Source: an uncultured Pseudomonadota bacterium (GTDB lineage: Bacteria > Pseudomonadota > Gammaproteobacteria > Burkholderiales > Methylophilaceae). Taken from it: a stretch of 54,731 nt of DNA. A model generated the notes under the pieces. That model saw nothing but the letters and a program-made list of their open reading frames with translations. It ran no database searches and was not told the origin of the DNA. The position numbers and the translations under genes are program-made. Each line of letters begins with the position of its first letter. Position 1 is the stretch's first letter. Below are positions 1 through 54,731 of the stretch, piece after piece. The stretch is from contig CAIYLB010000076.1 in assembly GCA_903926935.1 (NCBI GenBank), positions 1-54,731 on the forward strand. Reading direction: 5' to 3'.

Positions 1-65
1 GCAATGCCGCTCATGCCAGAACCACCAATACCAATAAAATGAATATTCTTTACCTTATGTTTCAT
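1..65 (-). CDS. murC: UDP-N-acetylmuramate--L-alanine ligase, 5' end only (runs off window)
   Basis: Reverse strand reads [22 protein letters not shown], the MurC N-terminal Gly-rich motif; ATG overlaps the murG stop (ATGA). Confidence 0.95.
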   Translation of the reverse strand, partial: MKHKVKNIHFIGIGGSGMSGI

Positions 66-1126
66 GCGGCGAACTCCTTGCAAATATTGGCAACATCAGC
101 AGTGGCTTGTGGCTTGCCCAATGCGTGGGCTGTAATGGCCATAGTTAAACAGTGTTCGCGAGTTAATCCTTGCAGCAAGGCGGCTATTTTTGCTACGGTA
201 AATGCGCCTTGTGGCATTAATATCGCAGCACCAGCGTCAGATAAATAATGCGCATTGCTAGTTTGGTGATCGTCTACCGCGTATGGAAAAGGCACTAATA
301 CACTAGCAATACCCGCGGCTGAAACTTCTGCAACGGTCAGTGCGCCTGAACGGCAAATCACAATATCAGCCCAGTTGTACATTTCCGCCATATCGTTAAT
401 GAATGCTTTTGCCTCTGCCTCAACATGATTCTCTTGGTAATTAGCTTGCAATTTAGTGATGTGTTTTTCACCGGCTTGATGCACCACTAGCGGACGACGG
501 CCTATAGCCATTTCAGCTAAGGCTTTTGGCAACACTTCGTTCAATGCTTGCGCACCTAAACTACCGCCGACTACTAACAACCTTAAAGGACCTGTACGTG
601 TGGCCAACCGAATTTCTGGTGGCAATATTTGGGTAATGTCTTCACGCACAGGATTACCAAGCAAAATTACCTTGTCACCAAAAGCTGCAGGGAAGGCGGC
701 CAAGACCTTAGTGGCAAAGTGCGCTAAGGTTTTATTGGTTAAACCAGCAACCGAGTTTTGCTCATGAATCACCAATGGTTTACGCAGTAAACTAGCCATC
801 AAGCCGCCAGGAAACGCAGCAAAACCACCCATACCTAAAACAAGATTAGGCTTAAATTTCGTAATTGCTTGATAAGATTGTATTAGTGCAATGCTTAATT
901 TAACCGGCAACAATAACCAACCCAACAATCCTTTACCACGGACACCGCGCATGGTAATCATGGCTTTCTGATAGCCTTTATCGGCAATCAATCTATTTTC
1001 CATGCCACCTTCAGTGCATAACCAAACAATTTCCCAGCCTTCGGCTTTTAAATAATCAGCCACTGCCATCGCTGGATATACATGTCCGCCTGTACCACCA
1101 GCCATAATCATCAGCATTTTACTCAT
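62..1126 (-). CDS. murG: Lipid II GlcNAc transferase MurG
   Basis: [15 protein letters not shown] and GGSLGA motifs; start moved to the ATG at 1126 (MSKML), which overlaps the ftsW stop. Confidence 0.97.
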
Positions 1127-2286
1127 GATGGCAAACCTTTTTGCAAACGGCGATTTTCGAAATCGATTCTTAGCACAATGGCCATTGCAATACAATTAGC
1201 CAAAATGCCACTACCGCCAAAAGACAATAAAGGTAAAGTCAGCCCTTTAGTAGGCAATAAACCCATATTTACGCCCATGTTGATAATGCCTTGCACGCCC
1301 ATCCAAACGCCCAAACCTTGTGCCAGCAACGCAGCAAAATAGCGCTCATTCTCAATCGCTTCTTTGGCAATGCTGAACGAGCGAATCACAATCCAAGCGA
1401 ATAATCCAACTACCGCTAGCACGCCAACAAAACCTAATTCTTCGGCAATTACTGCGAGTAAAAAGTCGGTATGCGCTTCTGGTAGATATAATAGTTTTTC
1501 TACACTTGCACCCAGACCAACACCGAACCACTCACCGCGGCCAAATGCGATAAGCGCATGTGATAGCTGATAACCTTTTCCATATGGGTCAGCCCATGGA
1601 TCCATAAAACCAATCACGCGCTCTAATCGGTAAGGTGAGCTCCAAATCAAGAACACAAATCCAACCACTAGCAACACTAGCAAGCCGGCAAAAATTCGGC
1701 CATTAATGCCGCCCAGCCATAATATTGAGATAGAGATTGCGGCAATCACCGCAAATGCGCCAAAATCTGGCTCGCGCAACAACAATCCGCCCACCATCAG
1801 CATGACCACTAACATCGGCAAGAAGCCTTTTCTAAAACTATCCATCACCGCCGCTTTACGCACGGTGTAATCTGCTACGTACATGGCGGCAAATAGCTTC
1901 ATAAATTCAGAGGGCTGCGGGTTAATTACGAATAACCTCAACCAGCGACGGCTACCGCCAGCCTTAAGGCCGATACCAGGAATTAGCACTAAGACTAATA
2001 ACGTTAATCCTACTAGAAACAAAAATGGCGCCATTTTTTGCCACCAAGTAATCGGCACATTGAACGCTACAAATGACGCAACAAGCGCTACCAGCATGAA
2101 TATAGCTTGATGCACTAAGTAATAACTGCTGTTATGGCCCACACCTTTATCCGCTTCAGCAATGGCAATTGAGGCTGAATAGACCATCACCAAGCCTAGG
2201 CCTAACAAACACAATACGGTCCACAACAATCCTTGGTCGTAGCTTGGCGAATTTAAGCGGTCGCGGTTTAGAATTTTGGTAATCAT
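1123..2286 (-). CDS. ftsW: SEDS peptidoglycan polymerase FtsW
   Basis: Multi-TM protein with [13 protein letters not shown] and SFGGS motifs; dcw position. Confidence 0.97.
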
Positions 2287-3656
2287 GCGGCCTCCTGCAA
2301 ACGAGCAACGGCACTCACAAACACTTCTGCACGATGCACATAATTTTTGAACATATCAAAACTAGCACAGGCCGGTGAAAGTAAAATAGCATCGCCTGCT
2401 TGGGCTAATTTTTTTGCAATATTCACGGCTTCAGGTAAATCAATCGCGTGATATAAAGGCACATTGGTGTTTAACATTGCCGCTTCAATCAGCGCTGCAT
2501 CACGACCAATCAACACTACAGCACGGGTATTTTCTGTCACGGCTGCGGCTAGTGGAGAAAAGTCCTGCCCTTTACCTTCGCCACCAGCGATCAATACGAT
2601 TTTTTGTGGAAAACCGTCTTTATATAAACCGGCAATAGCTGCACAAGTAGCACCGACGTTAGTCCCTTTTGAATCATCGTAATAATCGACATCACTAATA
2701 TTAGCGACCCATTCCACACGATGCGGCAAGCCTTTAAAGTTATAAAGCGTTTGAATAATAGGCGCGTAATCCACGCCAATTGCGCGGCATAAAGCTACCG
2801 CGGCTAGTGCATTAGCCGCATTATGCAAACCGACAATCTTAAGGTCTGATATATTAATAAGCTCTTTCTCGCCTACGCACAGCCAAGTATCGCCATCGAC
2901 TTGCTGTAATCCATAAGCACCGTCTTCAGTAACATCAGACAAACCAAAAGTTACTTGCGCCAACTTTGGACGTGCCATCATCATGCTCCAGGCATCGTCA
3001 CGGTTAAGCACTTGAATCGCGGCATTGTAAAAAATACGCGCTTTAGCAATGGCATAATCCTGAAAGCTTGCATATCTATCCATATGATCTTCAGAAAGAT
3101 TCAACATGGTGGCGGCATCAATTTGTAAAGTGCTGGTGGTTTCTAGCTGAAAGCTGGATAGCTCTAAAACGTAAACATCCGGTGCCTCCATACTTAATGT
3201 ATCTAGCACAGGCAAACCAATATTGCCGGCAACTATGGTTTTTAAGCCTGCCGCTTTACACATTTCACCCACTAATGTTGTGACGGTAGTTTTACCATTG
3301 GCACCAGTAATCGCAATAACTTTGGCACCAACTGGGCGATATTGTGCAAACAGCTCAACATCACCAACAACACTAATGCCGCGTTTGATCGCCGCTTGAA
3401 TTTCAGGCTCACTCAATGGCACGCCTGGGCTTGCCACAATTAATTCGGCATCACTAAATACATCAGCGCTAAAAGCCCCAAGATGAATTTCAACTTGCGG
3501 CAACTCGGCCTTAAGAACATCTAAGCCAGGCGCGTTTACGCGGGTATCGGCTACAGACAAATGTGCGCCTTGCGTGTTTAACCAACGCAAGGTTGAGACC
3601 CCGGTTTCACCAAGGCCTAGCACTAATACTTTTTTGTCTTTTAACACGATTTTCAT
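2283..3656 (-). CDS. murD: UDP-MurNAc-L-Ala--D-glutamate ligase
   Basis: [23 protein letters not shown] and SPACASFD motifs. Confidence 0.97.
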
Positions 3657-3674
3657 TTTTATTTAATGGCCTGA

Positions 3675-4778
3675 TTACCTTAATTTCAAACTTGCCAAAC
3701 CAATCAACACCAACATCATGCTGATAATCCAAAAACGCACCACTACTTGTGTTTCTTTCCAACCCTTTTCTTCGTAATGATGATGTAGTGGTGCCATTAG
3801 AAATATCCGCTTACCTACACCTGTTTTTCGTTTGGTATATTTAAAATAGCTCACTTGCACGGCTACTGAAAAAGTCTCAACTACAAACACGCCACCCATA
3901 ATGAATAAGATAATTTCTTGGCGTACAATTACTGCCACAACACCTAACGCTGCGCCTAATGACAACGCACCAACATCGCCCATAAAAACTTCTGCTGGAT
4001 AGGCGTTAAACCATAAAAAACCCAAACCTGCACCCGCCATTGCCGCGCAAAAAACCATTAACTCACCAGCGCCTGCAACATAAGGCACACCTAAATATCT
4101 AGAGAAGTACAAGTGCCCCGCAACGTAGGCAAATATTCCTAAAGCACCTGCCACCATCACCGTTGGTAAAATGGCTAATCCATCTAGCCCATCGGTTAAG
4201 TTCACGGCATTACTGCTACCTACCACGACCAAATAGGTTAACAACATGAATCCAACAGCACTTAACGGCAGCACCAGATGTTTAAAAAATGGCACGATTA
4301 AAGTCGTTTCAACCGAGCTTGTATGCGTTTTGAATAAGAAAATTGCCACGGCAATGCCGATTAAACTTTGCCAGAAAAACTTGGCTTTAGCTGACAAGCC
4401 CTTCGGATTTTTATGCACCACTTTGCGGTAATCATCCACCCAGCCAACTGCACCAAAACCCAAGGTTGTGGCCAATACCACCCATACAAAGCGGTTACTT
4501 AAATCTGCCCATAGCAGCGTAGAAATGGCAATGGCAATCAAAATAAGCGCACCGCCCATCGTCGGCGTACCCGTTTTAATAAGATGCGTTTGTGGTCCAT
4601 CATCACGCACCGCTTGGCCGACTTTGTATTCAGTCAGTTTGCGTATCATGCTTGGGCCGGCAATAAATGAAATTGCAAGTGCGGTTAGTGTAGCTAACAC
4701 AGCACGTAAAGTGATGTAATTAAACACGTGAAATCCATGAATATCATGTGCCAACCATTGCGCTAATGTTAATAACAT
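3675..4778 (-). CDS. mraY: Phospho-MurNAc-pentapeptide transferase
   Basis: [22 protein letters not shown] and APLHHH motifs. Confidence 0.98.
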
Positions 4779-6170
4779 TTAGTGAACCTCTCTATTTTTT
4801 TGATCGCTATTTTTAGCAGTTGCAGGCTCTAAAACTATCTTATTTACAACGCGTTCCATCGCCATAAATCGAGACCCTTTTACCAGCACATTCACACCTG
4901 TGCGCATATTTGCAATTAAGTCTGCTACTAAGACTTGTGGATCTTGATAGTGCTTTGCACCGCCACCAAATGCCGCACTCATTGATTGACTTAAATTACC
5001 TAAAGTGAATAGTGCATCAACACCGGCAGCCTTGGCATACGAACCAATTTCTGCATGTAAGTCAGCCGCGTTATTACCCAATTCACCCATATCACCTAAC
5101 ACCAACAGTTTTTTACCGGCTTTAGCCATCAACACATCAATAGCAACTTTCATAGACAGTGGGTTTGCATTGTAAGTATCATCAATCACCAAGGCTCCAT
5201 TCAATCCTGCTAATGGTTGCAAGCGACCTTTTACGCCTGGATAACTTTCCAAACCGGCGGCAATGATATTAAGTGGTACGCCAATAGCTAGAGCTGCTGT
5301 AGTGGCTGCCAAAGCATTAAGTACATTGTGTTTGCCTGGGGTTGGCAATTGCACATTAACAACACCTTGCGGCATTTTAATTTCAAGTGCACTAGCGCTG
5401 GCTTCTAGCCGATAAGTCGCTGTAACATCCGCTTTATTTTCCAAACCAAAAGTCATTTTTTGATGATTGCCAGACAGCGTCGTCCAGAGTGGCGCGAAAG
5501 CATCGTCAGCGTTAATAATCGCAATACCACCTTCAGATAAACCTTCAAATATCTCCGCTTTAGCTTTAGCAATGGCTTCAACAGAACCCAGTTCACCAAT
5601 ATGTGCGCTACCGGCATTATTAATAAGCGCTACGGTTGGTCTGCCAATGTGGGATAAATAACTAATTTCACCCATATGGTTCATGCCCATTTCAACCACT
5701 GCGTAGCGATGCTGCTGATTCAGCTTAAGCAAAGTCAGAGGCAATCCAATATGGTTATTTAAATTTCCCACCGTAGCTAATACTTCATCAGGCTGATGGC
5801 TAGCTGCTTTTAAGATAGAAGCCAGCATTTCTTTGATGGTGGTTTTACCATTACTGCCGGTAATGGCTACTACTGGAATAGCGAACTGATTGCGCCAATA
5901 TGCGGCAAGCCGTCCTAAGGCCAAACAAGTGTCGCTCACCATAAGCGCCGGTTCCGCATCTGATATACGGTGTGATACCAACACCGCTGCCGCACCTTGC
6001 TTGATTGCTAGCTCAGCATAATCATGTCCATCAAAATTATCGCCTTTTAGCGCAACAAATAACTGGCCTTTAGTGATGTTGCGGCTATCTGTGCCAACGC
6101 TGCTAAACATTGCATCTGGACCCATTAACGTCGCTTGCATCACTTTTGCCGCTTCTGAAAGTAGCATCAT
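4779..6170 (-). CDS. murF: UDP-MurNAc-tripeptide--D-Ala-D-Ala ligase
   Basis: TGSNGKTT, NNHIGLP, DDTYNANP and KGSR motifs. Confidence 0.97.
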   Translation of the reverse strand: MMLLSEAAKVMQATLMGPDAMFSSVGTDSRNITKGQLFVALKGDNFDGHDYAELAIKQGAAAVLVSHRISDAEPALMVSDTCLALGRLAAYWRNQFAIPVVAITGSNGKTTIKEMLASILKAASHQPDEVLATVGNLNNHIGLPLTLLKLNQQHRYAVVEMGMNHMGEISYLSHIGRPTVALINNAGSAHIGELGSVEAIAKAKAEIFEGLSEGGIAIINADDAFAPLWTTLSGNHQKMTFGLENKADVTATYRLEASASALEIKMPQGVVNVQLPTPGKHNVLNALAATTAALAIGVPLNIIAAGLESYPGVKGRLQPLAGLNGALVIDDTYNANPLSMKVAIDVLMAKAGKKLLVLGDMGELGNNAADLHAEIGSYAKAAGVDALFTLGNLSQSMSAAFGGGAKHYQDPQVLVADLIANMRTGVNVLVKGSRFMAMERVVNKIVLEPATAKNSDQKNREVH

Positions 6171-7657
6171 AAAGACACCTTCACATCAGATTTACTTACA
6201 TCTAATAAATTCAGCGCAGCCTGTGCAATCAAGGCATCATCAAACAGATGCTTAACGCCTAATATTTCCTGATAATTCTCATGGCCTTTTCCAGCCACTA
6301 GCACAATATCACCCTTATTCGCTAACTTAATCGCTAGTTTAATGGCGCTTGCGCGGTCTTCTTCAACCAAGTAAGCCTCAGCATTATCCGCAATAATCGC
6401 TTGTATAATAGATGTCGCATTCTCGCTACGTGGATTGTCTGAAGTCACAATGACGGTGTCAGCTAACCGGCGAGCAATAGCGCCCATTAACGGCCTCTTA
6501 CCCGCATCACGGTCACCGCCACAACCAAAAACGCATAACAATTTTGCGCCTGCTTGTAACTGTTCGCGCAAGGTGCTCAACACTTTTTCCAGTGCATCTG
6601 GGGTGTGTGCGTAATCCACAACAACCAAAGGAGAACTGCCACCACCAAATTGCTGCATGCGACCTGCAACTGGCTTAATTTGGCTAATAGCAACCACCGC
6701 ATCGCTTAAAGAAACCTCTAGCGCAAGCAACGTCGCCAATACGGCAAGTAGGTTATAAGCATTAAAACGGCCTAACACTGGCGCGGCCAACAAAGCATCA
6801 CCAGCAGGCGTTGACACATGCATAGCCAATCCGGCGTCATGAAGCTGTAAGTTACTACCACGCACTTCGCCATATTGCAGACCATAGCTTAATATTGGCT
6901 TAGCTTGCTTGTTCAGTGCACTTGCTATTTTTTGCCCAAAAACATCATCTGCATTTAACACGGCAACTTTCAAACTGGTTAAATCAAATAGCTTTTGTTT
7001 AGCTGCGGCATAAGCTTCCATTGTTTCGTGATAATCCAAATGATCACGACTCAAATTGGTCAGAACCGCAATATCAAATTCCACACCATTTACGCGACCT
7101 TGATCTAGGCCATGCGATGACACTTCCATCACCACGGCGTCAGCCTGTTGAGCCACAAAGTCAGCCAACATGCCTTGTAGCAATATTGCATCTGGCGTGG
7201 TGTTACTGGCCGTAGCTAATACACTTGCTTGCGGATCGATAAAACCATTGCCTATGGTGCCCAATACCGCCGTTTTTTGCCCTAAAATTGTCAAGCATTG
7301 TGCAAGCCACTGGCTGACAGAAGTTTTACCATTAGTGCCAGTTACGCCTATCATGGTCAACCTTGCTGAAGGATGATGATGATATTCAGCCGCAATTTCG
7401 CCTGCTTTTTGCTTTAAGTTATCTACGGCTAAATTACTCACAGACCAATCTGTAGGCCAAGAAAATCCAGCTTTATCCCAAACAACAGCACTAGCACCTT
7501 GTTTAATTGCTTGAGCAATATAATCACGACCGTCACTCACTGCGCCGGGATAAGCCAAAAATAATGCACCAGCTTGCACGTGGCGGCTATCGGCTGTCAT
7601 TGCGCTAAACGGCTTCTTAAAGCTGGAAAGCACACTCGATGTTGATGGCAAGGTCAT
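6167..7657 (-). CDS. murE: UDP-MurNAc-dipeptide--meso-DAP ligase
   Basis: TGTNGKT, DYAHTPD, DNPR (DAP-type) and GKGHE motifs. Confidence 0.97.
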   Translation of the reverse strand: MTLPSTSSVLSSFKKPFSAMTADSRHVQAGALFLAYPGAVSDGRDYIAQAIKQGASAVVWDKAGFSWPTDWSVSNLAVDNLKQKAGEIAAEYHHHPSARLTMIGVTGTNGKTSVSQWLAQCLTILGQKTAVLGTIGNGFIDPQASVLATASNTTPDAILLQGMLADFVAQQADAVVMEVSSHGLDQGRVNGVEFDIAVLTNLSRDHLDYHETMEAYAAAKQKLFDLTSLKVAVLNADDVFGQKIASALNKQAKPILSYGLQYGEVRGSNLQLHDAGLAMHVSTPAGDALLAAPVLGRFNAYNLLAVLATLLALEVSLSDAVVAISQIKPVAGRMQQFGGGSSPLVVVDYAHTPDALEKVLSTLREQLQAGAKLLCVFGCGGDRDAGKRPLMGAIARRLADTVIVTSDNPRSENATSIIQAIIADNAEAYLVEEDRASAIKLAIKLANKGDIVLVAGKGHENYQEILGVKHLFDDALIAQAALNLLDVSKSDVKVSL

Positions 7658-9396
7658 ATAATTTCCTTCACATCATCAACACTGTCTGGCAAATTATCAG
7701 TAGGGATCACGACATTATTATTTGGCGCATCTTGCGGTATCGCTAACATACGCAGTGCATCGGCCATTACCGCACTGAATACCGGCGCCGCGACTATGCC
7801 GCCATAATACTGGTCGCCTGCCGTGTTTGGCTCATCGATCATAATCGCCATAATCAAGCGTGGATTTGAAGCTGGCGCCATACCAACAAATGAGCCTACA
7901 TACTTATCTTTCTCGTAACCATGTGGTCCTAACTTATGCGTTGTACCAGTTTTACCAGCCACGCGATAACCCATAACCTGCGCTTTTAAGGCTGTGCCAC
8001 CTGGCAATACAACCATTTCTAGCATAGCTTTCATTTCGTTAGCTGTTTTAGCGCTAAAAACTTGGGTACCTACAGGAACGTCTTGCAACTTTAATAATGA
8101 AACTGGTTTTAATTCACCATCATTCGCAAATGCCGTATAAGCCCTAGCCAACTGCAATAATGTCACGCTTATACCATTACCAAATGACATGGTTGCCTGC
8201 TCAATTGGCCGCCATGTTTTGTAATTTCGCACTTGCCCAGCCGCCTCACCGGGGAAGCCAATATGCGTTTTAGCGCCAAAACCCAGTTGATTAAAGGTAT
8301 CCCACATATATTTTTTATCTAAAGTTAGCGCTATTTTTGAGGCGCCTACATTCGATGATTTTTGTATCACTTCTGCTACAGTCAAAATGCCATGCGCATG
8401 AGAATCATGGATAGTCGCTGGGCCTATTTTCAGCGTACCTGGAGCTGTGTTAATTTTAGTATCCGGCTGATATTGGCCAGATTCCAGGCCAGCAGCAACC
8501 GTCACCGGCTTCATGGTAGAGCCAGGCTCAAACATATCAACAATCGCACGATTACGCGTCTTACCTTTAATGTTGATTGGATTGTTAGGGTTGTAAGTAG
8601 GAACATTGACCATCGCTAACACTTCGCCAGTTTTAGCATCTAGCACTATGGCTGCACCAGCCGCAGCCTTATGCAACTCAACCGCCTTGGCCAACTCGCG
8701 ATAAGCTAAATACTGAATTCTGCGGTCAATAGACAACACCACATCATGACCATCTTGCGGTACTTTTACCGCTTCCAAGTCCTCAATAATATGGCCAGAT
8801 CTATCCTTTATCACACGGCGACTGCCTTCTTTACCTGACAATGCGCTATTCATGGCCAGCTCAAAACCTTCTTGACCCGTATCATCCAAGCCGGTAAAGC
8901 CAACCAAGTGCGCAGTAACATCGCCGGCTGGGTAATAACGCTTATATTCGCGTTGCAAATAAATACCTGGCACACCGACTTTCATTACCTGCGCTGCAAG
9001 CTCGGGTGAAATTCTGCGTTTTAAATAGACAAATCCACGCTCACTATTCACCAATTTTTCGCTTACTATTTCTGGCTTCATTTGCAGAATTTCTGCAATC
9101 TGCTTGGTTTGGGTGTCGTTAATTTTAACATCTGGCGGACTAGCCCACACCGACTCAACAGGCGAACTAATTGCCAACAATTCACCATTCCTATCCGTGA
9201 TTTTTCCGCGATGCGCTGACAAAACTAAAGTACGGCTATAACGCGCATCGCCCTTTTCTTGCAAGAATTTTTTATGGAAACTTTGCAAATACAAGCCTCG
9301 TCCTAGTAAGGCAGCAAAGCCCAGCAGCACTACAGCGAGTAGAACGCGGCGGCGCCAGGTTGGCAACTTAACCACTACCAGCATATTCATAGCCAT
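7654..9396 (-). CDS. ftsI: Penicillin-binding protein 3
   Basis: N-terminal TM; STMK (SxxK), SSN and KTG motifs. Confidence 0.97.
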   Translation of the reverse strand: MAMNMLVVVKLPTWRRRVLLAVVLLGFAALLGRGLYLQSFHKKFLQEKGDARYSRTLVLSAHRGKITDRNGELLAISSPVESVWASPPDVKINDTQTKQIAEILQMKPEIVSEKLVNSERGFVYLKRRISPELAAQVMKVGVPGIYLQREYKRYYPAGDVTAHLVGFTGLDDTGQEGFELAMNSALSGKEGSRRVIKDRSGHIIEDLEAVKVPQDGHDVVLSIDRRIQYLAYRELAKAVELHKAAAGAAIVLDAKTGEVLAMVNVPTYNPNNPINIKGKTRNRAIVDMFEPGSTMKPVTVAAGLESGQYQPDTKINTAPGTLKIGPATIHDSHAHGILTVAEVIQKSSNVGASKIALTLDKKYMWDTFNQLGFGAKTHIGFPGEAAGQVRNYKTWRPIEQATMSFGNGISVTLLQLARAYTAFANDGELKPVSLLKLQDVPVGTQVFSAKTANEMKAMLEMVVLPGGTALKAQVMGYRVAGKTGTTHKLGPHGYEKDKYVGSFVGMAPASNPRLIMAIMIDEPNTAGDQYYGGIVAAPVFSAVMADALRMLAIPQDAPNNNVVIPTDNLPDSVDDVKEII

Positions 9397-9731
9397 TAGG
9401 GCGCAACCTCTTGTTGCGCTTGCACAGGTACGTTGAATTGCATGGCAGCCGACGCTTTAGGTGCAACTTCATCAAGCGTGACCAATTGCACACGCTTAGC
9501 ATCAGGCACTTGCATCTGCAATTGCTCTGTAGCAATCGCCTCCACACGTGAGTGCATTGCCCATGTACTTTGCTCTAGTTGCAATTGGCCATATTCTTGA
9601 TCATATTGCTTTGTTAATTGATTAATCTGCTCAAGTTCAATATAACGATTACGCGCTTTATGCTGCGAATTCACTAATCCTAGCGCTGAAAAAATAAGCG
9701 CAAAATACAAGATCATATTTAGCCGAGTCAT
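9396..9731 (-). CDS. ftsL: Cell division protein FtsL
   Basis: Single TM plus coiled coil ([14 protein letters not shown]); lies between rsmH and ftsI. Confidence 0.93.
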
Positions 9732-10837
9732 ATGACGCTGGTTCTTTCTGCTACGCGCAGTACTGCGCTACGTGAGCGCGGATTATGCTTAACTTCCTTA
9801 GCTGATGGCTTAATGGTTTTTCCTACACCGGTTAATTTCGGCTGTGGCAGCTCTGCGGCACGCACTGGGAAATTTGCTGGCAAGTCATCGCGGTTTGCTT
9901 GGTCACGCACAAACTGCTTCACAATACGGTCTTCTAAAGAATGAAAGCTAATCACCGCCAAACGACCTTGTGGCGCCAACAAAGCCAAGCACTGCGGCAT
10001 GGTTAGCGCAAGCTCCTCAAGCTCCTGATTGACGTGAATCCGTAAAGCTTGAAATGTGCGCGTTGCGGGATTCTGGCCGGGCTCAAACCGCGTGACTGCG
10101 CCTGCCACGATCTTGGTAAGTTGCCCCGTAGTGGTGATGGCGCGCCCATCATTGCGCTCCGCAATAATCGCCCTTGCAATCTGCTTAGCAAACCGTTCTT
10201 CACCATAATTTTTTATAACCTCCGCTAAAACTTGCTCTGTTGTACTAGCAAGAAAATCTGCCGCTGTTTTTCCGCTACTTTGATCCATGCGCATATCTAA
10301 TGGCGCATCATATCTAAAACTAAATCCACGGCTTGCTTCGTCTATTTGTGGTGATGAAATCCCCAAATCCAACAAAATTCCATCTACTTTTGAAATACCC
10401 ATATCAGCCAACTCGGCTTGCATACCCGCAAAATGACTATGCACTATGCTAAATCTAGCGTCAGCAATTGCCTTACTCGATTCAATAGCACTTAAATCAC
10501 GATCAAACGCGATCAAGCGGCCATTAGCGCCTAATTGTTCTAATATTTTTTTGGAATGTCCGCCACGACCGAATGTGCCGTCGACATAAATGCCATCTGG
10601 CTTAATAGCCAAGGCTTGCACAGCCTCATCTAACAAAACGGTGACGTGCGAATTTGTAGTAAATGATTCAGAGGAAGAATCGTTTACTAGATTGGTATTT
10701 GAATTTGAGATTAAGTTTGACACGTCTGGCGTTGACTTTTCTAACATTAATGCATCAATTAATGATGCTGATTTTGGAGATACTTTTTTTGCAGACAATA
10801 ATGCTTTGTTGGGCGCACCGTTCACGCCCTTAATCAC
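9728..10837 (-). CDS. rsmH: 16S rRNA m4C1402 methyltransferase (start uncertain, long N-terminal extension)
   Basis: [32 protein letters not shown] and NPRSRSA motifs. Confidence 0.96.
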
Positions 10838-11280
10838 AGCGAGAAACCCTCTAACTCACTCGGCATGACGAAGCTCTCGTCTTGCATCACTTGCGCCAAC
10901 TGAGCGCGCCAAGCGTCTTTGTTCCATAACTCAAAATGACTACCTTGACCGACCAGCATCACCTCTTTATCCAAGCCGGCAAACTCACGTAACACCGGTG
11001 AAATCAACACACGACCTGCGCCATCCAAGCTAACATCCTCAGCAAAACCAACCAACAGGCGCTGCAAGGCACTAGATTGCCTATCAAATGAAGACAAGGC
11101 CATCATCTTCGCCTGAATTGGCTCCCAAGCAGGTTGCGGGTACAACAGCAAGCAGCGATGCGGATGCGCAGTCAACACCAAGTTACCGGCACACTCAAGC
11201 TGCAGAGATTCCCTGTGCCTAGTCGGCACAGCTAACCTGCTTTTTGCATCTAAATTTAATGAGGTTGCACCGCGAAACAT
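10834..11280 (-). CDS. mraZ: dcw cluster repressor MraZ
   Basis: MFRG start; two DxxxR repeats (LDAKSR, LDGAGR). Confidence 0.97.
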
Positions 11281-11350
11281 ATTGTCTTTACTTTCCTTAA
11301 TCCTAAATAAACTTTAAAACTAAAACTATTAAGACGCTGACACAAATTAC

Positions 11351-11384
11351 CCACAAAAACCCACTTTCCCCCACCAAGTTCCAC
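11351..11384 (-). promoter_or_regulatory. MraZ operator: four GTGG boxes at 10-bp phasing
   Basis: CCAC at 11351, 11361, 11371 and 11381 on the + strand; matches known MraZ GTGG/TGGG repeats upstream of mraZ. Confidence 0.85.
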
Positions 11385-11411
11385 TATAAATAAAATAAAG
11401 TTGCAATGCAA
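11383..11411 (-). promoter_or_regulatory. sigma70-type promoter of the dcw cluster
   Basis: TTGCAT-17 bp-TATAGT on the minus strand; the -10 element overlaps the outermost MraZ box. Confidence 0.65.
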
Positions 11412-11886
11412 GCATTTTTTACTAATTTATCTATATATCTCAATGACTTAGCGCATTTTATGCCTAAAAATAAAGTCTATATAAATTAAGTACATACGAA
11501 ATTATGTGAATGTAGATTATTAGAAGAATGATGAAAGCAATTGAATTTAAATTGGAGAGCTAAAGCGGGGTGTATTTACAGAAAATTAAGCAAGATTAAT
11601 CTGTGGCCTGCCGGAAATGCAAGGGATTTTGATGAAAATACCGGCTAAGACCTTAATATAATAAGGGAATTTAATTTTGGCTCTAATACTCGATAAAACT
11701 TACATTTAATATCATGAAGGGTCCAATGCTGGATATAACTGAATTTTAGTGAACTGTGTCAGATTTAGCAGAAGCTACTTACATAAAAAATATCAAAATG
11801 AATTGTTAATCCAATAGATGTCAGCCAAATCAGCAGGCGTTTGGCTATTCATTTTCACTTATCTAAACAAGCATCCAACATCTTTA

Positions 11887-12219
11887 TCAATGGAATAAAG
11901 ACTTTGAGAATAAATTAATCACGACAATTCCAGAGACTATAAGCAACAAACCTATAGTTGCGCCCAAATCTAGTGGCTCCTTAAAATATAACCAGGATAT
12001 AAGTGCTACAAAGCCAACAGCAACGCCAGTCCATATAGCATATGCAATCCCCACTGGTATGTACTTAAGTGTTCTTGATAAAAAATAAATTCCGGTGGTG
12101 TACCCTAAAATAACTAAAATAGAGGGCCTTAAGTTTGTAAATCCAACCGTGTACTTTAACGCCAAAGTGGCTATTATTTCGCAAACAATAGCGACAATGA
12201 GGAATAACCACTTTTCCAT
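11887..12219 (-). CDS. SMR-family small multidrug/cation exporter (EmrE/Qac-like)
   Basis: 110 aa, four TMs, conserved TM1 Glu (AIVCEIIAT), KYTVGF and GIAYAIWTG. Confidence 0.9.
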   Translation of the reverse strand: MEKWLFLIVAIVCEIIATLALKYTVGFTNLRPSILVILGYTTGIYFLSRTLKYIPVGIAYAIWTGVAVGFVALISWLYFKEPLDLGATIGLLLIVSGIVVINLFSKSLFH

Positions 12220-12348
12220 AATTTTCTTTTCTAGAACCTAAACTGTTAATTTTAAAACTTTGGCGAACCAAAAAATACGTCTTAAAACTTAACTTATTAC
12301 AGGACATTGTTAATAATTTTAAGCCGTTATAGATATTTAATATAACCT

Positions 12349-12662
12349 TTAAAATATCTCAACACTGCAATTACATTTTTTTGCAATCGCTTTCATGGCT
12401 GCAAGATTTACTCCGTCATCGAATTTTGGAGTTCCTTTTACAAGACCAAATTTTTTCCACCATTCTACGGTAAGTGCCCAAACTTCACGTGCCTTTCCAT
12501 TTTTCAGTCCTAATGGCGCAATTCCTGGTGTAACACCCATAAGACGGGTCGCTCAGCTAAATCAAAGACTGCCAAACCACCATCTTTGGGTTTGCCGTCC
12601 TTACCTATAACATCTTCGACATCGCTCACTTTAAAACCCAAATTACGAGCAATAATCGCATT
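12349..12662 (-). pseudogene. 3' remnant of an ABC solute-binding protein (probably SsuA/NMT1-like), frameshifted
   Basis: NAIIARNLGFKVSDVEDVIGKDGKPKDGGLAVFDLAE continues after an apparent 1-bp loss near 12551 as TRLMGVTPG...EWWKKFGLVKGTPKFDDGVN; no 5' part or start. Confidence 0.55.
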
Positions 12663-12863
12663 ACGATTAAAACACAGGCATGCCCTACCATTGTTTCTCC
12701 TAACCCAATAGGTATTAAGGGCACTTGGTGGGCAGAAGGTGAAAACCCCAACACCATTACACTTCTTCATGATCAAGATGGCATTCTGCGTGGCTTGTCA
12801 TTAACCGGCGAAGCCATATCACAGAAAAACATACTAACAAAACAGCTACCACCAATTTTATAA
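12660..12863 (+). pseudogene. 3' remnant of an NAD(P)H:rubredoxin reductase (RubB/NorW-like)
   Basis: Frame from 12660 reads ITIKTQACPTIVSPNPIGIKGTWWAEGENPNTITLLHDQDGILRGLSLTGEAISQKNILTKQLPPIL*, resembling the RubB C-terminus (VKTPACP..VSP...G.W...LTG...K..L.K.LP). No start codon; not in the ORF track. Confidence 0.75.
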
Positions 12864-13049
12864 TTGGGCTTTGGATTGGATCAGATTGGAAATATCGTCC
12901 AATCTATCGAATTCGTATCCAGAATATATTTGTATAAATAGGACTAAACACATATCCTGGTAAATAGGTTTACACACCATTAAAAAGCTTCTGGTTTCTA
13001 AGAATTGAGCTTACTAGCAAATTAACTGTAATTGTAAAAACGCCAGCAT

Positions 13050-14051
13050 CTAGATTAACAATTCATTTATTGCAGCGTTAATAAACGCACTTTCATTTGC
13101 AAATCTACCGGGCGCACCAGCGCAGTGGCCCGCCGATGAAAGTATTGGTCTTAATTCTGAATTCGGGCTTAGTGCGGCCTCAATGCTATTTTCTGCAAGA
13201 GTGAAATACTGATCATTATCGCAGGGCATGATAATTGTTTTAGCAGTCACTTGTGATAAAGCTAGCGCTAAGTCACCTTTAAATTTGTCATGAGCGCTGA
13301 CATCTGCATGCTGCCAAGTCCATATCTTAGTTAAAAGATCATTGGCATCCCAGCCCAAATGATCTTGCTCCCAATCTTCTAGTAATGCGTTTATAGAATC
13401 GAAACCGATCTCTTTATAACGCTCCTCGCGAAAGAATTCAGCTGAATAGGCCCAAGGAGCATAGGCTCTGCCAAATGCCCTGAGTCCGGCTGTTGGTTGA
13501 TTGATGTAATTACCATCGGCATAATCAACATCAGCTTGCAAAACGGATCTGATACTTTTGATAAAAATTTCGTTGTATGGCCAACAGCGCGTTGCGCCAC
13601 AAATCGGCAACAAGTTTTTAATCATTTCCGGATATAAAACTGCCCAATGCCAAACCTGCACGGCACCCATTGACCAACCTAATGCCAGCTTAATCTCGTT
13701 AACACCTAAAGCCTTTAACAAGGAGTGCTGGCATACAACGTTATCATAGACTGTGATGTTAGGAAAGCTACCAGCTGGATATCGATCTAAGGAATTACTA
13801 GGTGAAATAGATTGTGCGTTTCCAATCAAATTAGGCGTCACAATAAACCACTTATTGGGGTCTAGCGCCTGACCTTCCCCAATGATGCGAGCGTTTGATA
13901 AGTGATTGCCAGTGTAATAAGTTGGAAAAAGAATGCAGTTGTCTCCAGCTGCATTCAATCTACCCCAAGTAGCGAAAGTAAGCCAAGCATCATGGAGCAC
14001 TTCTCCACTTTGAAGGGTTATATCGCCAATTGAGAATTTTTGAATATGCAT
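13050..14051 (-). CDS. MetX/homoserine acetyltransferase-fold alpha/beta hydrolase
   Basis: TWGRLNAAGDN, GWSMG nucleophile elbow, C-terminal AGH; function probably not methionine synthesis. Confidence 0.8.
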   Translation of the reverse strand: MHIQKFSIGDITLQSGEVLHDAWLTFATWGRLNAAGDNCILFPTYYTGNHLSNARIIGEGQALDPNKWFIVTPNLIGNAQSISPSNSLDRYPAGSFPNITVYDNVVCQHSLLKALGVNEIKLALGWSMGAVQVWHWAVLYPEMIKNLLPICGATRCWPYNEIFIKSIRSVLQADVDYADGNYINQPTAGLRAFGRAYAPWAYSAEFFREERYKEIGFDSINALLEDWEQDHLGWDANDLLTKIWTWQHADVSAHDKFKGDLALALSQVTAKTIIMPCDNDQYFTLAENSIEAALSPNSELRPILSSAGHCAGAPGRFANESAFINAAINELLI

Positions 14052-14055
14052 AAAT

Positions 14056-15426
14056 TTAGAATAGTTTTAAATAACGGTCTTTTTCCCAATCACTCACATG
14101 ATTGTTGTAGCGTAGCCACTCTTCCGTTTTGTAATCTATCCAAGTTGCATGCATACTATTACCAAAAACCTGCTTCGCTAAAGGATCAAGCTTAAACATA
14201 TCAATAGCTTCTTTTAAAGACTGTGGCAGCATCTTGATGTTTAACGCCTCAAGCTCCTCAGTCGTTTTAAGATACATGTTTTCCGTATGCGGTTCGCCTG
14301 GGTCTAATTGCTGCTCTATGCCTTCAAGCCCAGCCGCCAATACCAATGCAGCTCCTAAATATGGATTACACGCACTATCAGCCGCTCGCAATTCAATGCG
14401 ACCGCCGCCCATCGGGATGCGTAGCGTGTTGGTACGATTATTGTCACCATAGCAGGCGAACACTGGGGCCCAAGTAAATCCAGACATACTACCTTTCAAT
14501 ACAAGTCGTTTGTAGCTATTCACCGTCGGAGCTACTGCGGCGCAAATTGCAGGCAAATGCTTCAACACACCAGCCATAAATTGATAACCTAATTTAGATA
14601 AGTTGCAGCCACGTGGGTCATTAGCTTCTTCAAATAGGTTTTTTCCGGTGACCTTATCTGCCAGTGACATGTTGAAGTGAGCTCCACTTCCGGCACGGTC
14701 ACCAAAAGGTTTAGGCATAAATGTCGCAAATCCGCCATGACGGCGTGCGACTTCATTGGCCATTAAGCGGAAAAATACAAAATTATCGGCCATGGTTAAG
14801 GCATCAAAATATTTGAAGTCGATTTCAAATTGTCCAATACCATCTTCGTGGTCTAATGAATAAACATCCCAGCCTAGTTCATTCATATATTTGACTAGTT
14901 CACGCATCCAATCCATATTATCTAGCAGGCGCGCGACGTCATAAGCAGGTTTATCTAAATGCTTGCGTGTTGATAGCGGTGAATAGCCACCATCTGCATC
15001 ATCCTTTAATACAAAAAACTCCGCCTCTATACCCAAATTCATGCGAAAACCCATCGCATCGGCCTTTGCTAATACATTTTTTAAAATAGTACGGCTGCAA
15101 GCCTCGAATGGCTCACCTTTAGTCCATAAGTCACTGGCAAACCAAGCAATTTCTTTATCCCAGGGCAATATCTTGCAGGAGCCTGGGTCAGGATGTGCGG
15201 CCACCTCCTCATCGCTTACATCTTGTGGCACACCTTCTAAAGCTGCACCAGTACATAATTCCGATCCTGACATCATGCGTTTATAATGCGCAATCGGCAC
15301 CATTTTTGACTTAGATACGCCATGTATGTCAACATAGCTTGCCAACATAAATTCAACCCCAGCCGCTTGCATTGCCTCTACATCGTTGCCGATATTGGCA
15401 GTTTCTGCTTGTTTTGTAACTTCCAT
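14056..15426 (-). CDS. GlnT-type (type III) glutamate--amine ligase, glutamine synthetase superfamily
   Basis: GIEAEFF, DHEDGIGQFE, FMPKP, GSGAHFN, NSYKRL, NNRT and ELR motifs. Confidence 0.85.
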   Translation of the reverse strand: MEVTKQAETANIGNDVEAMQAAGVEFMLASYVDIHGVSKSKMVPIAHYKRMMSGSELCTGAALEGVPQDVSDEEVAAHPDPGSCKILPWDKEIAWFASDLWTKGEPFEACSRTILKNVLAKADAMGFRMNLGIEAEFFVLKDDADGGYSPLSTRKHLDKPAYDVARLLDNMDWMRELVKYMNELGWDVYSLDHEDGIGQFEIDFKYFDALTMADNFVFFRLMANEVARRHGGFATFMPKPFGDRAGSGAHFNMSLADKVTGKNLFEEANDPRGCNLSKLGYQFMAGVLKHLPAICAAVAPTVNSYKRLVLKGSMSGFTWAPVFACYGDNNRTNTLRIPMGGGRIELRAADSACNPYLGAALVLAAGLEGIEQQLDPGEPHTENMYLKTTEELEALNIKMLPQSLKEAIDMFKLDPLAKQVFGNSMHATWIDYKTEEWLRYNNHVSDWEKDRYLKLF

Positions 15427-15508
15427 TATTTTCTAACCTTTAAGAGTTTCAGAACGAACCAATGATTGAAATACTTCAAATCTTGCTTGCAAGTTTTAAT
15501 CTGAACAC

Positions 15509-15609
15509 ATTTGGCTTAGGCGATTAATAGCAGTCTAATTTACAGAATTATATTCACTGTAAACCAGACGCCACAGACTCTAAAAGAACATAAAATCACC
15601 TAGCCAAAT
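15509..15609 (-). other. About 100-nt intergenic RNA hairpin
   Basis: AUUUGGCUAGGUGAUU/AAUCGCCUAAGCCAAAU outer stem and GUCUGGUUUACAG/CUGUAAAUUAGAC inner stem; stem mismatches are G-U only on the mRNA strand. Confidence 0.7.
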
Positions 15610-15641
15610 ATATTGCACCTTAGATAAACTATGACGAGAAA

Positions 15642-16640
15642 TTAATAGGCTTTATACAATGAAGGGTCAATGGCCTTGTCAATGTTTTGCGGACCTTTGT
15701 AAATGGCATTTTTTACATTAAAGTCATCAGAAATTTTAGATGAACCATAAATTGACTTTAAGCCATCCGCTTTCACAAACACGGCTTTACCTTCTTTTAA
15801 AGAGAGCAACCTAGTGCCTTTTAAGAACGTTTGATACTCAGTAGGTTTGAGGCCAACACGTGCAGACATGATTTTCACAGCATCTGCCTGAGTTTTAGGG
15901 TCATTAATATAGTCAACAACTTTACCCCAAACACCGACCACTTTTTTCCAATCCTCTTTACGATTTGAGAAGCTAGATGGACTCACTGTAAATACATCAT
16001 AAATTAGGCCCGGCGCTTGAGCTGAGGTGAAGATAGGTTTTGATCCATGAACAAGTTTTAAAGCTTGTCCTGCACTTGGTTGAAACACACCAATTGCCGC
16101 CAAATCGCCAGAAGCTAGTGCTTGTGGGGTGTCGTTGATTTTAACGTTCAAAAGCGTAACATCAGATTCTTTCATGCCAGCTTTCTCCAAACCATAGAGA
16201 AGTAAAAGATGATCAACGATGCCTAATTCCGTACCAACTTTCTTACCTTTTAAGTCTTTAAAACTTTCGACACCAGGCTTACCAATGATCATATCGTTAC
16301 CATTAGAGTAATCTGTAATCAGAACGATGACATTTTTACCCCCACCCGCACCCATGACCAAGGCGTCACCATTAGTCACGCCTACGCTGTCAAGCTTGCC
16401 GGCACTAAAAGCCTCGATTGAAGCGCCATAATCAAACCATTCAAATTTAACGTCAACGCCGGCTTCTTTAAACCAACCTTTCTCGATGGCAACCTGCCAT
16501 GCAACAAAACCTGGCCAATCGCTGTAACCTATTTTTAATGGTTGTGCGGCTTGGCTAATATTGCTAAAAGCAAAGGCTAAAGGAACAGCTGCTGTAATAA
16601 TCAGTTTTTTGAAACTTAAAACTTTTAAACGGGATTTCAT
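15642..16640 (-). CDS. ABC transporter solute-binding protein, SsuA/TauA/NMT1 type
   Basis: Signal peptide ending SQA; IGYSDWPG and DYSNGND motifs; AGGAG RBS. Confidence 0.88.
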   Translation of the reverse strand: MKSRLKVLSFKKLIITAAVPLAFAFSNISQAAQPLKIGYSDWPGFVAWQVAIEKGWFKEAGVDVKFEWFDYGASIEAFSAGKLDSVGVTNGDALVMGAGGGKNVIVLITDYSNGNDMIIGKPGVESFKDLKGKKVGTELGIVDHLLLLYGLEKAGMKESDVTLLNVKINDTPQALASGDLAAIGVFQPSAGQALKLVHGSKPIFTSAQAPGLIYDVFTVSPSSFSNRKEDWKKVVGVWGKVVDYINDPKTQADAVKIMSARVGLKPTEYQTFLKGTRLLSLKEGKAVFVKADGLKSIYGSSKISDDFNVKNAIYKGPQNIDKAIDPSLYKAY

Positions 16641-16710
16641 TGTTGCTCTCCTAATTAAATGTAACCAAAAAACTACTTTCTAAACGTTAGTGCTGCCAAA
16701 ACACCCTTCA

Positions 16711-17421
16711 TTAAACCAATGAAAAGTTTAATATTTGTCCCTCGCGAAAAGGCAAGGTAGAGTGATTAATTCTGCCGTGCGACGCGTCTACGATGTCACC
16801 AAACGAAATTTCAAAATCCAGCCAATTAAGTATGTCCAATAGACTTTGATTTGGGCTATCAATTAACGCCAATAAACTGCTCGCTTCTGGTAGATTTGAA
16901 CTACGTGGCCGAATAAAGGCAAACTGATTACCTGCTTTTAAAAGACGTGCGATCACCACAACACCATTTGAATCGAGGCTATTAATTTGGTGCGTACTCA
17001 CGTTGATGTGAGTACCTGCTATTTTGTCCCAAACCTCAAAGTAGACACTCTCTACGCCCGTCTCTAATAGTTTGTTTTCACCACTAAATACCATCTCACC
17101 AATATCCGGAACACCATTATCTGGCTGTAAATCTAGTTCACGGTGCCAATTACATATGTTGCCGCTCACTTCTGTTACGCCTGCAAAACCCTGCTGCGTC
17201 GCCAACCAACGCAATTGTTCCGTAGAGCAATCTTGCAAGCAGGTACAGTCTGAAAAATCTGGCCGTAATGCAGGAATACGTATATCTATATGTTGATTAT
17301 CGGCCTGTAACCAAAATACCAACGAAGTCGTATCCTGACTACCGTTCTGCTCAAGTAAACTTCTACGCCATACACCTAGGTAAGAAGCCGGCACCGCTAT
17401 CAATTTATTTAGTGGGTTCAT
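16711..17421 (-). CDS. Uncharacterised protein, Hri1-like by pattern; paralog of 20596..21567
   Basis: GVWRR..DTTSLVFWLQ...IDIRIP...GFAG...W.RELD..P...DIG...E.G...YFEVW; ATG at 17421 overlaps the upstream stop. Confidence 0.7.
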   Translation of the reverse strand: MNPLNKLIAVPASYLGVWRRSLLEQNGSQDTTSLVFWLQADNQHIDIRIPALRPDFSDCTCLQDCSTEQLRWLATQQGFAGVTEVSGNICNWHRELDLQPDNGVPDIGEMVFSGENKLLETGVESVYFEVWDKIAGTHINVSTHQINSLDSNGVVVIARLLKAGNQFAFIRPRSSNLPEASSLLALIDSPNQSLLDILNWLDFEISFGDIVDASHGRINHSTLPFREGQILNFSLV

Positions 17422-18200
17422 AGGTGATACTCGGGGAAAACCTTTAATGTTCTCCAAAAAGCCATATCGTGGTTTGGCCATAACTCAGCTTTTTCAGACT
17501 TAGCCAGAGATTTTAGCTTGCGAATACTAGCAATCGCCAACTCCGTTTGACCTTGCCAACAGTTTCCTGGGGCGATTTCATCGACTATATTTTCAGTTAA
17601 ATCGGCAGCATCACCGGCCAAGATAATAGGTGCGCCAGTGGGCATTTCTATCCACAATGACATATGACCCGCGGTATGCCCTGGACTAGCTATTGCGTGC
17701 ACACCTGCCGTTAAATTATATTCGCCCTTTTTCACTTTCCAGTTTGCTTGAGCAACGATTTCATTATCAAAATAGGCTAAATCATCACGAGGATTCGCTG
17801 AGGCCAACTCGTCGGCTTGAACATGCACCTCCGCCCCACATAAATCACATAAGCCGCCGGCATGATCAAAGTGCAAATGCCCTAAGAACACAACATCAAT
17901 ATCCTGTACCGATAATCCTAGACGCGCTAGTTGGCGTGGCAAGCGTTGCGACTCATCCATATCGGGTGCGCCAAAACTAAATACTTCTGGGTTATAGTAT
18001 TTTTCTCGCTGTGAGGCATCTGCTATTTTATTGTAGTCACATCCAACATCGTACAAAATACGACCATTTCTGGTCTCGATTAAGTAGGCTAAAATTGGCG
18101 CTTCTATCATCTGTCCAGCCCCGCGATTATGCGTAGATAAAGATTTATCATAACGGTGGGTAGCGGTTAAAATCGGCCAAACTTTGGTAACGGCAGTCAT
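17418..18200 (-). CDS. Metallo-beta-lactamase-fold hydrolase, AHL-lactonase-like family
   Basis: HLHFDH, PGHTAGH, AGDA and PNHD metal ligands. Confidence 0.88.
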   Translation of the reverse strand: MTAVTKVWPILTATHRYDKSLSTHNRGAGQMIEAPILAYLIETRNGRILYDVGCDYNKIADASQREKYYNPEVFSFGAPDMDESQRLPRQLARLGLSVQDIDVVFLGHLHFDHAGGLCDLCGAEVHVQADELASANPRDDLAYFDNEIVAQANWKVKKGEYNLTAGVHAIASPGHTAGHMSLWIEMPTGAPIILAGDAADLTENIVDEIAPGNCWQGQTELAIASIRKLKSLAKSEKAELWPNHDMAFWRTLKVFPEYHL

Positions 18201-18210
18201 GGTTTTATTC

Positions 18211-19248
18211 TCACAGTGCCGTCAAGAAAGAAACACCCGCAGCACCAATAAAAGCATTCGCACTAGCATTGCTGATAACTCCATAATCATCACTTTGAAG
18301 TCTAGTAATCCTATGGCAATGGTAGGCGCTCATAAGCTTGATCATTGGAATGACAGGCAACAAGTCCAAATCACCATACAACTTTTTATGAAGAGCTGGC
18401 AATTGATGCCAAGGCACTTTTGGTTTTTCGTGATGCGCGTTGTGATAGGGGAAATTTAAAAATAATAGGTTTAACCAAGGATATTTCAGTGAGGCTAAAT
18501 TTGAATAGGTATTCGCTTGTTCGTAAGCACGATCACGAAGCTTTCCGTCTTTAACTTTACCGCCGAACCGCGCAAGATCAGATTCTAAAAAAACATCATA
18601 TGTATGTTGAAAAGCATCAGCAAATCTAAGCGCAGTGAGCATGACGCAGTAAGCTAGCAGATATAGTAGCCATGCTTTAACAGACACCCATGCCATAAGA
18701 ACAAATATGGATGCTCTAAGAGAAAAAATTATAATTAATCTTAAGCGCTTATGGTGCCATTCTGATTTAATAAATGGCAAGATAATGACTAAAAAGTGCA
18801 TGAGTATTTCAATCGCTGGAATATACATCCACTCCAAAGCTTTGATAAGGTTTCTAGCCGCCGTCGGCATATCGCGCATCACATGCTGCACATTAAAAGT
18901 AAGTACATCCGCACGATCAGCATGATGATGCATGTGTTTATCACGAATCTCTTTGAAGGTGCTGTAGCAACTACCATTCACCCATGACAAGACAGTGCCC
19001 CACGTTTTATTTGTTTTAGGTGATTTAAACAAACTCCAATGTGATAACTCATGCAGTAAATAAGCACTAATAATCAATGCCTCAGCAGTGACTAGTACAC
19101 CAGCAAAATTAACTAGCCAATGTTCTGAAAAAAGCATAAAAATACCGATCGGGTAACCAAATAATACGAATGAGAATACCGCAGAATTTTTAAGCAGATC
19201 GAGGTTAAGCTTACGCTCAAGCACTTCTATAGATTTGATAACAGACAT
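18211..19248 (-). CDS. Membrane di-iron fatty-acid-desaturase-superfamily enzyme
   Basis: Three His boxes HELSH, HMHHH and HNAHH, plus QH; hydrophobic segments. ATG at 19248 preferred, since the track's TTG start lies inside the riboswitch expression platform. Confidence 0.85.
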   Translation of the reverse strand: MSVIKSIEVLERKLNLDLLKNSAVFSFVLFGYPIGIFMLFSEHWLVNFAGVLVTAEALIISAYLLHELSHWSLFKSPKTNKTWGTVLSWVNGSCYSTFKEIRDKHMHHHADRADVLTFNVQHVMRDMPTAARNLIKALEWMYIPAIEILMHFLVIILPFIKSEWHHKRLRLIIIFSLRASIFVLMAWVSVKAWLLYLLAYCVMLTALRFADAFQHTYDVFLESDLARFGGKVKDGKLRDRAYEQANTYSNLASLKYPWLNLLFLNFPYHNAHHEKPKVPWHQLPALHKKLYGDLDLLPVIPMIKLMSAYHCHRITRLQSDDYGVISNASANAFIGAAGVSFLTAL

Positions 19249-19266
19249 AATATATCCACAGTATTT

Positions 19267-19310
19267 AAAAGCCAAAAAGACAATATTAGAATTCAGTCTC
19301 CCGGGCTTTT
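19267..19310 (-). terminator. Putative riboswitch expression platform (terminator competing with the aptamer 3' end)
   Basis: AAAAGCC-C-GGGAGAC of the aptamer can pair with downstream GUCUUUU-U-GGCUUUU. Confidence 0.7.
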
Positions 19311-19392
19311 ATCCCTCCGTGTAGCCAGTTTTAATTGGCCGAGAACTCTTGGACCAGACATTTTTATAAAAAAACCGGAACCCTAGCTCTCT
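19298..19392 (-). ncRNA. Guanidine-I (ykkC-yxkD) riboswitch aptamer
   Basis: Minus strand GAGAGCUAGGGUUCCGG...GUCUGGUCCAAGAGUUCUC-GGCCA..UGGCU-ACACGGAGGGAUAAAAGCCCGGGAG; P1 closes GAGAGC/GUUCUC. Confidence 0.95.
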
Positions 19393-19444
19393 TTTTTAAA
19401 GCAGGTAGATGTGAGTGTTAAATTGAACTACCTAAATTAATATT

Positions 19445-19460
19445 AGCAATGAACGTGCCA
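19445..19460 (-). promoter_or_regulatory. sigma54 -24/-12 promoter, operon A
   Basis: TGGCAC-GTTCA-TTGCT, exact consensus, about 50 bp upstream of the aptamer. Confidence 0.88.
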
Positions 19461-19488
19461 CTTTTTGTTAATTAACTTTATCTATTAA

Positions 19489-19501
19489 AATCAGTGTGTT
19501 G
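19489..19501. promoter_or_regulatory. IHF-like site
   Basis: AATCAGTGTGTTG fits WATCARNNNNTTR and lies between the sigma54 promoter and the candidate enhancer. Confidence 0.5.
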
Positions 19502-19545
19502 TAAATACCATGAAGCAAAAGTTGGATTTCACATATAGATTATGG

Positions 19546-19582
19546 CGCATTATTTAAGTGCACCGTTTTAAAATATGCACCA
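19546..19582. promoter_or_regulatory. NtrC-like enhancer sites
   Basis: 17-bp CGCATTATTTAAGTGCA (19546-19562) and half-site TGCACCA (19576-19582), compared with consensus TGCACCANNNTGGTGCA. Confidence 0.55.
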
Positions 19583-19710
19583 ATATTTTTAGGTTTACCT
19601 AAATAACATTAAACATCTACTTCTTAAATTTACAATGAATAGAATCAATACAAACTTAAAATAAAATTGTGAGGCATAATGAATTTTTAAAAAGCAGGTT
19701 GGGATTTTAA

Positions 19711-20595
19711 ATGCAATCAACAGCGAAATTTTGGCAAAACTGGCAAGAGTTCAGGTCTGCTCAACAAGAAATTATTCTACCGGCTGGCCAAGTCGCGCAC
19801 ACACAAGTTTCTATCCGCTATATAGACATAGGTGTCGACATACACGGCACAATTCTTTTGATGCACGGCATACCAACATGGGGATTTATCTACCATGAAG
19901 TAATTCCACTATTGGTAAAATCTGGCTACCGTGTGATCGCTCCTGACTTTTTAGGTCACGGATGGTCTGATCGTAGAGACTGTTTTGACCGATCTTTTCA
20001 AGATCAAGCAAAGATGATCGTTGCATTATTATCGGCAATCAACATAAAAAGTGTGCATGTTGTTGGGCACGATACTGGAGGTGCAGTAGCACTTATTCTA
20101 GCAATAGAACACCAACAATATGTGCGCCATCTTATAATTTCAAACGCAGTTTGCTACGATCGTTTTGATGATGATATGCTAGATTTTGGCCACCCACTCA
20201 GATGGAAAGCGCGCCCATTGAAAGACCTTGTGGATACTCTAGAACTTAGCCTTGCCATGGGAGTTTCTAACAAGAATCGACTTACGCCAGAGTTTAGACA
20301 AGGCATCATTGCGCCTTGGGCGAGTGAGGAAGGAAAGTTGAGCCTGCTTCGAAATGCATCAGCCCTTAATGCAAACCAGACCATGGCACTGGTCGATCGC
20401 CATGGCAAAATTACAGCTAAGACGATGATTCTTTGGGGAATGGATGACCCTTGGCAGAAATCAGAAGATGGCCAACAACTCGCTCAAGAAATTCCAGGAG
20501 CCATATTCAAAGGCATTTATGGCGCTTCGCATTGGCTACAACAAGACTCACCTGCAGAGTTTACTGAGGCACTTCTGGATTTTTTTCATCCTTAA
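19711..20595 (+). CDS. Alpha/beta hydrolase, epoxide hydrolase/haloalkane dehalogenase-like
   Basis: HGIP, PDFLGHGWS, GHDTGG (Asp nucleophile), WGMDD and SHW. Confidence 0.85.
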   Translation: MQSTAKFWQNWQEFRSAQQEIILPAGQVAHTQVSIRYIDIGVDIHGTILLMHGIPTWGFIYHEVIPLLVKSGYRVIAPDFLGHGWSDRRDCFDRSFQDQAKMIVALLSAINIKSVHVVGHDTGGAVALILAIEHQQYVRHLIISNAVCYDRFDDDMLDFGHPLRWKARPLKDLVDTLELSLAMGVSNKNRLTPEFRQGIIAPWASEEGKLSLLRNASALNANQTMALVDRHGKITAKTMILWGMDDPWQKSEDGQQLAQEIPGAIFKGIYGASHWLQQDSPAEFTEALLDFFHP

Positions 20596-21567
20596 CTAAA
20601 GTACTTTTGTATAGCGTGACATAGTCGATGATTCACGTTCAAACCAAGATTCTGCCTCATGAGTAAAAGCGGTCGACTGGCTAAAGTCAACATGGGATTC
20701 AAGCGTATCAATAGAAAAAATTCGTTCGCAGGGCACGCCTGCAACGGTTAGTTTTTGGCGAACAACATCCATTACTGCCGAATTTCCATACTGATATTGA
20801 GTTATGCACTCAAATCCTTCTAAGCAAAATAAATCTTGCCCCATCCGGGATGCTTGTGTTGAATGGATCACGTTAAAACCTTGCTGAACCGAGCCTTTAG
20901 CCACGGAGGTCTCAAAGTTTAATAAACTTGTCAAAAGTCCAATATCACCACTAGCATTTGCGACCAAACTCTTAAGCGTGGCCCCTGGCACCTTATTAAA
21001 AAATTCTGGCCCACGTCCTAACACCAATCCAGCATAGTCTCCGCAGACTATTAATCCACCACCGCTATGTCGAACTTCTCCGGTGGAAAGATTACGCTCT
21101 TCTATCAGATTTAGCCCCACCAACGGCCCCGAACTAGAAGGCTGTAAACGCCAATCTTCAACATAAGCATCGCTAGGGCAAAACTCAACCATACAATTAC
21201 CAACACGCTTTAATATGGCCGGCTCGGTCCAGCGATTGTGCAGTTGGAATGAAGCATTAGCTTCCTGCCAACTTAATATTTCGCCATCCCAGTCTGAAGC
21301 CGCTAACCAGCCCTCATAGTTGGCAACTTGCTGTAACTCATCTTCAGAATACTCAAGCAAAGGCTTCGCTACTACTTGGTCAGCATCACGAGGCAAACGA
21401 AGGTCAATGCTAAAGTTACGACTCTGTAACCAGCACACATGTGTTTTAAGGTCAGTCATACCATTAGCAAAACTAATCGAATAACGCTTAAAGAAACCCA
21501 GCATCCAATCAGGTACACTATGCTCAGGGCGTTTACCATGTAGCTCGACTAGTTCTTGCAGCTTCAT
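20596..21567 (-). CDS. Uncharacterised protein coupled to the 2OG dioxygenase; candidate hydroxymethyl-guanidine lyase
   Basis: Start overlaps the dioxygenase stop; VCWLQ...IDLRLP and YVEDW motifs shared with 16711..17421. Function is inference. Confidence 0.65.
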   Translation of the reverse strand: MKLQELVELHGKRPEHSVPDWMLGFFKRYSISFANGMTDLKTHVCWLQSRNFSIDLRLPRDADQVVAKPLLEYSEDELQQVANYEGWLAASDWDGEILSWQEANASFQLHNRWTEPAILKRVGNCMVEFCPSDAYVEDWRLQPSSSGPLVGLNLIEERNLSTGEVRHSGGGLIVCGDYAGLVLGRGPEFFNKVPGATLKSLVANASGDIGLLTSLLNFETSVAKGSVQQGFNVIHSTQASRMGQDLFCLEGFECITQYQYGNSAVMDVVRQKLTVAGVPCERIFSIDTLESHVDFSQSTAFTHEAESWFERESSTMSRYTKVL

Positions 21568-22637
21568 TTAGTTAGCTCCACAGATTCTAAATGAGATTGC
21601 GGCTTATGCCCAAAAGATGACAACCCTTTTGCGCCATCGGGTAATACCAAGGCACCATTAGCTAGACGATTTTTGAGATAGGCAAAGGTTTGCATAGTTT
21701 GTGCATATAGATGCTCCCCACATACTATCGGTTTATAGTGCGAAGGCTTATCTGTCGATAAAAGTGATTCTATAGGCTTTATCACCGTGTCATAATCACA
21801 TGCGCAGAACAATGGAAACGAGTAGCGCTCCTGCTTTACTTTTCTTACCCTATGCATGGTTGCGACGAAATATCCATTGCTTAACACTTCCAGCATGTCA
21901 CCAATATTGATAACAAAAGCTCCACTTACAACTGGCGCATCGATCCACTCCATGGCGCCATTCTGGACCTCCAAACCATCCTCGGTGGCTAGCAGAATGG
22001 TGAAACATTCGTAATCTGTGTGGGCTCCTATTCCAGGCCTATCTTCTGGGGCCGCTGGACTAAAAGGATAATGCACAAGTCGCAATTGACTTGGTGGCGC
22101 AGTGACTTTATTGGTGAAATAATCTTCTGGCAGATTCAAGGCCAAAGCAAAGCCTCGGAATAGCGCATTACTTAACGCAAAAACTGCATCGTAATAGGCC
22201 TTGACATCTTCTTTAAATCTAGGGAAATCTGGCCAGCGATTTGGGCCTAACATTGGTCTACGTACTTCTGACTGCTTAAGATCAAAACCAACATCGTAAG
22301 CTTCTTTGAGATCTGGCTTGGCTGAAAGATACTGCTCTTCGCCCTCAGGGACATAGCCACTGTGATTGGAAGAGTTGCCTATATAATCCTGCATCTTTTG
22401 CTCATAGGTCTGAGAAAAATATTCACGAGTGCGTGTCTTGAGATTTTCAATCAAATCTTGCTGCACACCATGTCCTACAATGTAAAGAAAACCTGCATCA
22501 CGTGCTGCATTTCCAAGTGCTTTTGCAGCTTCCTTACGTTCGGTAAGATCGGATGAAAATAATAAAGAGATATCTATCAGTGGTAGTTTCTTAAAGGCTG
22601 TATGTGGGCGAACCGGACTAATCTGAACTTCAGACAT
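21564..22637 (-). CDS. 2-oxoglutarate/Fe(II) dioxygenase, IPNS-like family
   Basis: LPLIDIS, GFLYIVGHG, HTD...H facial triad (HTDYEC, MHRV) and RYS; ATG at 22637 after an AAAGGA RBS. Confidence 0.92.
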   Translation of the reverse strand: MSEVQISPVRPHTAFKKLPLIDISLLFSSDLTERKEAAKALGNAARDAGFLYIVGHGVQQDLIENLKTRTREYFSQTYEQKMQDYIGNSSNHSGYVPEGEEQYLSAKPDLKEAYDVGFDLKQSEVRRPMLGPNRWPDFPRFKEDVKAYYDAVFALSNALFRGFALALNLPEDYFTNKVTAPPSQLRLVHYPFSPAAPEDRPGIGAHTDYECFTILLATEDGLEVQNGAMEWIDAPVVSGAFVINIGDMLEVLSNGYFVATMHRVRKVKQERYSFPLFCACDYDTVIKPIESLLSTDKPSHYKPIVCGEHLYAQTMQTFAYLKNRLANGALVLPDGAKGLSSFGHKPQSHLESVELTK

Positions 22638-22658
22638 GCTAAATCCTTTCAAAAGTAT

Positions 22659-22764
22659 CTGGTCGTCCAGTTGAGGTTTGTTGAGCTAATAAAATCTAAC
22701 AAAGCACATAACCGACATATTTTTGCTCTTATGCTCGCTAAGAACCATCCTAGGTCGTCCCAGG
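22659..22764 (-). ncRNA. Guanidine-II (mini-ykkC) riboswitch-like hairpin pair with long linker
   Basis: P1 CCUGGG-ACGA-CCUAGG (22749-22764) and P2 CUGG-ACGA-CCAG (22659-22670), with P2 just ahead of the RBS; 78-nt linker. Confidence 0.75.
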
Positions 22765-22789
22765 CAAGATAAATGTTAATATTTATTAA

Positions 22790-22805
22790 AGCAATGTATA
22801 TGCCA
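22790..22805 (-). promoter_or_regulatory. sigma54 -24/-12 promoter, operon B
   Basis: TGGCAT-ATACA-TTGCT, 25 bp upstream of hairpin P1. Confidence 0.8.
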
Positions 22806-23146
22806 AACATATAGCAGACTGCTAGATGTGAATTTTCGTTTTTATTTTGTAGTGGGCAAAACACTTCATTTAAGGCGAATTAGCCCTTATGATTAGAATA
22901 GCGCGAGTAAATCTTACTATTCATACTAGGAGCAGCATATTCTATTCATTAATTTCTTGGTACATTAGCATGCGTGACGCACCAAATTGAAGCCATCTTG
23001 GGGATTCATCTGAGAAGAGCTAACCGCAAAAACATACCAATCGAGCCAGCATTTGGCTTGCCCCTCAAATAGATAAGCTAAAGCTCATTATGCACACGTC
23101 AAAGCTGATTATTCGTATGTGAAAGTGACAATTAAAGAGTGAGAGT

Positions 23147-23485
23147 GAAGCTGGCCGATAAGCCGGGTTCTGTAGGCCTTATTACTAAGGCTGACAGTCA
23201 TTCATCTAGGCGCACAATTACTTGTACGCTCAAGCAACCTACCCGCTGGCAGCGCGAACCACGCCTTATTAACCGAAGTTAAAGCGCCAGCCTATTTGGT
23301 CTTGCTGCGAATGGAGGTTACCGCGTTTCACCGTAACTTAATACGCTCGTCTCTGTGGCCCTATTCCGCGCCTTATACTTGGTTGCCCAAGCTTTCAACG
23401 TACGGCCGTTAGCCGTCATCCCGCTCTATGCAGCCCGGACTTTCCTCCCCTCACTTACGTGAGCGGCGACTGTCTAGCCAGCTTC
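23147..23485 (-). ncRNA. rnpB: RNase P RNA, class A
   Basis: GAAGCUGGC ends pair; GAGGAAAGUCCGGGC and ACAGAACCCGGCUUA universal motifs. Confidence 0.98.
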
Positions 23486-23532
23486 GAGCGTATTTTAACA
23501 CGCTAAACAAATAGCAAAATATTCATTTACGA

Positions 23533-23629
23533 CATTCCATGATTGACACGGAACCCAGCAAAAAAATAAAGTTTGCGAAAGCAAAGCACAAAACCAAAAG
23601 CCACTGGATTCCCTGTCAAGCACGGAATG
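23533..23629. repeat. REP-like inverted doublet
   Basis: CATTCCATGATTGACACGGAACCCAG (23533-23558) matches the reverse complement of 23604-23629 at 22 of 26 positions; each arm is itself palindromic. Confidence 0.7.
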
Positions 23630-23658
23630 ATGGGGTTTCAGAGATTTTGATTTTAAAT

Positions 23659-23856
23659 CCCCTGCTACCGCGCCTAAGATTTGAATTATTTTGGGAGGCT
23701 TTCGGCAAGCGGCTGTTTGAGCGTAGCGAGTTTCCGCTTGCCGTCCCAAAATAAAGCGAATCTGAGGAAACAAGCGGTAGGGGGTAGCCTTTTCTTTGGT
23801 TACTTTCTTTTGGCTAAGCAAAAGAAAGTAACTCGCCAGTCGCGCGAAAGCGAAGC
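23659..23856. repeat. About 200-bp highly structured element, probably an interspersed repeat
   Basis: Nested stems CCCCTGCTACCGC/GCGGTAGGGG, TTATTTTGGGA/TCCCAAAATAA and CGGCAAGCGG/CCGCTTGCCG, plus hairpin GTTACTTTCTTTTG/CAAAAGAAAGTAAC. Confidence 0.7.
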
Positions 23857-23889
23857 CTTTATTCACACTATTTCTATAGTGTTGCTGAC

Positions 23890-24936
23890 TTAGACAATCT
23901 TCCAATTCAAAGCCTGCCCAGCCCTTAACGGCACTAAAAAATCCCCATCAAACGGCAAACTTGCCGGCACAATCCAACTTTCTTTCAGCAGCGTAATCTG
24001 ATCAACATTCCTCGGCAAACCATAAAAATCTGCCCCATAAAAACCGGAAAATCCTTCCAACTTATCCAAGGCATTTGCAGCATCAAACGCTTCCGCGTAC
24101 AACTCAATCGCCGTGTGTGCGGTATACATGCCAGCACAACCACAAGCGTTTTCCTTAGCTGATTTGGCATGCGGCGCACTATCCGTACCTAAGAAAAACT
24201 TCGTATTACCTGACGTTGCGGCACTTACCAAAGCCACGCGATGCTCTTCACGCTTTAAAATCGGCAAGCAATAATGATGCGGCTGAATACCGCCTTTAAA
24301 CATATCATTACGGTTCATCAATAAGTGATGTGCAGTAATGGTTGCCGCCACATTGCTCGGCGCTTCCGTTACAAAATCGGCGGCATCTTTAGTGGTGATA
24401 TGTTCAAACACGATTTTTAAAGCTGGGTATTTTTTGAGTAAAGGAATCATGTGACGCTGAATAAATACGCGTTCGCGGTCAAAAACATCCACCTCCGCAT
24501 CGGTCACTTCTGCATGGACTAACAAAGGTAGGCCTAGCTTCTCCATTTCTGCTAAGGCTTTCGCGCAATGATCTAAACTGGTGACACCAGAATCTGAATT
24601 AGTCGTCGCGCCTGCCGGGTATAGCTTTACGCCGTGAATAATGCCACTGTCTTTTGCTTGCACTATATCTTCGGCCGTGGTGTTATCCGTCAGATATAAA
24701 GTCATGAGCGGCTCAAATTGCATGCCTTGCGGTAACGCCGCTAAAATACGTTGTCGATAAGCTAGCGCTAATTCAGTAGTGGTGACTGGTGGGCGTAAAT
24801 TCGGCATCACAATCGCACGGGCAAATTGCTTTGCCGTATCTGGCAACACGGCTTTTAACGCAGCGCCGTCGCGTAAATGTAAATGCCAGTCATCTGGGCG
24901 AGTAATAGTCAGTGTGATTATTGGTGTATTAGTCAT
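23890..24936 (-). CDS. pyrC: Dihydroorotase (homodimeric type)
   Basis: [19 protein letters not shown] and GTDSAPH. Confidence 0.98.
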
Positions 24937-24965
24937 TTTTCAGCGCTTATTCCGGTGCGTAAAGA

Positions 24966-25898
24966 TTATTTTTTCAAAGCATTAGTGTTTGAGGCTATAG
25001 TGTTTAAGGCTTCAACTTTAAGACTTAGTGCAAACTCATATAGTACATTTTTCTTTTCATTGGTAATTTCGGTTGCCAATTTTACCGCTTGTTTAAGTGG
25101 CAAATCAGCTAATAATAATTTTAAAACACGTACCGTTTCTTCTGGAATTTCTTCGGCATCTTTCACTGCTGCGGCTTCAATTAACAATACAAATTCGCCA
25201 CGCTGTTGATTCGCGTCAGCTTTTATCCAAGCCTCTGCGTCTTGCAGCGCACAACTATAAATAGTCTCAAAGGTCTTGGTAACTTCGCGGGCAATGGTAA
25301 TGCGTCGCTCTGCACCAAGCACATTAGCCATATCAACGATACTTTCTATAATGCGATGTGGTGCTTCATAAAATACCAGTGTGACAGTCTGAGCTTTCAA
25401 AACTTCCAAGGCTTTGCGTCGAGCTGCACCACTGGCTGGCAAAAAGCCGTGAAACATAAAGCCATTTTGAATAATTCCGCTAGCAGAAAGTGCCGTAATC
25501 ACAGCGCTGGCGCCAGGAATTGGCACGACTTTTACGCCAGCCTTGCGCACAAAATCGACCACTACCGCACCTGGATCACTAATACCCGGCGTACCGGCGT
25601 CTGTAACCAAGGCGATATTTTCACCAGCTTGTAATTGTAATAAAAGCTTTTCAGCCGACTGATGTTCGTTATGCTCATGCACAGCAATTAGTTTTTTGCT
25701 AATGCCAAAGTGCGATAACAAACCCGACGTATGGCGCGTATCTTCAGCGGCAATAGCATCAACAGATTTTAATGTTTCTATGGCACGTAAGGTAATGTCG
25801 CTTAAATTACCGATAGGCGTTGCCACCACATATAATGTACCGTGGTTATTATTGCTTTGCTGATTCAAACTTAATTTACTCAGATTTAATTTATTCAT
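24966..25898 (-). CDS. rsmI: 16S rRNA C1402 2'-O-methyltransferase
   Basis: VATPIGNL.DI, AEDTR, DAGTPGISDPG and YEAPHR. Confidence 0.96.
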   Translation of the reverse strand: MNKLNLSKLSLNQQSNNNHGTLYVVATPIGNLSDITLRAIETLKSVDAIAAEDTRHTSGLLSHFGISKKLIAVHEHNEHQSAEKLLLQLQAGENIALVTDAGTPGISDPGAVVVDFVRKAGVKVVPIPGASAVITALSASGIIQNGFMFHGFLPASGAARRKALEVLKAQTVTLVFYEAPHRIIESIVDMANVLGAERRITIAREVTKTFETIYSCALQDAEAWIKADANQQRGEFVLLIEAAAVKDAEEIPEETVRVLKLLLADLPLKQAVKLATEITNEKKNVLYEFALSLKVEALNTIASNTNALKK

Positions 25899-25932
25899 AT
25901 TGAAAGTTTAACGCCAAGCTTGCCTATCGCCT

Positions 25933-26298
25933 ATGAAAATCAATCAAAATAACGCAGGATTAGCCGCAGAACAGTTAGCTGTAACTTATTTGACGAATCA
26001 CGGCCTTAAAATAGTAGCGCAAAATTATCATTGCCGTTTTGGTGAAATTGATTTAATTATGAAGGATGGTAAAACCCTTGTATTTGTTGAGGTTAGGCTA
26101 AGATCTAACCCTAAATTTGGTAGCGCTGCAGCCAGCATTACGCTACAAAAACAACAAAAACTAATCTTAACCGCACAGCATTATTTGCAAGAGCATTCTA
26201 GACAGCATGGCGACTGCGCATGCCGCTTTGATGCCATTTTAATGGCCAAAGTAGATGTTGAACTCATTGAGTGGCTACGTAATGCATTTGACGCATAA
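25933..26298 (+). CDS. yraN: YraN-family predicted nuclease
   Basis: GEIDLI, FVEVR and RFD; divergent from rsmI. Confidence 0.92.
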   Translation: MKINQNNAGLAAEQLAVTYLTNHGLKIVAQNYHCRFGEIDLIMKDGKTLVFVEVRLRSNPKFGSAAASITLQKQQKLILTAQHYLQEHSRQHGDCACRFDAILMAKVDVELIEWLRNAFDA

Positions 26299-26363
26299 TT
26301 GGCGTATCATTCGCAAAAATGAGATACTGTATTTCAATTGCACTAATCATTAAGGAGTCACCC

Positions 26364-26933
26364 ATGAATCTCATTACCAAACTAATTTTATCGGCTGGTT
26401 TAATCGCTCAAATGACCGCTTGTGTACCTGTAGTCATTGGCGGCGCTGCAGCTGGTGGCGCTATGGCTGCTGACAGACGCACCTCCGGTATTTATGTAGA
26501 AGATGAAAATATCGAGCTGAAAGCCATAAAGAAAATGGAAACCAACCTGGGTGAAAAAGCCCATGTAAATATTACTAGCTATAATCGCAACGTTTTACTG
26601 ACCGGCGAAGTACCAGAAGCAGCGGCAAAGATTAAAGCTGAAAGCTTAATCAAAGAAATCCCCAATACACGTTCTATTACCAATGAAATAGTAGTGGGCA
26701 CAAAATCATCAGTCGGTTCCCGTGCCAATGATGCTTACCTAACGTCTAAAGTTAAAACAAAGTTCGTCACCGAAAACAAATTTGCAGCAAATCTAGTCAA
26801 AGTTATCACAGAAAATAGCGTGGTATATTTAATGGGAATTGTCACTCAAGCAGAAGCTGATGCTGCCGTTGAAATTGCGCGAACAACAGATGGCGTAACA
26901 AAAGTTGTTAAAGTATTTGAGTTCATGCCATAA
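26364..26933 (+). CDS. Dual-BON-domain lipoprotein (DolP/YraP-like)
   Basis: AAGGAG RBS, lipobox-like MTAC, DRRTSG and two BON repeats. Confidence 0.88.
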   Translation: MNLITKLILSAGLIAQMTACVPVVIGGAAAGGAMAADRRTSGIYVEDENIELKAIKKMETNLGEKAHVNITSYNRNVLLTGEVPEAAAKIKAESLIKEIPNTRSITNEIVVGTKSSVGSRANDAYLTSKVKTKFVTENKFAANLVKVITENSVVYLMGIVTQAEADAAVEIARTTDGVTKVVKVFEFMP

Positions 26934-27003
26934 GCTAATTGACGCATATATTTAAATGAACAATTTAGTTTAATTCAACAGTGAAAAAACGGTAACTATT
27001 CAG

Positions 27004-27333
27004 ATGACACCAGAACAAACAGTAGAAAAAACGGCCTCTCAAACTCAGGGCGAAATTATCATAGAAGGCAATACTCGCGAAGGTAAAGCTTTCCGCCCGA
27101 GTGACTGGGTTGACCGTATGTGTAGCACTTATGCCACTTTTGGTGATGATCGAAAACTCAAATACTCTCCTTACTTAAAGCCTAAAGTAGTCAATGGCGT
27201 GCGCTGTCTAGCGGTAGATTTAAAGCTAAAGACAGTCAACTCGGAAGGCTATGCGCAATTAATGCATTTTGCTGAAGAGAACAATCTGAATATACTTGAT
27301 GCTACAGGCACTAGCATTGCCGTGCCTCACTAG
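27004..27333 (+). CDS. DUF3579-like conserved protein
   Basis: G.T..GK.FRPSDW.DR motif. Confidence 0.75.
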   Translation: MTPEQTVEKTASQTQGEIIIEGNTREGKAFRPSDWVDRMCSTYATFGDDRKLKYSPYLKPKVVNGVRCLAVDLKLKTVNSEGYAQLMHFAEENNLNILDATGTSIAVPH

Positions 27334-27394
27334 CATTTAATTTAATCACTTTTTTAACCTTAGCCCGCAATAATATTGTTAAGGCAGACTAGGG

Positions 27395-27880
27395 TTAACG
27401 TGCTTTTGAATCTGTATTTAAATTGATAAGTTGCTCTATATATTGCTTGGTAATTCGACCACGCTTAATTTTAAGCAATTCACCTTTTGGATTATAGATA
27501 AAAGTCGTCGGCATCACATCAGCTACGCCGATTTGCCTAACCACCGCATCATCTCCCAACACAATCGGGTACGAAATCAGCATATCATCAACATAAGTTT
27601 CCACTTCTTTGATACTGGCATAATCAAACACCACACCTAAAACCATCAAGTCTTTTTTGCTACGTTTATCATATAAATTGACTAGGTCAGGCACTTCTTC
27701 CAAACATGAAGGACACCAAGTTGCCCAATAATTAACTAACACCCATTTGCCTTTGTAATCGGACAATTGATGTTTAATGCTGGAACTATCTGTCAAGGAA
27801 AATTGTGCGACTACAGGGGGGCTAGCAAAAGAGTATGGACTAGCAATCAACAGCAAAAAACTTATAAAAATAGATCTCAT
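27395..27880 (-). CDS. TlpA-family thiol:disulfide oxidoreductase
   Basis: Signal-like N-terminus; NYWATWCPSC. Confidence 0.88.
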   Translation of the reverse strand: MRSIFISFLLLIASPYSFASPPVVAQFSLTDSSSIKHQLSDYKGKWVLVNYWATWCPSCLEEVPDLVNLYDKRSKKDLMVLGVVFDYASIKEVETYVDDMLISYPIVLGDDAVVRQIGVADVMPTTFIYNPKGELLKIKRGRITKQYIEQLINLNTDSKAR

Positions 27881-28337
27881 TTCATAAATTCCATAGTTAT
27901 ACTTTTAACAAAGATTAACGTTTAATCAATTACATATTAACAAGCAGAGGATTAATTACTCCGCATGAAATAAAATTTGATAGTAGTAAAGTGAACAACA
28001 TCATACAATGTTAAAAGATAAAGACGTGCAATAAACTGCGCCTAAAGCAGAATGTACTGGTATTATTATAAAGTGAAAGAAATGCTGCAAAACAAGCTGC
28101 CAGTCTAATTGCATCGATATGTAATTATTCAGCCCGATCGGCAATTAGCACTTACATAGAATAGTGAATCTAAGCATTTAATGCTCAATAACTAAATAGA
28201 GCAATCAAATCACTTTAACAAAAGTAATATAGCATGCCTATTAGCCAAGTAGATTTTATCTGTTTCACTTCACTAAAACAGAATTTTTCGATACGATACG
28301 TATTTATATTAAAGTACTATTTAATTAGAGGTTTTTC

Positions 28338-28664
28338 ATGAGCGAACACATCACACACCTTAGCGATGCAGGTTTTGAACAGGACGTTTTACACTCACAA
28401 CTACCTGTTTTAGTAGATTACTGGGCTGAATGGTGCGGCCCATGCAAAATGATAGCGCCTATTTTAGATGAGATATCTAAAGAATATGCTGGTCGCCTGA
28501 AAGTGACTAAACTTAACATTGACGACAATCAATTAACACCGCCTAAATATGGCATTCGTGGAATTCCTACGCTAATGTTATTTAAAAATGGTAATGTTGA
28601 AGCGACTAAAGTAGGTGCTTTATCAAAATCACAATTGACCGCCTTTATTGACAGCAACATCTAA
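28338..28664 (+). CDS. trxA: Thioredoxin 1
   Basis: WCGPC; lies upstream of rho. Confidence 0.98.
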
Positions 28665-28812
28665 ACGCATTACGCTGTACTTATTGTTGTAAATGCTGGA
28701 TTAATTCAAATAATCGAGCATTTACAATAGTAAAATCAAACAGTAGCAATAAAAATTTTACCTCAGTACTTTCATAAACGACCCACACTTAATCTTGCTT
28801 TAGTGAGCCTCC

Positions 28813-30072
28813 ATGCACTTATCCGACCTTAAACACCTACCCGTCACCGAGTTAGTTGAAATGGCAATTACAGATGAAATCGAAAATGCTAGCCGCATGC
28901 GCAAGCAAGATTTGATTTTTGCCATCCTGAAACATAAAGCCAAAAAAGGTGAAAGTATTTTTGGTGACGGAACGCTTGAGGTCTTACAAGACGGATTCGG
29001 CTTTTTACGCTCACCTGACACATCATATTTGGCTGGGCCAGATGACATTTACGTGTCTCCATCGCAAATTCGCCGCTTCAATCTGCACACTGGCGATACG
29101 ATTCAAGGTGAAATTCGCATTCCTAAAGATGGTGAGCGTTATTTCGCTTTAGTTAAAGTAGATGTAGTCAATGGCGAAGCGCCAGAAAACACCAAACATA
29201 AAATATTGTTTGAGAATTTAACACCACTATTCCCTACTATTCCGCTTACATTAGAACGTGATATCAAAGGCGTAGAAAATATCACTAGCCGCGTCATTGA
29301 TATGATCGCGCCTATTGGTCGTGGACAACGTGGATTACTAGTTGCCAGCCCTAAAAGCGGTAAAACAGTCATGATGCAAAATATTGCGCACGCGATTACA
29401 GCTAATCATCCTGATGTGATTTTAATTGTATTATTGATTGATGAGCGCCCTGAAGAAGTGACTGAAATGACGCGTTCAGTGAAGGGTGAAGTTGTTGCTT
29501 CTACCTTTGATGAACCAGCAACGCGTCACGTACAAGTGGCCGAAATGGTGCTTGAAAAAGCCAAACGCCTAGTTGAGCATAAAAAAGATGTGGTGATTTT
29601 GCTGGATTCTATTACCAGATTAGCCCGCGCCTACAACACTGTAATCCCATCATCAGGCAAAGTATTAACCGGTGGTGTTGATGCTAATGCATTGCAACGT
29701 CCAAAAAGATTCTTTGGTGCGGCACGTAATATTGAAGAAGGCGGCTCACTTACTATTATTGCGACCGCACTAGTCGACACCGGCTCTCGCATGGATGATG
29801 TGATCTATGAAGAGTTTAAAGGTACGGGCAATATGGAAATCCATCTTGATCGTAAAATGGCTGAAAAACGCCAATACCCAGCGATTAATGTGAACAAATC
29901 TGGCACACGTCGTGAAGAGTTATTGATCGAAAAAGATGTGTTACAGAAAATATGGGTGCTACGTAAATTGCTTTATCCTATGGATGATATCGAGGCGATG
30001 GAGTTCTTATTAGACAAAATCAAAGCCACTAAAAACAATGCTGACTTTTTTGACAGCATGCGTAGAGGCTAA
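28813..30072 (+). CDS. rho: Transcription termination factor Rho
   Basis: DGFGFLR, PKSGKT and EEFKGTGN; 419 aa. Confidence 0.99.
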
Positions 30073-30110
30073 AACCAAACCTTTTAACTGAATGGCATCA
30101 TTTATTCAAC

Positions 30111-30139
30111 TTGCATAGCAGGGCGAATGACAATATAAT
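30111..30139 (+). promoter_or_regulatory. sigma70 promoter for rpmE
   Basis: TTGCAT-17 bp-TATAAT. Confidence 0.7.
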
Positions 30140-30223
30140 GTCGGGTTATTACAAAAGGTCACATATTTAAGTGTGACTATTAACTAGTGCCGTATCTTTC
30201 GGCAAAATATTGAGGCTAAAATT

Positions 30224-30466
30224 ATGAAAGACGGAATTCATCCAGAATATCGCGACGTTATTTTTCAAGACGTTGGTGCAGACTTTACATTTATGACACG
30301 TTCTACTATCGCAGCGCGTGACACCATCAAATGGACTGACGGTAAAGAATATCCATTGGTTAAAATCGAAGTATCTTCAAAATCACACCCGTTTTACACA
30401 GGTAAACAAATGATTTTAGATACGGCTGGTCGTGTGGATAAATTCCGTAAAAAATACGGTATGTAA
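30224..30466 (+). CDS. rpmE2: 50S ribosomal protein L31 type B (no Zn-binding cysteines)
   Basis: [16 protein letters not shown] and GRVDKF; no Cys. Confidence 0.93.
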
Positions 30467-30496
30467 TAGATATTTGCAATCTACATTGCAAACACC

Positions 30497-30524
30497 AAGG
30501 CAGCTTAGGCTGCCTTTTTTATTT
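30497..30524 (+). terminator. Intrinsic terminator
   Basis: AAGGCAGC-TTAG-GCTGCCTT followed by a T-run. Confidence 0.9.
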
Positions 30525-30648
30525 TCAAGGTAATCGTAAAGTACGGCATATTCCCGAAGCTTAGGTAATTCTAAGCAACTGTGTTTACGCTTGCCATGTA
30601 ATCTACCAGCCTTAGAAAGAGCTACTTCCCAATTATTATAATCAGATA

Positions 30649-31443
30649 TTAATTACACCAAGATTTTGGGTCGACCTTTCCTTCAGCCATAAAGGCAGGC
30701 TTACAAAAAAGATATCCTTGAAAAAGATTTATTCCAAAGCCAGCTAAAATATCTCTTTCAGCTGCCGTTTCTACACCTTCTGCAAGTACCCTTATATTTA
30801 GTTCTTCACACATACGTGTCACGGCTTTGACAATCACTTGGCGCGACTTACTGGTATCAATATCCCGAATCAGATCCATATCGATCTTGATAATGTCAGG
30901 TTGAAAATTAGCCAATAGGTTTAATCCAGCGTAACCAGCACCGAAATCATCAAGAGCAGTTTTAAATCCTAATTTCTTGTACTCAGTCACAATATTTATC
31001 AGATGTTTTGCATCCTTAATTATCTCTTGCTCAGTAAATTCAAAAATAATGTTGTTTGCTGGAAAGTTGTATGTTTTTGCAGCGGCTAAGGTCGTGCTTA
31101 TACATAGCTCAGGCCTATATACTGCATTAGGCATAAAGTTAATTGATAACATTCCTTTAAGCTTCAATTCAGCAGCTGTTTTAACTGCCTTGACTCGGCA
31201 TGCTTGATCAAAACGGTATGAATTATCGTTATTAACTTTACTTAGAATAGTCTGGGCACCTTCTCCATTTGGCCCTCTAATTAAAGCCTCATGGGCGAAT
31301 ATAGTCTTAGTATTAATGTCAACTATGGGCTGAAAAGCATATTCAAAATCGAAATCTAATTCAATACTGTTTTTACAACCTACGCACGGGAGTGATAAAG
31401 TTTTAGGTATGTTACGGCTGCTAGGAGCTTTAATAAGACTCAT
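30649..31443 (-). CDS. Stand-alone EAL-domain c-di-GMP phosphodiesterase
   Basis: FQPI, EALIR, DDFGAG, KID, EGVE and QGY motifs all intact. Confidence 0.9.
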   Translation of the reverse strand: MSLIKAPSSRNIPKTLSLPCVGCKNSIELDFDFEYAFQPIVDINTKTIFAHEALIRGPNGEGAQTILSKVNNDNSYRFDQACRVKAVKTAAELKLKGMLSINFMPNAVYRPELCISTTLAAAKTYNFPANNIIFEFTEQEIIKDAKHLINIVTEYKKLGFKTALDDFGAGYAGLNLLANFQPDIIKIDMDLIRDIDTSKSRQVIVKAVTRMCEELNIRVLAEGVETAAERDILAGFGINLFQGYLFCKPAFMAEGKVDPKSWCN

Positions 31444-31596
31444 TGAAAGACCTTTATGACTACACTATAAAAATTCACTTACCTCTATATCCATGAATAT
31501 ATTTCCATTCCGATAGGAGTAGCTTCATGAATGCTTATTGAAAACATTCAAATGAAATAAACTTCTGCTTAAGGGAGCTAGCACCAATCTAACAAA

Positions 31597-31832
31597 TTAA
31601 AATTCTTCCCAATCTCTAGAACCTAACTTGATGGCTCCTTCTACTTGCTTTATCTGTGCAGACTTAGTTGATACCAACCGTACATATGGATTTGTAGTTT
31701 TACTTGAGGCGCCACTATTAGTAGCCCTGTTTTCGCGTCGATTTAGATAAGCATCACCTTCTAACTGAAACACACTCACCGCATTCATCAATTCATCAGC
31801 ATGATTCATCATAGTATAGACTCAGCAGCAAC
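31597..31832 (-). pseudogene. 3' remnant of a methyl-accepting chemotaxis protein
   Basis: VAAES, a frame break, then MMNHADELMNAVSVFQL and a terminal DWEEF (NWETF-like tether). Confidence 0.75.
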
Positions 31833-32274
31833 ACCTATCAAGGATATTTGTTTGGCAAGCCCGTAGCTATTTAGCAGTTTGAATTATCCTCAATTAAATA
31901 AGGCGGGATTACTTTAAGCATCATTGACGAAAATTAATCATCGTTAGCATTTTAGGATTAATTTTTCCCGCTTAGCTTTAGCAACTTAAATTTAGTAGCT
32001 TGAGTTGAAGAAGCACAGACATCAGAATAAAATCGACGTGAAACTTTTTATGCCTTTCTATTAAGCGCTATTAACTTGGCACATGATTAACAATCTGCCT
32101 TGAAAATATTAGCATCCACATAAGATTAAGACATAAACTGTTCATTTAGGAGAAAAAAGTAAGGCGATTTCTATGTATCAGGCCTCGGTGTGTTAAGTCT
32201 AGAAATTTCAGATAAATGCCACAATCGGTTAAAATCAGCCTTTAGAAAAATAAATAAAAAAGTCTCTACAGAAT

Positions 32275-33930
32275 ATGCGCTTTCAACTTGATCATGACTG
32301 GCAAGGCAACATGTCGACCCCACGCGCACGCGTCGGTGACAGTGCTAAAACTCGTCTTTTACTTGCCTTATGCGTCATTTGGATTTTATTGGGCTTAATC
32401 GTCCATGCGCCATGGAAGCCGCTTGAATCAACCGGTATTAGTATCGTTAAGTCTATACTAGATGGAGGTAGCTTAATTGCGCCACTCGCGAATGGTGAAA
32501 CCACTTTAGAGGCGCCCCCTTTATACTATTTAACAGCTGCCGCCAGCGCCAAAATTTTCTCACCTGTGTTAAATATACATGATGGCGCTAGACTAGGTAA
32601 CGCCATTTGGCTATCACTCATCCTATTAATGGTGGGCATGACGGGCAGAGAGCTATGGGGCCGCGGTATTGGGCGCCATTCAACGTTCATTATGATAGGC
32701 ACAATCGGCTTAGTGCTGAGTGCCCACAGCTTAATCAATGACGTTGCCAGCCTTGCTTGTATCGCTGCAGGCTTTTACGCTTTAGCTCTTTGTAAACGCA
32801 GACCGTGGCGAGCAAGCGCCCTTTTAGGCATTGCTATGGCGTTTGGCTTTTTATCTGACGGCCTAATGCCGCCAGCCATATTAATAAGCACAGCAATAAT
32901 CTTGCTCATATCTTTTAGTGCTTGGCGCACACGAAGCTTTATTACCGTCGTTAGCTTCGCTTTTCTAATCGCGTTACCACTCATTTCTACATGGTTGTTA
33001 TTGATGCATTATCAGTCACCGGCATTGCTCGGAAGTTGGTGGCAAACCTCCTTAGCTAGCTACCATCAACAGAATTATTTTTATTTTTTACGCACTTTAA
33101 TTTGGTATGCATGGCCTGCCCTACCGCTGGCGTTGCTAGGCTTATGGCGCTTTCGCAGCCAGTTACTCATTAAGCCAAAATTTCAACTGATCATTAGCTT
33201 TTTTGTCTGCTGCATATTCTTCCTAGGTATTGGTGCCAGCGCAAAAGATATTAATGCACTACCCCTACTGGTGCCTTTAGTGGCGCTTGCGGCAGGCAGC
33301 GTTGAACATCTTAAACGAGGCTTAGCCGCTGCTTTAAATTGGTTTGGTGTCATGCTATTCGGTTTAATTGGTGTTTTAATTTGGCTAGGTTGGTTTGCCA
33401 TGATGACAGGCTATCCAGCTAGAATTAAAACTAGAATGCAGTTTTTATCTGGCACAAATGACATTCACTTTAGCTGGGTTGCGCTGATTATTGCACTGGC
33501 GATTACTGTCATTTGGCTGTCCGTATGTATACGCGCAAAGCAAACCAATAAATCTACAGTGACTAATTGGGCTGTAGGTATGACTTTCGGCTGGGGATTA
33601 CTGATGACTCTTTGGCTACCATTACTAGATTCTGCTAAAAGCTATCAGCCTGTTTTTACAAGTCTAAAGAATGCATCGCCTAAGAATTACATGTGCATGA
33701 GTAGTTTAAATGTTGCTCAACCGCAACGTTTACTTCTCAACTATTACACCAATATCGAATTAAAGCCATTTGAAAAATCACAGCAACTCAACTGTGATTT
33801 GTATTTGCTGCAGGATGTAAAAGGAATTGGCATAATGAATCCAGGCCAAGAATGGCAACTGCTCTGGACGGGCAGAAGGACTGCTGATAGGAAAGAAAGC
33901 TTTAGATTATTTAAACATATTAAGCAGTAA
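32275..33930 (+). CDS. ArnT/PMT-like (GT-C) membrane glycosyltransferase
   Basis: Multi-TM protein with PWKP.E, PPLYY and WYAWPALP. Confidence 0.8.
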   Translation: MRFQLDHDWQGNMSTPRARVGDSAKTRLLLALCVIWILLGLIVHAPWKPLESTGISIVKSILDGGSLIAPLANGETTLEAPPLYYLTAAASAKIFSPVLNIHDGARLGNAIWLSLILLMVGMTGRELWGRGIGRHSTFIMIGTIGLVLSAHSLINDVASLACIAAGFYALALCKRRPWRASALLGIAMAFGFLSDGLMPPAILISTAIILLISFSAWRTRSFITVVSFAFLIALPLISTWLLLMHYQSPALLGSWWQTSLASYHQQNYFYFLRTLIWYAWPALPLALLGLWRFRSQLLIKPKFQLIISFFVCCIFFLGIGASAKDINALPLLVPLVALAAGSVEHLKRGLAAALNWFGVMLFGLIGVLIWLGWFAMMTGYPARIKTRMQFLSGTNDIHFSWVALIIALAITVIWLSVCIRAKQTNKSTVTNWAVGMTFGWGLLMTLWLPLLDSAKSYQPVFTSLKNASPKNYMCMSSLNVAQPQRLLLNYYTNIELKPFEKSQQLNCDLYLLQDVKGIGIMNPGQEWQLLWTGRRTADRKESFRLFKHIKQ

Positions 33931-33938
33931 GTGGATGT

Positions 33939-34169
33939 TCACTTTTTTTGATTGCTACTAATGTGCTGCTTAATTGCATCACGCACAATCGGCTCTAAGC
34001 CTTCACCATTTTTTTCAATGACATAGATAAGAATTTGGTCGCGCATACTACTTGCCCAAAAACGCTCTAGATGTTGTGCGATATCTTTTTTTGCTTGCTC
34101 TTGGTCTGGGAAAGATTTAAAAAAATCACCAATTTGATTGGCCATACTAACTAAATTTTCAATTTTCAT
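33939..34169 (-). CDS. fdsD: Formate dehydrogenase delta subunit
   Basis: LVSMANQIGDFF and HLERFW...MR. Confidence 0.92.
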   Translation of the reverse strand: MKIENLVSMANQIGDFFKSFPDQEQAKKDIAQHLERFWASSMRDQILIYVIEKNGEGLEPIVRDAIKQHISSNQKK

Positions 34170-34257
34170 ACTTGAGTAACTCTTCTAATGTTTATTATTT
34201 TAAGATTTTAGATCTTAGGCTTTAATCCTAATTCTCGTACTAATTGCACTAATTATA

Positions 34258-35127
34258 CTAGGCTATATTTTCTGGATGAGAATACACCACATAACCATTC
34301 TCGCGGGCAAAGCCTATCAAGGTTAAATGGCATTGCTCCGCCACTCTAATCGCTAAGCCGGTAGGAGCGGAAATCGCTACCAACATATTAATACCAGCAC
34401 TAGCAGTTTTTTGTACCATTTCGTAGCTAGCGCGACTGGTTGTCATTACAAATCCATCCTGGGCAAACTTAGCCTCTAATCTCGAAATTTTTGCCATCGC
34501 GCCTATCAGTTTATCTAAAGCATTATGGCGACCGACATCTTCGCGAATTAACTCAACCTCTCCACGACCATTAACCCATGCACTTGCATGAGTAGCACCT
34601 GTCATTGCTTGCAATTTTTGCTGCTGGCGAATATTAGCAAAAGCTAGATTAATCACTGACCCAGCAATTTTCTGTTTTTTTTGGCCCAGTTTAGTCACTG
34701 GGATGCGCAAAGCCTGCTCTAAACTTTCACTCCCACACAGGCCGCAACCTGTGCGCCCTGTCATACTGCGGCGTTTTTCTTTTAGGCGTTGAAAACAATG
34801 GCTAGCAACATCTAAATGCAATTCTATGCCTTGCGCTTGCTGCACGATTTCCATGCCGTACAAATCACTAGGTGAGTCTAATATACCCTCGCTTAAGGAA
34901 AAGCCTAGCGCAAAATCCTCAAGGTCTTGCGGCGTGGCTAACATCACCGCATGCGATACACCATTGTAAACTAGGGCAATTGGTACCTCTTCTGCCACAA
35001 CGTCGATTTTAGCTTCTGCAAACCCAGCTTGATGTTTAGTCACCGCATACTCAGCAGTGGCGGCATCGTTAAAAGTCAAAGTAGAATTACATAATTCTAC
35101 TTTGACTTTATCCTCGACGGGGCGCAT
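34258..35127 (-). CDS. fdhD: Formate dehydrogenase sulfurtransferase FdhD/FdsC
   Basis: CGLCG, EDVGRHNALDK and SRASYEM. Confidence 0.95.
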   Translation of the reverse strand: MRPVEDKVKVELCNSTLTFNDAATAEYAVTKHQAGFAEAKIDVVAEEVPIALVYNGVSHAVMLATPQDLEDFALGFSLSEGILDSPSDLYGMEIVQQAQGIELHLDVASHCFQRLKEKRRSMTGRTGCGLCGSESLEQALRIPVTKLGQKKQKIAGSVINLAFANIRQQQKLQAMTGATHASAWVNGRGEVELIREDVGRHNALDKLIGAMAKISRLEAKFAQDGFVMTTSRASYEMVQKTASAGINMLVAISAPTGLAIRVAEQCHLTLIGFARENGYVVYSHPENIA

Positions 35128-35163
35128 TTAAATTACTGAAAAATTCACGATATTTCTAAAACC

Positions 35164-38067
35164 TTAGACTTCTGAAGCTTCAGGATTTTTACCAACGAAA
35201 CCAATTTGCTCTTCACTAAACGTTTGGTAATGTCGTTGCCATTCAGAAAGTTGTGAAACACGACTCACTTGTACCGCAGTTACTTTAAACTCAGGACAAT
35301 TGGTCGCCCAGTCTGAATTATCGGTAGTAATGACGTTTGCACCAGATTCTGGATGGTGGAAAGTAGTATAAATAACACCAGGCTGAACGCGTTCGCTGAT
35401 TTTGGCGTGTAATACCGTTTCGCCGGCGCGACTGGCAATACCGACCCAATCGCCTTCTTTGATACCGCGTTCTTCTGCATCATGTGGGTGAATCTCAACC
35501 AAATCTTCTTTATGCCATTCTACGTTTTTAGTGCGACGCGTTTGTGCGCCTACGTTGTATTGCGACAGAATACGGCCAGTGGTTAAAATCAATGGATATT
35601 TAGGCGTTACTTTCTCCGTGGTTGGTACATATTCGGTGACAAAGAATTTACCTTTACCTCGCACAAACTCATCAATATGCATGGTCGGCGTGCCTAATGG
35701 CTGCTCGTCATTACACGGCCATTGTATGCTACCTAGCTCGTCTAATTTCTTGAAGCTTACGCCTTTAAAAGTCGGCGTTAGGCTAGCCACTTCATCCATA
35801 ATATCTGAGGCATGTTGGTAATGCATAGGATAACCAAGGGCATTGGCCAAGGCCGCCGTTACTTCCCAATCTTCCATGCCATTTTTAGGCGTCATCACAC
35901 GGCGCACTGGAGAAATACGACGTTCTGCATTGGTAAACGTACCACTTTTTTCTAAGAATGATGCGCCAGGAAAAAACACATGGGCAAACATGGCCGTCTC
36001 GTTCAAGAACAGGTCCTGCACAATGACGCATTCCATAGATTCCAGCGCATGCGTCACATGCTGGGTATTTGGATCTGATTGTACGATGTCTTCGCCCACA
36101 CAATAAAGTGCTTTAAAACTACCATCGATTGCATTATCCAACATATTCGGAATACGCAAACCTGGATCATTGCTAAGCGGTCTGCCCCACGCCGCTTCAA
36201 ACAATTCACGGGTCGCTTCGTCTGAAACGTGGCGATAACCCGGATATTCATGCGGCATAGAACCCATATCACAAGAACCTTGCACGTTGTTTTGACCGCG
36301 CAATGGATTGACGCCCACGCCTTCACGACCAATATTACCGGTAGCCATCGCAAGATTAGCAATACCCATCACCATGGTGGAACCTTGGCTATGCTCGGTT
36401 ACGCCCAAACCATAATAAATTGCAGCATTACCGCCAGTAGCAAATAATCTTGCGGCAGCACGAAGTTCTTCCGCAGGAACACCCATCGCCAAACCTAGCA
36501 CTTCCGGTGAGTTTTGTTTAAGCGCAACAAAATCACGCCAAGCAACAAATGAATCCCACTCGCAACGCTCTTTGACAAACGCTTCATTGACTAATCCTTC
36601 AGTCACAATCACGTGGCCTAAGGCTGAAATCAACGCCACATTAGTACCTGGTCTTAATTTAAGATGGTAATCGGCTTTCACGTGTGGTGATGACACCAAG
36701 TCAATCGCACGTGGATCGGCAATAATGAGTTTTGCACCTTCACGTAAACGGCGTTTCATTTGTGATGCAAATACTGGATGGCCGTCGGTTGGATTTGCGC
36801 CAATCACAAAAATTACATCTGACTTCATCACAGAATCAAATGTTTGCGTACCAGCAGATTCACCGATGGTTTGTTTCAGACCGTAACCTGTTGGTGAATG
36901 GCAAACGCGAGCGCAAGTATCTACGTTGTTTACGCCAAATACCGCGCGGACTAATTTCTGCACCACGTAGACTTCTTCATTAGTACAACGAGACGACGTA
37001 ATGCCACCTACGGCATCTTTGCCGTATTTAGTTTGAATGCGCTGAATTTCGCTGGCAGCATAATTAATCGCCTCATCCCAGCTAACTTGTTGCCATTCGT
37101 CATGAATACTTTTACGTATCATAGGCGTAGTGATACGGTCTTTATGGGTAGCATAACCCCAAGCAAATCGGCCTTTAACGCAGGAGTGACCATGGTTTGC
37201 GCCGCCGTTCTTATTCGGCACCATGCGAATCACTTCTTCGCCTTTCATTTCTGCATTAAACGAGCAACCAACCCCACAATAAGCACAAGTAGTTGTAACG
37301 CTATGCTCTGGAACGCCGTGTTCTATGACCGTCTTTTCAATCAATGTCGCAGTAGGACAAGCCTGCACACAAGCGCCACAAGACACACATTCTGAATCTA
37401 AAAAGTTGCTAATGCCAGCTGAGACTTTTGAGTCAAAACCACGGCCTGAAATCGTCAAGGCAAACGTGCCTTGCGTTTCTTCACAAGCACGCACACAGCG
37501 TGAGCAAACAATACATTTACTTGGATCAAAACTAAAATAAGGATTCGATTCATCTTTCTCAGCTTTAAGATGATTTTCGCCTTCATAACCATAGCGCACT
37601 TCACGCAGACCAACCGCACCTGCCATGTCTTGCAATTCACAATCACCATTAGTCGCGCAGGTTAAACAATCTAAAGGATGGTCTGAAATATACAGTTCCA
37701 TCGTACCGCGACGTATATCGGCTAATTTTGGCGTTTGCGTACGGACGATTAAACCTTCAGCAACAGGCGTAGTACAAGAAGCAGGAAAACCGCGGCGACC
37801 TTCAATTTCAACCACACATAGCCTGCAAGAACCAAACGGCTCCAAACTATCGGTAGCGCAAAGCTTTGGCACATTGATACCAGCCAAAATAGAAGCGCGC
37901 ATGATAGACGTACCTTCTGGCACAGTAATTTCTCTATCATCAATAGTCAGCGTAATCTGTACGTCTGATTGGATTGCCGGCGTACCGTAATCTTTCTGAT
38001 CATCATAACTGGTGCGACTATGCTCATGATCATGCTGCGGCGTATTGCTGTATTTAATGTCGTCCAT
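35164..38067 (-). CDS. fdsA: NAD-dependent formate dehydrogenase alpha subunit (Cys-ligated molybdopterin)
   Basis: Fe-S motifs, CAYCGVGC, CARVCH and PLRGQNNVQG. Confidence 0.95.
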   Translation of the reverse strand: MDDIKYSNTPQHDHEHSRTSYDDQKDYGTPAIQSDVQITLTIDDREITVPEGTSIMRASILAGINVPKLCATDSLEPFGSCRLCVVEIEGRRGFPASCTTPVAEGLIVRTQTPKLADIRRGTMELYISDHPLDCLTCATNGDCELQDMAGAVGLREVRYGYEGENHLKAEKDESNPYFSFDPSKCIVCSRCVRACEETQGTFALTISGRGFDSKVSAGISNFLDSECVSCGACVQACPTATLIEKTVIEHGVPEHSVTTTCAYCGVGCSFNAEMKGEEVIRMVPNKNGGANHGHSCVKGRFAWGYATHKDRITTPMIRKSIHDEWQQVSWDEAINYAASEIQRIQTKYGKDAVGGITSSRCTNEEVYVVQKLVRAVFGVNNVDTCARVCHSPTGYGLKQTIGESAGTQTFDSVMKSDVIFVIGANPTDGHPVFASQMKRRLREGAKLIIADPRAIDLVSSPHVKADYHLKLRPGTNVALISALGHVIVTEGLVNEAFVKERCEWDSFVAWRDFVALKQNSPEVLGLAMGVPAEELRAAARLFATGGNAAIYYGLGVTEHSQGSTMVMGIANLAMATGNIGREGVGVNPLRGQNNVQGSCDMGSMPHEYPGYRHVSDEATRELFEAAWGRPLSNDPGLRIPNMLDNAIDGSFKALYCVGEDIVQSDPNTQHVTHALESMECVIVQDLFLNETAMFAHVFFPGASFLEKSGTFTNAERRISPVRRVMTPKNGMEDWEVTAALANALGYPMHYQHASDIMDEVASLTPTFKGVSFKKLDELGSIQWPCNDEQPLGTPTMHIDEFVRGKGKFFVTEYVPTTEKVTPKYPLILTTGRILSQYNVGAQTRRTKNVEWHKEDLVEIHPHDAEERGIKEGDWVGIASRAGETVLHAKISERVQPGVIYTTFHHPESGANVITTDNSDWATNCPEFKVTAVQVSRVSQLSEWQRHYQTFSEEQIGFVGKNPEASEV

Positions 38068-38141
38068 TTTAGTTCTCCTGCTCTCGATCTAAGCTGAATT
38101 AAGGTCGTAGCTTTTTGCGTTCTGTAAATTTAAATATTTAT

Positions 38142-39698
38142 TTAGGACTTTGAAATACCAAAGTCTTCAGGAAAATGATTCATCGCACTCAACACAGGGT
38201 AAGGCGTCATGCCGCCCAATGCGCACAAGGAACCATTTAGCATAGTGTCGCTTAAATCACGTACCAATTTGATATTTTTAACGGTATCTTTACCCGCGAT
38301 TATTTTATCAATCACCTCAACGCCACGCGTAGAACCGATGCGGCATGGCGTACATTTTCCGCAAGATTCAATCGCACAGAATTCAAAAGCATAGCGTGCC
38401 ATTTTGGCCATATCGACCGTATCATCAAAAGCGACAATTCCACCATGACCCAATACCGCCCAAATCTTAGTAAACTCTTCGTAATCTAATGGCGTGTCAA
38501 ATTGGCTTTCTGGCAAAAATGCGCCTAAAGGTCCACCGACTTGCACCGCACGGATTGGTTTGCCTGTCGCTGAACCGCCGCCATACTCATAAAGTAACTC
38601 ACGCAAAGTAATGCCAAACGCCAGCTCTACCAAGCCGCCGTGTTTGAGATTACCCGCCAACTGAATTGGCAAAGTACCGCGTGAGCGACCCATGCCGTAA
38701 TCCGCGTAATACTGCGCGCCTTTATCTAAAATAATCGGCACAGTGGCCAGTGAAATTACGTTATTCACCACGGTCGGTTTGCCAAACAAACCTTCTATTG
38801 CTGGCAATGGCGGTTTAAAACGCACCACACCACGTTTGCCTTCCAAGCTTTCAAGCAAGGAAGTTTCTTCACCGCACACATAGGCACCGGCCGCGCGACG
38901 CACTTCTAAATGAAAGGCTTTGCCGCTAGCTAAAACATTGTTGCCTAAATAACCGGCTTCTGTTGCTGAAGCAATAGCCGCATTTAGTGCCACTAACGCA
39001 TGCGGATATTCTGAACGTAAATAAATATAACCTTGCGTAGCGCCAACGGCAATACCCGCAATTGTCATGCCTTCAATCAGCACAAATGGATCATTCTCCA
39101 TAATCATGCGATCTGAAAATGTACCCGAGTCGCCTTCGTCGGCATTACAAACAATGTATTTTTGTGTAGCTTCGCAACCTAATACTGTTTTCCACTTAAT
39201 ACCAGTCGGGAATGCTGCACCACCACGGCCACGCAAACCAGAATCTGTGACGGTTTTTACAATATCGGCAGCGGATAATTGCAGTGCATTTTTCAGGCCT
39301 TTATAACCATCATGCGCAAGGTAATCTGTTAATGAAATAGGGTCTGTAATACCGACGCGGGCAAACGTTAAACGTTGCTGTTTTTTCAGCCAAGCGATTT
39401 CTTCAGTTAAACCTAGACTTAATGAATGAGGCTTTACGTTTGCATAATTAGCGTTTAAAAAATCCGCATCAAATAATGAGGCGACATCTTTTACTTTAAC
39501 CGGGCCATAAGCTACGCGACCTTTTTCAGTAGCGACTTCCACCATGGTTTCCAGCCAATAAAGACCACGCGAACCATTACGAATAATTTGAATGCCTAAG
39601 CCACGTTTTTTTGCTTCTAAGGCAATGGCCGCCGCGACCTTTTCAGCACCCATCGACAGTGCGCTTGAATCACGAGGAATATATACTTTAATGGTCAT
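38142..39698 (-). CDS. fdsB: Formate dehydrogenase beta subunit (NuoF-like)
   Basis: GRGGAAFPTG, NADEGD, YVCGEET and CGKCTPCR. Confidence 0.95.
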   Translation of the reverse strand: MTIKVYIPRDSSALSMGAEKVAAAIALEAKKRGLGIQIIRNGSRGLYWLETMVEVATEKGRVAYGPVKVKDVASLFDADFLNANYANVKPHSLSLGLTEEIAWLKKQQRLTFARVGITDPISLTDYLAHDGYKGLKNALQLSAADIVKTVTDSGLRGRGGAAFPTGIKWKTVLGCEATQKYIVCNADEGDSGTFSDRMIMENDPFVLIEGMTIAGIAVGATQGYIYLRSEYPHALVALNAAIASATEAGYLGNNVLASGKAFHLEVRRAAGAYVCGEETSLLESLEGKRGVVRFKPPLPAIEGLFGKPTVVNNVISLATVPIILDKGAQYYADYGMGRSRGTLPIQLAGNLKHGGLVELAFGITLRELLYEYGGGSATGKPIRAVQVGGPLGAFLPESQFDTPLDYEEFTKIWAVLGHGGIVAFDDTVDMAKMARYAFEFCAIESCGKCTPCRIGSTRGVEVIDKIIAGKDTVKNIKLVRDLSDTMLNGSLCALGGMTPYPVLSAMNHFPEDFGISKS

Positions 39699-39700
39699 GA

Positions 39701-40162
39701 TTACGCCTTCGCCTCGGCAATTAAACTATCTAAATCTGCGGCAGACACTCGGCCATAAACTTCATCATCTAACATTACTGCAGGTGAAAGCGCACAATTA
39801 CCTAGGCAATACACAGGCAATAAAGTAATCGCATCATCGGCTGTTGTTTGGTGATAATCAACATTTAAACATTTTTTGGCATGCGCCTCTAAAGCTTCAG
39901 AACCCATAGACTGGCAAGATTCAGCACGGCAGATTTGCAATATATGGCTACCTGGCTTGTGCGTGCGGAAATGGTGGTAAAAAGACACCACACCATGCAC
40001 CTCGGCCACAGATAAACTCAAGGCTTTAGCAATATGTGTGTAAGATGATTCTGGTATATAACCAATGTTATCTTGAATAGCATGCAGCAATGGCAATAAT
40101 GCACCAGGCATGTTTTGATGCTGTCCAATCAAGACATCTATTTTTGTTTGTAATGCTTGCAA
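39701..40162 (-). CDS. fdsG: Formate dehydrogenase gamma subunit (NuoE-like)
   Basis: CRAESC and CLGNC; TTG start after GGAGGA. Confidence 0.93.
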
Positions 40163-40249
40163 ACTAATTCCTCCAAAACTACTAACATTATATTGCTATA
40201 CATATTAGTATATTACACTGCTTAAACGGGTTAGCAAATACGATAAATC

Positions 40250-41287
40250 ATGATTAATAAAGTGCCATCCAACCGTCAAAACATTCCAGCCAAAGTCAGT
40301 CAATCACTTATAGACCAATTTGGTCGCACTGTTGACTACATTCGCTTGTCCATTACAGACCGCTGTGACTTTCGCTGCGTTTATTGCATGGCTGAAGAAA
40401 TGACTTTTTTGCCGCGCAATGAAGTACTGAGTCTAGAAGAATGTGCGCGTTTGGTTAAGGTTTTCGTCTCATTGGGTGTAAGTAAAGTGCGCATTACTGG
40501 CGGCGAACCTTTGGTACGTAAAAATGCTTTATGGTTATTTGAAACTATAGGAAAGCTGGATGGGCTTAATGAGTTAGTACTTACTACCAACGGAAGCCAA
40601 TTAGAAAAACAGGCACAGGATTTAAAAAATACTGGTGTTAAGCGTATCAATATTAGTGTCGATAGCCTAAATCCTGAACGCTTCAAAAAAATCACCCGCA
40701 CCGGTGAATTAGATAAAGTACTCCGCGGCATACAAGCGGCAAAGCTGGCTGGCTTTGAAAGTATCAAATTAAACACAGTAATTATGCGAGGCGTGAATGA
40801 TGACGAAATACTCTCGCTAGTAGATTTTGCCATTGCACAAGAGATTGACATCTCATTCATCGAAGAAATGCCCTTGGGTGACGTGGATCACACTAGAGAA
40901 TCAACCTTTTACAGCAATACTGACACCCTAAAAGTATTACAAAGTAAGCATCCACTCACTGCTAGTAATGAGACTACAGGCGGCCCAGCACGCTACTGGC
41001 GGGTAACGAACACACACACTAAAATTGGCTTCATTTCACCGCATAGCCATAACTTTTGCGAAAGCTGCAACCGAGTGCGTATTACTTGCAAGGGCGAACT
41101 GTACTTATGTTTAGGACAAGAAGATAAAGTTGAGTTGATGCCATTATTAAGAAACCATCTGAAGAATGACCAGCCGCTGATTGATGCCATATTAGGTAGC
41201 ATGGCGATTAAACCCAAAGGCCACGACTTTGATTTAAAGCGTGCCGAGCCAGCTGTAATACGCTTTATGTCACACACGGGCGGCTAG
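40250..41287 (+). CDS. moaA: GTP 3',8-cyclase
   Basis: CDFRCVYC, CESCNR..C and C-terminal GG. Confidence 0.97.
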   Translation: MINKVPSNRQNIPAKVSQSLIDQFGRTVDYIRLSITDRCDFRCVYCMAEEMTFLPRNEVLSLEECARLVKVFVSLGVSKVRITGGEPLVRKNALWLFETIGKLDGLNELVLTTNGSQLEKQAQDLKNTGVKRINISVDSLNPERFKKITRTGELDKVLRGIQAAKLAGFESIKLNTVIMRGVNDDEILSLVDFAIAQEIDISFIEEMPLGDVDHTRESTFYSNTDTLKVLQSKHPLTASNETTGGPARYWRVTNTHTKIGFISPHSHNFCESCNRVRITCKGELYLCLGQEDKVELMPLLRNHLKNDQPLIDAILGSMAIKPKGHDFDLKRAEPAVIRFMSHTGG

Positions 41288-41305
41288 GTTTTTCATTCAT
41301 TCATC

Positions 41306-41914
41306 ATGGAAATTTCAAGCATTATTCTCGCAGGTGGCCGTGCAACTCGTATGGGTGGTGCAGATAAAGGTTTAGTTCAGCTGCAAAATAAACCGCTTAT
41401 TCAGCATGTCATTCAGCGCCTAACACCACAAGTCGATGAAATTATCATCAATGCCAACCGCGGAATTAACCAATATCAAGCTTTGGGTTACCCGGTAATA
41501 GAGGATGAAATAAGCGGATTTTCAGGGCCTCTAGCCGGCTTTAGTTTGGGATTAAAACACGCAAAGCATGATTTCTTACTCACAGTGCCTTGTGACTCGC
41601 CATTACTACCCTTAGATCTAGCCACTCGATTAATGGCCGCACTCATTGAAAATAATGCTGATATTGCCGTCGCAACTAGTAATGGTGACACCCACCCAGT
41701 CTTTTGTTTATGTAAAAAAATTCTGCTTAAAAGTTTGGAAGATTATTTAAATAATGGCTTACGCAAAGTAAGTGCCTGGCAAAAAGAGCAAAAGTATATT
41801 GAAGTCGACTTTAGCGATTGTATTGATAGAAACGGCCATGATGCGTTTATCAACCTTAATACAATAGAAGACATCAGCGCCTTAGAACTCGACTTAAAAC
41901 TAGCAGTCAGATAA
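41306..41914 (+). CDS. mobA: Molybdenum cofactor guanylyltransferase
   Basis: LAGGRATRMGG.DKG, GPLAG and PCDSP. Confidence 0.95.
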   Translation: MEISSIILAGGRATRMGGADKGLVQLQNKPLIQHVIQRLTPQVDEIIINANRGINQYQALGYPVIEDEISGFSGPLAGFSLGLKHAKHDFLLTVPCDSPLLPLDLATRLMAALIENNADIAVATSNGDTHPVFCLCKKILLKSLEDYLNNGLRKVSAWQKEQKYIEVDFSDCIDRNGHDAFINLNTIEDISALELDLKLAVR

Positions 41915-41919
41915 ATTAT

Positions 41920-42459
41920 ATGATTAAACATTCTCAATCCTTGCCTGTATTAGGCATTTGCGCAGCGGGCAGCAATGCAGGCAAAACCACCTTGGTGACG
42001 CAATTAATCCCTGAACTCCAATTACGCAATATCAGAGTTTCCGTCATCAAGCATGCCCATCACAAGTTTGATATTGACCATCCAGGTAAAGATAGTTATA
42101 AAATTCGTCAGGCTGGCGCGGTACAAACATTAATTGCCTCAAGTAAGCGCTGGGCTTTAATGACGGAGCTAGCCGATGCCGATGATGAAGCCAATTTAGA
42201 TGCATTGATTCAACAAATTAACCCTGATTATGCAGACTTAATATTGGTCGAGGGTTTTAAATCTGAGCCTATACGTAAAATTGAAGTTTATAGATCTAGC
42301 TTAAATATTGCATTATTAGCACTTTTAGATTCCGACATTATTGCAGTAGCTAGCGATGCACCGCTGCCAGACAATATAAGTATCACAACGCCAGTATTAG
42401 ACTTAAACAATATTAGTCAAATTGCCGATTTTATTATGCAAGAAATGAACAAGTCATGA
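41920..42459 (+). CDS. mobB: MGD biosynthesis protein B
   Basis: SNAGKTT, KHAHH.FDID and LVEGFK. Confidence 0.95.
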   Translation: MIKHSQSLPVLGICAAGSNAGKTTLVTQLIPELQLRNIRVSVIKHAHHKFDIDHPGKDSYKIRQAGAVQTLIASSKRWALMTELADADDEANLDALIQQINPDYADLILVEGFKSEPIRKIEVYRSSLNIALLALLDSDIIAVASDAPLPDNISITTPVLDLNNISQIADFIMQEMNKS

Positions 42460-43754
42460 GCCAAAAAACAGCACAAACAATACCAGCCTTAGCGCCCGCC
42501 GACATGGACGACTATGATCCCAATTCTATGTCGGTAAACAAAGCGCGGCAATTTATTAAACAATATTTAAGCCCAGTACAGCAAACTGAATTTTTAGCGC
42601 TACGCGACAGCCTTGGCCGAGTACTAGCAACGAATATATTATCGCCAGCCAACGTGCCAAATTATGACAATTCTGCGATGGATGGCTACGCCTTCAATGC
42701 GGACGACAGTTGTACTGATGGGCCAACGCAACTCAATGTCATTACAACAATTTTTGCAGGAAAGTCATCGAACATTGCACTAAAAAGCGGCGAGTGCGGG
42801 CGCATCATGACAGGCGGCATGATGCCAACTGGCGCAGACAGCGTTATTATGCAAGAGCGCGTCACTGTTGCAGATGGCTGCATTACTTTCACTGAAGCGC
42901 CAAAACGCGGCATGAATGTACGCTATGCTGGAGAAGATTTACAGCAAGGCCAAACGGTTTTAGCCGCGGGACATTGCATGCGTGTAGCCGACTTAGGCTT
43001 AATTGCTTCGCTTGGCATCGCTGAAGTTAGCGTCTACCGCAAACTTAAAGTAGCGTTTTTTTCTACCGGTGATGAGTTAGCCGGCCTGGATCAGCCACTT
43101 CAAATCGGCCAAGTCTACGACAGTAATCGTTATACGCTTTTTGGGATGTTAAGCCGAATGGGCGTTGAAATTATTGACTTAGGCGCAATTGCAGATGATC
43201 CCATTTTACTTGAAAAGACCTTGCTCGCGGCAGCCAGTCAAGCAGATGTTGTGATCACTAGTGGCGGTGTTTCAGTAGGTGAGGCGGATTATATGAAGCT
43301 GTTATTAGCCAAACACGGCCAAGTGGTATTTTGGAAAATAGCCATGAAGCCTGGCCGCCCGTTGGCCTATGGAAAGATACAAGGCAATGATGCTAATGCA
43401 GCACATTACTTTGGCTTGCCGGGTAATCCTGTGGCTGTAATGGTCACGTTTTATCAATTTGTACGCGAGGCGATGCTGATATTAATGGGTCAAGCCAATG
43501 CAGCGCCATTACCAAGTTTCAAGGTTGAATGTACTGAAAAAATCAAAAAAATGACTGGGCGCACTGAATTCCAACGCGGTATATTATTTGCCGATAACGA
43601 TGGGGTTTGGAAGGTTAAGCCTACCGGCTCGCAGGGATCAGCAATATTAAGCTCAATGTCACTAGCCAATTGCTTTATTGTGTTAGATGAAAATGTGGGT
43701 AATCTTGAGCCTGGCAGCTTGGTAAATGTACAGGTTATAGATGGAATTATTTAA
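42456..43754 (+). CDS. moeA: Molybdopterin molybdotransferase
   Basis: SAMDGYA, STGDEL, SGGVSVG and LPGNP. Confidence 0.96.
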   Translation: MSQKTAQTIPALAPADMDDYDPNSMSVNKARQFIKQYLSPVQQTEFLALRDSLGRVLATNILSPANVPNYDNSAMDGYAFNADDSCTDGPTQLNVITTIFAGKSSNIALKSGECGRIMTGGMMPTGADSVIMQERVTVADGCITFTEAPKRGMNVRYAGEDLQQGQTVLAAGHCMRVADLGLIASLGIAEVSVYRKLKVAFFSTGDELAGLDQPLQIGQVYDSNRYTLFGMLSRMGVEIIDLGAIADDPILLEKTLLAAASQADVVITSGGVSVGEADYMKLLLAKHGQVVFWKIAMKPGRPLAYGKIQGNDANAAHYFGLPGNPVAVMVTFYQFVREAMLILMGQANAAPLPSFKVECTEKIKKMTGRTEFQRGILFADNDGVWKVKPTGSQGSAILSSMSLANCFIVLDENVGNLEPGSLVNVQVIDGII

Positions 43755-43899
43755 AGTTAGCATTTACGTTTCGCTTGATTAATTTTTCTTTGATATTTTT
43801 TCTTGGATACTTTGACTAAAGGCTAGCCTAACCTTGGTTAAATGGAGCCAATTGCAATTGGCCGACAAATATCAATCAAGCTTGTTGTATAATTTTTAG

Positions 43900-44697
43900 T
43901 TGCAGTTAATGCTACTACTAAATTTTTCTAATCAATCTAGGCCTTTTTTGTCTTTGAACCTTGCTGTTAACAACGCCACAACCAGTCATTACAAATTGGG
44001 TGAGAACACACTTATTTGGGCCATTATTTGCTCAGTGCTATTGCATGGTTTGCTGGCAGTAGTTATTCCAAATATCCACCTAGATCCTGTTAAAAAACCA
44101 GACATTCTGGAAATTGAGTTTTTGAAAAAACCTGAAGCTCAACCGGAAGCGTTGCCTGAACCGATTCAACCCAAGCCTAAGACCGTTCAGCCAAAACTAC
44201 AGACTAAACCTGAGTCTAAGCCTTTAAAAGCACCAACAGTAGTCAAAAATGAAGCTACGCCATATCAACCACCACCGACTAATATAGCCCCACAAACTGA
44301 AGTGATTGCTGTCACCCCTAAGCCAGAAACGCCTTCGCCTACGCCACCAGTGCCCGTTGCTAGCCCTGCTCCACCGCCACCAAACCAAGCTGACTTAGAC
44401 GACGCAAGAGGCCGTTATGGCAATACTCTGTGGGGCGCTATAGGTAAACATAAACAATATCCAAAGCTTGCGCAGATGCGCGGCTGGCAGGGCGAGGTCG
44501 TTGTAGAACTGCAGTTGGATGGTAACGGCAAACTTAAATCGAAAAAAATCATACAATCCAGTGGCCATGATGTGCTGGATAGGCAAGCCTTAGATATGGT
44601 TGAAAAAGCCGCGCCCTTTCCTTTGCCACCTGAAACCCTACGTGGCAACAGTTTTAGCATTAAGGTGCCTATTCCATTTAAGCTTGAAGAGCAGTAA
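43900..44697 (+). CDS. TonB-family energy transducer (start uncertain)
   Basis: TM SVLLH, Pro-rich linker, YP..A..RG.QG and SSG..LD. Confidence 0.88.
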   Translation: MQLMLLLNFSNQSRPFLSLNLAVNNATTSHYKLGENTLIWAIICSVLLHGLLAVVIPNIHLDPVKKPDILEIEFLKKPEAQPEALPEPIQPKPKTVQPKLQTKPESKPLKAPTVVKNEATPYQPPPTNIAPQTEVIAVTPKPETPSPTPPVPVASPAPPPPNQADLDDARGRYGNTLWGAIGKHKQYPKLAQMRGWQGEVVVELQLDGNGKLKSKKIIQSSGHDVLDRQALDMVEKAAPFPLPPETLRGNSFSIKVPIPFKLEEQ

Positions 44698-44735
44698 TGT
44701 GTAAGCTGGATCAGGTAGCCATTCACTAACGCCTT

Positions 44736-46229
44736 ATGATCAAGAAAAATAAATCTCTCAAAGACTTACTACTCATCCATGAGCTAGCCTTTATATTGCT
44801 GATTATTCTGGCCGCGGCGGCTGGTGCAATCGGCATCCACATGTGGGAAAAATCTAGCCAAGAATCCAATCGCATCAACTCCTTAGTTACCGAAGTACAA
44901 CAAACGCGTGGTGATTTATATCGACAAATGAAAGAATTATTTGATGCCTATTTTTTGGATGACTTAGGTGCGCATGCTGAGTATGACAACTTTACGATTT
45001 CGGTAGAAAAACACTTTGCGCAACTTAAAAAAATCACTGTGGGTCCAGCGGAACAGACGGCGATTAACGACCTGCATGCCAGCTATGAAGAATTTGTGTT
45101 TGAAACCTCCACCCTATTTGACCAAAGTAAAGGCATTAACAACGAAGCCACTAAGAACGCCATCAAGCGTTCATTAAATTCAGGTTTAGAAACTGGTCTA
45201 TTTAAGCGTTACGAAGATATTCTTGCCCATACTGAGAGCTTGTTGAGCCAGAAGCAAGTCGAGTTAGATAGGCAACTCATAGACACCAAACGTACATCAA
45301 CTATCCTAATGATCATCCCGTTACTTTTAGCGGTGCTGTTACTCATGTTCTCACGGGTATTTCTTAAGCGCGCTATTGTAAAACCAATTGATGGCGTATT
45401 AAAAGCTACCTCTGAAATTAGTGCTGGCAACCTGACTCACAGGGCGCCAGAAGAAGGCGTTGCCGAACTTGCGGCGGTCTCAAAAGCGGTTAATGACATG
45501 GCGGATAAGTTAGGGCTTAGCCAAGAAGCGTTAGTGCGCAGCGAAAAACAAGCCGCCCAAGGCTTATTAGTGCCTATGCTAGCGCATAATATTCGAAATC
45601 CATTAGCGAGTATTCGCGCTATAGCACAAGTGATGGACGACCCAGAACATGATGCTGAAACGCGGGAAAATTTGCGCGGCATCATAAACTCGGTAGACAG
45701 GCTAGAGCGCTGGACAGGCGCATTACTAGCTTACCTGCTACCATTAAAACCTCAACCAAGCAGCAGCACTTTTAAAGAGATTATTGAAGGTGCATTAACG
45801 CCTTTGCAGCAAAAAATAAAAGAAAAATCCATCATCATTACGCTACCGTCATGGCGTAAAAACAATACGATATTGACCGACCAGCATTTACTAGAACAAG
45901 TCATCTACAATTTACTGCTTAACGCAATCGACGCTTCTAGCAAGGCTGGCAGCCTAGAAATATCACTCAGTTTGGTTAAACAAGTATATATACTGCAACT
46001 GTTAGATAGTGGTTGCGGCATGCCATTTACGCCTGATCCAAGCGCCATGAGCGCACCAACCACAAAAAGATTTGGCACTGGACTAGGTATTCCATTTGCA
46101 TTTAAAGTATGTGATGCATTAGGTGGTACGCTTAAATTTTCGACAAGAGCCGAAGGTGGAACGGCAATTACCATTTCAATACCCAAAACATTTAACTTGG
46201 CTGATACGGAAATAGTGAAAGAAATATAA
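44736..46229 (+). CDS. Sensor histidine kinase with periplasmic and HAMP domains
   Basis: Two TMs; H-box AHNIRNPL, N-box NLLLNA, DSGCG and GTGLG. Confidence 0.9.
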   Translation: MIKKNKSLKDLLLIHELAFILLIILAAAAGAIGIHMWEKSSQESNRINSLVTEVQQTRGDLYRQMKELFDAYFLDDLGAHAEYDNFTISVEKHFAQLKKITVGPAEQTAINDLHASYEEFVFETSTLFDQSKGINNEATKNAIKRSLNSGLETGLFKRYEDILAHTESLLSQKQVELDRQLIDTKRTSTILMIIPLLLAVLLLMFSRVFLKRAIVKPIDGVLKATSEISAGNLTHRAPEEGVAELAAVSKAVNDMADKLGLSQEALVRSEKQAAQGLLVPMLAHNIRNPLASIRAIAQVMDDPEHDAETRENLRGIINSVDRLERWTGALLAYLLPLKPQPSSSTFKEIIEGALTPLQQKIKEKSIIITLPSWRKNNTILTDQHLLEQVIYNLLLNAIDASSKAGSLEISLSLVKQVYILQLLDSGCGMPFTPDPSAMSAPTTKRFGTGLGIPFAFKVCDALGGTLKFSTRAEGGTAITISIPKTFNLADTEIVKEI

Positions 46230-46362
46230 AGACTTAATAACAAATAAATATTGTCACATTATTGTTATATTCTATTGCCTTAATCTGGCTTTTTATCAAC
46301 AATAGAGCAAGGCTTAATTATTTTAGAGCCCAGCTTAAATATAAAAAGATGTAAATACAAAA

Positions 46363-46833
46363 ATGACACAAACTCTAATGATGAATCAAGCGGTTATAGA
46401 TTTTCAGCTAGCTGCAACCAGTGGTAAAACTTTTAAACTGTGCGATTATCTTGGTAAAAACCTAGTGATTTACTTTTACCCAAAAGACTCAACGCCAGGC
46501 TGTACCACGCAAGGCATACAATTCAGAGATACTTATGCTGATTTTCAAGCAAACGATACCGAAATTTTTGGTGTTTCACGCGACAGCTTAAAATCACACG
46601 AAAACTTCAAAGCTAAATTCACTTTCCCATTTGAATTGCTGGCAGATACGGAAGAATTAGCCTGCACATTATTTGGCGTAATAAAAATGAAAAACATGTA
46701 TGGCAAACAAGTACGGGGTATAGAACGCAGCACGTTTATTATTGATAAAAATGGTAGATTAGTCAAAGAATGGCGTGGTGTTAAAGTTGAAGGCCACGCA
46801 GCAGAAGTATTTAATTTTATTAAAACGCTCTAA
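46363..46833 (+). CDS. bcp: Peroxiredoxin Bcp/PrxQ
   Basis: YFYPKDSTPGCT and GIERSTF. Confidence 0.9.
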   Translation: MTQTLMMNQAVIDFQLAATSGKTFKLCDYLGKNLVIYFYPKDSTPGCTTQGIQFRDTYADFQANDTEIFGVSRDSLKSHENFKAKFTFPFELLADTEELACTLFGVIKMKNMYGKQVRGIERSTFIIDKNGRLVKEWRGVKVEGHAAEVFNFIKTL

Positions 46834-46922
46834 ATAGCAGCATAAGATTTAAATTAAATTTTGGGTTTAACTCTAAGTCTAATCATAGGTTTCATTTCAA
46901 CACTCTCATAGAAAGCTATTTT

Positions 46923-48320
46923 ATGGCCAAAAAACAAATCGAAGCCGCAAAACTATTCGTACTTGATACCAATGTTCTAATGCATGACCCTTCTAGTTTA
47001 TTTCGCTTTGAAGAGCATGATATTTACTTACCTATGGTGACGTTGGAAGAACTGGATAACAACAAAAAAGGTTTAACAGAAGTTGCACGTAATGCACGCC
47101 AAGCTAGCCGTAATTTAGAAGAAATTGTCGGTACTGCTTTAGTAGACCTTGAACTTGGATGCTCGCTGTCTATTCATGGCAATAAACACGTAACAGGCCG
47201 TCTATTTTTACAAACCAATCAAGTAAATGTTGAATTACCTGGCTTAGCCGGCAGCAAGGCAGACAACCAGATTCTTGGCGTAGTGATGGCTCTGCAACAC
47301 AGCCATCCTAGCCGACAAGTTATTTTAGTCAGTAAAGATATTAACATTCGGATTAAGGCGCGCGCATTAGGTATGCCTGCCGAAGACTACTTTAACGATA
47401 AAGTACTAGAAGATACTGAGCTTTTATACAGCGGCATGAAAGAATTACCCGCTGACTTTTGGGAAAAACACAGCAAGGAAATGGAATCATGGCAAGAGTC
47501 AGGCCGTATGTTCTATCGCCTATCTGGCCCTTTGTGTAAAACATTCTTGATTAATGAATTTGTTTTTTATGAATATGAAAAACCTTTTCATGCAATGGTA
47601 CGTAGCGTAGAAGGCAATACCGCAGTATTAGAAGTGGTTAAAGATCATCTCTTACCTAAAAACAATGTTTGGGGCATTACTGCACGCAATCGCGAACAGA
47701 ATTTTGCACTTAACCTACTGATGGACCCTGAAGTCGATTTCGTCAGCCTATTAGGCCAAGCTGGTACAGGTAAAACCCTACTTACACTTGCGGCGGCACT
47801 CACTCAAGTACTTGATACAAAAATTTACTCTGAAATTATCATGACCCGCGTCACGGTTTCTGTGGGTGAAGATATTGGCTTTTTACCGGGTACTGAAGAA
47901 GAAAAAATGGGCCCGTGGATGGGTGCGCTAGATGATAATTTAGACGTACTAAATAAAAGCGATGAAGATGCTGGTGAATGGGGTCGCGCTGCCACGCAAG
48001 ATTTAATCCGCAGCCGCATTAAGGTCAAATCACTCAACTTTATGCGTGGACGCACTTTTTTAAATAAGTTTTTAATTATAGATGAAGCGCAAAATCTAAC
48101 ACCTAAACAAATGAAAACACTCATTACCCGTGCTGGTCCTGGCACTAAAGTGGTGTGTTTGGGCAATATTGCACAAATCGATACGCCTTATTTAACAGAA
48201 GGAAGTTCTGGCCTAACTTATGTGGTTGATCGCTTCAAAGGTTGGGGACATAACGGCCATGTAACATTACTGCGTGGTGAGCGTTCTCGCTTAGCCGACT
48301 TTGCTGCTGAGGTTTTGTAA
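46923..48320 (+). CDS. PhoH-family ATPase with N-terminal PIN domain
   Basis: VLDTNV, GQAGTGKT, RGRT and DEAQN. Confidence 0.92.
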   Translation: MAKKQIEAAKLFVLDTNVLMHDPSSLFRFEEHDIYLPMVTLEELDNNKKGLTEVARNARQASRNLEEIVGTALVDLELGCSLSIHGNKHVTGRLFLQTNQVNVELPGLAGSKADNQILGVVMALQHSHPSRQVILVSKDINIRIKARALGMPAEDYFNDKVLEDTELLYSGMKELPADFWEKHSKEMESWQESGRMFYRLSGPLCKTFLINEFVFYEYEKPFHAMVRSVEGNTAVLEVVKDHLLPKNNVWGITARNREQNFALNLLMDPEVDFVSLLGQAGTGKTLLTLAAALTQVLDTKIYSEIIMTRVTVSVGEDIGFLPGTEEEKMGPWMGALDDNLDVLNKSDEDAGEWGRAATQDLIRSRIKVKSLNFMRGRTFLNKFLIIDEAQNLTPKQMKTLITRAGPGTKVVCLGNIAQIDTPYLTEGSSGLTYVVDRFKGWGHNGHVTLLRGERSRLADFAAEVL

Positions 48321-48325
48321 TCAGG

Positions 48326-49486
48326 ATGCGTAGAGGATTTTATAACCTACTTATTGCGCAGTTTTTATCAGCGCTGGCTGATAATGCATTGTTATTTGCA
48401 GCGATTGCTTTGCTGCAAAAAATGCATGCCCCGGATTGGCACAAGCCGCTATTACTGCAATTTTTTGTGATTTCTTATATCGTTCTAGCTCCTTTTGTTG
48501 GCTCATTTGCCGATGCATTACCAAAAGGGCGAGTGATGTTTATTGCCAATGGTATTAAATTTATTGGTAGTTTAGCCATGATTTTGGGAATGCCACCACT
48601 CTATGCCTACAGCATCGTTGGCATAGGTGCGGCGGCCTATTCACCAGCAAAATACGGCATTTTAACTGAGCTTCTGCCACCAAATAAACTAGTCAGCGCC
48701 AACGGCTGGGTAGAAGGTTCAACCGTGATTGCGATTATTCTAGGCGCTATTGTCGGTGGAAAAATGGCAAGCATAGACCCAGAAATCGCCATCATTGCGA
48801 TTACTGTTTTATATTTAGTGGCGGCAGGCTTTAACTTATTCATTCCCAAATTACCCATTGATCATACTATTCCAAAGAAAGACCTAGTATCTCTCATTAG
48901 AGATTTTTATCGCTCATTTATTGTACTTTGGTGCGATACGGAAGGCCAAGTGTCATTATCAGTCACCACTTTATTTTGGGGTGCGGGAGCCACTTTAAGG
49001 TTGGTGGTTATCGCTTGGGCAGGCATCGCACTTAACCTTAATCTCGACCACGCAACGCAGATGACAGCAGCAGTCGCCTTAGGCGTGGCAATAGGCTCAA
49101 TTATAGCTGCACGCTACATAAGGCTTGAGAATTCGGTGAAAGTCCTACCCGCAGGCATTCTAATGGGCTTACTAGTGATTAGCATGGTGCTGGTCAACGA
49201 TTGGCTAATCGCAGCTATTTTATTGTTTTTGATAGGTGTTCTGAGTGGATTTTTTGTGGTGCCTTTGAATGCACTATTACAACACAGAGGTCATTTACTC
49301 ATCGGTGCTGGCCACTCGATTGCCGTTCAAAATTTTAATGAGAACCTTGGTATTTTAATATTAAGCGGCGCTTATACTTGGATGGTTAAAGCGAACCTAC
49401 ATATAGATCATATCGTGATCATTTTTGGCTTATTCGTGGTTATATCGATGAGCTTAATTAATCGATTGTATCGCAAACAAATATAA
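48326..49486 (+). CDS. lplT: Lysophospholipid transporter (MFS)
   Basis: AQFLSALADNALL, YSPAKYG and AVQNFNEN. Confidence 0.92.
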   Translation: MRRGFYNLLIAQFLSALADNALLFAAIALLQKMHAPDWHKPLLLQFFVISYIVLAPFVGSFADALPKGRVMFIANGIKFIGSLAMILGMPPLYAYSIVGIGAAAYSPAKYGILTELLPPNKLVSANGWVEGSTVIAIILGAIVGGKMASIDPEIAIIAITVLYLVAAGFNLFIPKLPIDHTIPKKDLVSLIRDFYRSFIVLWCDTEGQVSLSVTTLFWGAGATLRLVVIAWAGIALNLNLDHATQMTAAVALGVAIGSIIAARYIRLENSVKVLPAGILMGLLVISMVLVNDWLIAAILLFLIGVLSGFFVVPLNALLQHRGHLLIGAGHSIAVQNFNENLGILILSGAYTWMVKANLHIDHIVIIFGLFVVISMSLINRLYRKQI

Positions 49487-49516
49487 CTAAAGCCTCGAAT
49501 TCGAGGCTTTAGTTAT
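49483..49516. terminator. Perfect 34-bp palindrome between convergent genes; probable bidirectional terminator
   Basis: ATAACTAAAGCCTCGAATTCGAGGCTTTAGTTAT. Confidence 0.75.
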
Positions 49517-49589
49517 TCTGATGAGTCTTATTAACTTTACTAGTAACGTGTAATATTAGCCGCCTAGTTTATTGGCAATGATGGCAATA

Positions 49590-50936
49590 CTAGTGAAGCT
49601 TAACGTGCGACTCTGTACGTCGCGTGATAATGCGCGCAAGGGTTTGTAAGGCGGTACTCCAAAAGCCGTGCAATGCCATTAAATGCATTTTATATAATGA
49701 CTTGTACATTAGTCTTGCAAACATTCCCTCAATAAAAAGACTACCTCCAGTAATAGACCCCATCAGACTTCCCACAGTAGAGTAACGCCCTAGATTGACC
49801 AGCGATCCATAATCTCGATAGGTATATTCTGGCAAATCTTTTTTACCGGCAACACGACACTTAACCGTTTTAATCATCATAGAAGCCTGCTGATGGGCAG
49901 CCTGCGCACGTGGTGGAACGTTTGTCTCAGCTATACCAGCAGTGGCATCTAATCGTGGGCAGGCAGCACAGTCACCAAAGGCGAATATACTTTCATCGCG
50001 TGTAGTTTGTAAGTTGCGGTGAACCACTAATTGATTAATTCGATTAGTTTCCAAGCCATCTATTTCACGTAGAAATTCTGGTGCCTTAATACCCGCAGCC
50101 CAAACAACTAGTGCTGATGGAATAAATAAACCACTATGGGTAAATATCCCCTTGTCCGTCACCTCGGTAACACGTTCACTGGTATAAAGATTAACTTTTA
50201 GCTTACGCAACTCTAAATCTACAGAATGAGAGAGCTGTGCTGGCAAGGCTGGCAGTACTCTATCACTCGCTTCGATTAAGGAAATTCTAATATCGTGGTC
50301 TGGATCAATTTTATCCAACCCGTAGGCAGTTAGTTCACGCGTAGTATTATGCAACTCAGCTGAAAGCTCTACACCCGTTGCACCAGCGCCCACAATGACC
50401 ACTTCTAGCTGACCAGCCTGTAAGGGTTCAATCTGCGTTTGGGCACGTAATAAGGCATTATGTAAACGCCTATGAAAGCGTTCTGCCTCCTCTTGAGTAT
50501 CTAAAGCAATTGAATACTCACTTGCACCTTTTACGCCAAAATCATTGGTAGTACTGCCCACCGCAATAATCAAGGTGTCATATTGCAAGGTGCGTCTAGG
50601 AATCACCTCAATGCCATCCTCATCGTGATGTGGCGAGATGGAAATTTCACGTTTAGACCGATCTAGACTATCCATGCTACCCAGACGAAATTTAAAATGA
50701 TGCCAGTGGGCTTGTGCAATATAGTCTAGCTCATGTTTTTCAGGATCCATACTACCGGCTGCGATTTCATGCAATAGCGGTTTCCAAACGTGCGTTTTAG
50801 ATTTATCAATGAGTGTAATCAGCGCCTTACCTTTTCGACCTAGGCTATCGCCAAGCTTAGTTGCCAGCTCTAATCCGCCGGCACCACCACCCACAATAAC
50901 AACATGATGCAAGGGATGATTAACTGAGTTGTTCAT
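49590..50936 (-). CDS. ndh: Type II NADH dehydrogenase
   Basis: GGGAGG, WKPLLHE, GAGATGVE and PPRAQAAHQ. Confidence 0.92.
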   Translation of the reverse strand: MNNSVNHPLHHVVIVGGGAGGLELATKLGDSLGRKGKALITLIDKSKTHVWKPLLHEIAAGSMDPEKHELDYIAQAHWHHFKFRLGSMDSLDRSKREISISPHHDEDGIEVIPRRTLQYDTLIIAVGSTTNDFGVKGASEYSIALDTQEEAERFHRRLHNALLRAQTQIEPLQAGQLEVVIVGAGATGVELSAELHNTTRELTAYGLDKIDPDHDIRISLIEASDRVLPALPAQLSHSVDLELRKLKVNLYTSERVTEVTDKGIFTHSGLFIPSALVVWAAGIKAPEFLREIDGLETNRINQLVVHRNLQTTRDESIFAFGDCAACPRLDATAGIAETNVPPRAQAAHQQASMMIKTVKCRVAGKKDLPEYTYRDYGSLVNLGRYSTVGSLMGSITGGSLFIEGMFARLMYKSLYKMHLMALHGFWSTALQTLARIITRRTESHVKLH

Positions 50937-51071
50937 GGGAACCTTAATTGAAAAAATTTAATCAGACAAAAGTACGTTAAAAATATCAGCGATGACTAAT
51001 AGCCATTACTGATAAAAATACTGCATAGTTACGTTCATTTAACGTATTGCCAACAATATTGCATATACAAT

Positions 51072-51100
51072 AAAAAAAGCTACTGTAATTATACAGTAGC
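51072..51100 (-). terminator. Intrinsic terminator after the lipoprotein cytochrome gene
   Basis: GCTACTGT-AATTAT-ACAGTAGC plus a U-run on the minus strand. Confidence 0.8.
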
Positions 51101-51186
51101 CGTTTAAGTTGTCAGTGCTTCAAGCTGGTTTTGCCAACAGCAATTGTTGCCATTATTTTGCTAATGACTTAACACCTAACCAAATG

Positions 51187-51750
51187 TTAATTCAACCAAG
51201 GTGTTTCACCACCACCAACATACTGGGTACGTAACCAAGCCATAATCTTCAGAATAGTATCGGTATCTAAACCATCACCTGTATGACCTGCAAGCTGCGA
51301 GTGCCATGTGAGCATGCTGCCGCGAGCGGTTGCGCCTTTACCGTTAGTACCACCGGCAATCGTCTCAAACATACCTTTATCAGTATTATGTTTTGGATAC
51401 TCCCATTGCGCATCAATAATACTAGGGCCCATCAAGCCATTAGCATTACCGCCGTGACAGCCACTGCAACCTTGAAAATTGAATTGTTTATGCCCAGCTT
51501 TCGCCGCCTCTGCATCTTTAGCATAAATTTTAGTATAAGGATTCTTGCAAGTAGCTAAAAACTCCTTAGCTTCAGCAGTATCTGTAGGAAGCACTTTAAT
51601 CAGCAGAGGGCTATTGTCTTTGGTTGATACTAGATTACAGGAACCTGAGGAGGCTGTGCTTGAAGTTGAAGAACCAGCTTCTTTTTTACTACATGCACTT
51701 AATGCTACTAACATCAGCATGAGGACTAAACTAAATTTATCCTTACTCAT
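51187..51750 (-). CDS. xoxG: XoxG-like monoheme cytochrome c, predicted lipoprotein
   Basis: AGGAGA RBS, lipobox LSA-C, Ser-rich linker and CSGCH; paralog of the adjacent gene. Confidence 0.8.
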   Translation of the reverse strand: MSKDKFSLVLMLMLVALSACSKKEAGSSTSSTASSGSCNLVSTKDNSPLLIKVLPTDTAEAKEFLATCKNPYTKIYAKDAEAAKAGHKQFNFQGCSGCHGGNANGLMGPSIIDAQWEYPKHNTDKGMFETIAGGTNGKGATARGSMLTWHSQLAGHTGDGLDTDTILKIMAWLRTQYVGGGETPWLN

Positions 51751-51864
51751 TTTAAATCTCCTGATTCTTAATATATGAGCTTTTAACTTAAGCTCTATTA
51801 TTAACAAGTTTATCTAACGATTAATGACAATGACCTTTTACCTGCAAGCCAGTAAGTCTAACGC

Positions 51865-51900
51865 AAAAAAAAGCTACTGTAATTATACAGTAGCTTTTTT
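51865..51900. terminator. Intrinsic terminator between the two cytochrome genes
   Basis: Same stem-loop as 51072-51100, with an A-run and a T-run flanking. Confidence 0.85.
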
Positions 51901-51944
51901 AGGTATTGCAGCTTGTATCAGCTTACTGCTGATACAACTTTAAA

Positions 51945-52505
51945 TTAGTTCAACCAATCTTTAGTGCCATCACCTTTATATTCAGTACGAATATAAGCAA
52001 TAAGCTTCAAGATATCATCGGTAGGTAAGCCATCACCAATGTGGCCATCTAAAGATTGATGCCAAATGTACATATTACCACCAGAAACACCTGGTGTTCC
52101 GCCAGCAATTGTTTCAAACATACCCTTGTCAGTTGAGTTTTTCGCATAAACCCATCTAGTATCATAAGCACCTTGGCCGCCATTTTTCTTCAATGACGGA
52201 GCCATAATGCCTTCTAATTTACCGCCATGGCAACCAGAACAACCGTTATATCCAAATAGCTTTTTACCGCCCGCTTTAATCAAAGACGGATCAGCTGCAT
52301 AAGCTTTTGTGTATGGGTTAATACATGTCTCTAAAAAAGATTTTGCTTCAGGAGTATCAGTGTCTGATGCTTTTACTGGTAATGGTGAATTGTCTTTTGT
52401 TGAAACTAAATTACACGCTGCGCTTGCCTGGGTGGATAAAGTTAAACCTACAAACCCAAGCACTGTAATTAATAATGCTGCTTTAACTGCTTTAGTACCT
52501 AACAT
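51945..52505 (-). CDS. xoxG: XoxG monoheme cytochrome cL-type, soluble periplasmic
   Basis: AGGAGA RBS, signal ending ASA, C.NPY, CSGCHGG and DKGMFETI. Confidence 0.85.
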   Translation of the reverse strand: MLGTKAVKAALLITVLGFVGLTLSTQASAACNLVSTKDNSPLPVKASDTDTPEAKSFLETCINPYTKAYAADPSLIKAGGKKLFGYNGCSGCHGGKLEGIMAPSLKKNGGQGAYDTRWVYAKNSTDKGMFETIAGGTPGVSGGNMYIWHQSLDGHIGDGLPTDDILKLIAYIRTEYKGDGTKDWLN

Positions 52506-53103
52506 GTTATCTCCTAGTTTATTCACTTTTAGCTCCTATCAACCATGCTATTGCATAATTGAACGTGTACTAAATTAACGTACTTATTATTTAATCGGTT
52601 GACTCAAATATCACTAACAATAGTTTTGATCCTGCTTTTACTTATTTCTATAAAAAACGACCATTGCAATTATACAATAGTCGTTTAATTTATTACACAG
52701 ACTTAATTGAGCATACGCCATATTTTAGTTAAATAAACAAAAAATACACGCAGTTCTTACAAGGTCTATCTAACCAACCGCCTAAATAATTAATTATCTA
52801 GCAATTACCTTCAACACTTTTGGTAGTTGAGCTAGCTGAGTCAGTTATTTGCTTATGGCACTTCACATTTTTCAGCATTACTTTTCCAACATTTCTTCGA
52901 CCGAATACATATTTAAAAAATCCTTGAATAACAAAATTTTTTGACATGCTAAACAATACTCTAACTTAATACTAATTAATACCTTACAAATCTGCTAAAA
53001 TACATATTACTAAAAGTGAAGTGAGCTAGGAGGAATAACATATTACCTAGCCTACTATATCTAAAATTACTAAAATTATCTTAGCAAGGCTTAATGATGG
53101 AGC

Positions 53104-54033
53104 TTAAGGTTTAACTGCTTTAGCTTCTCTTTCGCGAGCGATATCCTTATGATAAGTCTTCATTAGATTGTCACCGTCTACAATCGCAACATGAGGAATA
53201 CCAAAGTCGTCTAAAATTTTATTGATTTTATCTTGGCTTCTGTCTAACGCACCTTGAATCATCTCAGCACGTTTTTTATCGCTTTTACGCACGCCGATGG
53301 AAATATTCCAATATTCTTTACCTTTTACGTTAGTATTTTCATACTCTGGAATATTCACTGTGACTAATGGCACTTTAGATTGCTTAGCAAAATAGCCGCC
53401 AATTGGACCCCAAACAATGGCTACATCAATATCACCATTTACTAAATCATCAACCAAATAACTTGGTGGAAGATTAAGGTCACGTTGCATACGGTAAGGT
53501 CTAGCATTACCCATCAAATTATGGTCATTTAATGGAATTGTTGCTGGACTTTGGCCTACAACACCAATACGTGCTTTAGCTAAATCTGGGCTATCCCAAT
53601 CTGTAATGTTATATCCACTGTCTTTTTTGTAGATAAACAGATTACCTGTGCGGTAATATGGTTTTGTTGCTCTGATTGCATCGTTATCTGGCGTAGTACT
53701 CATCATCACATCGCAACGCATCGCATTTAAAGTATTTCTTAAAAAACCTTGGCGACTATAAGCATAGGTAAATGTAAGTTTCTTACCTAAATCTTCTGCT
53801 AATACTGCTGCAATTTTATCTTCAAAGCCTTCCTGTTTAGAATTCGAGTAAGGCATAAGATCAGGATCTGCACAAACTTTGAATTCTGATTCATCTACAA
53901 CACGTCTAACTTCTCCAATACGACCTTCATCTGCGTTAAGCGTAGGAATGTCCGGGTCTGCAGCATAACTTACATTAGCTACAACGGCTAACAGTGCAAT
54001 CAATCCTAGCTTGGTCTTTAAATGTATCAACAT
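53104..54033 (-). CDS. xoxJ: XoxJ/MxaJ-family periplasmic protein
   Basis: VCADP...PYSN...GFE.KIA, CDV and WGPIGGY; lies downstream of the PQQ dehydrogenase. Confidence 0.9.
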   Translation of the reverse strand: MLIHLKTKLGLIALLAVVANVSYAADPDIPTLNADEGRIGEVRRVVDESEFKVCADPDLMPYSNSKQEGFEDKIAAVLAEDLGKKLTFTYAYSRQGFLRNTLNAMRCDVMMSTTPDNDAIRATKPYYRTGNLFIYKKDSGYNITDWDSPDLAKARIGVVGQSPATIPLNDHNLMGNARPYRMQRDLNLPPSYLVDDLVNGDIDVAIVWGPIGGYFAKQSKVPLVTVNIPEYENTNVKGKEYWNISIGVRKSDKKRAEMIQGALDRSQDKINKILDDFGIPHVAIVDGDNLMKTYHKDIAREREAKAVKP

Positions 54034-54247
54034 TATTTGTTCCTTATCGTCAAATGTGCGGTTTATATTGTTCCGCTTGTTTTTATAGAGTACTTAATCA
54101 GTTGGAAAGTTCTTACCCTTTTTAAATGCTTACGAATTGAGGATAAAAATGACTGACTATTGTAACTAGTTTGTTACATCGTATGGAATTTTTATGTCTC
54201 TAAACACCTGCTATTTGGATGTAATTTATTTAAATTAAATTTTAATT

Positions 54248-54279
54248 AAAAAAAAGCACCCCGACAAGTCGGGGTGCTT
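54248..54279 (-). terminator. Intrinsic terminator after xoxF
   Basis: AAGCACCCCGAC-AA-GTCGGGGTGCTT plus a U-run. Confidence 0.9.
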
Positions 54280-54335
54280 CTATTTTTAAACTAACTTCAG
54301 TAGTTAGCTAATAACTTATGTTTTTCAACAATAAA

Positions 54336-54731
54336 TTATAGACTGAATACTGTTAATGAACCGCCGCCAGGGGCCGCGTTGTATTTAGTTAGTTCTTTGT
54401 AACCACCAGCTGCACCAAGTGCATCTGTGTCGTTAGTCATACCAAGGTTCATCGCAACGCCAGCCCAACCACCAATACCTGATAGTGTACCAACGAATTG
54501 TTTACCAGCATGGCCGTATGTGAATGCGTTACCAATCACGCCAGAACCTACTTGGAATTTCCAAAGTTCTTTACCTGATTGTGCATCTACCGCTTTAAAC
54601 CAACGATCAAGAGTTCCGTAGAACACTAGGTTTGAAGCAGTTGTTAAAGCACCACCCCAAGCAGAGAATTTCTCTTTGTTGTACCAAACTTTTTTGTTGG
54701 TCATTGGATCATAAGCGCCGAAGCCACCTAA
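54336..54731 (-). CDS. xoxF: PQQ methanol dehydrogenase, 3' end only; probably XoxF
   Basis: WGGALTT, FYGTLD, LWKF..GSG.IG, SGIGGW and GGSLTVFSL. J-G order without mxaI favours xox; the lanthanide-binding Asp is outside the window. Confidence 0.82.
   Translation of the reverse strand, partial: LGGFGAYDPMTNKKVWYNKEKFSAWGGALTTASNLVFYGTLDRWFKAVDAQSGKELWKFQVGSGVIGNAFTYGHAGKQFVGTLSGIGGWAGVAMNLGMTNDTDALGAAGGYKELTKYNAAPGGGSLTVFSL

Follow-up and report, generated by a model that had tools for sequence, protein, structure and literature searches.

An insertion in a Methylophilaceae genome carries two riboswitch-associated oxygenase operons and is a probable upstream arm of guanidine degradation

The window, by which we mean the whole 54,731-nucleotide stretch of DNA analyzed, carries between mraZ and rnpB (23143-23485) a lineage-specific insertion of 11.9 kb (positions 11281 to 23142). 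In 12 of 12 genomes of the same genus, rnpB adjoins mraZ at a distance of about 1 kb or less; the site is thus empty in relatives, which bears out the description of the region as an island in an earlier, sequence-only reading. None of the ten long open reading frames of the insertion encodes an integrase, and its GC content is 40.8%, compared with 45.3% in the left flank and 42.3% genome-wide. The insertion holds two sigma54-type operons, A and B, whose genes were all confirmed on the minus strand. The common layout proposed for them earlier (a sigma54 promoter, a riboswitch, an oxygenase gene, and one of two paralogues) was upheld by gene calls, by motifs, and by the similarity of the paralogues HypA and HypB (31% over 87 aa; E = 4e-8). 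Starts were corrected to the most likely positions, namely, 19248 for the operon A oxygenase, 22637 for the operon B oxygenase, and 17421 for the operon A lyase, where the start forms an ATGA overlap with the stop of the MBL gene. The insertion also contains a gene for an SMR exporter (11887 to 12219, minus strand) that is Qac/EmrE-like and not Gdx/SugE-like (121.9 bits with the Qac model and 56.8 bits with the SugE model, both below the cut-off). Two short overlapping frames near 12349, where the earlier reading had set the lower bound of the island, have no Pfam match and are probably a gene remnant. A haloalkane-dehalogenase-like alpha/beta hydrolase recognized by profile matches (19711 to 20595, plus strand) accompanies the cluster in two relatives, with homologues of 76 to 77% identity in loci L167 and L071.

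Only two TGGC-N-TTGC motifs of the sigma54 -24/-12 type were found by motif scanning of the window, both on the minus strand, at 19460-19445 (operon A) and 22805-22790 (operon B). About one would be expected there by chance (the genome-wide rate is 42 in 2.23 Mb); the motifs carry weight because each lies directly 5' of a riboswitch and because they recur 5' of related operons, the operon B motif being present 5' of the orthologues L166, L167, and L193. A strict search for NtrC boxes (three or fewer mismatches) found no site at the promoter of either operon. A degenerate NtrC-box-like site (19546 to 19562, minus strand; five mismatches) lies at -102 from the operon A motif and is not significant alone. 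It has positional support from several related promoters, which have better-matching boxes between -79 and -110. Scans for sigma70 promoters and terminators returned hits at chance level only.

The operon A leader contains a guanidine-I riboswitch aptamer (19296 to 19397, minus strand) that matched RF00442 with 95.4 bits (gathering cut-off, 63) over the full model (positions 1 to 107), and fold prediction pairs its 3' tail with downstream sequence. The operon B leader has twin GG-ACGA-CC hairpins (22659 to 22764, minus strand; P1, 22764-22749; P2, 22670-22659). Guanidine-II riboswitches are described in PMC5558903 as ACGR-loop hairpins closed by two G-C pairs and joined by a linker of 7 to 40 nt. 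The operon B hairpins have such loops and closing pairs and lie just 5' of the ribosome site, but their linker, at 78 nt, falls outside the range of the class. The Rfam guanidine-II model (RF01068) found no match in the window or the genome; the short-linker orthologues L188, L190, and L193 likewise stayed below its gathering score. Twin hairpins precede the orthologous operons in those three loci and, with a long linker, in L166; none were found in L167. The twin-hairpin fold was not more stable than those of shuffled sequences (z = 0.07 and -0.57). We regard this leader as a putative long-linker variant of guanidine-II. Of the two guanidine riboswitch classes claimed earlier, the first is confirmed by its RF00442 match, and the second holds for its hairpins but not for the RF01068 match or the linker length.

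The first gene of operon B encodes a 2-oxoglutarate (2OG)/Fe(II) dioxygenase (21564 to 22637, minus strand) recognized by Pfam, with the HxD...H and RxS motifs of MgdH (H206-x-D208, H262, and R271), and is followed, as in the mgdH context, by an MgdL-family gene, hypB. MgdH is described as a methylguanidine hydroxylase that, with MgdL, dealkylates methylguanidine under guanidine riboswitches (PMC12508155). According to the same report, the characterized organism, which is not a methylotroph, does not grow with methylguanidine as a carbon source, a point that bears on the earlier, conjectural idea of C1 fragments feeding methylotrophy; the report also calls natural sources of methylguanidine elusive. 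Since a search of metagenomes for V. boliviensis mgdH via the published primer gave 0 matches, we used L186, a Halomonas-type gca operon with the gene order given in PMC12508155, as a proxy for the characterized pair in alignments and trees. The operon B dioxygenase is 53% identical to the L186 homologue and forms a clade with it (support, 100/100), within which it occupies its own long-branch subclade, with HSGY for HRGY and a loop deletion. No close match (E <= 1e-90) was found in 300 order-level genomes. HypB (20596 to 21567, minus strand) retains the catalytic D/R pair and the Glu corresponding to E126, has Glu at the D112 equivalent, and bears a C-terminal extension. It is only 26% identical to the L186 lyase over 106 aa (E = 5e-4), below the 30% that we combined with D49, R51, D112, and E126 as the definition of MgdL, and it occurs in 3 of 201 genomes of the family. 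Because the dioxygenase subclade is divergent and HypB is remote from MgdL, the operon B substrate may differ. Judged from its sequence, operon B is of a known kind, the MgdH/MgdL type, and alone is a modest extension of published work; its likeness to the published pair agrees with the earlier proposal that oxygenases controlled by guanidine riboswitches start the dealkylation of substituted guanidines.

HypA (16711 to 17421, minus strand) is the closer relative of MgdL: its D46, R48, D106, and E120 preserve the full set of named pocket residues, and it is 35% identical to the L186 lyase (E = 2e-32). In the lyase tree, the L186 lyase groups with lyases linked to the operon A oxygenase and not with HypB (split support, 100/99; long branch), and HypB belongs to the same superfamily as MgdL but to a separate clade. 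All 25 lyases that were aligned have the equivalents of D49, R51, and E126; PDB sequence searches with both paralogues returned no match. By these sequence features, both are MgdL-family hemiaminal lyases. The earlier label of an uncharacterized protein has thus been overtaken, MgdL having been characterized in 2025, with a reportedly narrow specificity for N-(hydroxymethyl)guanidine (PMC12508155).

The operon A oxygenase, Des (18211 to 19248, minus strand), is a membrane di-iron desaturase-fold protein (PF00487) whose alignments show the His boxes HELSH66, HMHHH105, QH214, and HNAHH269. A structure model (pLDDT, 81.6) gave no Foldseek match at E <= 0.001; the weak fold matches include AlkB (TM, 0.36 to 0.39; E of about 1 to 2). 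A PDB sequence search with the desaturase profile found no match, and operon A does not provide the di-iron enzyme with a partner for electron transfer. The only family label of Des is FA_desaturase, and a 30%-identical homologue on a plasmid sits in an unrelated cluster, as might be expected if Des were an ordinary lipid desaturase with an incidental guanidine association. We consider that extremely improbable. Des scores far below the lipid-desaturase equivalog cut-offs and shows a fixed pairing with the hemiaminal lyase. Moreover, a guanidine link (a Gd-I motif or a gca/cgd/atzF gene) was found in 74 of 80 Des-related loci, which came from isolate and MAG genomes of several proteobacterial families and are not independent (27 are from Methylophilaceae, and some genomes contribute two or three), and in 50 of the 51 with full flanks. 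Scanning one genome per species gave 275 matches to the Des family. Conservation of operon A in other genomes, set earlier as a test, was thereby found in many. A close relative of the operon B dioxygenase was present in only one of five Des-bearing genomes checked.

The lyase and a metallo-hydrolase are frequent companions of Des, being present in 56 and 57, respectively, of the 80 loci. In operon A, the latter is MBL (17418 to 18200, minus strand), an AHL-lactonase-fold protein by profile matches that keeps its metal motifs (HLHFDH and GHTAGH) and scores below the cut-offs for AiiA (135 versus 375 bits) and 4-pyridoxolactonase (136 versus 325 bits). Among the 57 Des loci having at least 5 kb downstream, 55 contain MBL, a creatininase-clade gene, or the two together (31 MBL only, 14 both, and 10 creatininase only). 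Stutzerimonas tarimensis and Paraburkholderia mimosarum are among the species with a creatininase-type operon. All nine Des-linked creatininases tested passed the TIGR04448 cut-off (358 to 381 versus 235), and one matches the solved creatininase 1j2t (E = 2e-75). The creatinine link rests on more distant relatives, because no Methylophilaceae Des locus has a true creatininase; the genome under study (95% complete) likewise has no creatininase (PF02633). Other traveling partners of Des are SDR proteins and BiuH/RutB-like hydrolases, and this genome has neither a BiuH-like hydrolase nor a close SDR partner. Such an assortment of ring-opening and amide hydrolases (lactonase, BiuH/RutB-like, and creatininase) might also serve some other cyclic or oxidized guanidine (a product of guanine or pterin oxidation, a 2-aminopyrimidine, or a 2-iminoimidazolidine, for example), opened after hydroxylation, and guanidine release from oxidized guanine has been proposed (PMC12623156). 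However, the consistent passing of the creatininase equivalog cut-off argues against such substrates, as does the lack of a recurring hydantoinase-type or purine gene in the first 25 clusters of unassigned neighbors, and we judge them distinctly unlikely.

Pairings of oxygenase and lyase vary: a 2OG enzyme occurs with MgdL (L186) and with HypB (the window, L166, L167, L190, and L193), Des with MgdL, and a second desaturase with HypB (L065). Des could on that account be a 2OG-independent stand-in for MgdH, in which case the two operons would run in parallel, each demethylating methylguanidine (or dimethylguanidine) and yielding guanidine and formaldehyde; the interchange of oxygenase types between the same lyases, the tree position of the L186 lyase, and the intact pocket of HypA together with the reported narrowness of MgdL all fit this explanation. 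It nevertheless seems unlikely to us, since it leaves the creatininase, lactonase, SDR, and BiuH-like partners unexplained. In addition, Des shares an operon with an MgdH-clade enzyme in L041/L067, L043, and L055, and 11 of 80 loci (9 when searched more strictly) contain a pair of desaturases; both arrangements suggest different steps. The two oxygenase modules described earlier as parallel are real, but they may instead act in sequence. The second desaturase and an MgdH-clade enzyme were never found in one locus, a pattern that lacks significance with counts of 11 and 2 among 80 loci and serves as a hint only; in the second-desaturase tree, the L107 row was disregarded (wrong reading frame).

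The remaining operon A genes encode a substrate-binding protein (15642 to 16640, minus strand), which has no permease or ATPase beside it at the locus, and two enzymes, GlnT and a MetX-fold hydrolase. The hydrolase (13050 to 14051, minus strand) belongs to the PRK07581 subfamily: it exceeds the NF005757 cut-off, has GWSMG125, D, and H309, and fails the equivalog cut-off for the homoserine O-acetyltransferase MetX (145 versus 500); its best solved relatives are 5d6o and 5e4y. GlnT (14056 to 15426, minus strand) is a GmaS/GlnT-type gamma-glutamyl-amine ligase (TIGR03105, 550 bits versus a cut-off of 469.6) with an altered amine pocket. Its Trp flap (GFTWAP) and the absence of Asp at the Asp50' equivalent rule out an ordinary, ammonia-using glutamine synthetase. 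It is 39% identical to the genome's own GmaS, whose gene lies on contig C154 among genes read by eye as mgs/mgd (methylamine genes), and a plain duplicate of GmaS was rejected. In 30 of 30 rows of the GlnT clade, Ser replaces Gln175 of GmaS and Asp replaces Asn188, a departure from the methylamine pocket; the clade also has two additional acidic residues in its Asp50' loop.

A carrier-assisted pathway would use all of these parts: GlnT would gamma-glutamylate a guanidine or methylamine, Des would hydroxylate the glutamylated form, the lyase would free the aldehyde, and MBL or the MetX-fold hydrolase would remove the glutamate. Operon A unites all the parts, and the metagenome contig L194, in which GlnT is partial and MBL is lacking, has them in the same order as the window (sigma54-Gd-I-Des-lyase-binding protein-GlnT-MetX). 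The flap and pocket of the GlnT clade are compatible with the scheme, and a glutamylation-first route has been described for 1-naphthylamine (PMC11335346). Such a pathway is very unlikely, however, given that only 17 of the 80 Des loci have GlnT and none has the MetX-fold gene, and that GlnT also occurs in gca operons lacking a desaturase across the 18 to 19 kb fetched (L151, L216, L218, L220, L221, and L225). The same counts remove GlnT and MetX from the core of the operon A set, where the sequence-only reading had placed them; the co-occurrence that it named as a check held for Des, lyase, and MBL but not for this pair. The GlnT/MetX tail is, from sequence comparisons, a separable module, with an amine pocket that is GmaS-like but more acidic.

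The genome encodes a complete sigma54-Gd-I-ABC-cgdA-cgdB-gca-atzF operon, assembled from three contigs overlapping by 141 exact bases and preceded by the second guanidine-I riboswitch of the genome. The window does lack carboxylase and arginase-fold genes, as noted earlier, and the genome has no arginase-fold gene, but the missing carboxylase is no puzzle with a full gca operon elsewhere. Genome G188 has a single contiguous cluster (L167 plus L030) that comprises operon B, the alpha/beta hydrolase, the gca operon, and Des-MBL-lyase.

From genes, motifs, family membership, and gene context, which are established directly, we infer the reactions, substrates, and regulatory responses that follow. 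The island is probably an upstream arm of the genome's own guanidine carboxylase pathway, in which an oxygenase and an MgdL-family lyase in each operon would release a guanidine. Each oxygenase is predicted to hydroxylate the carbon adjoining a guanidino nitrogen, and the lyase to split the resulting hemiaminal into a guanidine and an aldehyde; free guanidine would switch the operons on and be degraded to ammonia by the carboxylase operon. The MgdH-clade dioxygenase of operon B would act on methylguanidine or a close analogue and the membrane di-iron oxygenase of operon A on a different or earlier substrate. Within this upstream-arm explanation, we tentatively favor the creatinine/creatine/guanidinoacetate series as the source of that substrate. 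MBL would open a ring or remove an acyl group, and GlnT and the MetX-fold hydrolase are an accessory pair that probably adds glutamate to a cationic intermediate, either an amine or a guanidine, and sets it free again. The earlier interpretation is, overall, partly supported, with its suggestions of deacylation and of a C1 supply to methylotrophy standing as conjectures.

Operon A is an undescribed yet widely conserved gene set; literature searches, chiefly of papers outside subscription journals, found no account of it, in keeping with the earlier statement that it matches no known pathway. A possible but doubtful composite places operon A at the center of an undescribed oxidative path leading from creatinine or creatine to guanidine. 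A ring-opening hydrolase, the di-iron oxygenase, and the MgdL-type lyase would yield methylguanidine and glyoxylate, and a second, interchangeable oxygenase (a desaturase paralogue or MgdH) would then demethylate; jointly, the GlnT clade would be the first gamma-glutamyl-guanidine ligase and the operon B leader a long-linker guanidine-II riboswitch. If true, this route would be the biological source of methylguanidine that has so far been missing and would assign genes to an old orphan activity of Pseudomonas stutzeri, the conversion of creatinine to methylguanidine; animal-derived creatinine nitrogen would be recycled via guanidine, and a di-iron membrane enzyme would serve N-dealkylation of small polar substrates. 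Riboswitch-controlled genes are the best leads to why so many bacteria sense guanidine and to the natural compounds that supply it. By pointing to a conserved uncharacterized oxygenase family that is linked to a known lyase and, in many of its relatives, also to a true creatininase, this locus narrows the question of guanidine sources to a few enzyme assays.

Compared with known systems, the window shares with MgdH/MgdL the succession of a 2OG dioxygenase and a beta-barrel lyase that has a D-x-R catalytic pair, control by elements of guanidine-I and guanidine-II type, and a product predicted to enter the gca/cgdAB/atzF pathway encoded in the genome. It differs in that its pair stands alone in a sigma54 operon, where the dioxygenase is of a divergent subclade, the lyase is remote and longer, and the twin hairpin has a long linker. 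The closer MgdL relative shares its operon with Des, MBL, GlnT, and the MetX-fold hydrolase, partners that appear to have no place in the account of PMC12508155. The island shares its regulon logic with the guanidine carboxylase pathway (Gca, CgdAB, AtzF, and an ABC importer); the importer's binding protein is 68% identical to that of operon A, and many relatives have operon A genes within their gca operon. The island itself is an accessory arm with no core enzyme of that pathway. Des has the four His-box motifs and helical membrane fold of membrane di-iron oxygenases (AlkB and the desaturase superfamily), although sequence and fold searches found no close characterized or solved relative; the rhizopine demethylase MocD is a precedent for small polar substrates in this class. 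GlnT resembles GmaS (PDB 7cql and 9qur; PMC7948447) in its TIGR03105 membership, its replacement of the Glu flap by Trp, its lack of Asp50', and its equivalents of Y147, D177, E179, E186, and K30', and differs from it in the Gln175-to-Ser and Asn188-to-Asp changes, the extra acids in the neighboring loop, the guanidine operons, and the hydrolase partner. Finally, relatives of operon A share a true creatininase-clade enzyme with the creatininase/creatinase route (creatinine to creatine to sarcosine and urea), although the genome under study does not; unlike that route, they combine it with an oxygenase and a lyase behind a guanidine riboswitch, an arrangement that suggests guanidine, and not urea, as the product.

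The genes that the sequence-only reading had described were all found, arranged in two operons on the minus strand of the window. Operon B begins with a sigma54-type motif (22805-22790) and twin hairpins (22764-22659), followed by genes for a 2OG dioxygenase (22637-21564) and the hypothetical protein HypB (21567-20596). Operon A begins with a sigma54-type motif (19460-19445) and a guanidine-I aptamer (19397-19296), as had been proposed (Rfam RF00442, 95.4 bits), and continues down to position 13050 with genes for a membrane desaturase-fold oxygenase (Des), an MBL hydrolase, HypA, a substrate-binding protein, a GlnT-type ligase and a MetX-fold hydrolase. Since the 215-base gap between the binding protein and GlnT genes contains no terminator-like match, operon A is likely to be a single transcript. 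The gene block is an insertion between rnpB and mraZ, since these genes are adjacent in 12 of 12 same-genus genomes. The suggestion of shared sigma54 promoters was borne out, with one motif at the head of each operon and two in total in the window, compared to ~1 expected. The genome encodes NtrC (score above the cutoff), and NtrC-like boxes located 79 to 110 bases upstream recur in several related promoters; because there are five mismatches in the window's site, we can only infer nitrogen control.

Three other features lie in or beside the island. A plus-strand gene for a dehalogenase-like alpha/beta hydrolase (19711-20595), located between the operons, is retained beside guanidine operons at two related loci (L167 and L071; 76 to 77% identity) and possibly belongs to the guanidine regulon. 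An SMR exporter gene inside the insertion (11887-12219, minus strand), which has no riboswitch, scores higher as Qac/EmrE than as Gdx/SugE. Two overlapping short frames (12349-12797, minus strand; 95 and 67 amino acids, stop to stop) read like a frameshifted gene remnant; they have no Pfam match and occur once in the genome.

Of the two riboswitch classes claimed, guanidine-I is called by Rfam, whereas the guanidine-II element of operon B is not. Both operon B hairpins show the guanidine-II GG-ACGR-CC signature, but their linker is 78 bases, compared to the 7 to 40 bases given in the accessible text of PMC5558903. Among orthologous dioxygenase operons, the same two hairpins are joined by short linkers in three (L188, L190 and L193) and by a long one in L166; L167 has no twin hairpins. 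The short-linker leaders also fall below the Rfam gathering score, while the element preceding gca in L186 exceeds it. The operon B leader folds no better than shuffled sequences. It is likely a long-linker guanidine-II variant. A second ACGA hairpin pair, also missed by RF01068, precedes gca in the cgdB-gca spacer of contig C245 of the same genome.

The earlier statement that the window has no carboxylase or arginase-fold gene needs qualification, because a second guanidine-I riboswitch elsewhere in the genome leads an ABC-cgdA-cgdB-gca-atzF operon, spread over contigs C33, C245 and C144 with overlaps of 141 exact bases. Neither an arginase-fold gene nor a creatininase gene turned up in this genome, which is 95% complete. 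Since one cluster in genome G188 holds operon B together with the alpha/beta hydrolase, Des-MBL-lyase and the gca operon, the island appears to be a rearranged part of one guanidine super-cluster. We consider it probable that, under nitrogen limitation together with guanidine, the oxygenases would hydroxylate a carbon adjoining a guanidino nitrogen, the hemiaminal would be cleaved, and the guanidine would pass to the carboxylase.

Of 201 genomes of the family, 16 encode Des. When one genome was scanned for each species, 275 relatives were obtained, and the counts that follow refer to the best 80 of these (27 Methylophilaceae by title; some genomes supply several loci). Des is accompanied by a guanidine-I 3' motif or by a gca, cgd or atzF gene in 74 loci and in 50 of the 51 whose flanks are complete; in five of the six without this link, the sequence ends close upstream. 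The motif lies ≤1.6 kb upstream of Des in 42 loci, and the motif pattern matched twice in the window's own genome, equal to the Rfam count. Of the genes that had been proposed to co-occur with Des, MBL is present in 57 of the 80 loci, MgdL-family lyase in 56, GlnT in 17 and MetX in none; other partners are creatininase-like (43), BiuH-like (40), SDR (34) and 2OG dioxygenase (3) proteins. A second desaturase occurs in 11 loci (9 in another search). At L041/L067, L043 and L055, an MgdH-clade enzyme occupies a comparable downstream position, and L065 has HypB after its second desaturase. By these gene orders, oxygenase classes are interchangeable ahead of the same lyases, and mainly for this reason we assign Des a predicted MgdH-like reaction. 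The Des structure model is confident (pLDDT 81.6) and gave only weak desaturase-superfamily matches. In one locus (L043:2405-13061, genome G014), the Des, lyase, GlnT, dioxygenase and cgdA genes are apparently frameshifted or shortened, through either decay or assembly error.

Our best single guess for the operon A substrate would be the creatine series, because creatininase is linked to Des in relatives and some loci are laid out with two oxygenases. In the 57 Des loci that extend 5 kb downstream, MBL alone is present in 31, a true-creatininase-clade gene alone in 10, both in 14 and neither in 2. True-clade creatininases exceeded the TIGR04448 cutoff in 9 of 9 tests (8 of the 29 true-clade genes and one from L191); none of four GlnT-linked creatininase-like proteins did. 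The accessible text of PMC12623156 refers to an old pathway from creatinine to methylguanidine in Stutzerimonas stutzeri, and describes the release of guanidine via such routes as unresolved. Against this reading, true creatininase is absent from the genome and the family, no electron donor for Des is encoded, and a close operon B dioxygenase occurs in only one of five desaturase-bearing genomes checked. That operon A is a plain second methylguanidine demethylase seems unlikely, and other cyclic guanidines as its substrate are a somewhat more doubtful proposal; both partly overlap the preferred hydroxylation route and differ in substrate.

A glutamylation-first pathway, which also overlaps that route and differs in order, is the least probable of these alternatives. 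GlnT and MetX occur as a pair after atzF in a riboswitch-led gca operon (G462; 89% and 72%), and in G376 and G417 the pair comes after a binding protein. The sole match in a further scan was a metagenome contig with Des-lyase-SBP-partial GlnT-MetX behind sigma54 and guanidine-I elements. The gca operons of Methylophilaceae carry a sister GlnT whose partner is a creatininase-like hydrolase instead of MetX, and MetX homologues at ~40% identity lie mostly in unrelated contexts. With the accessible text of PMC7948447 as the residue reference, GlnT shares the Trp flap of GmaS and lacks the GS aspartate; unlike GmaS, its clade has Ser and Asp for Gln175 and Asn188 in 30 of 30 rows (some redundant), with extra acids nearby. 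Because of these replacements and acids, the pocket would fit an amine bulkier and more cationic than methylamine. At another locus (L214:6826-10658), a GlnT-clade ligase (73%) and a creatininase-like hydrolase lie behind a permease scoring above the TMAO-permease model cutoff, a context that hints that this clade is linked to methylated amines. A NikR-like ribbon-helix-helix gene, so labeled from the Pfam match of the L062 copy, often follows GlnT in gca operons (L039, L040 and L220-L225).

The claim that operon A matches no known pathway agrees with the literature: a search, with subscription papers mostly outside its coverage, returned no paper on the desaturase module, and the accessible sections of the review PMC12186494 and of PMC11018352 do not mention it. 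The oxygenase at the center of operon A is uncharacterized and open to direct test.

Operon B, in contrast, is by sequence a known kind of system, likewise consisting of a 2OG dioxygenase and an MgdL-family protein. As described in the accessible text of PMC12508155, the 2OG dioxygenase MgdH hydroxylates methylguanidine, and MgdL, once a hypothetical protein, breaks the hemiaminal down into guanidine and formaldehyde; it acts through D49 and R51, and modeling places D112 and E126 on the guanidino group. Our proxy for both in all comparisons was L186, a Halomonas-type operon with the gene order in that text, whose lyase sequence resembles the uppermost rows of the alignment there. The window dioxygenase (53% identity) shares a clade with the proxy (support, 100/100) but lies in a separate subclade. 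The "uncharacterized protein" of the sequence-only reading is indeed present in two copies, but the family is characterized: HypA and HypB are both assigned to the MgdL family, in which all 25 aligned lyase rows share the residues equivalent to D49, R51 and E126. A more distant dioxygenase-lyase pair (L187:8805-10384), which has no riboswitch motif, adjoins apparent polyamine ABC genes and an agmatinase-like gene (judged by eye), a context suggesting that the lyase family acts on other hemiaminals too. Compared to MgdL, HypA keeps D112 (35% identity to the proxy lyase), whereas HypB has Glu there, an added extension and just 26% identity over 106 residues. The closer MgdL relative is therefore paired with the desaturase and not with the operon B dioxygenase, and, for these reasons, the substrate of operon B may not be exactly methylguanidine.

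Follow-up and report, generated by a model that had tools for sequence, protein, structure and literature searches.

Two diverged MgdL-family proteins encoded behind different oxygenase genes in a Methylophilaceae bacterium are predicted carbinolamine lyases with an Hri1-type fold

Enzymes that act on methylguanidine have been described for one lyase/hydroxylase pair (Sinn et al., 2025; PMC12508155), the methylguanidine hydroxylase MgdH (UniProt A0A265DXP8) and the N-(hydroxymethyl)guanidine lyase MgdL from Vreelandella boliviensis (UniProt A0A265DXW6), where MgdL was presented as a one-off activity whose sequence gives no functional hint. Two residues of MgdL, D49 and R51, are essential by mutagenesis, Asp112 and Glu126 were assigned to guanidine binding from a model, homologues were taken at a cut of at least 30% identity, and hydroxylated dimethylguanidine is not accepted by the lyase (PMC12508155). 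That paper did not settle where methylguanidine comes from in nature, and its main text mentions neither Hri1 (YLR301w) nor desaturases nor paralogues. The yeast protein Hri1 has no known function (PMC4660637), and no link between MgdL and Hri1 was found among the top-ranked matches of literature searches.

The window analysed here is a stretch of 54,731 nucleotides from an uncultured Methylophilaceae bacterium (contig CAIYLB010000076.1 of assembly GCA_903926935.1) that encodes two relatives of MgdL, designated A and B (Table 1). One such protein behind each oxygenase had been predicted, and this is the arrangement in the window, with B behind a dioxygenase and A behind a desaturase-type enzyme. 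The original prediction also called the family uncharacterised, a description that has to be given up since MgdL is a characterised member (PMC12508155). Our main reading, to which we assign a probability of about 0.62, is that A and B belong to the MgdL family, from which both have diverged within a predicted barrel of the Hri1 type, and that each would be a carbinolamine lyase splitting the N-(1-hydroxyalkyl)guanidine of its neighbouring oxygenase into an aldehyde and a less-substituted guanidine. It is based on homology, kept catalytic residues, gene coupling and RNA elements.

Table 1. Features of the A and B units in the window, in order of position.
Coordinates	Strand	Feature	Evidence
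13050..14051	-	MetX-like alpha/beta hydrolase (PRK07581 subfamily)	NF005757 403 bits, cut-off 332
14056..15426	-	Type III glutamine-synthetase-like ligase (GlnT)	TIGR03105 550 bits, cut-off 470
15642..16640	-	NMT1/SsuA-type ABC substrate-binding protein	Profile matches
16711..17421	-	Protein A, predicted MgdL-type carbinolamine lyase homologue	236 aa; MgdL identity, residue map, 3RBY structural match
17418..18200	-	Metallo-beta-lactamase-fold (MBL) hydrolase, AiiA/4-pyridoxolactonase type	NCBIfam match of 135 bits, under both cut-offs
18211..19248	-	Fatty-acid-desaturase-family membrane di-iron enzyme	PF00487 E 6e-30; His boxes HELSH, HMHHH, HNAHH
19296..19397	-	Guanidine-I riboswitch, head of desaturase operon	RF00442, 95.4 bits, cut-off 63
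19711..20595	+	Alpha/beta hydrolase, convergent with B	Abhydrolase_1
20596..21567	-	Protein B, distant MgdL-family paralogue	323 aa; profile match to A, 3RBY structural match
21564..22637	-	2-oxoglutarate/Fe(II) dioxygenase, MgdH paralogue	53.8% identity to MgdH; DIOX_N and 2OG-FeII_Oxy
22659..22764	-	Guanidine-II (mini-ykkC)-like twin GG-ACGA-CC hairpins	Directly upstream of dioxygenase ribosome-binding site; unannotated

Protein A is 31.1% identical to MgdL over 238 aa (E 4e-28), which places it above the 30% threshold, and it keeps all four of the named active-site residues, D49/R51/D112/E126 of MgdL corresponding to D46/R48/D106/E120 of A in the residue map. Among 133 distant relatives, D46 is kept in 132, R48 in 130, and D106 and E120 in 131 each, and the full MgdL pocket is retained in A as the equivalents of W16, R18, W40, Q42, D49, R51, F82, W99, R101, D112, E126, E135 and W137. 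The window loci have a guanidine riboswitch and gca context in common with MgdL, while A differs from it in being preceded by a desaturase-type enzyme and a lactonase-type hydrolase and not by an MgdH-like dioxygenase. Because its start overlaps the stop of the MBL gene (ATGA) and because of the lengths of relatives, the start of A was set at 17421, and a longer ORF starting at 17481 was dropped. A plasmid collection searched with A gave no match.

The identity of protein B to MgdL (23.9% over 226 aa, E 0.01) misses the 30% threshold, and B is classed as a distant paralogue and not as MgdL proper; MgdL is itself matched by the B-family profile at E 6.7e-5. The candidate catalytic and pocket residues of B, placed by profile alignment to A, are D55/R57/E115/E128, with D55, R57 and E128 found in 105 of 105 B-family proteins and E115 in 104 of them. 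B has the catalytic pair of MgdL and the same place behind an MgdH-like gene, but it is ~75-90 aa longer, lies on a branch of its own and has Glu (E115) for Asp112, a conservative change likewise placed by profile alignment. Compared with A, it has an additional N-terminal helix and ~75 more C-terminal residues, this part containing further invariant residues, and it lacks the R94 that is invariant in A. The start of B overlaps the dioxygenase stop by 4 nt (ATGA), and a complex prediction for the two proteins, which scored 0.00, is counted neither for nor against the reading.

The kinship of A and B had been proposed from collinear motifs (LGVWRR/LGFFKR, VFWLQ..IDIRIP/VCWLQ..IDLRLP, QQGF/YEGW and YFEVW/YVEDW), all of which are present in the two proteins, both encoded on the minus strand, and absence of profile or structural similarity had been set beforehand as its refutation. 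Pairwise BLASTP aligns the two proteins at 31% identity over 86 aa (E 4e-8), and a profile-profile alignment of 120 A-family with 121 B-family proteins covers 221 columns with a probability of 98.9 and E 2.3e-17. By these comparisons the kinship stands, and A and B are homologues and diverged paralogues. The suggested likeness to Hri1 is also upheld by AlphaFold models (pLDDT 95.3 for A and 92.1 for B), both of which match yeast Hri1/YLR301w (3RBY) best by Z, with values of 13.9 for A (rmsd 3.8, 182 aligned; next match 11.6, a single domain) and 13.4 for B (rmsd 3.5, 201 aligned; next match 8.2). The two-domain beta fold of 3RBY is matched by the predicted models over both domains, Foldseek retrieves 3RBY for B with E 2.2e-5 and for A at rank 2 with E 2.6e-3, and lipocalin-like barrels are the nearest structural neighbours after it. 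Hri1 differs from A and B in having 10-13% identity to them, and both fall short of the cut-off of Pfam HRI1 (PF16815), A scoring 20.4 bits under a gathering score of 27, with no match in B, in MgdL or in any of 105 B-family members. This cut-off is passed, over the N-terminal barrel, by 11 of 16 relatives of A that were picked for carrying a precomputed HRI1 label. None of the queries run against PDB sequences (A, B, three profiles and one relative) matched 3RBY; the Hri1 link rests on Pfam scores and predicted folds.

Gene neighbourhoods in relatives were mapped by profile scanning in all frames, and as the loci sampled contain near-duplicates and kin, the counts are not independent events. 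An MgdH-like gene lies at most 1.2 kb upstream of B in 74 of 83 loci, and eight of the nine loci lacking it have less than 200 nt upstream of the called ORF. In the reverse direction, six of 201 genomes of the family have an MgdH-like gene, all with A or B no more than 1.6 kb downstream. Among 30 A-type loci, a desaturase lies within 5 kb upstream in 23 (five of these at 11 nt or less), MgdH lies directly upstream in two, and no oxygenase is found within ~9.5 kb upstream in five. The 121 genomes from the family of V. boliviensis gave 11 matches, in 8 of the genomes, and each match is directly behind a 2OG dioxygenase, of which there are two types. Lyase branches track oxygenase type, with FastTree support of 1.0 for B, 1.0 for MgdL and 0.999 for a third type; the desaturase-linked lyases form no single supported branch. 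Seven other desaturase matches (36-41% identity) were found in 401 genomes, four with no lyase in the surrounding region, and a genome-wide search for three of these four gave no lyase match. In three genomes an MgdH-like gene lies within the desaturase operon, and A could therefore serve the MgdH-like enzyme instead. A weak search for fused forms, covering proteins of 572-2000 aa and leaving out 414-571 aa, found none.

The dioxygenase of the B unit, which aligns with MgdH over 333 aa (54% identity), has the motifs HTD..HRV..RYS. An unrooted tree, built quickly from a biased sample and including four long or spurious rows, puts the B-linked dioxygenases on the same side of a branch supported at 96, and among 70 MgdH-type and B-linked enzymes 89 columns are invariant and six fixed columns separate the B-linked enzymes from MgdH (F49L, R91S, E117D, W253L, V287I and A307C). 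The B-linked genes also differ from mgdH in having their own twin-hairpin leader, compared with a position inside the gca operon. As in guanidine-II (mini-ykkC, RF01068), these leaders have two GG-ACGR-CC hairpins near the ribosome-binding site, the ACGR loops being closed by G-C pairs, but their loops are 25-93 nt apart (92 nt in the window, with its long linker), a distinct consensus marks the second hairpin (present in 56 of 61 B-linked leaders and in 0 of 33 gca leaders), and they score below the Rfam cut-off. Against a gathering score of 32, the window leader reaches 11.2 bits and three of four relatives 20.5-24.7 bits, and none of 13 B-linked loci reaches the cut-off. The twin hairpin is kept in relatives with compensatory stem changes, P1 stem positions 3-5 pairing in all 33 distinct leaders, where both sides of the stem have changed, and such hairpins precede 58 of 71 dioxygenase copies compared with 72 of 5000 random windows. 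From these patterns, the element is likely to be a riboswitch. It occurs once in the 2.23 Mb assembly.

In the A unit, FA_desaturase is the only Pfam family found in the di-iron enzyme, which we propose as the oxygenase partner of A. The MBL hydrolase is usually placed between desaturase and A in relatives. No link between a desaturase and a guanidine riboswitch was found among the top-ranked matches of literature searches, and a view of GntB (guanitoxin) as a desaturase-family arginine hydroxylase was set aside, having found no support in a passage of PMC12371840. The prediction that each protein resolves the carbinolamine made by its partner is consistent with the published activity of MgdL and with the D49/R51 pair kept in A and B. 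That the desaturase makes such a carbinolamine for A is a role we infer, against which stand the five oxygenase-free A loci and the four of seven desaturases with no lyase.

The likely role of A and B is the last step in reducing substituted guanidines to free guanidine, a source of nitrogen. In the proposed sequence of events, guanidine or methylguanidine would switch on both operons, the MgdH-like dioxygenase would hydroxylate an N-methyl group, and B would free formaldehyde with Asp55 as base and Arg57 as acid, the substrate being, at about even odds, either methylguanidine or a related but bulkier compound, for instance N,N-dimethylguanidine. In the A unit, a small guanidine would be imported and hydroxylated by the di-iron enzyme at the carbon beside a guanidino nitrogen. 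If the compound has a ring or amide to be opened, the lactonase-type hydrolase would do so, and the product would be cleaved by A. For this unit a creatinine/creatine-type substrate is a tentative candidate, methylguanidine somewhat less probable, and some other compound slightly more probable than either. Guanidine would then enter the guanidine carboxylase pathway, whose genes lie on other contigs, and formaldehyde would pass to C1 metabolism; the genome encodes gca, cgdAB, atzF and two Fae genes. Creatininase genes in relatives suggest a creatinine/creatine route; this assembly, 95% complete, yielded no such gene, and in a close relative the creatininase-like gene reaches 111, under the TIGR04448 cut-off of 235.

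The two units could instead belong to a single demethylation chain, in which the dioxygenase and B take the first step, for example on dimethylguanidine, and A, as an ordinary MgdL, cleaves N-(hydroxymethyl)guanidine whatever its origin, with desaturase and lactonase working upstream and independently of A. A is closer than B to MgdL, MgdL refuses hydroxylated dimethylguanidine (PMC12508155), so that another lyase could have a place, MgdH-like genes occur in the operon of A at L102, L114 and L121, and three oxygenase-free A loci lie within gca clusters. However, a strong A match is present in ~19 of the 201 family genomes compared with an MgdH-like gene in only six, A is joined to the desaturase by translational overlap or by less than 12 nt in five loci, and genome G410 has the dioxygenase and B with no A-level match, and we consider such a chain unlikely.

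Membrane di-iron enzymes of the AlkB type also hydroxylate, which counts against a true desaturase converting an alkylguanidine to an enamine or imine, with A as hydratase or tautomerase. That proposal would fit the sole Pfam family of the enzyme, and arginine desaturation is known for another enzyme class, NapI (PMC12508155), but the complete MgdL pocket kept in A makes it distinctly improbable. We give little credence to the idea that B, and perhaps Hri1 too, is a non-catalytic lipocalin-like protein that binds or scaffolds alongside the dioxygenase, since D55 and R57 are invariant throughout the B family and B occupies MgdL's place directly behind the MgdH-like gene, even with lipocalin-like barrels as next neighbours, R94 missing and extra invariant residues at the C-terminus. 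Paired carbinolamine lyases remain the preferred reading.

By that reading, MgdL becomes a family with several oxygenase partners, and its predicted structure ties it to a functionally uncharacterised protein of yeast. Should the di-iron enzyme hydroxylate a guanidino compound, the reaction would be new to the desaturase family, and the enzyme would become a candidate for producing methylguanidine and guanidine, both points being relevant to nitrogen cycling and the breakdown of metformin-related compounds. A much broader and doubtful extension would make carbinolamine-lyase activity general to the Hri1 fold, in bacteria as in yeast Hri1, with branches that diversified alongside four or more oxygenases. 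In this scheme the membrane di-iron "desaturase" would start an oxidative path, not yet described, by which creatinine/creatine is turned into methylguanidine or guanidine, and the B branch would supply the lyase still lacking for the demethylation of dimethylguanidine, controlled by a guanidine-II riboswitch subtype of its own.

Among 331 genomes of the order, the B-linked dioxygenase profile has its sole match in this genome. Relatives, too, have the alpha/beta hydrolase gene that converges on B next to their B unit, at loci L015, L054, L055, L057 and L107.

The proteins A (236 aa) and B (323 aa), both encoded on the minus strand, are putative Asp/Arg acid-base lyases, each of which would act on the carbinolamine made by its own oxygenase, a reading to which we assign a probability of roughly 0.6. 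The ORFs lie where the original prediction placed them, with all of its quoted motifs present. BLASTP aligned the first 90 residues alone (E 4e-8), while comparison of profiles built from 120 A relatives and 121 B relatives aligned 221 columns (probability 98.9, E 2.3e-17), demonstrating that the two are true paralogs, as had been proposed. The nearest named database relatives of A are Methylophilaceae, and those of B are Methylotenera, Gallionellales, and Pseudomonas.

The description of this family as uncharacterized was wrong, as it includes the N-(hydroxymethyl)guanidine lyase MgdL of Vreelandella boliviensis (Sinn et al., 2025; PMC12508155). Identity to MgdL is 31% for A (238 aa aligned, E 4e-28) and only 24% for B; the window dioxygenase shares 54% identity with the methylguanidine hydroxylase MgdH. 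According to the sections of PMC12508155 consulted, D49 and R51 of MgdL are essential, D112 and E126 bind guanidine in modelling, and hydroxylated dimethylguanidine is not accepted. These four residues align to D46, R48, D106, and E120 of A, which are conserved in 130–132 of 133 distant relatives, and the B family has D55, R57, and E128 in 105/105 and E115 in 104/105. A is probably a carbinolamine lyase, and B probably one too, at slightly lower odds; a non-catalytic B, the member less similar to MgdL, is highly improbable beside such conservation.

The chemistry itself is already known from MgdH and MgdL. The oxygenase would generate a long-lived carbinolamine that the partner lyase, A or B, would cleave to yield an aldehyde plus a less-substituted guanidine. 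Free guanidine would then enter the carboxylase pathway (gca/cgdAB/atzF, encoded on contigs C245 and C144) and formaldehyde would enter C1 metabolism, a step based on the presence of two Fae genes.

AlphaFold models of both proteins are confident (pLDDT 95.3 for A, 92.1 for B). When the A model was searched against 48,161 PDB representatives, the top match was yeast YLR301w/Hri1 (3RBY; Z 13.9, rmsd 3.8, 182 residues) across both domains, and the next rows were confined to the N-terminal lipocalin-like barrel. For B, 3RBY was the sole Foldseek match with E < 0.001 and scored Z 13.4, the following row being 8.2 (Foldseek matches re-ranked). A scores 20.4 bits against Pfam HRI1, under the cut-off of 27, and B has no match to it; the model is matched at E 0.001 by 16 of 133 distant A-type proteins, and its cut-off is reached by 11 of 16 pre-selected relatives of A. 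The Hri1 resemblance, originally judged by eye, is therefore borne out by predicted fold and transitive sequence links, though not by the proteins' own Pfam scores, and neither is a formal Pfam member. Hri1 is described as lacking a known function in the part of PMC4660637 consulted, and a term search of the PMC12508155 text and all seven supplements returned no "Hri1," "YLR301," or "lipocalin."

The start of B and the stop of the dioxygenase gene share four bases. An MgdH-like gene lies ≤1.2 kb upstream of B in 74 of 83 loci (80 metagenomic, three genomic; count inflated by kin and near-duplicates, and excluding L101, which carries an intermediate family member). In eight of the other nine, the called ORF is preceded by <200 nt, leaving L052 as the true miss. 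Many B loci adjoin gca/cgdAB and transporters headed by guanidine-I. A quick tree built from a B-biased sample places 64 B-linked dioxygenase rows on one side of a branch (support 96). These enzymes share 89 invariant columns with eight MgdH-type proteins and differ from them at six fixed columns, R91S and E117D among them, which hints at a shifted substrate. The 189-aa protein behind B in L054 also occurs in L055, L059, L060, L062–L064, and L067, and the Rieske-type oxygenase genes of L101 encode a possible further partner. The cluster lies between RNase P RNA and mraZ, and G+C is 38–43% in parts of 10–20 kb versus 44–46% in the first 10 kb of the window.

An element absent from the original prediction precedes the dioxygenase, namely a pair of GG-ACGA-CC hairpins whose loops are separated by 92 nt; the second hairpin adjoins the ribosome-binding site. 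The region scores only 11.2 bits against Rfam Guanidine-II, folds no better than shuffled sequence (z 0.57), and none of 13 B-linked loci submitted reached the Rfam cut-off. The pattern occurs once in the entire assembly. Of the 71 dioxygenase copies whose upstream DNA was long enough, 58 are preceded by it; among 5000 random windows, 72 contained it. P1 positions 3–5, outside the search constraints, are paired in 33/33 distinct leaders with two-sided changes, and the second-hairpin consensus is present in 56/61 B-linked versus 0/33 gca leaders. These hairpins likely represent a guanidine-II subtype; the guanidine-II switch of V. boliviensis binds methylguanidine as well as guanidine (PMC12508155, in part).

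The A operon is headed by a guanidine-I riboswitch (95.4 bits) and encodes, in order, a membrane di-iron enzyme of the desaturase family (hereafter desaturase), a metallo-beta-lactamase-fold (MBL) hydrolase, A, a binding protein, the glutamine-synthetase-like ligase GlnT, and a MetX-like hydrolase; in close relatives it extends to an ABC transporter, a creatininase-like gene, GlnT, cgdAB, gca, and atzF. Among 30 A-type loci, a number inflated by kin and near-duplicates, the desaturase is ≤5 kb upstream in 23 (spacing to A ≤11 nt in five), MgdH is directly upstream in two, and neither is found in five. The desaturase is proposed, by a narrow preference, as the enzyme served by A. That A is instead a plain MgdL within one shared chain is unlikely, and true desaturation by the di-iron enzyme, the reaction its family name implies, is less likely still. 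In L121 (genome G414), the desaturase-to-gca cluster (desaturase, A, creatininase-like, GlnT, cgd) is split by several frameshifts, reflecting either decay or assembly error.

Pairing with oxygenases extends across genomes, with all counts inflated by kin and near-duplicates: among 201 genomes of the source family, A occurs in about 19 and B in three, and A or B lies ≤1.6 kb downstream in 6/6 with an MgdH-like gene. In the V. boliviensis family, 8 of 121 genomes yielded 11 matches, all lying directly behind a 2-oxoglutarate dioxygenase. V. boliviensis carries another pair besides MgdH and MgdL, consisting of a 342-aa dioxygenase (42% identity to MgdH) and a 258-aa MgdL paralog. Genes nearby encode a PhyH-type dioxygenase, an ABC transporter, and class II aldolase-like, LysR-like, and agmatinase-like proteins; L146–L149 and L151 contain comparable pairs. 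A FastTree of 53 proteins supports B (1.0), MgdL (1.0), and a third type (0.999), and desaturase-linked lyases do not form one supported group. What is new relative to the parts of PMC12508155, PMC12186494, and PMC12623156 consulted comprises the B branch, together with its dioxygenase paralog and RNA element; the pairing of A-type lyases with a desaturase; the additional V. boliviensis pair; and the predicted structural tie to Hri1.

Coordinates of features in the window and in related loci
Feature	Location	Remark
A	16711-17421 (-)	
B	20596-21567 (-)	
Window dioxygenase	21564-22637 (-)	
RNase P RNA (RF00010)	23143-23485	500 nt upstream of dioxygenase
SMR-family exporter	11887-12219	830 nt downstream of A operon; Qac/EmrE models score closer than guanidine exporter SugE/Gdx
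Creatininase operon	L130:8367-16051; L099:9596-17349; also L131	guanidine-I-led
Second V. boliviensis dioxygenase and MgdL-paralog pair	L140:4672-15842	G981 contig C1
189-aa protein directly behind B	L054:2804-3373	no Pfam/NCBIfam match
Intermediate family member (268 aa)	L101:6227-14364	adjoins agmatinase-like and Rieske-type oxygenase genes
Desaturase homolog without lyase	L133:8497-16448	with xylose-isomerase-like TIM barrel, ABC transporter, GlnT, MetX-like gene
Second guanidine-I-like leader	G000 contig C33:1-2882	then binding protein, permease, ATPase cut at contig end

The more distant creatininase operons begin with the riboswitch, a binding protein, the desaturase, short-chain dehydrogenase(s), and EamA, and continue with creatininase, an isochorismatase-type (biuret-hydrolase-like) amidase, in some cases the MBL hydrolase, and an A-type lyase. 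Their creatininases (TIGR04448 scores of 373 in L130 and 352 in L099, cut-off 235) suggest that A-type operons may serve an oxidative creatinine/creatine route, and an old report cited in a review, seen in part, has S. stutzeri converting creatinine to methylguanidine and acetate (PMC12623156). Counting against this route, creatininase was not found in the source assembly (95% complete), the scored creatininase-like copy of a close relative is below the TIGR04448 cut-off, and for four of the seven other desaturase matches among 401 genomes, the retrieved region contains no lyase gene. More distant desaturase homologs (36–41%) without a lyase occur in L132–L135, that of L132 adjoining cgdAB and gca. 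Where contig C33 of G000 ends, relatives have a creatininase-like gene next after the ATPase.

Follow-up and report, generated by a model that had tools for sequence, protein, structure and literature searches.

The closest described counterpart of the locus analysed here is the MgdH/MgdL system of Vreelandella boliviensis, in which MgdH is a soluble 2OG/Fe(II) enzyme and MgdL is a narrowly specific lyase of N-(hydroxymethyl)guanidine that requires residues D49 and R51 (PMC12508155). Guanidine is also released after C5 or C6 hydroxylation of arginine or homoarginine by other enzyme classes (PMC12508155). GntB, the L-arginine gamma-hydroxylase of the guanitoxin pathway (NF041365), hydroxylates a soluble guanidino compound and is called transmembrane in bioRxiv 2023.03.21.533663; the review PMC12371840 calls it alpha-KG-dependent, which conflicts with that description. 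The origin of free guanidine and the roles of many unassigned genes under guanidine riboswitches are stated to be open questions in the recent reviews PMC12186494 and PMC12623156.

The window, which is the whole stretch of 54,731 nucleotides that was analysed, carries a guanidine-I riboswitch followed directly by a gene for a putative membrane oxygenase and by a series of further genes in the same direction. The features, in order of transcription, are:

19296..19397, minus strand: guanidine-I riboswitch aptamer (Rfam RF00442, 95.4 bits, E 3.9e-16)
19266..19311, minus strand: competing terminator-like stem using the aptamer 3' end, the putative expression platform (-16.1 kcal/mol, z -4.29)
18211..19248, minus strand: putative membrane di-iron (FA_desaturase superfamily) oxygenase of 345 aa, predicted N-alkylguanidine hydroxylase (PF00487 and fold model)
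19039..19053, minus strand: His box 1, H66-x3-H70 (invariant in the oxygenase alignment; 101 of 102 locus proteins)
18922..18936, minus strand: His box 2, H105-x2-HH109, comprising H105, H108 and H109 (102 of 102)
18808..18834, minus strand: E139-W140...E147 where a hydrophobic helix begins, putative cation-binding residues proposed from conservation
18604..18618, minus strand: fourth metal-site motif, D211-x3-H215 (D211 in 101 and H215 in 102 of 102)
18430..18444, minus strand: His box 3, H269-x2-HH273, comprising H269, H272 and H273 (102 of 102)
17418..18200, minus strand: metallo-beta-lactamase-fold (MBL) hydrolase, AHL-lactonase/4-pyridoxolactonase-like, 10 nt past the oxygenase stop
16711..17421, minus strand: MgdL-like N-(hydroxymethyl)guanidine lyase homologue, its start overlapping the hydrolase stop (ATGA), two genes downstream of the oxygenase
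15642..16640, minus strand: ABC substrate-binding protein, NMT1/SsuA-like by profile matches, with no adjacent permease
14056..15426, minus strand: GlnT/GmaS-like gamma-glutamylamide synthetase paralogue (TIGR03105, 550 bits against a cut-off of 469.6)
13050..14051, minus strand: PRK07581 MetX-like alpha/beta hydrolase (NF005757, 403 bits against a cut-off of 332)

In a covariance-model search the aptamer matched RF00442 over the full model (positions 1-107), at 95.4 bits, well above the gathering score of 63 bits, which bears out the near-canonical aptamer described in the first-pass annotation; its 5' end at 19397 lies 5 nt past 19392, the end given there. The genome holds two guanidine-I aptamers, of which this is one. 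The competing stem (19311-19266) pairs the aptamer 3' end with downstream sequence over 15 bp, and equal stability was reached in 0 of 200 shuffles; in most of the related riboswitches examined a hairpin is formed from the same 3' aptamer bases with differing partner sequences. The stem at 19266-19311 was not called in a scan for consensus terminators, and its U-tail consists of four U's only, all within the predicted stem, so that it is terminator-like rather than a proven terminator; the competing stem noted on first reading is confirmed. Known RF00442 (ykkC-yxkD) riboswitches are resembled in the full-length match and in a stem set against the 3' aptamer end, whereas the first gene here is not a carboxylase, a Gdx/SugE exporter or an ABC subunit. 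Guanidine is predicted to switch the downstream gene, and since methylguanidine was not a ligand of the one guanidine-I riboswitch assayed in PMC12508155, control would probably be exerted by the product, guanidine.

The oxygenase reading frame begins with ATG; a 354-aa version with a TTG start at 19275 was rejected, as this start lies inside the stem and the nearest database homologues are also 345 aa long. Pfam FA_desaturase was the only Pfam family matched (105.3 bits against a cut-off of 29.7). All three His boxes that had been claimed for the first gene were found, and with the D211-x3-H215 motif they bring the total to nine His, each conserved in 101-102 of the 102 locus proteins; a di-iron centre activating O2 is predicted from this ligand conservation. 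E139 is kept in 102, W140 in 100 and an acidic residue (E/D) at position 147 in 100 of the 102 locus proteins, the last in only 40 of 74 distant representatives. The C-terminal tail GVSFLT is invariant, and hydrophobic stretches lie at residues 21-42, 44-66, 138-163 and 168-210. The family comprises 1529 database matches at E<=0.001, many of them named 'fatty acid desaturase'; a plasmid search gave one distant match, and a distant homologue in Gloeothece lies within a small-molecule cluster of biosynthetic appearance. A tree of this oxygenase family alone, built by a quick method on 103 rows after exclusion of short matches and one stop-containing row, placed a second paralogous branch (support 99), which occurs in two-copy operons and precedes a short-chain dehydrogenase (SDR) and a creatininase in L117 and L118.

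A structure model of the oxygenase (pLDDT 82, pTM 0.85) matched 8xks_K, which we take to be a desaturase-like subunit (Z 18.6), FtAlkB (Z 11.7; rmsd 5.3, 261 aligned) and SCD1 (Z 5.9; rmsd 4.9, 177 aligned); these were the only three chains at Z>=5, and all were read as an AlkB/SCD-type fold. Foldseek with the same model gave no match at E<=0.001, the top four being 8xks_K, 8xqw_M and two AlkB entries, a sequence search of the PDB found no relative of the oxygenase, and the ESM Atlas returned FA_desaturase clusters only. AlkB enzymes have nine His at the metal site and a carboxylate close by, and carry an NYxEH or NYxEHYG motif. The window protein shares the fold and such a site with AlkB/XylM but is 12% identical, has D-x3-H (DAFQH) at the NYxEH(YG) position, and belongs to a family in which no AlkB model was among the 8 families matched by 34 members. 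Its operon also differs in having no linked rubredoxin, ferredoxin or reductase, none of which was conserved in the 99 homologous loci described below, where motif matches were scattered and most were read as shadow frames. With SCD1, DesA and CrtW/CrtR it shares His-box spacing, PF00487 and, for SCD1, the fold; it differs from them in equivalog scores that are all below one tenth of the cut-off (DesA 21.2 bits against 500; DesB matched by 2 of 34 members at E ~0.002), in acidic residues in a transmembrane helix, in the GVSFLT tail, in a catabolic gene context and in an accessory distribution. GntB was matched weakly but nearly over its full length by 17 of the 34 members, with a best E of 1.2e-6 and a best single score of 31.3 bits against a cut-off of 380, the window oxygenase itself giving no match at E<=0.01; GntB differs further in being biosynthetic rather than catabolic and in hydroxylating carbon away from nitrogen. 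The assignment to a superfamily holding both AlkB/XylM monooxygenases and lipid desaturases is upheld by PF00487 and fold, although AlkB/XylM is not the nearest precedent, GntB and the logic of MgdH/MgdL being closer.

The MgdL homologue of the window is 41% identical (E 5e-51) to the corresponding protein of locus L056, whose visible N-terminal stretch equals the published MgdL alignment entry A0A3M8QP86 (by eye, ~75 residues); MgdL itself was compared with the window protein by motif only. The catalytic Asp-x-Arg is kept as D46-x-R48 and is invariant in an alignment of MgdL-like proteins, and the homologue is predicted to cleave N-(hydroxymethyl)guanidine. Two proteins of the MgdL fold are encoded in the window. 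A 68% identical paralogue of the ABC binding protein, accompanied by a permease and an ATPase, lies under the second guanidine-I riboswitch on contig C33; no relative of the window binding protein was found by sequence search of the PDB. The GlnT/GmaS-like gene follows a gap of 215 nt, which leaves its co-transcription uncertain, and its product is 39% identical to that of the gmaS-like gene on C154 of this genome.

For comparison, 99 homologous loci were collected, namely the best 80 by similarity and 19 evenly drawn; the best 80 are similarity-ranked and mutually related and are therefore not independent. A guanidine-I riboswitch lies directly upstream of the oxygenase in 8 of the 99 and one gene upstream in 31 (39/99 in total); in 5 genomes without one within 8 kb the sole aptamer lies 10-13 kb away, in 4 cases heading along the same strand. 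Among 399 evenly drawn Gammaproteobacteria genomes, guanidine carboxylase (Gca) was present in 8 of 12 carriers of the oxygenase against 22 of 387 others, and was absent from the remaining 4 carriers. MgdL-like genes occur in 56/99 loci, the D-x-R being present in 52 of these 56 and in the window, and an uncharacterised TIM barrel occurs in 25/99, the two never together. From the side of the lyase, the oxygenase family is also present in 5 of 8 MgdL carriers of the same draw, in 4 of the 5 within one operon, but in only 7 of the 391 other genomes; of the 3 MgdL carriers that do not have it, one (L139) shows a 2OG enzyme adjoining MgdL in the V. boliviensis layout. Other partners vary more: MBL hydrolases are found in 68/99 loci, a creatininase with an SDR in 26/99 (the same SDR in 26 of 26), and a BiuH-like hydrolase, a possible guanylurea hydrolase that is nearest to biuret hydrolase but under its cut-off (261 vs 370), in 45/99. 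The creatininase reaches 375.7 bits against the TIGR04448 cut-off of 235 and E 2e-79 to solved creatinine amidohydrolases, whereas the TIM barrel gave one weak row only in a PDB sequence search (Art22, E 0.015) and falls among sugar-isomerase-like clusters in the ESM Atlas. Units free of hydrolases consist of oxygenase, MgdL and EamA (L119, and L120 near a contig end) or of a guanidine-II riboswitch, oxygenase, TIM barrel and EamA (L123). Neither lyase candidate was found in 18/99 loci, many of which stop at contig ends, the long ones being L010, L060, L078, L096, L116, L117 and L126; 8 of the 19 evenly drawn loci, including the sister branch L094, L095, L097, L125 and L126, have no riboswitch, Gca or MgdL nearby. 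Across many families the gene keeps company with catabolic hydrolases, importers and a lyase.

A riboswitch directly upstream and an MgdL relative beside the gene in many bacteria make it likely that small methylated guanidines, and not fats, are oxidised. The suggestion in the first-pass annotation that the gene encodes an oxygenase of a guanidine compound rather than a lipid desaturase is independently supported by the MgdL-type lyase in the same operon and in 56/99 loci, by the linkage to riboswitch and Gca, by the patchy distribution and by a separate delta-9-type desaturase. Within this supported class of soluble-guanidine oxygenases, the reading we favour, at slightly under even confidence, is a di-iron N-methyl hydroxylase that acts on methylguanidine or on a closely related N-methyl guanidino compound. 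Substrate would be imported by the binding protein together with the permease under the second riboswitch, and the lactonase-like hydrolase would likely free it from an acylated or cyclic precursor. With O2 and electrons from an unlinked housekeeping carrier, the di-iron enzyme would yield N-(hydroxymethyl)guanidine, an unusually stable intermediate, which the MgdL homologue would split into guanidine and formaldehyde; guanidine could then enter the carboxylase/CgdAB/AtzF route of this genome as nitrogen, and formaldehyde could enter methylotrophy. Released guanidine would bind the aptamer, disfavour the competing stem and raise transcription, amounting to induction by product.

This scheme resembles MgdH/MgdL in the guanidine-riboswitch operon, the link to the carboxylase pathway, the ABC importer and the pairing of an oxygenase with a D-x-R-keeping MgdL-family lyase. 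It differs in that the oxygenase is of a membrane di-iron type with no homology to MgdH and would need an external reductant in place of 2-oxoglutarate, and in that an MBL hydrolase is usually, and a creatininase, SDR or BiuH-like hydrolase often, present, the TIM barrel replacing MgdL in 25 loci. The 2OG enzyme of operon B, to which the window enzyme had been proposed as a functional analogue, is 53% identical to the 2OG enzyme of a gca-2OG-mgdL layout, which makes the analogy plausible. An MgdH-like 2OG enzyme co-occurs with the oxygenase in this genome and in 3 of the best 80 loci, however, which points to different or overlapping substrates and not to a simple swap.

That apparent redundancy counts against an N-methyl hydroxylase, as do the absence of a conserved electron carrier, the loci without lyase, riboswitch or Gca (Gca missing in 4 of 12 carriers) and the creatininase with SDR (26 loci) and BiuH-like hydrolase (45 loci), which point to larger substrates. 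The main alternative, which we consider unlikely, makes use of these partners: hydroxylation would fall on the N-CH2 carbon, with creatinine, creatine or guanidinoacetate as substrate, in an oxidative creatinine-to-guanidine route, creatinine giving creatol or creatine a hemiaminal losing glyoxylate, with the SDR and the creatininase-like and lactonase-like hydrolases processing the ring and the lyase releasing methylguanidine or guanidine. Creatone intermediates would be part of such a creatinine oxidation. Oxidation of creatinine to creatol and methylguanidine is given in PMC3775425, and the proposal draws further on the above-cut-off creatininase, always with the same SDR, on the paralogous branch that precedes this pair and on the frequency of MBL hydrolases. 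Against it, this genome (95% complete) has no match to the creatininase, the BiuH-like hydrolase or the TIM barrel, a true creatininase is absent from 37 of the 56 MgdL loci, and the characterised MgdL is specific for the N-hydroxymethyl compound. In a distinctly improbable reading the substrate is another soluble guanidino compound (arginine, agmatine, a cyclic guanidine or one with a longer alkyl chain). Hydroxylation at the position adjoining the guanidine nitrogen or, as with GntB, on the chain would give guanidine and an aldehyde or amine, the amine being captured by the GlnT paralogue; such hemiaminals decay spontaneously (PMC12508155), however, so that a dedicated MgdL would be unneeded. 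This reading is favoured by the resemblance to GntB, itself a precedent for a transmembrane arginine hydroxylase that also lends support to an N-methyl hydroxylase, but the match lies far under the cut-off; guanidine release from arginine and homoarginine elsewhere, variable operon tails with GlnT, MetX-like hydrolase and SDRs, two binding-protein paralogues in the genome and the Gloeothece cluster are also consistent with it.

An ordinary acyl-lipid desaturase or hydroxylase, remodelling membranes under guanidinium stress or standing behind the riboswitch by chance, is very improbable. The Pfam match, the database names and 8xks_K as best structural match agree with it, as does the missing electron carrier, since lipid desaturases commonly have no linked one; but the DesA score is about 21 bits, catabolic hydrolases, lyase and importers surround the gene in many families, and the absence of the gene from all 24 congeners drawn, together with the separate delta-9-type desaturase, makes a lipid role unlikely. 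We give equally little credence to a real riboswitch that does not control the gene as drawn (because the terminator is weak, control is translational or the gene has its own promoter) or to a non-catalytic or sensing protein: the short U-tail and the uncalled stem would fit the former, but the aptamer-to-ATG distance is 47 nt, the same direct arrangement recurs in 8 other loci, and the nine His are conserved.

A literature search found no paper tying this oxygenase family to guanidine riboswitches, although gene-association tables and supplements of earlier surveys may list the gene under such riboswitches; in the guanidine papers checked for the word, 'desaturase' referred to NapI. It is possible, though doubtful, that the protein founds a family of N-dealkylases of the membrane di-iron type. 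Paired either with MgdL or with the metal-binding TIM barrel, which is unrelated and would be a second hemiaminal lyase, and preceded by an SDR-creatininase module, these would convert creatinine and methylated guanidines oxidatively to free guanidine by a pathway not yet described; that pathway would be common in nature as an origin of the guanidine sensed by riboswitches. The favoured reading, if right, would reveal a new microbial way of mining methylated guanidines for nitrogen and assign a function to the family of 1529 matches; membrane di-iron chemistry would gain the N-demethylation of a small cation, and a second hemiaminal lyase candidate would be put forward. It would be relevant to nitrogen cycling and to what becomes of creatinine and methylated guanidines, including metformin-related ones, in water. 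Carriers of the cluster include culturable Halopseudomonas, Thiomonas, Acidithiobacillus and Azotobacter. Farther along the window, an SMR gene (11887-12219) was left out of the operon; by its scores it belongs with Qac/EmrE and not with Gdx.

The riboswitch-headed desaturase-like gene is a real feature of the window, and is listed here with the features around it.

Features of the riboswitch operon and the rest of the window
19296-19397, minus strand: guanidine-I aptamer, full-length Rfam match (95.4 bits, cut-off 63)
19311-19266, minus strand: competing 15-bp stem of the aptamer 3' bases and the sequence after them (-16.1 kcal/mol, z -4.29)
18211-19248, minus strand: putative oxygenase ORF (345 aa)
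19711-20595, plus strand: alpha/beta hydrolase, pointing away from the riboswitch operon (divergent) and towards the 2OG operon (convergent)
20596-22652, minus strand: 2OG operon, 2OG/Fe(II) dioxygenase and then a distant MgdL-fold protein of 323 aa (sequence comparison)
22764-22749 and about 22671-22660, minus strand: a pair of GG-ACGA-CC hairpins spaced ~80 nt, the latter directly preceding the 2OG gene Shine-Dalgarno
23143-23485, minus strand: RNase P class A RNA, ordinary
32275-33930, plus strand: 551-aa ORF lacking a Pfam match

The Rfam match bears out the near-canonical guanidine-I aptamer described in the first-pass annotation; one other such aptamer is present in the genome, on contig C33. 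The aptamer lies 47 nt from the ATG (19248) of the oxygenase ORF. The competing terminator-like stem proposed there stood in part: an overlapping stem is present, but its U-tail is short and no terminator was called at this position by consensus scan, so its function is presumptive. In related riboswitches the same 3' aptamer bases form a hairpin with differing partner sequences.

The oxygenase ORF matched PF00487 (105.3 bits), and the His boxes that had been read in this first gene were confirmed, with nine His (66, 70, 105, 108, 109, 215, 269, 272, 273) invariant in an alignment of 34 homologues. Also invariant in this alignment were Asp211, four residues ahead of His215, E139, W140, E147, M150 and the C-terminal GVSFLT tail. 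Among 102 locus proteins, 101-102 retain each of the His and 100 have E or D at 147; in distant full-length representatives (26-49% identity, n=74) the His persist and E or D at 147 drops to 40/74, marking it as a trait of the closer family. E147 lies within a hydrophobic helix, which suits a predicted cation-binding role. An AlphaFold model (pLDDT 82, pTM 0.85) matched three chains only at Z≥5: 8xks_K (Z 18.6, rmsd 4.2, 289 aligned), FtAlkB (Z 11.7, rmsd 5.3, 261 aligned) and SCD1 (Z 5.9, rmsd 4.9, 177 aligned). No curated family fits the protein; members matched the models for CrtW (34/34), DesA (23/34), GntB (17/34) and CrtR (14/34), with the bit scores shown all below a tenth of cut-off. 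One database search returned 1529 family matches, and the family forms 220 clusters (50% identity, E≤1e-30). Close relatives are in Methylotenera and other Methylophilaceae, and the gene was absent from 24 of 24 congeners drawn. The same genome carries a separate delta-9-type desaturase gene (type judged by motifs).

Conservation of the guanidine context was followed in the best 80 of 207 genome loci plus 19 more taken from two even draws, each of 400 genomes, using a riboswitch motif pattern that agreed with Rfam in 25/25 loci checked. Across the 99 loci, guanidine-I was directly upstream of the oxygenase gene in 8, one gene upstream in 31 and further away in 1. A riboswitch or guanidine carboxylase route genes (gca/cgd/atzF) occurred in 70 of the best 80 loci, or 76 once MgdL was counted; any of the three occurred in 10/19 evenly drawn loci, or 11/19 counting guanidine-II directly upstream in L123. 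Five genomes lacking guanidine-I within 8 kb each had one aptamer and one oxygenase gene 10-13 kb apart (same strand in 4/5). In the class-wide draw, guanidine/urea carboxylase was present in 8/12 carrier genomes vs 22/387 others (Fisher p ~2e-7) and an MgdL homologue in 5/12 vs 3/387 (p ~5e-7), p values that kinship inflates, even with 10 family codes represented among the 12 carriers; Gca was missing in 4/12. The linkage is not family-wide, since a sister branch (L094, L095, L097, L125, L126) had no riboswitch, gca or MgdL within ~10 kb (L126 by motif pattern only) and the 37% homologue of Gloeothece sits in an unrelated small-molecule cluster. Elsewhere in the five sister-branch genomes, carboxylase was clear in three, below cut-off in one and absent in one. 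The Gloeothece verrucosa cluster (plasmid NC_014533.1, L102:11899-18210) opens with the distant oxygenase relative, includes an ectoine-synthase-like protein, GNAT, tryptophan halogenase and HpaB, and looks like an uncharacterised biosynthetic cluster. No conserved electron carrier was found in the examined loci. This, the unlinked relatives and the carriers missing Gca count against the proposed role.

Downstream of the oxygenase, after a 10-nt gap, lies an AHL-lactonase-like metallo-beta-lactamase-fold (MBL) hydrolase, whose stop is overlapped by the start of an MgdL-like gene (ATGA); an NMT1-type binding protein, a 215-nt gap, a TIGR03105 GlnT/GmaS paralogue and a PRK07581 hydrolase follow. 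The latter two (13050-15426) are closest to the L094 pair (61%, 45%) adjoining a sister-branch oxygenase, so the operon looks mosaic. A gmaS-like gene also occurs in this genome amid methylamine-pathway-type genes (names read from sequences). The MgdL-like protein, with only a weak HRI1 match in Pfam, has the motifs of the MgdL alignment as far as available (PMC12508155, supplement 3). A protein of Acidithiobacillus sulfuriphilus (L056), two genes past a desaturase-like gene, shares 41% identity with it (E 5e-51), and the visible stretch of the L056 protein is identical to entry A0A3M8QP86 in the accessible part of the same alignment. D-x-R is present in the window protein and in 52/56 MgdL-bearing loci.

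The system nearest in logic is MgdH/MgdL of Vreelandella boliviensis. According to the accessible portion of PMC12508155, MgdH hydroxylates methylguanidine to a hemiaminal (half-life > 1 h), which the narrowly specific MgdL cleaves by means of D49 and R51. Of the riboswitches in that study, guanidine-I bound guanidine and not methylguanidine, and guanidine-II bound both. The oxygenase here is non-homologous to MgdH, and by enzyme type the nearest precedent is the arginine hydroxylase GntB (bioRxiv 2023.03.21.533663, as far as available), on whose class one review (PMC12371840) disagrees. The pathway is of known kind, its novelty being the non-homologous oxygenase. No description of a riboswitch-controlled desaturase-like enzyme turned up in full-text literature searches, though supplements of primary papers may list the association.

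Of the 99 loci, 56 have an MgdL-like gene and 25 a xylose-isomerase-like TIM barrel, never together; the 18 loci with neither include many at contig ends. This swap is most simply explained if the product of the oxygenase requires a lyase, which two unrelated proteins can supply, and the TIM barrel is a candidate second hemiaminal lyase. A quick tree of the oxygenase family implies 8 changes of the TIM label, and well-supported branches force no fewer than 4 of them; L122 (MgdL) and L123 (TIM), for example, come from the same family. Glu, Asp, His and Glu residues of the TIM barrel are invariant, and we take them to be of the metal-binding kind in this fold. Examples of the barrel (PF01261) are L123:8647-9486, L094:8551-9414 and L032:5884-6711, with 22 more loci. 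Where MgdL homologues occur without an oxygenase of this family, one (L139) adjoins a 2OG enzyme, arranged as in V. boliviensis, and another (L140) is near a Rieske-type ORF, judged by its sequence start, possibly a third oxygenase type partnered with MgdL. The surrounding L140:5230-11742 holds ORFs with Rieske oxygenase-, amine dehydrogenase subunit-, agmatinase- and nitrilase-like starts.

The substrate is very probably a soluble guanidino compound, and N-methyl hydroxylation by the oxygenase is the favoured, still tentative, prediction. The methylguanidine reading draws on the MgdL partner, on minimal oxygenase, lyase and EamA units (L119, L120, L123) and on a host that is likely methylotrophic and able to use formaldehyde. 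Creatinine or creatine is the less likely substrate of the two. In its favour, creatininase exceeded the TIGR04448 cut-off in 26 loci, with the same SDR type alongside in 26/26, a paralogous oxygenase branch occurs in two-copy operons and adjoining SDR and creatininase, and oxidation of creatinine through creatol to methylguanidine is known (PMC3775425, in the part available). Against it, the creatininase module is missing from the window's genome. Both readings would be compatible if SDR, creatininase and MBL converted oxidised creatinine, presumably through creatone intermediates, to methylguanidine, which the putative di-iron enzyme would then demethylate. Some other soluble guanidino compound is slightly less likely still.

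The creatininases (L072:11409-12188 and 25 more loci) have residues near the substrate site unlike those of the solved enzyme, and no creatinase family was among the recurring neighbours in their operons. Another member of the creatininase family, scoring below cut-off (L002:12762-14900, also in 10 further loci), lies in guanidine operons with a GlnT/GmaS-like synthetase partner in 11/11; speculatively, its gene could be for a methylguanidine amidinohydrolase, with methylamine captured.

The alpha/beta hydrolase at 19711-20595 had no counterpart in the best 80 of the 207 loci. Judged by sequence, the GG-ACGA-CC hairpins may be a long-linker guanidine-II riboswitch missed by Rfam; the whole-region fold was not significant (z 0.64). 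The 323-aa MgdL-fold protein keeps D-x-R and is 24-31% identical to MgdL-type proteins, so that it and the 2OG enzyme may form a second module for demethylation or dealkylation. The desaturase-like enzyme had been proposed as a functional analogue of this 2OG enzyme, in favour of which the latter is 53% identical to that of the gca-2OG-mgdL locus L139, but the presence of both oxygenases in one genome suggests that their substrates are different or overlapping.

Follow-up and report, generated by a model that had tools for sequence, protein, structure and literature searches.

A predicted guanidine-II riboswitch variant with a long linker upstream of putative methylguanidine-demethylating genes in a Methylophilaceae bacterium

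The DNA analyzed here, called the window, is a 54,731-nucleotide contig from an uncultured member of the Methylophilaceae. Its minus strand carries a 2OG-Fe(II) dioxygenase gene of 357 aa (21564..22637; Pfam DIOX_N and 2OG-FeII_Oxy), whose product resembles MgdH, followed by the gene of a 323-aa MgdL-like protein (20596..21567) that overlaps the dioxygenase stop. The dioxygenase is 53% identical over 333 aa to that of another locus, L112, where it is encoded between gca and an MgdL-type gene; this gca-linked protein stood in for MgdH in the comparison, in place of the assayed enzyme. The gca-mgdH-mgdL order of L112 is the one described for mgdH, according to excerpts of PMC12508155. In a quick tree (63 rows, after dropping 25 near-redundant ones and skipping duplicates; L081 and L091 are partial sequences), the clade of the window's dioxygenase was separate from the single MgdH-type row, which has a long branch. 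The 323-aa protein had no sequence match in Pfam, NCBIfam or PDB. Aligned at 22% identity with the MgdL-type protein, it has D and R at the positions of D49 and R51, two lyase residues for which a catalytic role is reported in the portions seen of PMC12508155. Both are invariant in the alignment, which includes the product of 20596-21567 and a second MgdL-like protein of the window (16711-17481). An MgdL-like gene follows the dioxygenase in 47 of 48 related loci. The likeness to MgdH and MgdL goes beyond what the initial annotation had noticed; judged from sequence, methylguanidine demethylation is the likely job of the gene pair, with methylguanidine as presumed substrate.

The genome also contains cgdA, cgdB, gca and atzF. 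A guanidine-I riboswitch lies 3.3 kb from the element described below (19296-19397, minus strand, 95 bits), behind a second sigma54-type site (19445-19460, minus strand), and heads the genes at 11887-19275. This run encodes a desaturase-like protein, an MBL-fold hydrolase, the second MgdL-like protein (36% identity to the MgdL-type protein), an ABC substrate-binding protein, a glutamine-synthetase-like ligase and an alpha/beta hydrolase. An SMR-like gene lies past the run, which resembles another guanidino-compound module. An alpha/beta hydrolase gene on the plus strand (19711-20595) converges without a gap on the MgdL-like gene, as it does in L002 and L007. Elsewhere in the same genome, an allophanate hydrolase match on contig C144 (14561-16259, minus strand) is divided between two open frames, one covering model positions 2-422 and the other 430-562, so that either the gene is split or there is a frameshift. 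On contig C245, an ordinary guanidine-II-like element (L109, 1468-1512, minus strand) sits between cgdB and gca, at 20.5 bits, under the Rfam cut-off; L100 has a similar one at 25.7 bits. At nine other loci (L005, L006, L033, L034, L037, L038, L040, L043 and L044), the dioxygenase unit stands back-to-back with a cgdA-cgdB operon. The eight of these that were scanned with Rfam gave guanidine-I matches, and most also have an ordinary guanidine-II element before gca, so that up to three guanidine switches occur in about 4 kb.

Upstream of the dioxygenase, the minus strand carries a GG..GC element at 22805-22790, which we take to be a sigma54-type -24/-12 site, and TGGTGC at 22979-22984, presumably an NtrC-type half-site. 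Because of the position of the first, transcription would start near 22779, about 15 nt 5' of the first hairpin of the pair described below. When the same motifs were searched in leaders that carry this pair, a sigma54-type site lay within 100 nt of the first hairpin in 43 of 50, and an NtrC-type half-site 60-260 nt 5' of it in 34 of 50; among 50 coding controls, each was seen once. Both ntrC and rpoN are present in the genome. A sigma70-like site overlapping the promoter was discarded, such sites being at chance level (10 found versus 9.1). Directly 5' of the promoter region is the RNase P RNA gene (23143-23485, minus strand; Rfam), and the same holds in L001.

Between the sigma54-type site and the dioxygenase ATG (22637) lie two hairpins on the minus strand. 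P1 (22764-22749) has a 6-bp stem with one G-U pair, and P2 (22670-22659) a 4-bp stem; both have an ACGA loop closed by GG/CC pairs, that is, a GG-ACGA-CC core. The linker between them (22748-22671) is 78 nt long, and a Shine-Dalgarno-like AAAGGA (22649-22644) follows 9 nt 3' of P2. The initial annotation had described these two hairpins, 78 nt apart, the first after the sigma54 start and the second before the ribosome binding site, and all of this was recovered here. The pattern GGACGRCC occurs three times in the window versus 0.73 expected. Among the 33 cores of the whole genome, the window's pair is the only one with a spacing of 300 nt or less, and the number of pairs 8-120 nt apart expected by chance genome-wide is 0.024 if the cores alone are considered and 0.0009 if stems of at least 4 bp are required. 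The nucleotides said to define the guanidine-II pocket, 8 per hairpin and 16 in total, are all unchanged.

Set beside the guanidine-II family (RF01068), the element has its tandem ACGR hairpins with two G-C closing pairs per loop, and its closeness to the Shine-Dalgarno sequence of a guanidine-related gene, here the MgdH-like gene with other guanidine genes nearby. The 78-nt linker exceeds the 7-40 nt given in the accessible part of PMC5558903, in agreement with the earlier proposal of a guanidine-II-type element with an unusually long linker, and the Rfam gathering score of 32 bits is not reached. Because its linker falls outside the published range, and its score below the Rfam cut-off as well, we file the element as a variant and not as a plain member; on sequence grounds it is a real guanidine-II variant, for which ligand binding is predicted.

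The search with Rfam, on the window and on its genome, gave no guanidine-II match to the element at the gathering score, nor, in the window, at E values up to 10, as had been anticipated, and it did detect the RNase P RNA and the guanidine-I riboswitch. The initial annotation had attributed such a miss to the long linker. The miss is real, but it is not peculiar to long linkers: the gathering score was reached by none of the 22 family leaders scanned, those with 11-12-nt linkers included, and since members with linkers of 11-22 nt were missed too, linker length is not the sole cause. In a rescan of six leaders, two scored 24.0 and 21.7 bits against the cut-off of 32 and four were unlisted, whereas ordinary guanidine-II elements in the same loci gave 7 Rfam matches at 42-46 bits. 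A model built from 28 leaders with linkers of 20-37 nt ranked the window element first in the window, with 24 bits and a rough E value of about 0.001; it matched each of the 19 held-out leaders, and the 6 leaders without the pair gave no match. Rfam-based counts of guanidine-II would thus overlook all of this gene-linked family, its short-linker members too.

This family was delimited by a pair search 5' of dioxygenase homologs, as the initial annotation had advised. In the genome collection, the hairpin pair precedes the dioxygenase in 43 of 48 related loci, belonging to Methylophilaceae, Pseudomonadaceae, Cellvibrionaceae, Comamonadaceae, Rhodocyclaceae and Moraxellaceae; absence upstream of orthologs, which would have spoken against the proposal, is therefore not what was seen. 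The five others are L002, which is incomplete, and L003, L007, L010 and L022, which are full-length and have no pair. With metagenome and other loci added, the pair was found in 81 of 98 matched loci (duplicates and incomplete loci counted), corresponding to 58 distinct leaders. In the control-set analysis, the pair was present at L113 and L115 as well. Many leaders are close kin, so that all family counts are inflated and the independence of the observations is overstated.

Both loops are ACGR (ACGA or ACGG) in 58 of the 58 distinct leaders, which had themselves been selected by a core pattern requiring ACGR. The P2 12-mer reads CUGGACGRCCAG in 56 of them. Changes on both sides were found at four of the six pairs of the P1 stem. 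The P2 core is nearly invariant, and hence uninformative for covariation; its two outer pairs account for 7 double changes. A second Methylophilaceae dioxygenase subfamily, L055, L056 and L057 (53-57% identity), has no hairpin pair of its own, and the DNA 5' of these three genes resembles, by eye, the end of an MBL-fold hydrolase gene.

Linkers in the family span 11-79 nt and exceed 40 nt in 9 of the 43 genome-collection leaders. The long ones are distributed over no fewer than three distinct regions of the tree, namely the Methylophilaceae group, Halopseudomonas-like groups and the Alkanindiges group, plus L008, the backbone of the tree being poorly resolved. The window's 78 nt is, judged by these sequences, the long end of a continuum within one gene-linked family and not a separate form. 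Long linkers were also sought outside the family. The bare two-core pattern with a gap of 41-100 nt matched 172 of 401 genomes, the reversed control generally giving more, and the inspected cases among those listed looked like chance. A corrected, stricter pattern applied to 251 genomes of the order returned the window and two matches with no P1 stem, and no new long-linker example.

Linker sequence is not conserved across the family; its fold is more regular. Among the best folds of the 52 distinct linkers of at least 16 nt, 47 consist of one hairpin that begins within 2 nt of P1 and leaves 4-11 nt before P2, versus 13.7 in shuffles. For linkers longer than 45 nt, the same single-hairpin architecture was obtained in 6 of 8 versus 0.6 expected. 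The helix is anchored 3-5 nt 3' of the P1 core and 10-13 nt 5' of the P2 core. The 4 bp at its base occur in 27 different sequences, and all four aligned pairs show changes on both sides in 28 leaders. Linkers of 11-14 nt form no hairpin. In the family, the extra linker length is predicted to form a hairpin placed right after P1. The free path from P1 to P2 comes to about 9-13 steps in most members, which by our model is enough for the 49-50 Å spanned by the guanidine-II kissing dimer, as given in excerpts of PMC5558903 and PMC5486947. A testable rule follows: the free path between the hairpins is constant, and linker length is not.

The window itself, one of two long-linker exceptions to this architecture, matches it only loosely in prediction. 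Its linker has a minimum free energy of -12.4 kcal/mol, with a z score of 0.06, half of 200 shuffles folding equally well. The best fold consists of two small hairpins. An alternative at -12.0 kcal/mol is one long hairpin of the family type, closed by 22746-22743 with 22678-22675, which makes up 23% of the ensemble and is outside the usual register. The self-complementarity AGCAUAA...UUAUGU-GCU, which the initial annotation had noted, does exist (22735-22729 with 22711-22703) but is not above chance. The annotation had further supposed that this helix brings the loops together. Family linkers do fold as a hairpin, but one whose 5' strand begins immediately after P1 and whose 3' strand ends near P2; the named helix is a minor inner part of the family-type fold, found in 17% of sampled linker folds.

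These observations raise the possibility that the switch works as a guanidine-II riboswitch while the window's 78 nt, rich in AU, tether the hairpins loosely without any defined fold; the loops would still meet, at some cost in affinity. The chance-level folding of the linker is in line with this, as is its free path, averaging 19 steps. L001, the closest relative (90% protein identity), has a related 65-nt linker that folds more weakly and shows no anchored helix, and mutations in the Pseudomonas aeruginosa linker were mostly without effect, according to the part of PMC10351892 available to us. Against it, the family-type hairpin costs just 0.4 kcal/mol in the window, both predicted window folds shorten the linker greatly, and family-type folds appear in 100% of samples for L017, whose 79-nt linker can be aligned to that of the window, and in 84% for L062. 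Altogether we regard the loose tether as an alternative of some weight, but a rather unlikely one, and keep the folded-back linker as the preferred reading.

A further point that the initial annotation had not raised is a likely expression platform 3' of P2. Most leaders allow a helix that begins in the 3' strand of P2, spans the Shine-Dalgarno sequence and reaches the start codon. In a ligand-free folding model of 50 leaders (L062 was dropped, as no start was found), P1 formed with a median probability of 0.97 and P2 with 0.007, against 0.72 for P2 when the 3' part was shuffled. Forcing P1 and P2 together made opening of the ribosome site cheaper by a median of 3.5 kcal/mol versus 0.4 in the control, with a value above control in 46 of the 50. 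In 44 aligned leaders, 77% of the cells of this OFF structure were paired, compared with 27-50% when the structure was slid along the alignment, and 27 double changes were counted versus 15.3 ± 3.0, one pair going from G-C to A-U in 11 sequences. The lower OFF helix shows no double changes, and RNAalifold on the alignment from P2 to the start returned P2 alone as consensus, not the OFF helix. By contrast with the family leaders, ordinary guanidine-II elements used as controls kept P2 at a probability of at least 0.93 in 8 of the 10 computed. This control set had 12 elements; the 8.2 kcal/mol of L040 reflects an incorrectly chosen start, and the start chosen for L103 is doubtful too. The model thus predicts that, in the family, P2 unfolds and covers the ribosome site when the ligand is absent.

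For the window, the predicted OFF fold (22623..22670, minus strand) pairs the P2 5' strand, 22670-22665, with codons 4-5, 22628-22623, and 22661-22656 with the start codon region, 22636-22631; it excludes P2. The window is off the family register of the upper OFF helix. Its switch is weak in the model (0.92 kcal/mol, with P2 at 0.27 and P1 at 0.56). The Shine-Dalgarno sequence would be unpaired with a probability of 0.03 with P2 formed versus 0.25 without it, and the AUG with 0.15 versus 0.07. P1 was misfolded in predictions at 15-25 °C, and the window leader as a whole folded no better than its shuffles (z -0.24). No switching was predicted for L001. The family lends strong evidence to the case, which is weakest where it concerns the fold and the switch of the window itself. 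RNA contigs from two runs, of which they formed small shares, cover bits of both genes at a depth of 2-4; the leader lies outside this coverage.

It could be that the element is decaying in the lineage of the window, the hairpins being left over, switching lost, and control exerted by sigma54 and NtrC alone. Besides the weak predicted switching in the window and its absence in L001, such decay would fit the sister Methylotenera clade L003, L007 and L058, in which the dioxygenase has no hairpin pair and L007 retains a sigma54 site. But loops and closing pairs are exact in the window, L001 and L017 despite many changes in the linker. Moreover, all three Methylophilaceae with the pair retain the P2-complementary codons 4-5, and the four without it, which form one clade, do not; L003, L007 and L058 are among the loci missing these codons. 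We consider decay improbable. A still more remote idea, to which we give hardly any credence, is that the hairpins are GGA protein sites of the CsrA/RsmA type, or that P1 is an intrinsic terminator. The AGGA of the Shine-Dalgarno sequence does stand in a hairpin loop of the predicted OFF fold, and a terminator scan lists P1. Yet no CsrA was found in a genome 95% complete, the GGA of P1 and of P2 is inside stems, relatives have no U-run after P1, and terminator-like sites were at chance level (5 versus 3.2 ± 1.8). CsrA binding and termination were rejected on these grounds.

Our main reading is that the ACGA pair is a guanidine-II-type translational ON switch for the predicted methylguanidine-demethylating genes, its long linker folding back so that the loops can kiss; we give it a probability of roughly 0.72. 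Under nitrogen limitation, NtrC and sigma54 would turn transcription on. As long as ligand is absent, P1 would be folded and P2 pulled apart by the competing helix over the Shine-Dalgarno sequence and start, which in the window would involve the AUG and codons 2-5. Guanidine or methylguanidine would bind both kissing loops, hold P2 folded and free the ribosome site. The hairpin inserted after P1 would absorb the surplus, so that about 4-11 unpaired bases and the width of one helix would be enough to bridge roughly 50 Å. The dioxygenase and the lyase would then split a methylated guanidine into formaldehyde and guanidine, whose nitrogen would be released by the guanidine carboxylase route of the same genome.

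In the parts of the sources at hand, guanidine-II is described as binding methylguanidine (PMC5486947), with a KD of 83 μM versus 93 μM for guanidine (PMC12508155). Because guanidine-II pockets take methylguanidine, the substrate itself could induce the gene pair. The hairpins might prefer some other guanidino compound, for instance the substrate of the dioxygenase or its hydroxymethyl product, or the dioxygenase might free guanidine from a larger compound. Induction by a substrate would be more useful than induction by a product, and the same excerpts of PMC5486947 describe a pocket with one open side that accommodates methyl, amino and agmatine side chains. The modest 53% identity of the enzyme to the MgdH-type protein and the longer, 323-aa subfamily of the lyase also leave room for another substrate. 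Since all pocket nucleotides are unchanged, no sequence basis was found for a large shift in specificity, and we hold a different ligand to be quite unlikely.

A bolder extension of the main reading is that these leaders form a three-helix subclass of guanidine-II, widespread and invisible to Rfam. A hairpin stacked on P1 would serve as a free insertion site, giving linkers of 11-79 nt through several independent lengthening events, and P2 would have a second role as the strand blocking the start codon. This subclass would be tuned to methylguanidine, as the substrate of the enzymes under its control, and act with NtrC and sigma54 as a gate for "nitrogen-starved AND substrate present". Taken as a whole, this extension is speculative and, in our estimate, unlikely to hold in full; if it were true, a methylotroph would gain both nitrogen and formaldehyde.

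Returning to the main reading, the linker hairpin offers a natural insertion site for sensor modules, and the known range of guanidine-II linkers would be extended about two-fold. The OFF helix, which shows covariation, is a candidate for the expression platform in a class where few examples have informed the switching mechanism. As for the genes, the sigma54-type unit with mgdH/mgdL-like genes appears to reach far past the halophiles, where the enzymes were described, to pseudomonads, Cellvibrionaceae, Burkholderiales and methylotrophs.

With the known guanidine-II riboswitches (RF01068; E. coli sugE/gdx, P. aeruginosa, Gloeobacter violaceus), the element and its family share the two ACGR hairpins with two closing G-C pairs, the place just before the ribosome site, the guanidine-related genes and the predicted translational ON switch. 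They differ by their linkers, 78 nt in the window and 11-79 nt in the family against the 7-40 nt published (PMC5558903, as excerpted), by the linker hairpin, and by a nearly fixed P2, CUGG-ACGR-CCAG. In the available portions of the literature, the linker is elsewhere described merely as variable. Neither a linker hairpin nor linkers above 40 nt were found described in the parts surveyed of PMC1950547, PMC5486947, PMC7266159, PMC9481103, PMC11423145, PMC12186494 and PMC12623156; the alignment of the founding paper, which may hold such cases, is outside that survey. The predicted OFF state also differs, since in the family P2 is given up to a helix over the Shine-Dalgarno sequence and start, whereas published models, as far as the excerpts of PMC10351892, PMC5558903, PMC9094411 and PMC9300104 go, have a linker anti-Shine-Dalgarno sequence and a 5'/3' tail helix. 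In one E. coli study, also seen in part, P2 unfolds and pairs with the linker at 10 mM Mg2+.

The ordinary guanidine-II elements found before gca, in the same loci and the same genome, likewise have an ACGR hairpin pair; their linkers are 10-19 nt long and mostly unfolded, and their P2 is stable. The separation is not complete. At L103 (1501-1553, minus strand), an Rfam-positive guanidine-II element before an SMR exporter gene carries a linker hairpin immediately 3' of P1 and is predicted to lose P2. As this element shows both, linker hairpin and P2 loss are not confined to the dioxygenase family.

The closest parallel for the genes is mgdH/mgdL of Vreelandella boliviensis, known to us from excerpts of PMC12508155. 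Common to both are a 2OG-Fe(II) dioxygenase followed by a D-x-R lyase-type gene, a guanidine riboswitch, and the carboxylase route in the genome. Compared with the gca-linked pair of L112, the window's dioxygenase shows 53% identity and its lyase-like protein 22%, the latter having about 100 additional aa. In V. boliviensis, mgdH and mgdL are inside the gca operon and the guanidine-II riboswitch stands before gca, whereas in the window the two genes head a sigma54-type unit of their own, with the putative switch directly before the dioxygenase.
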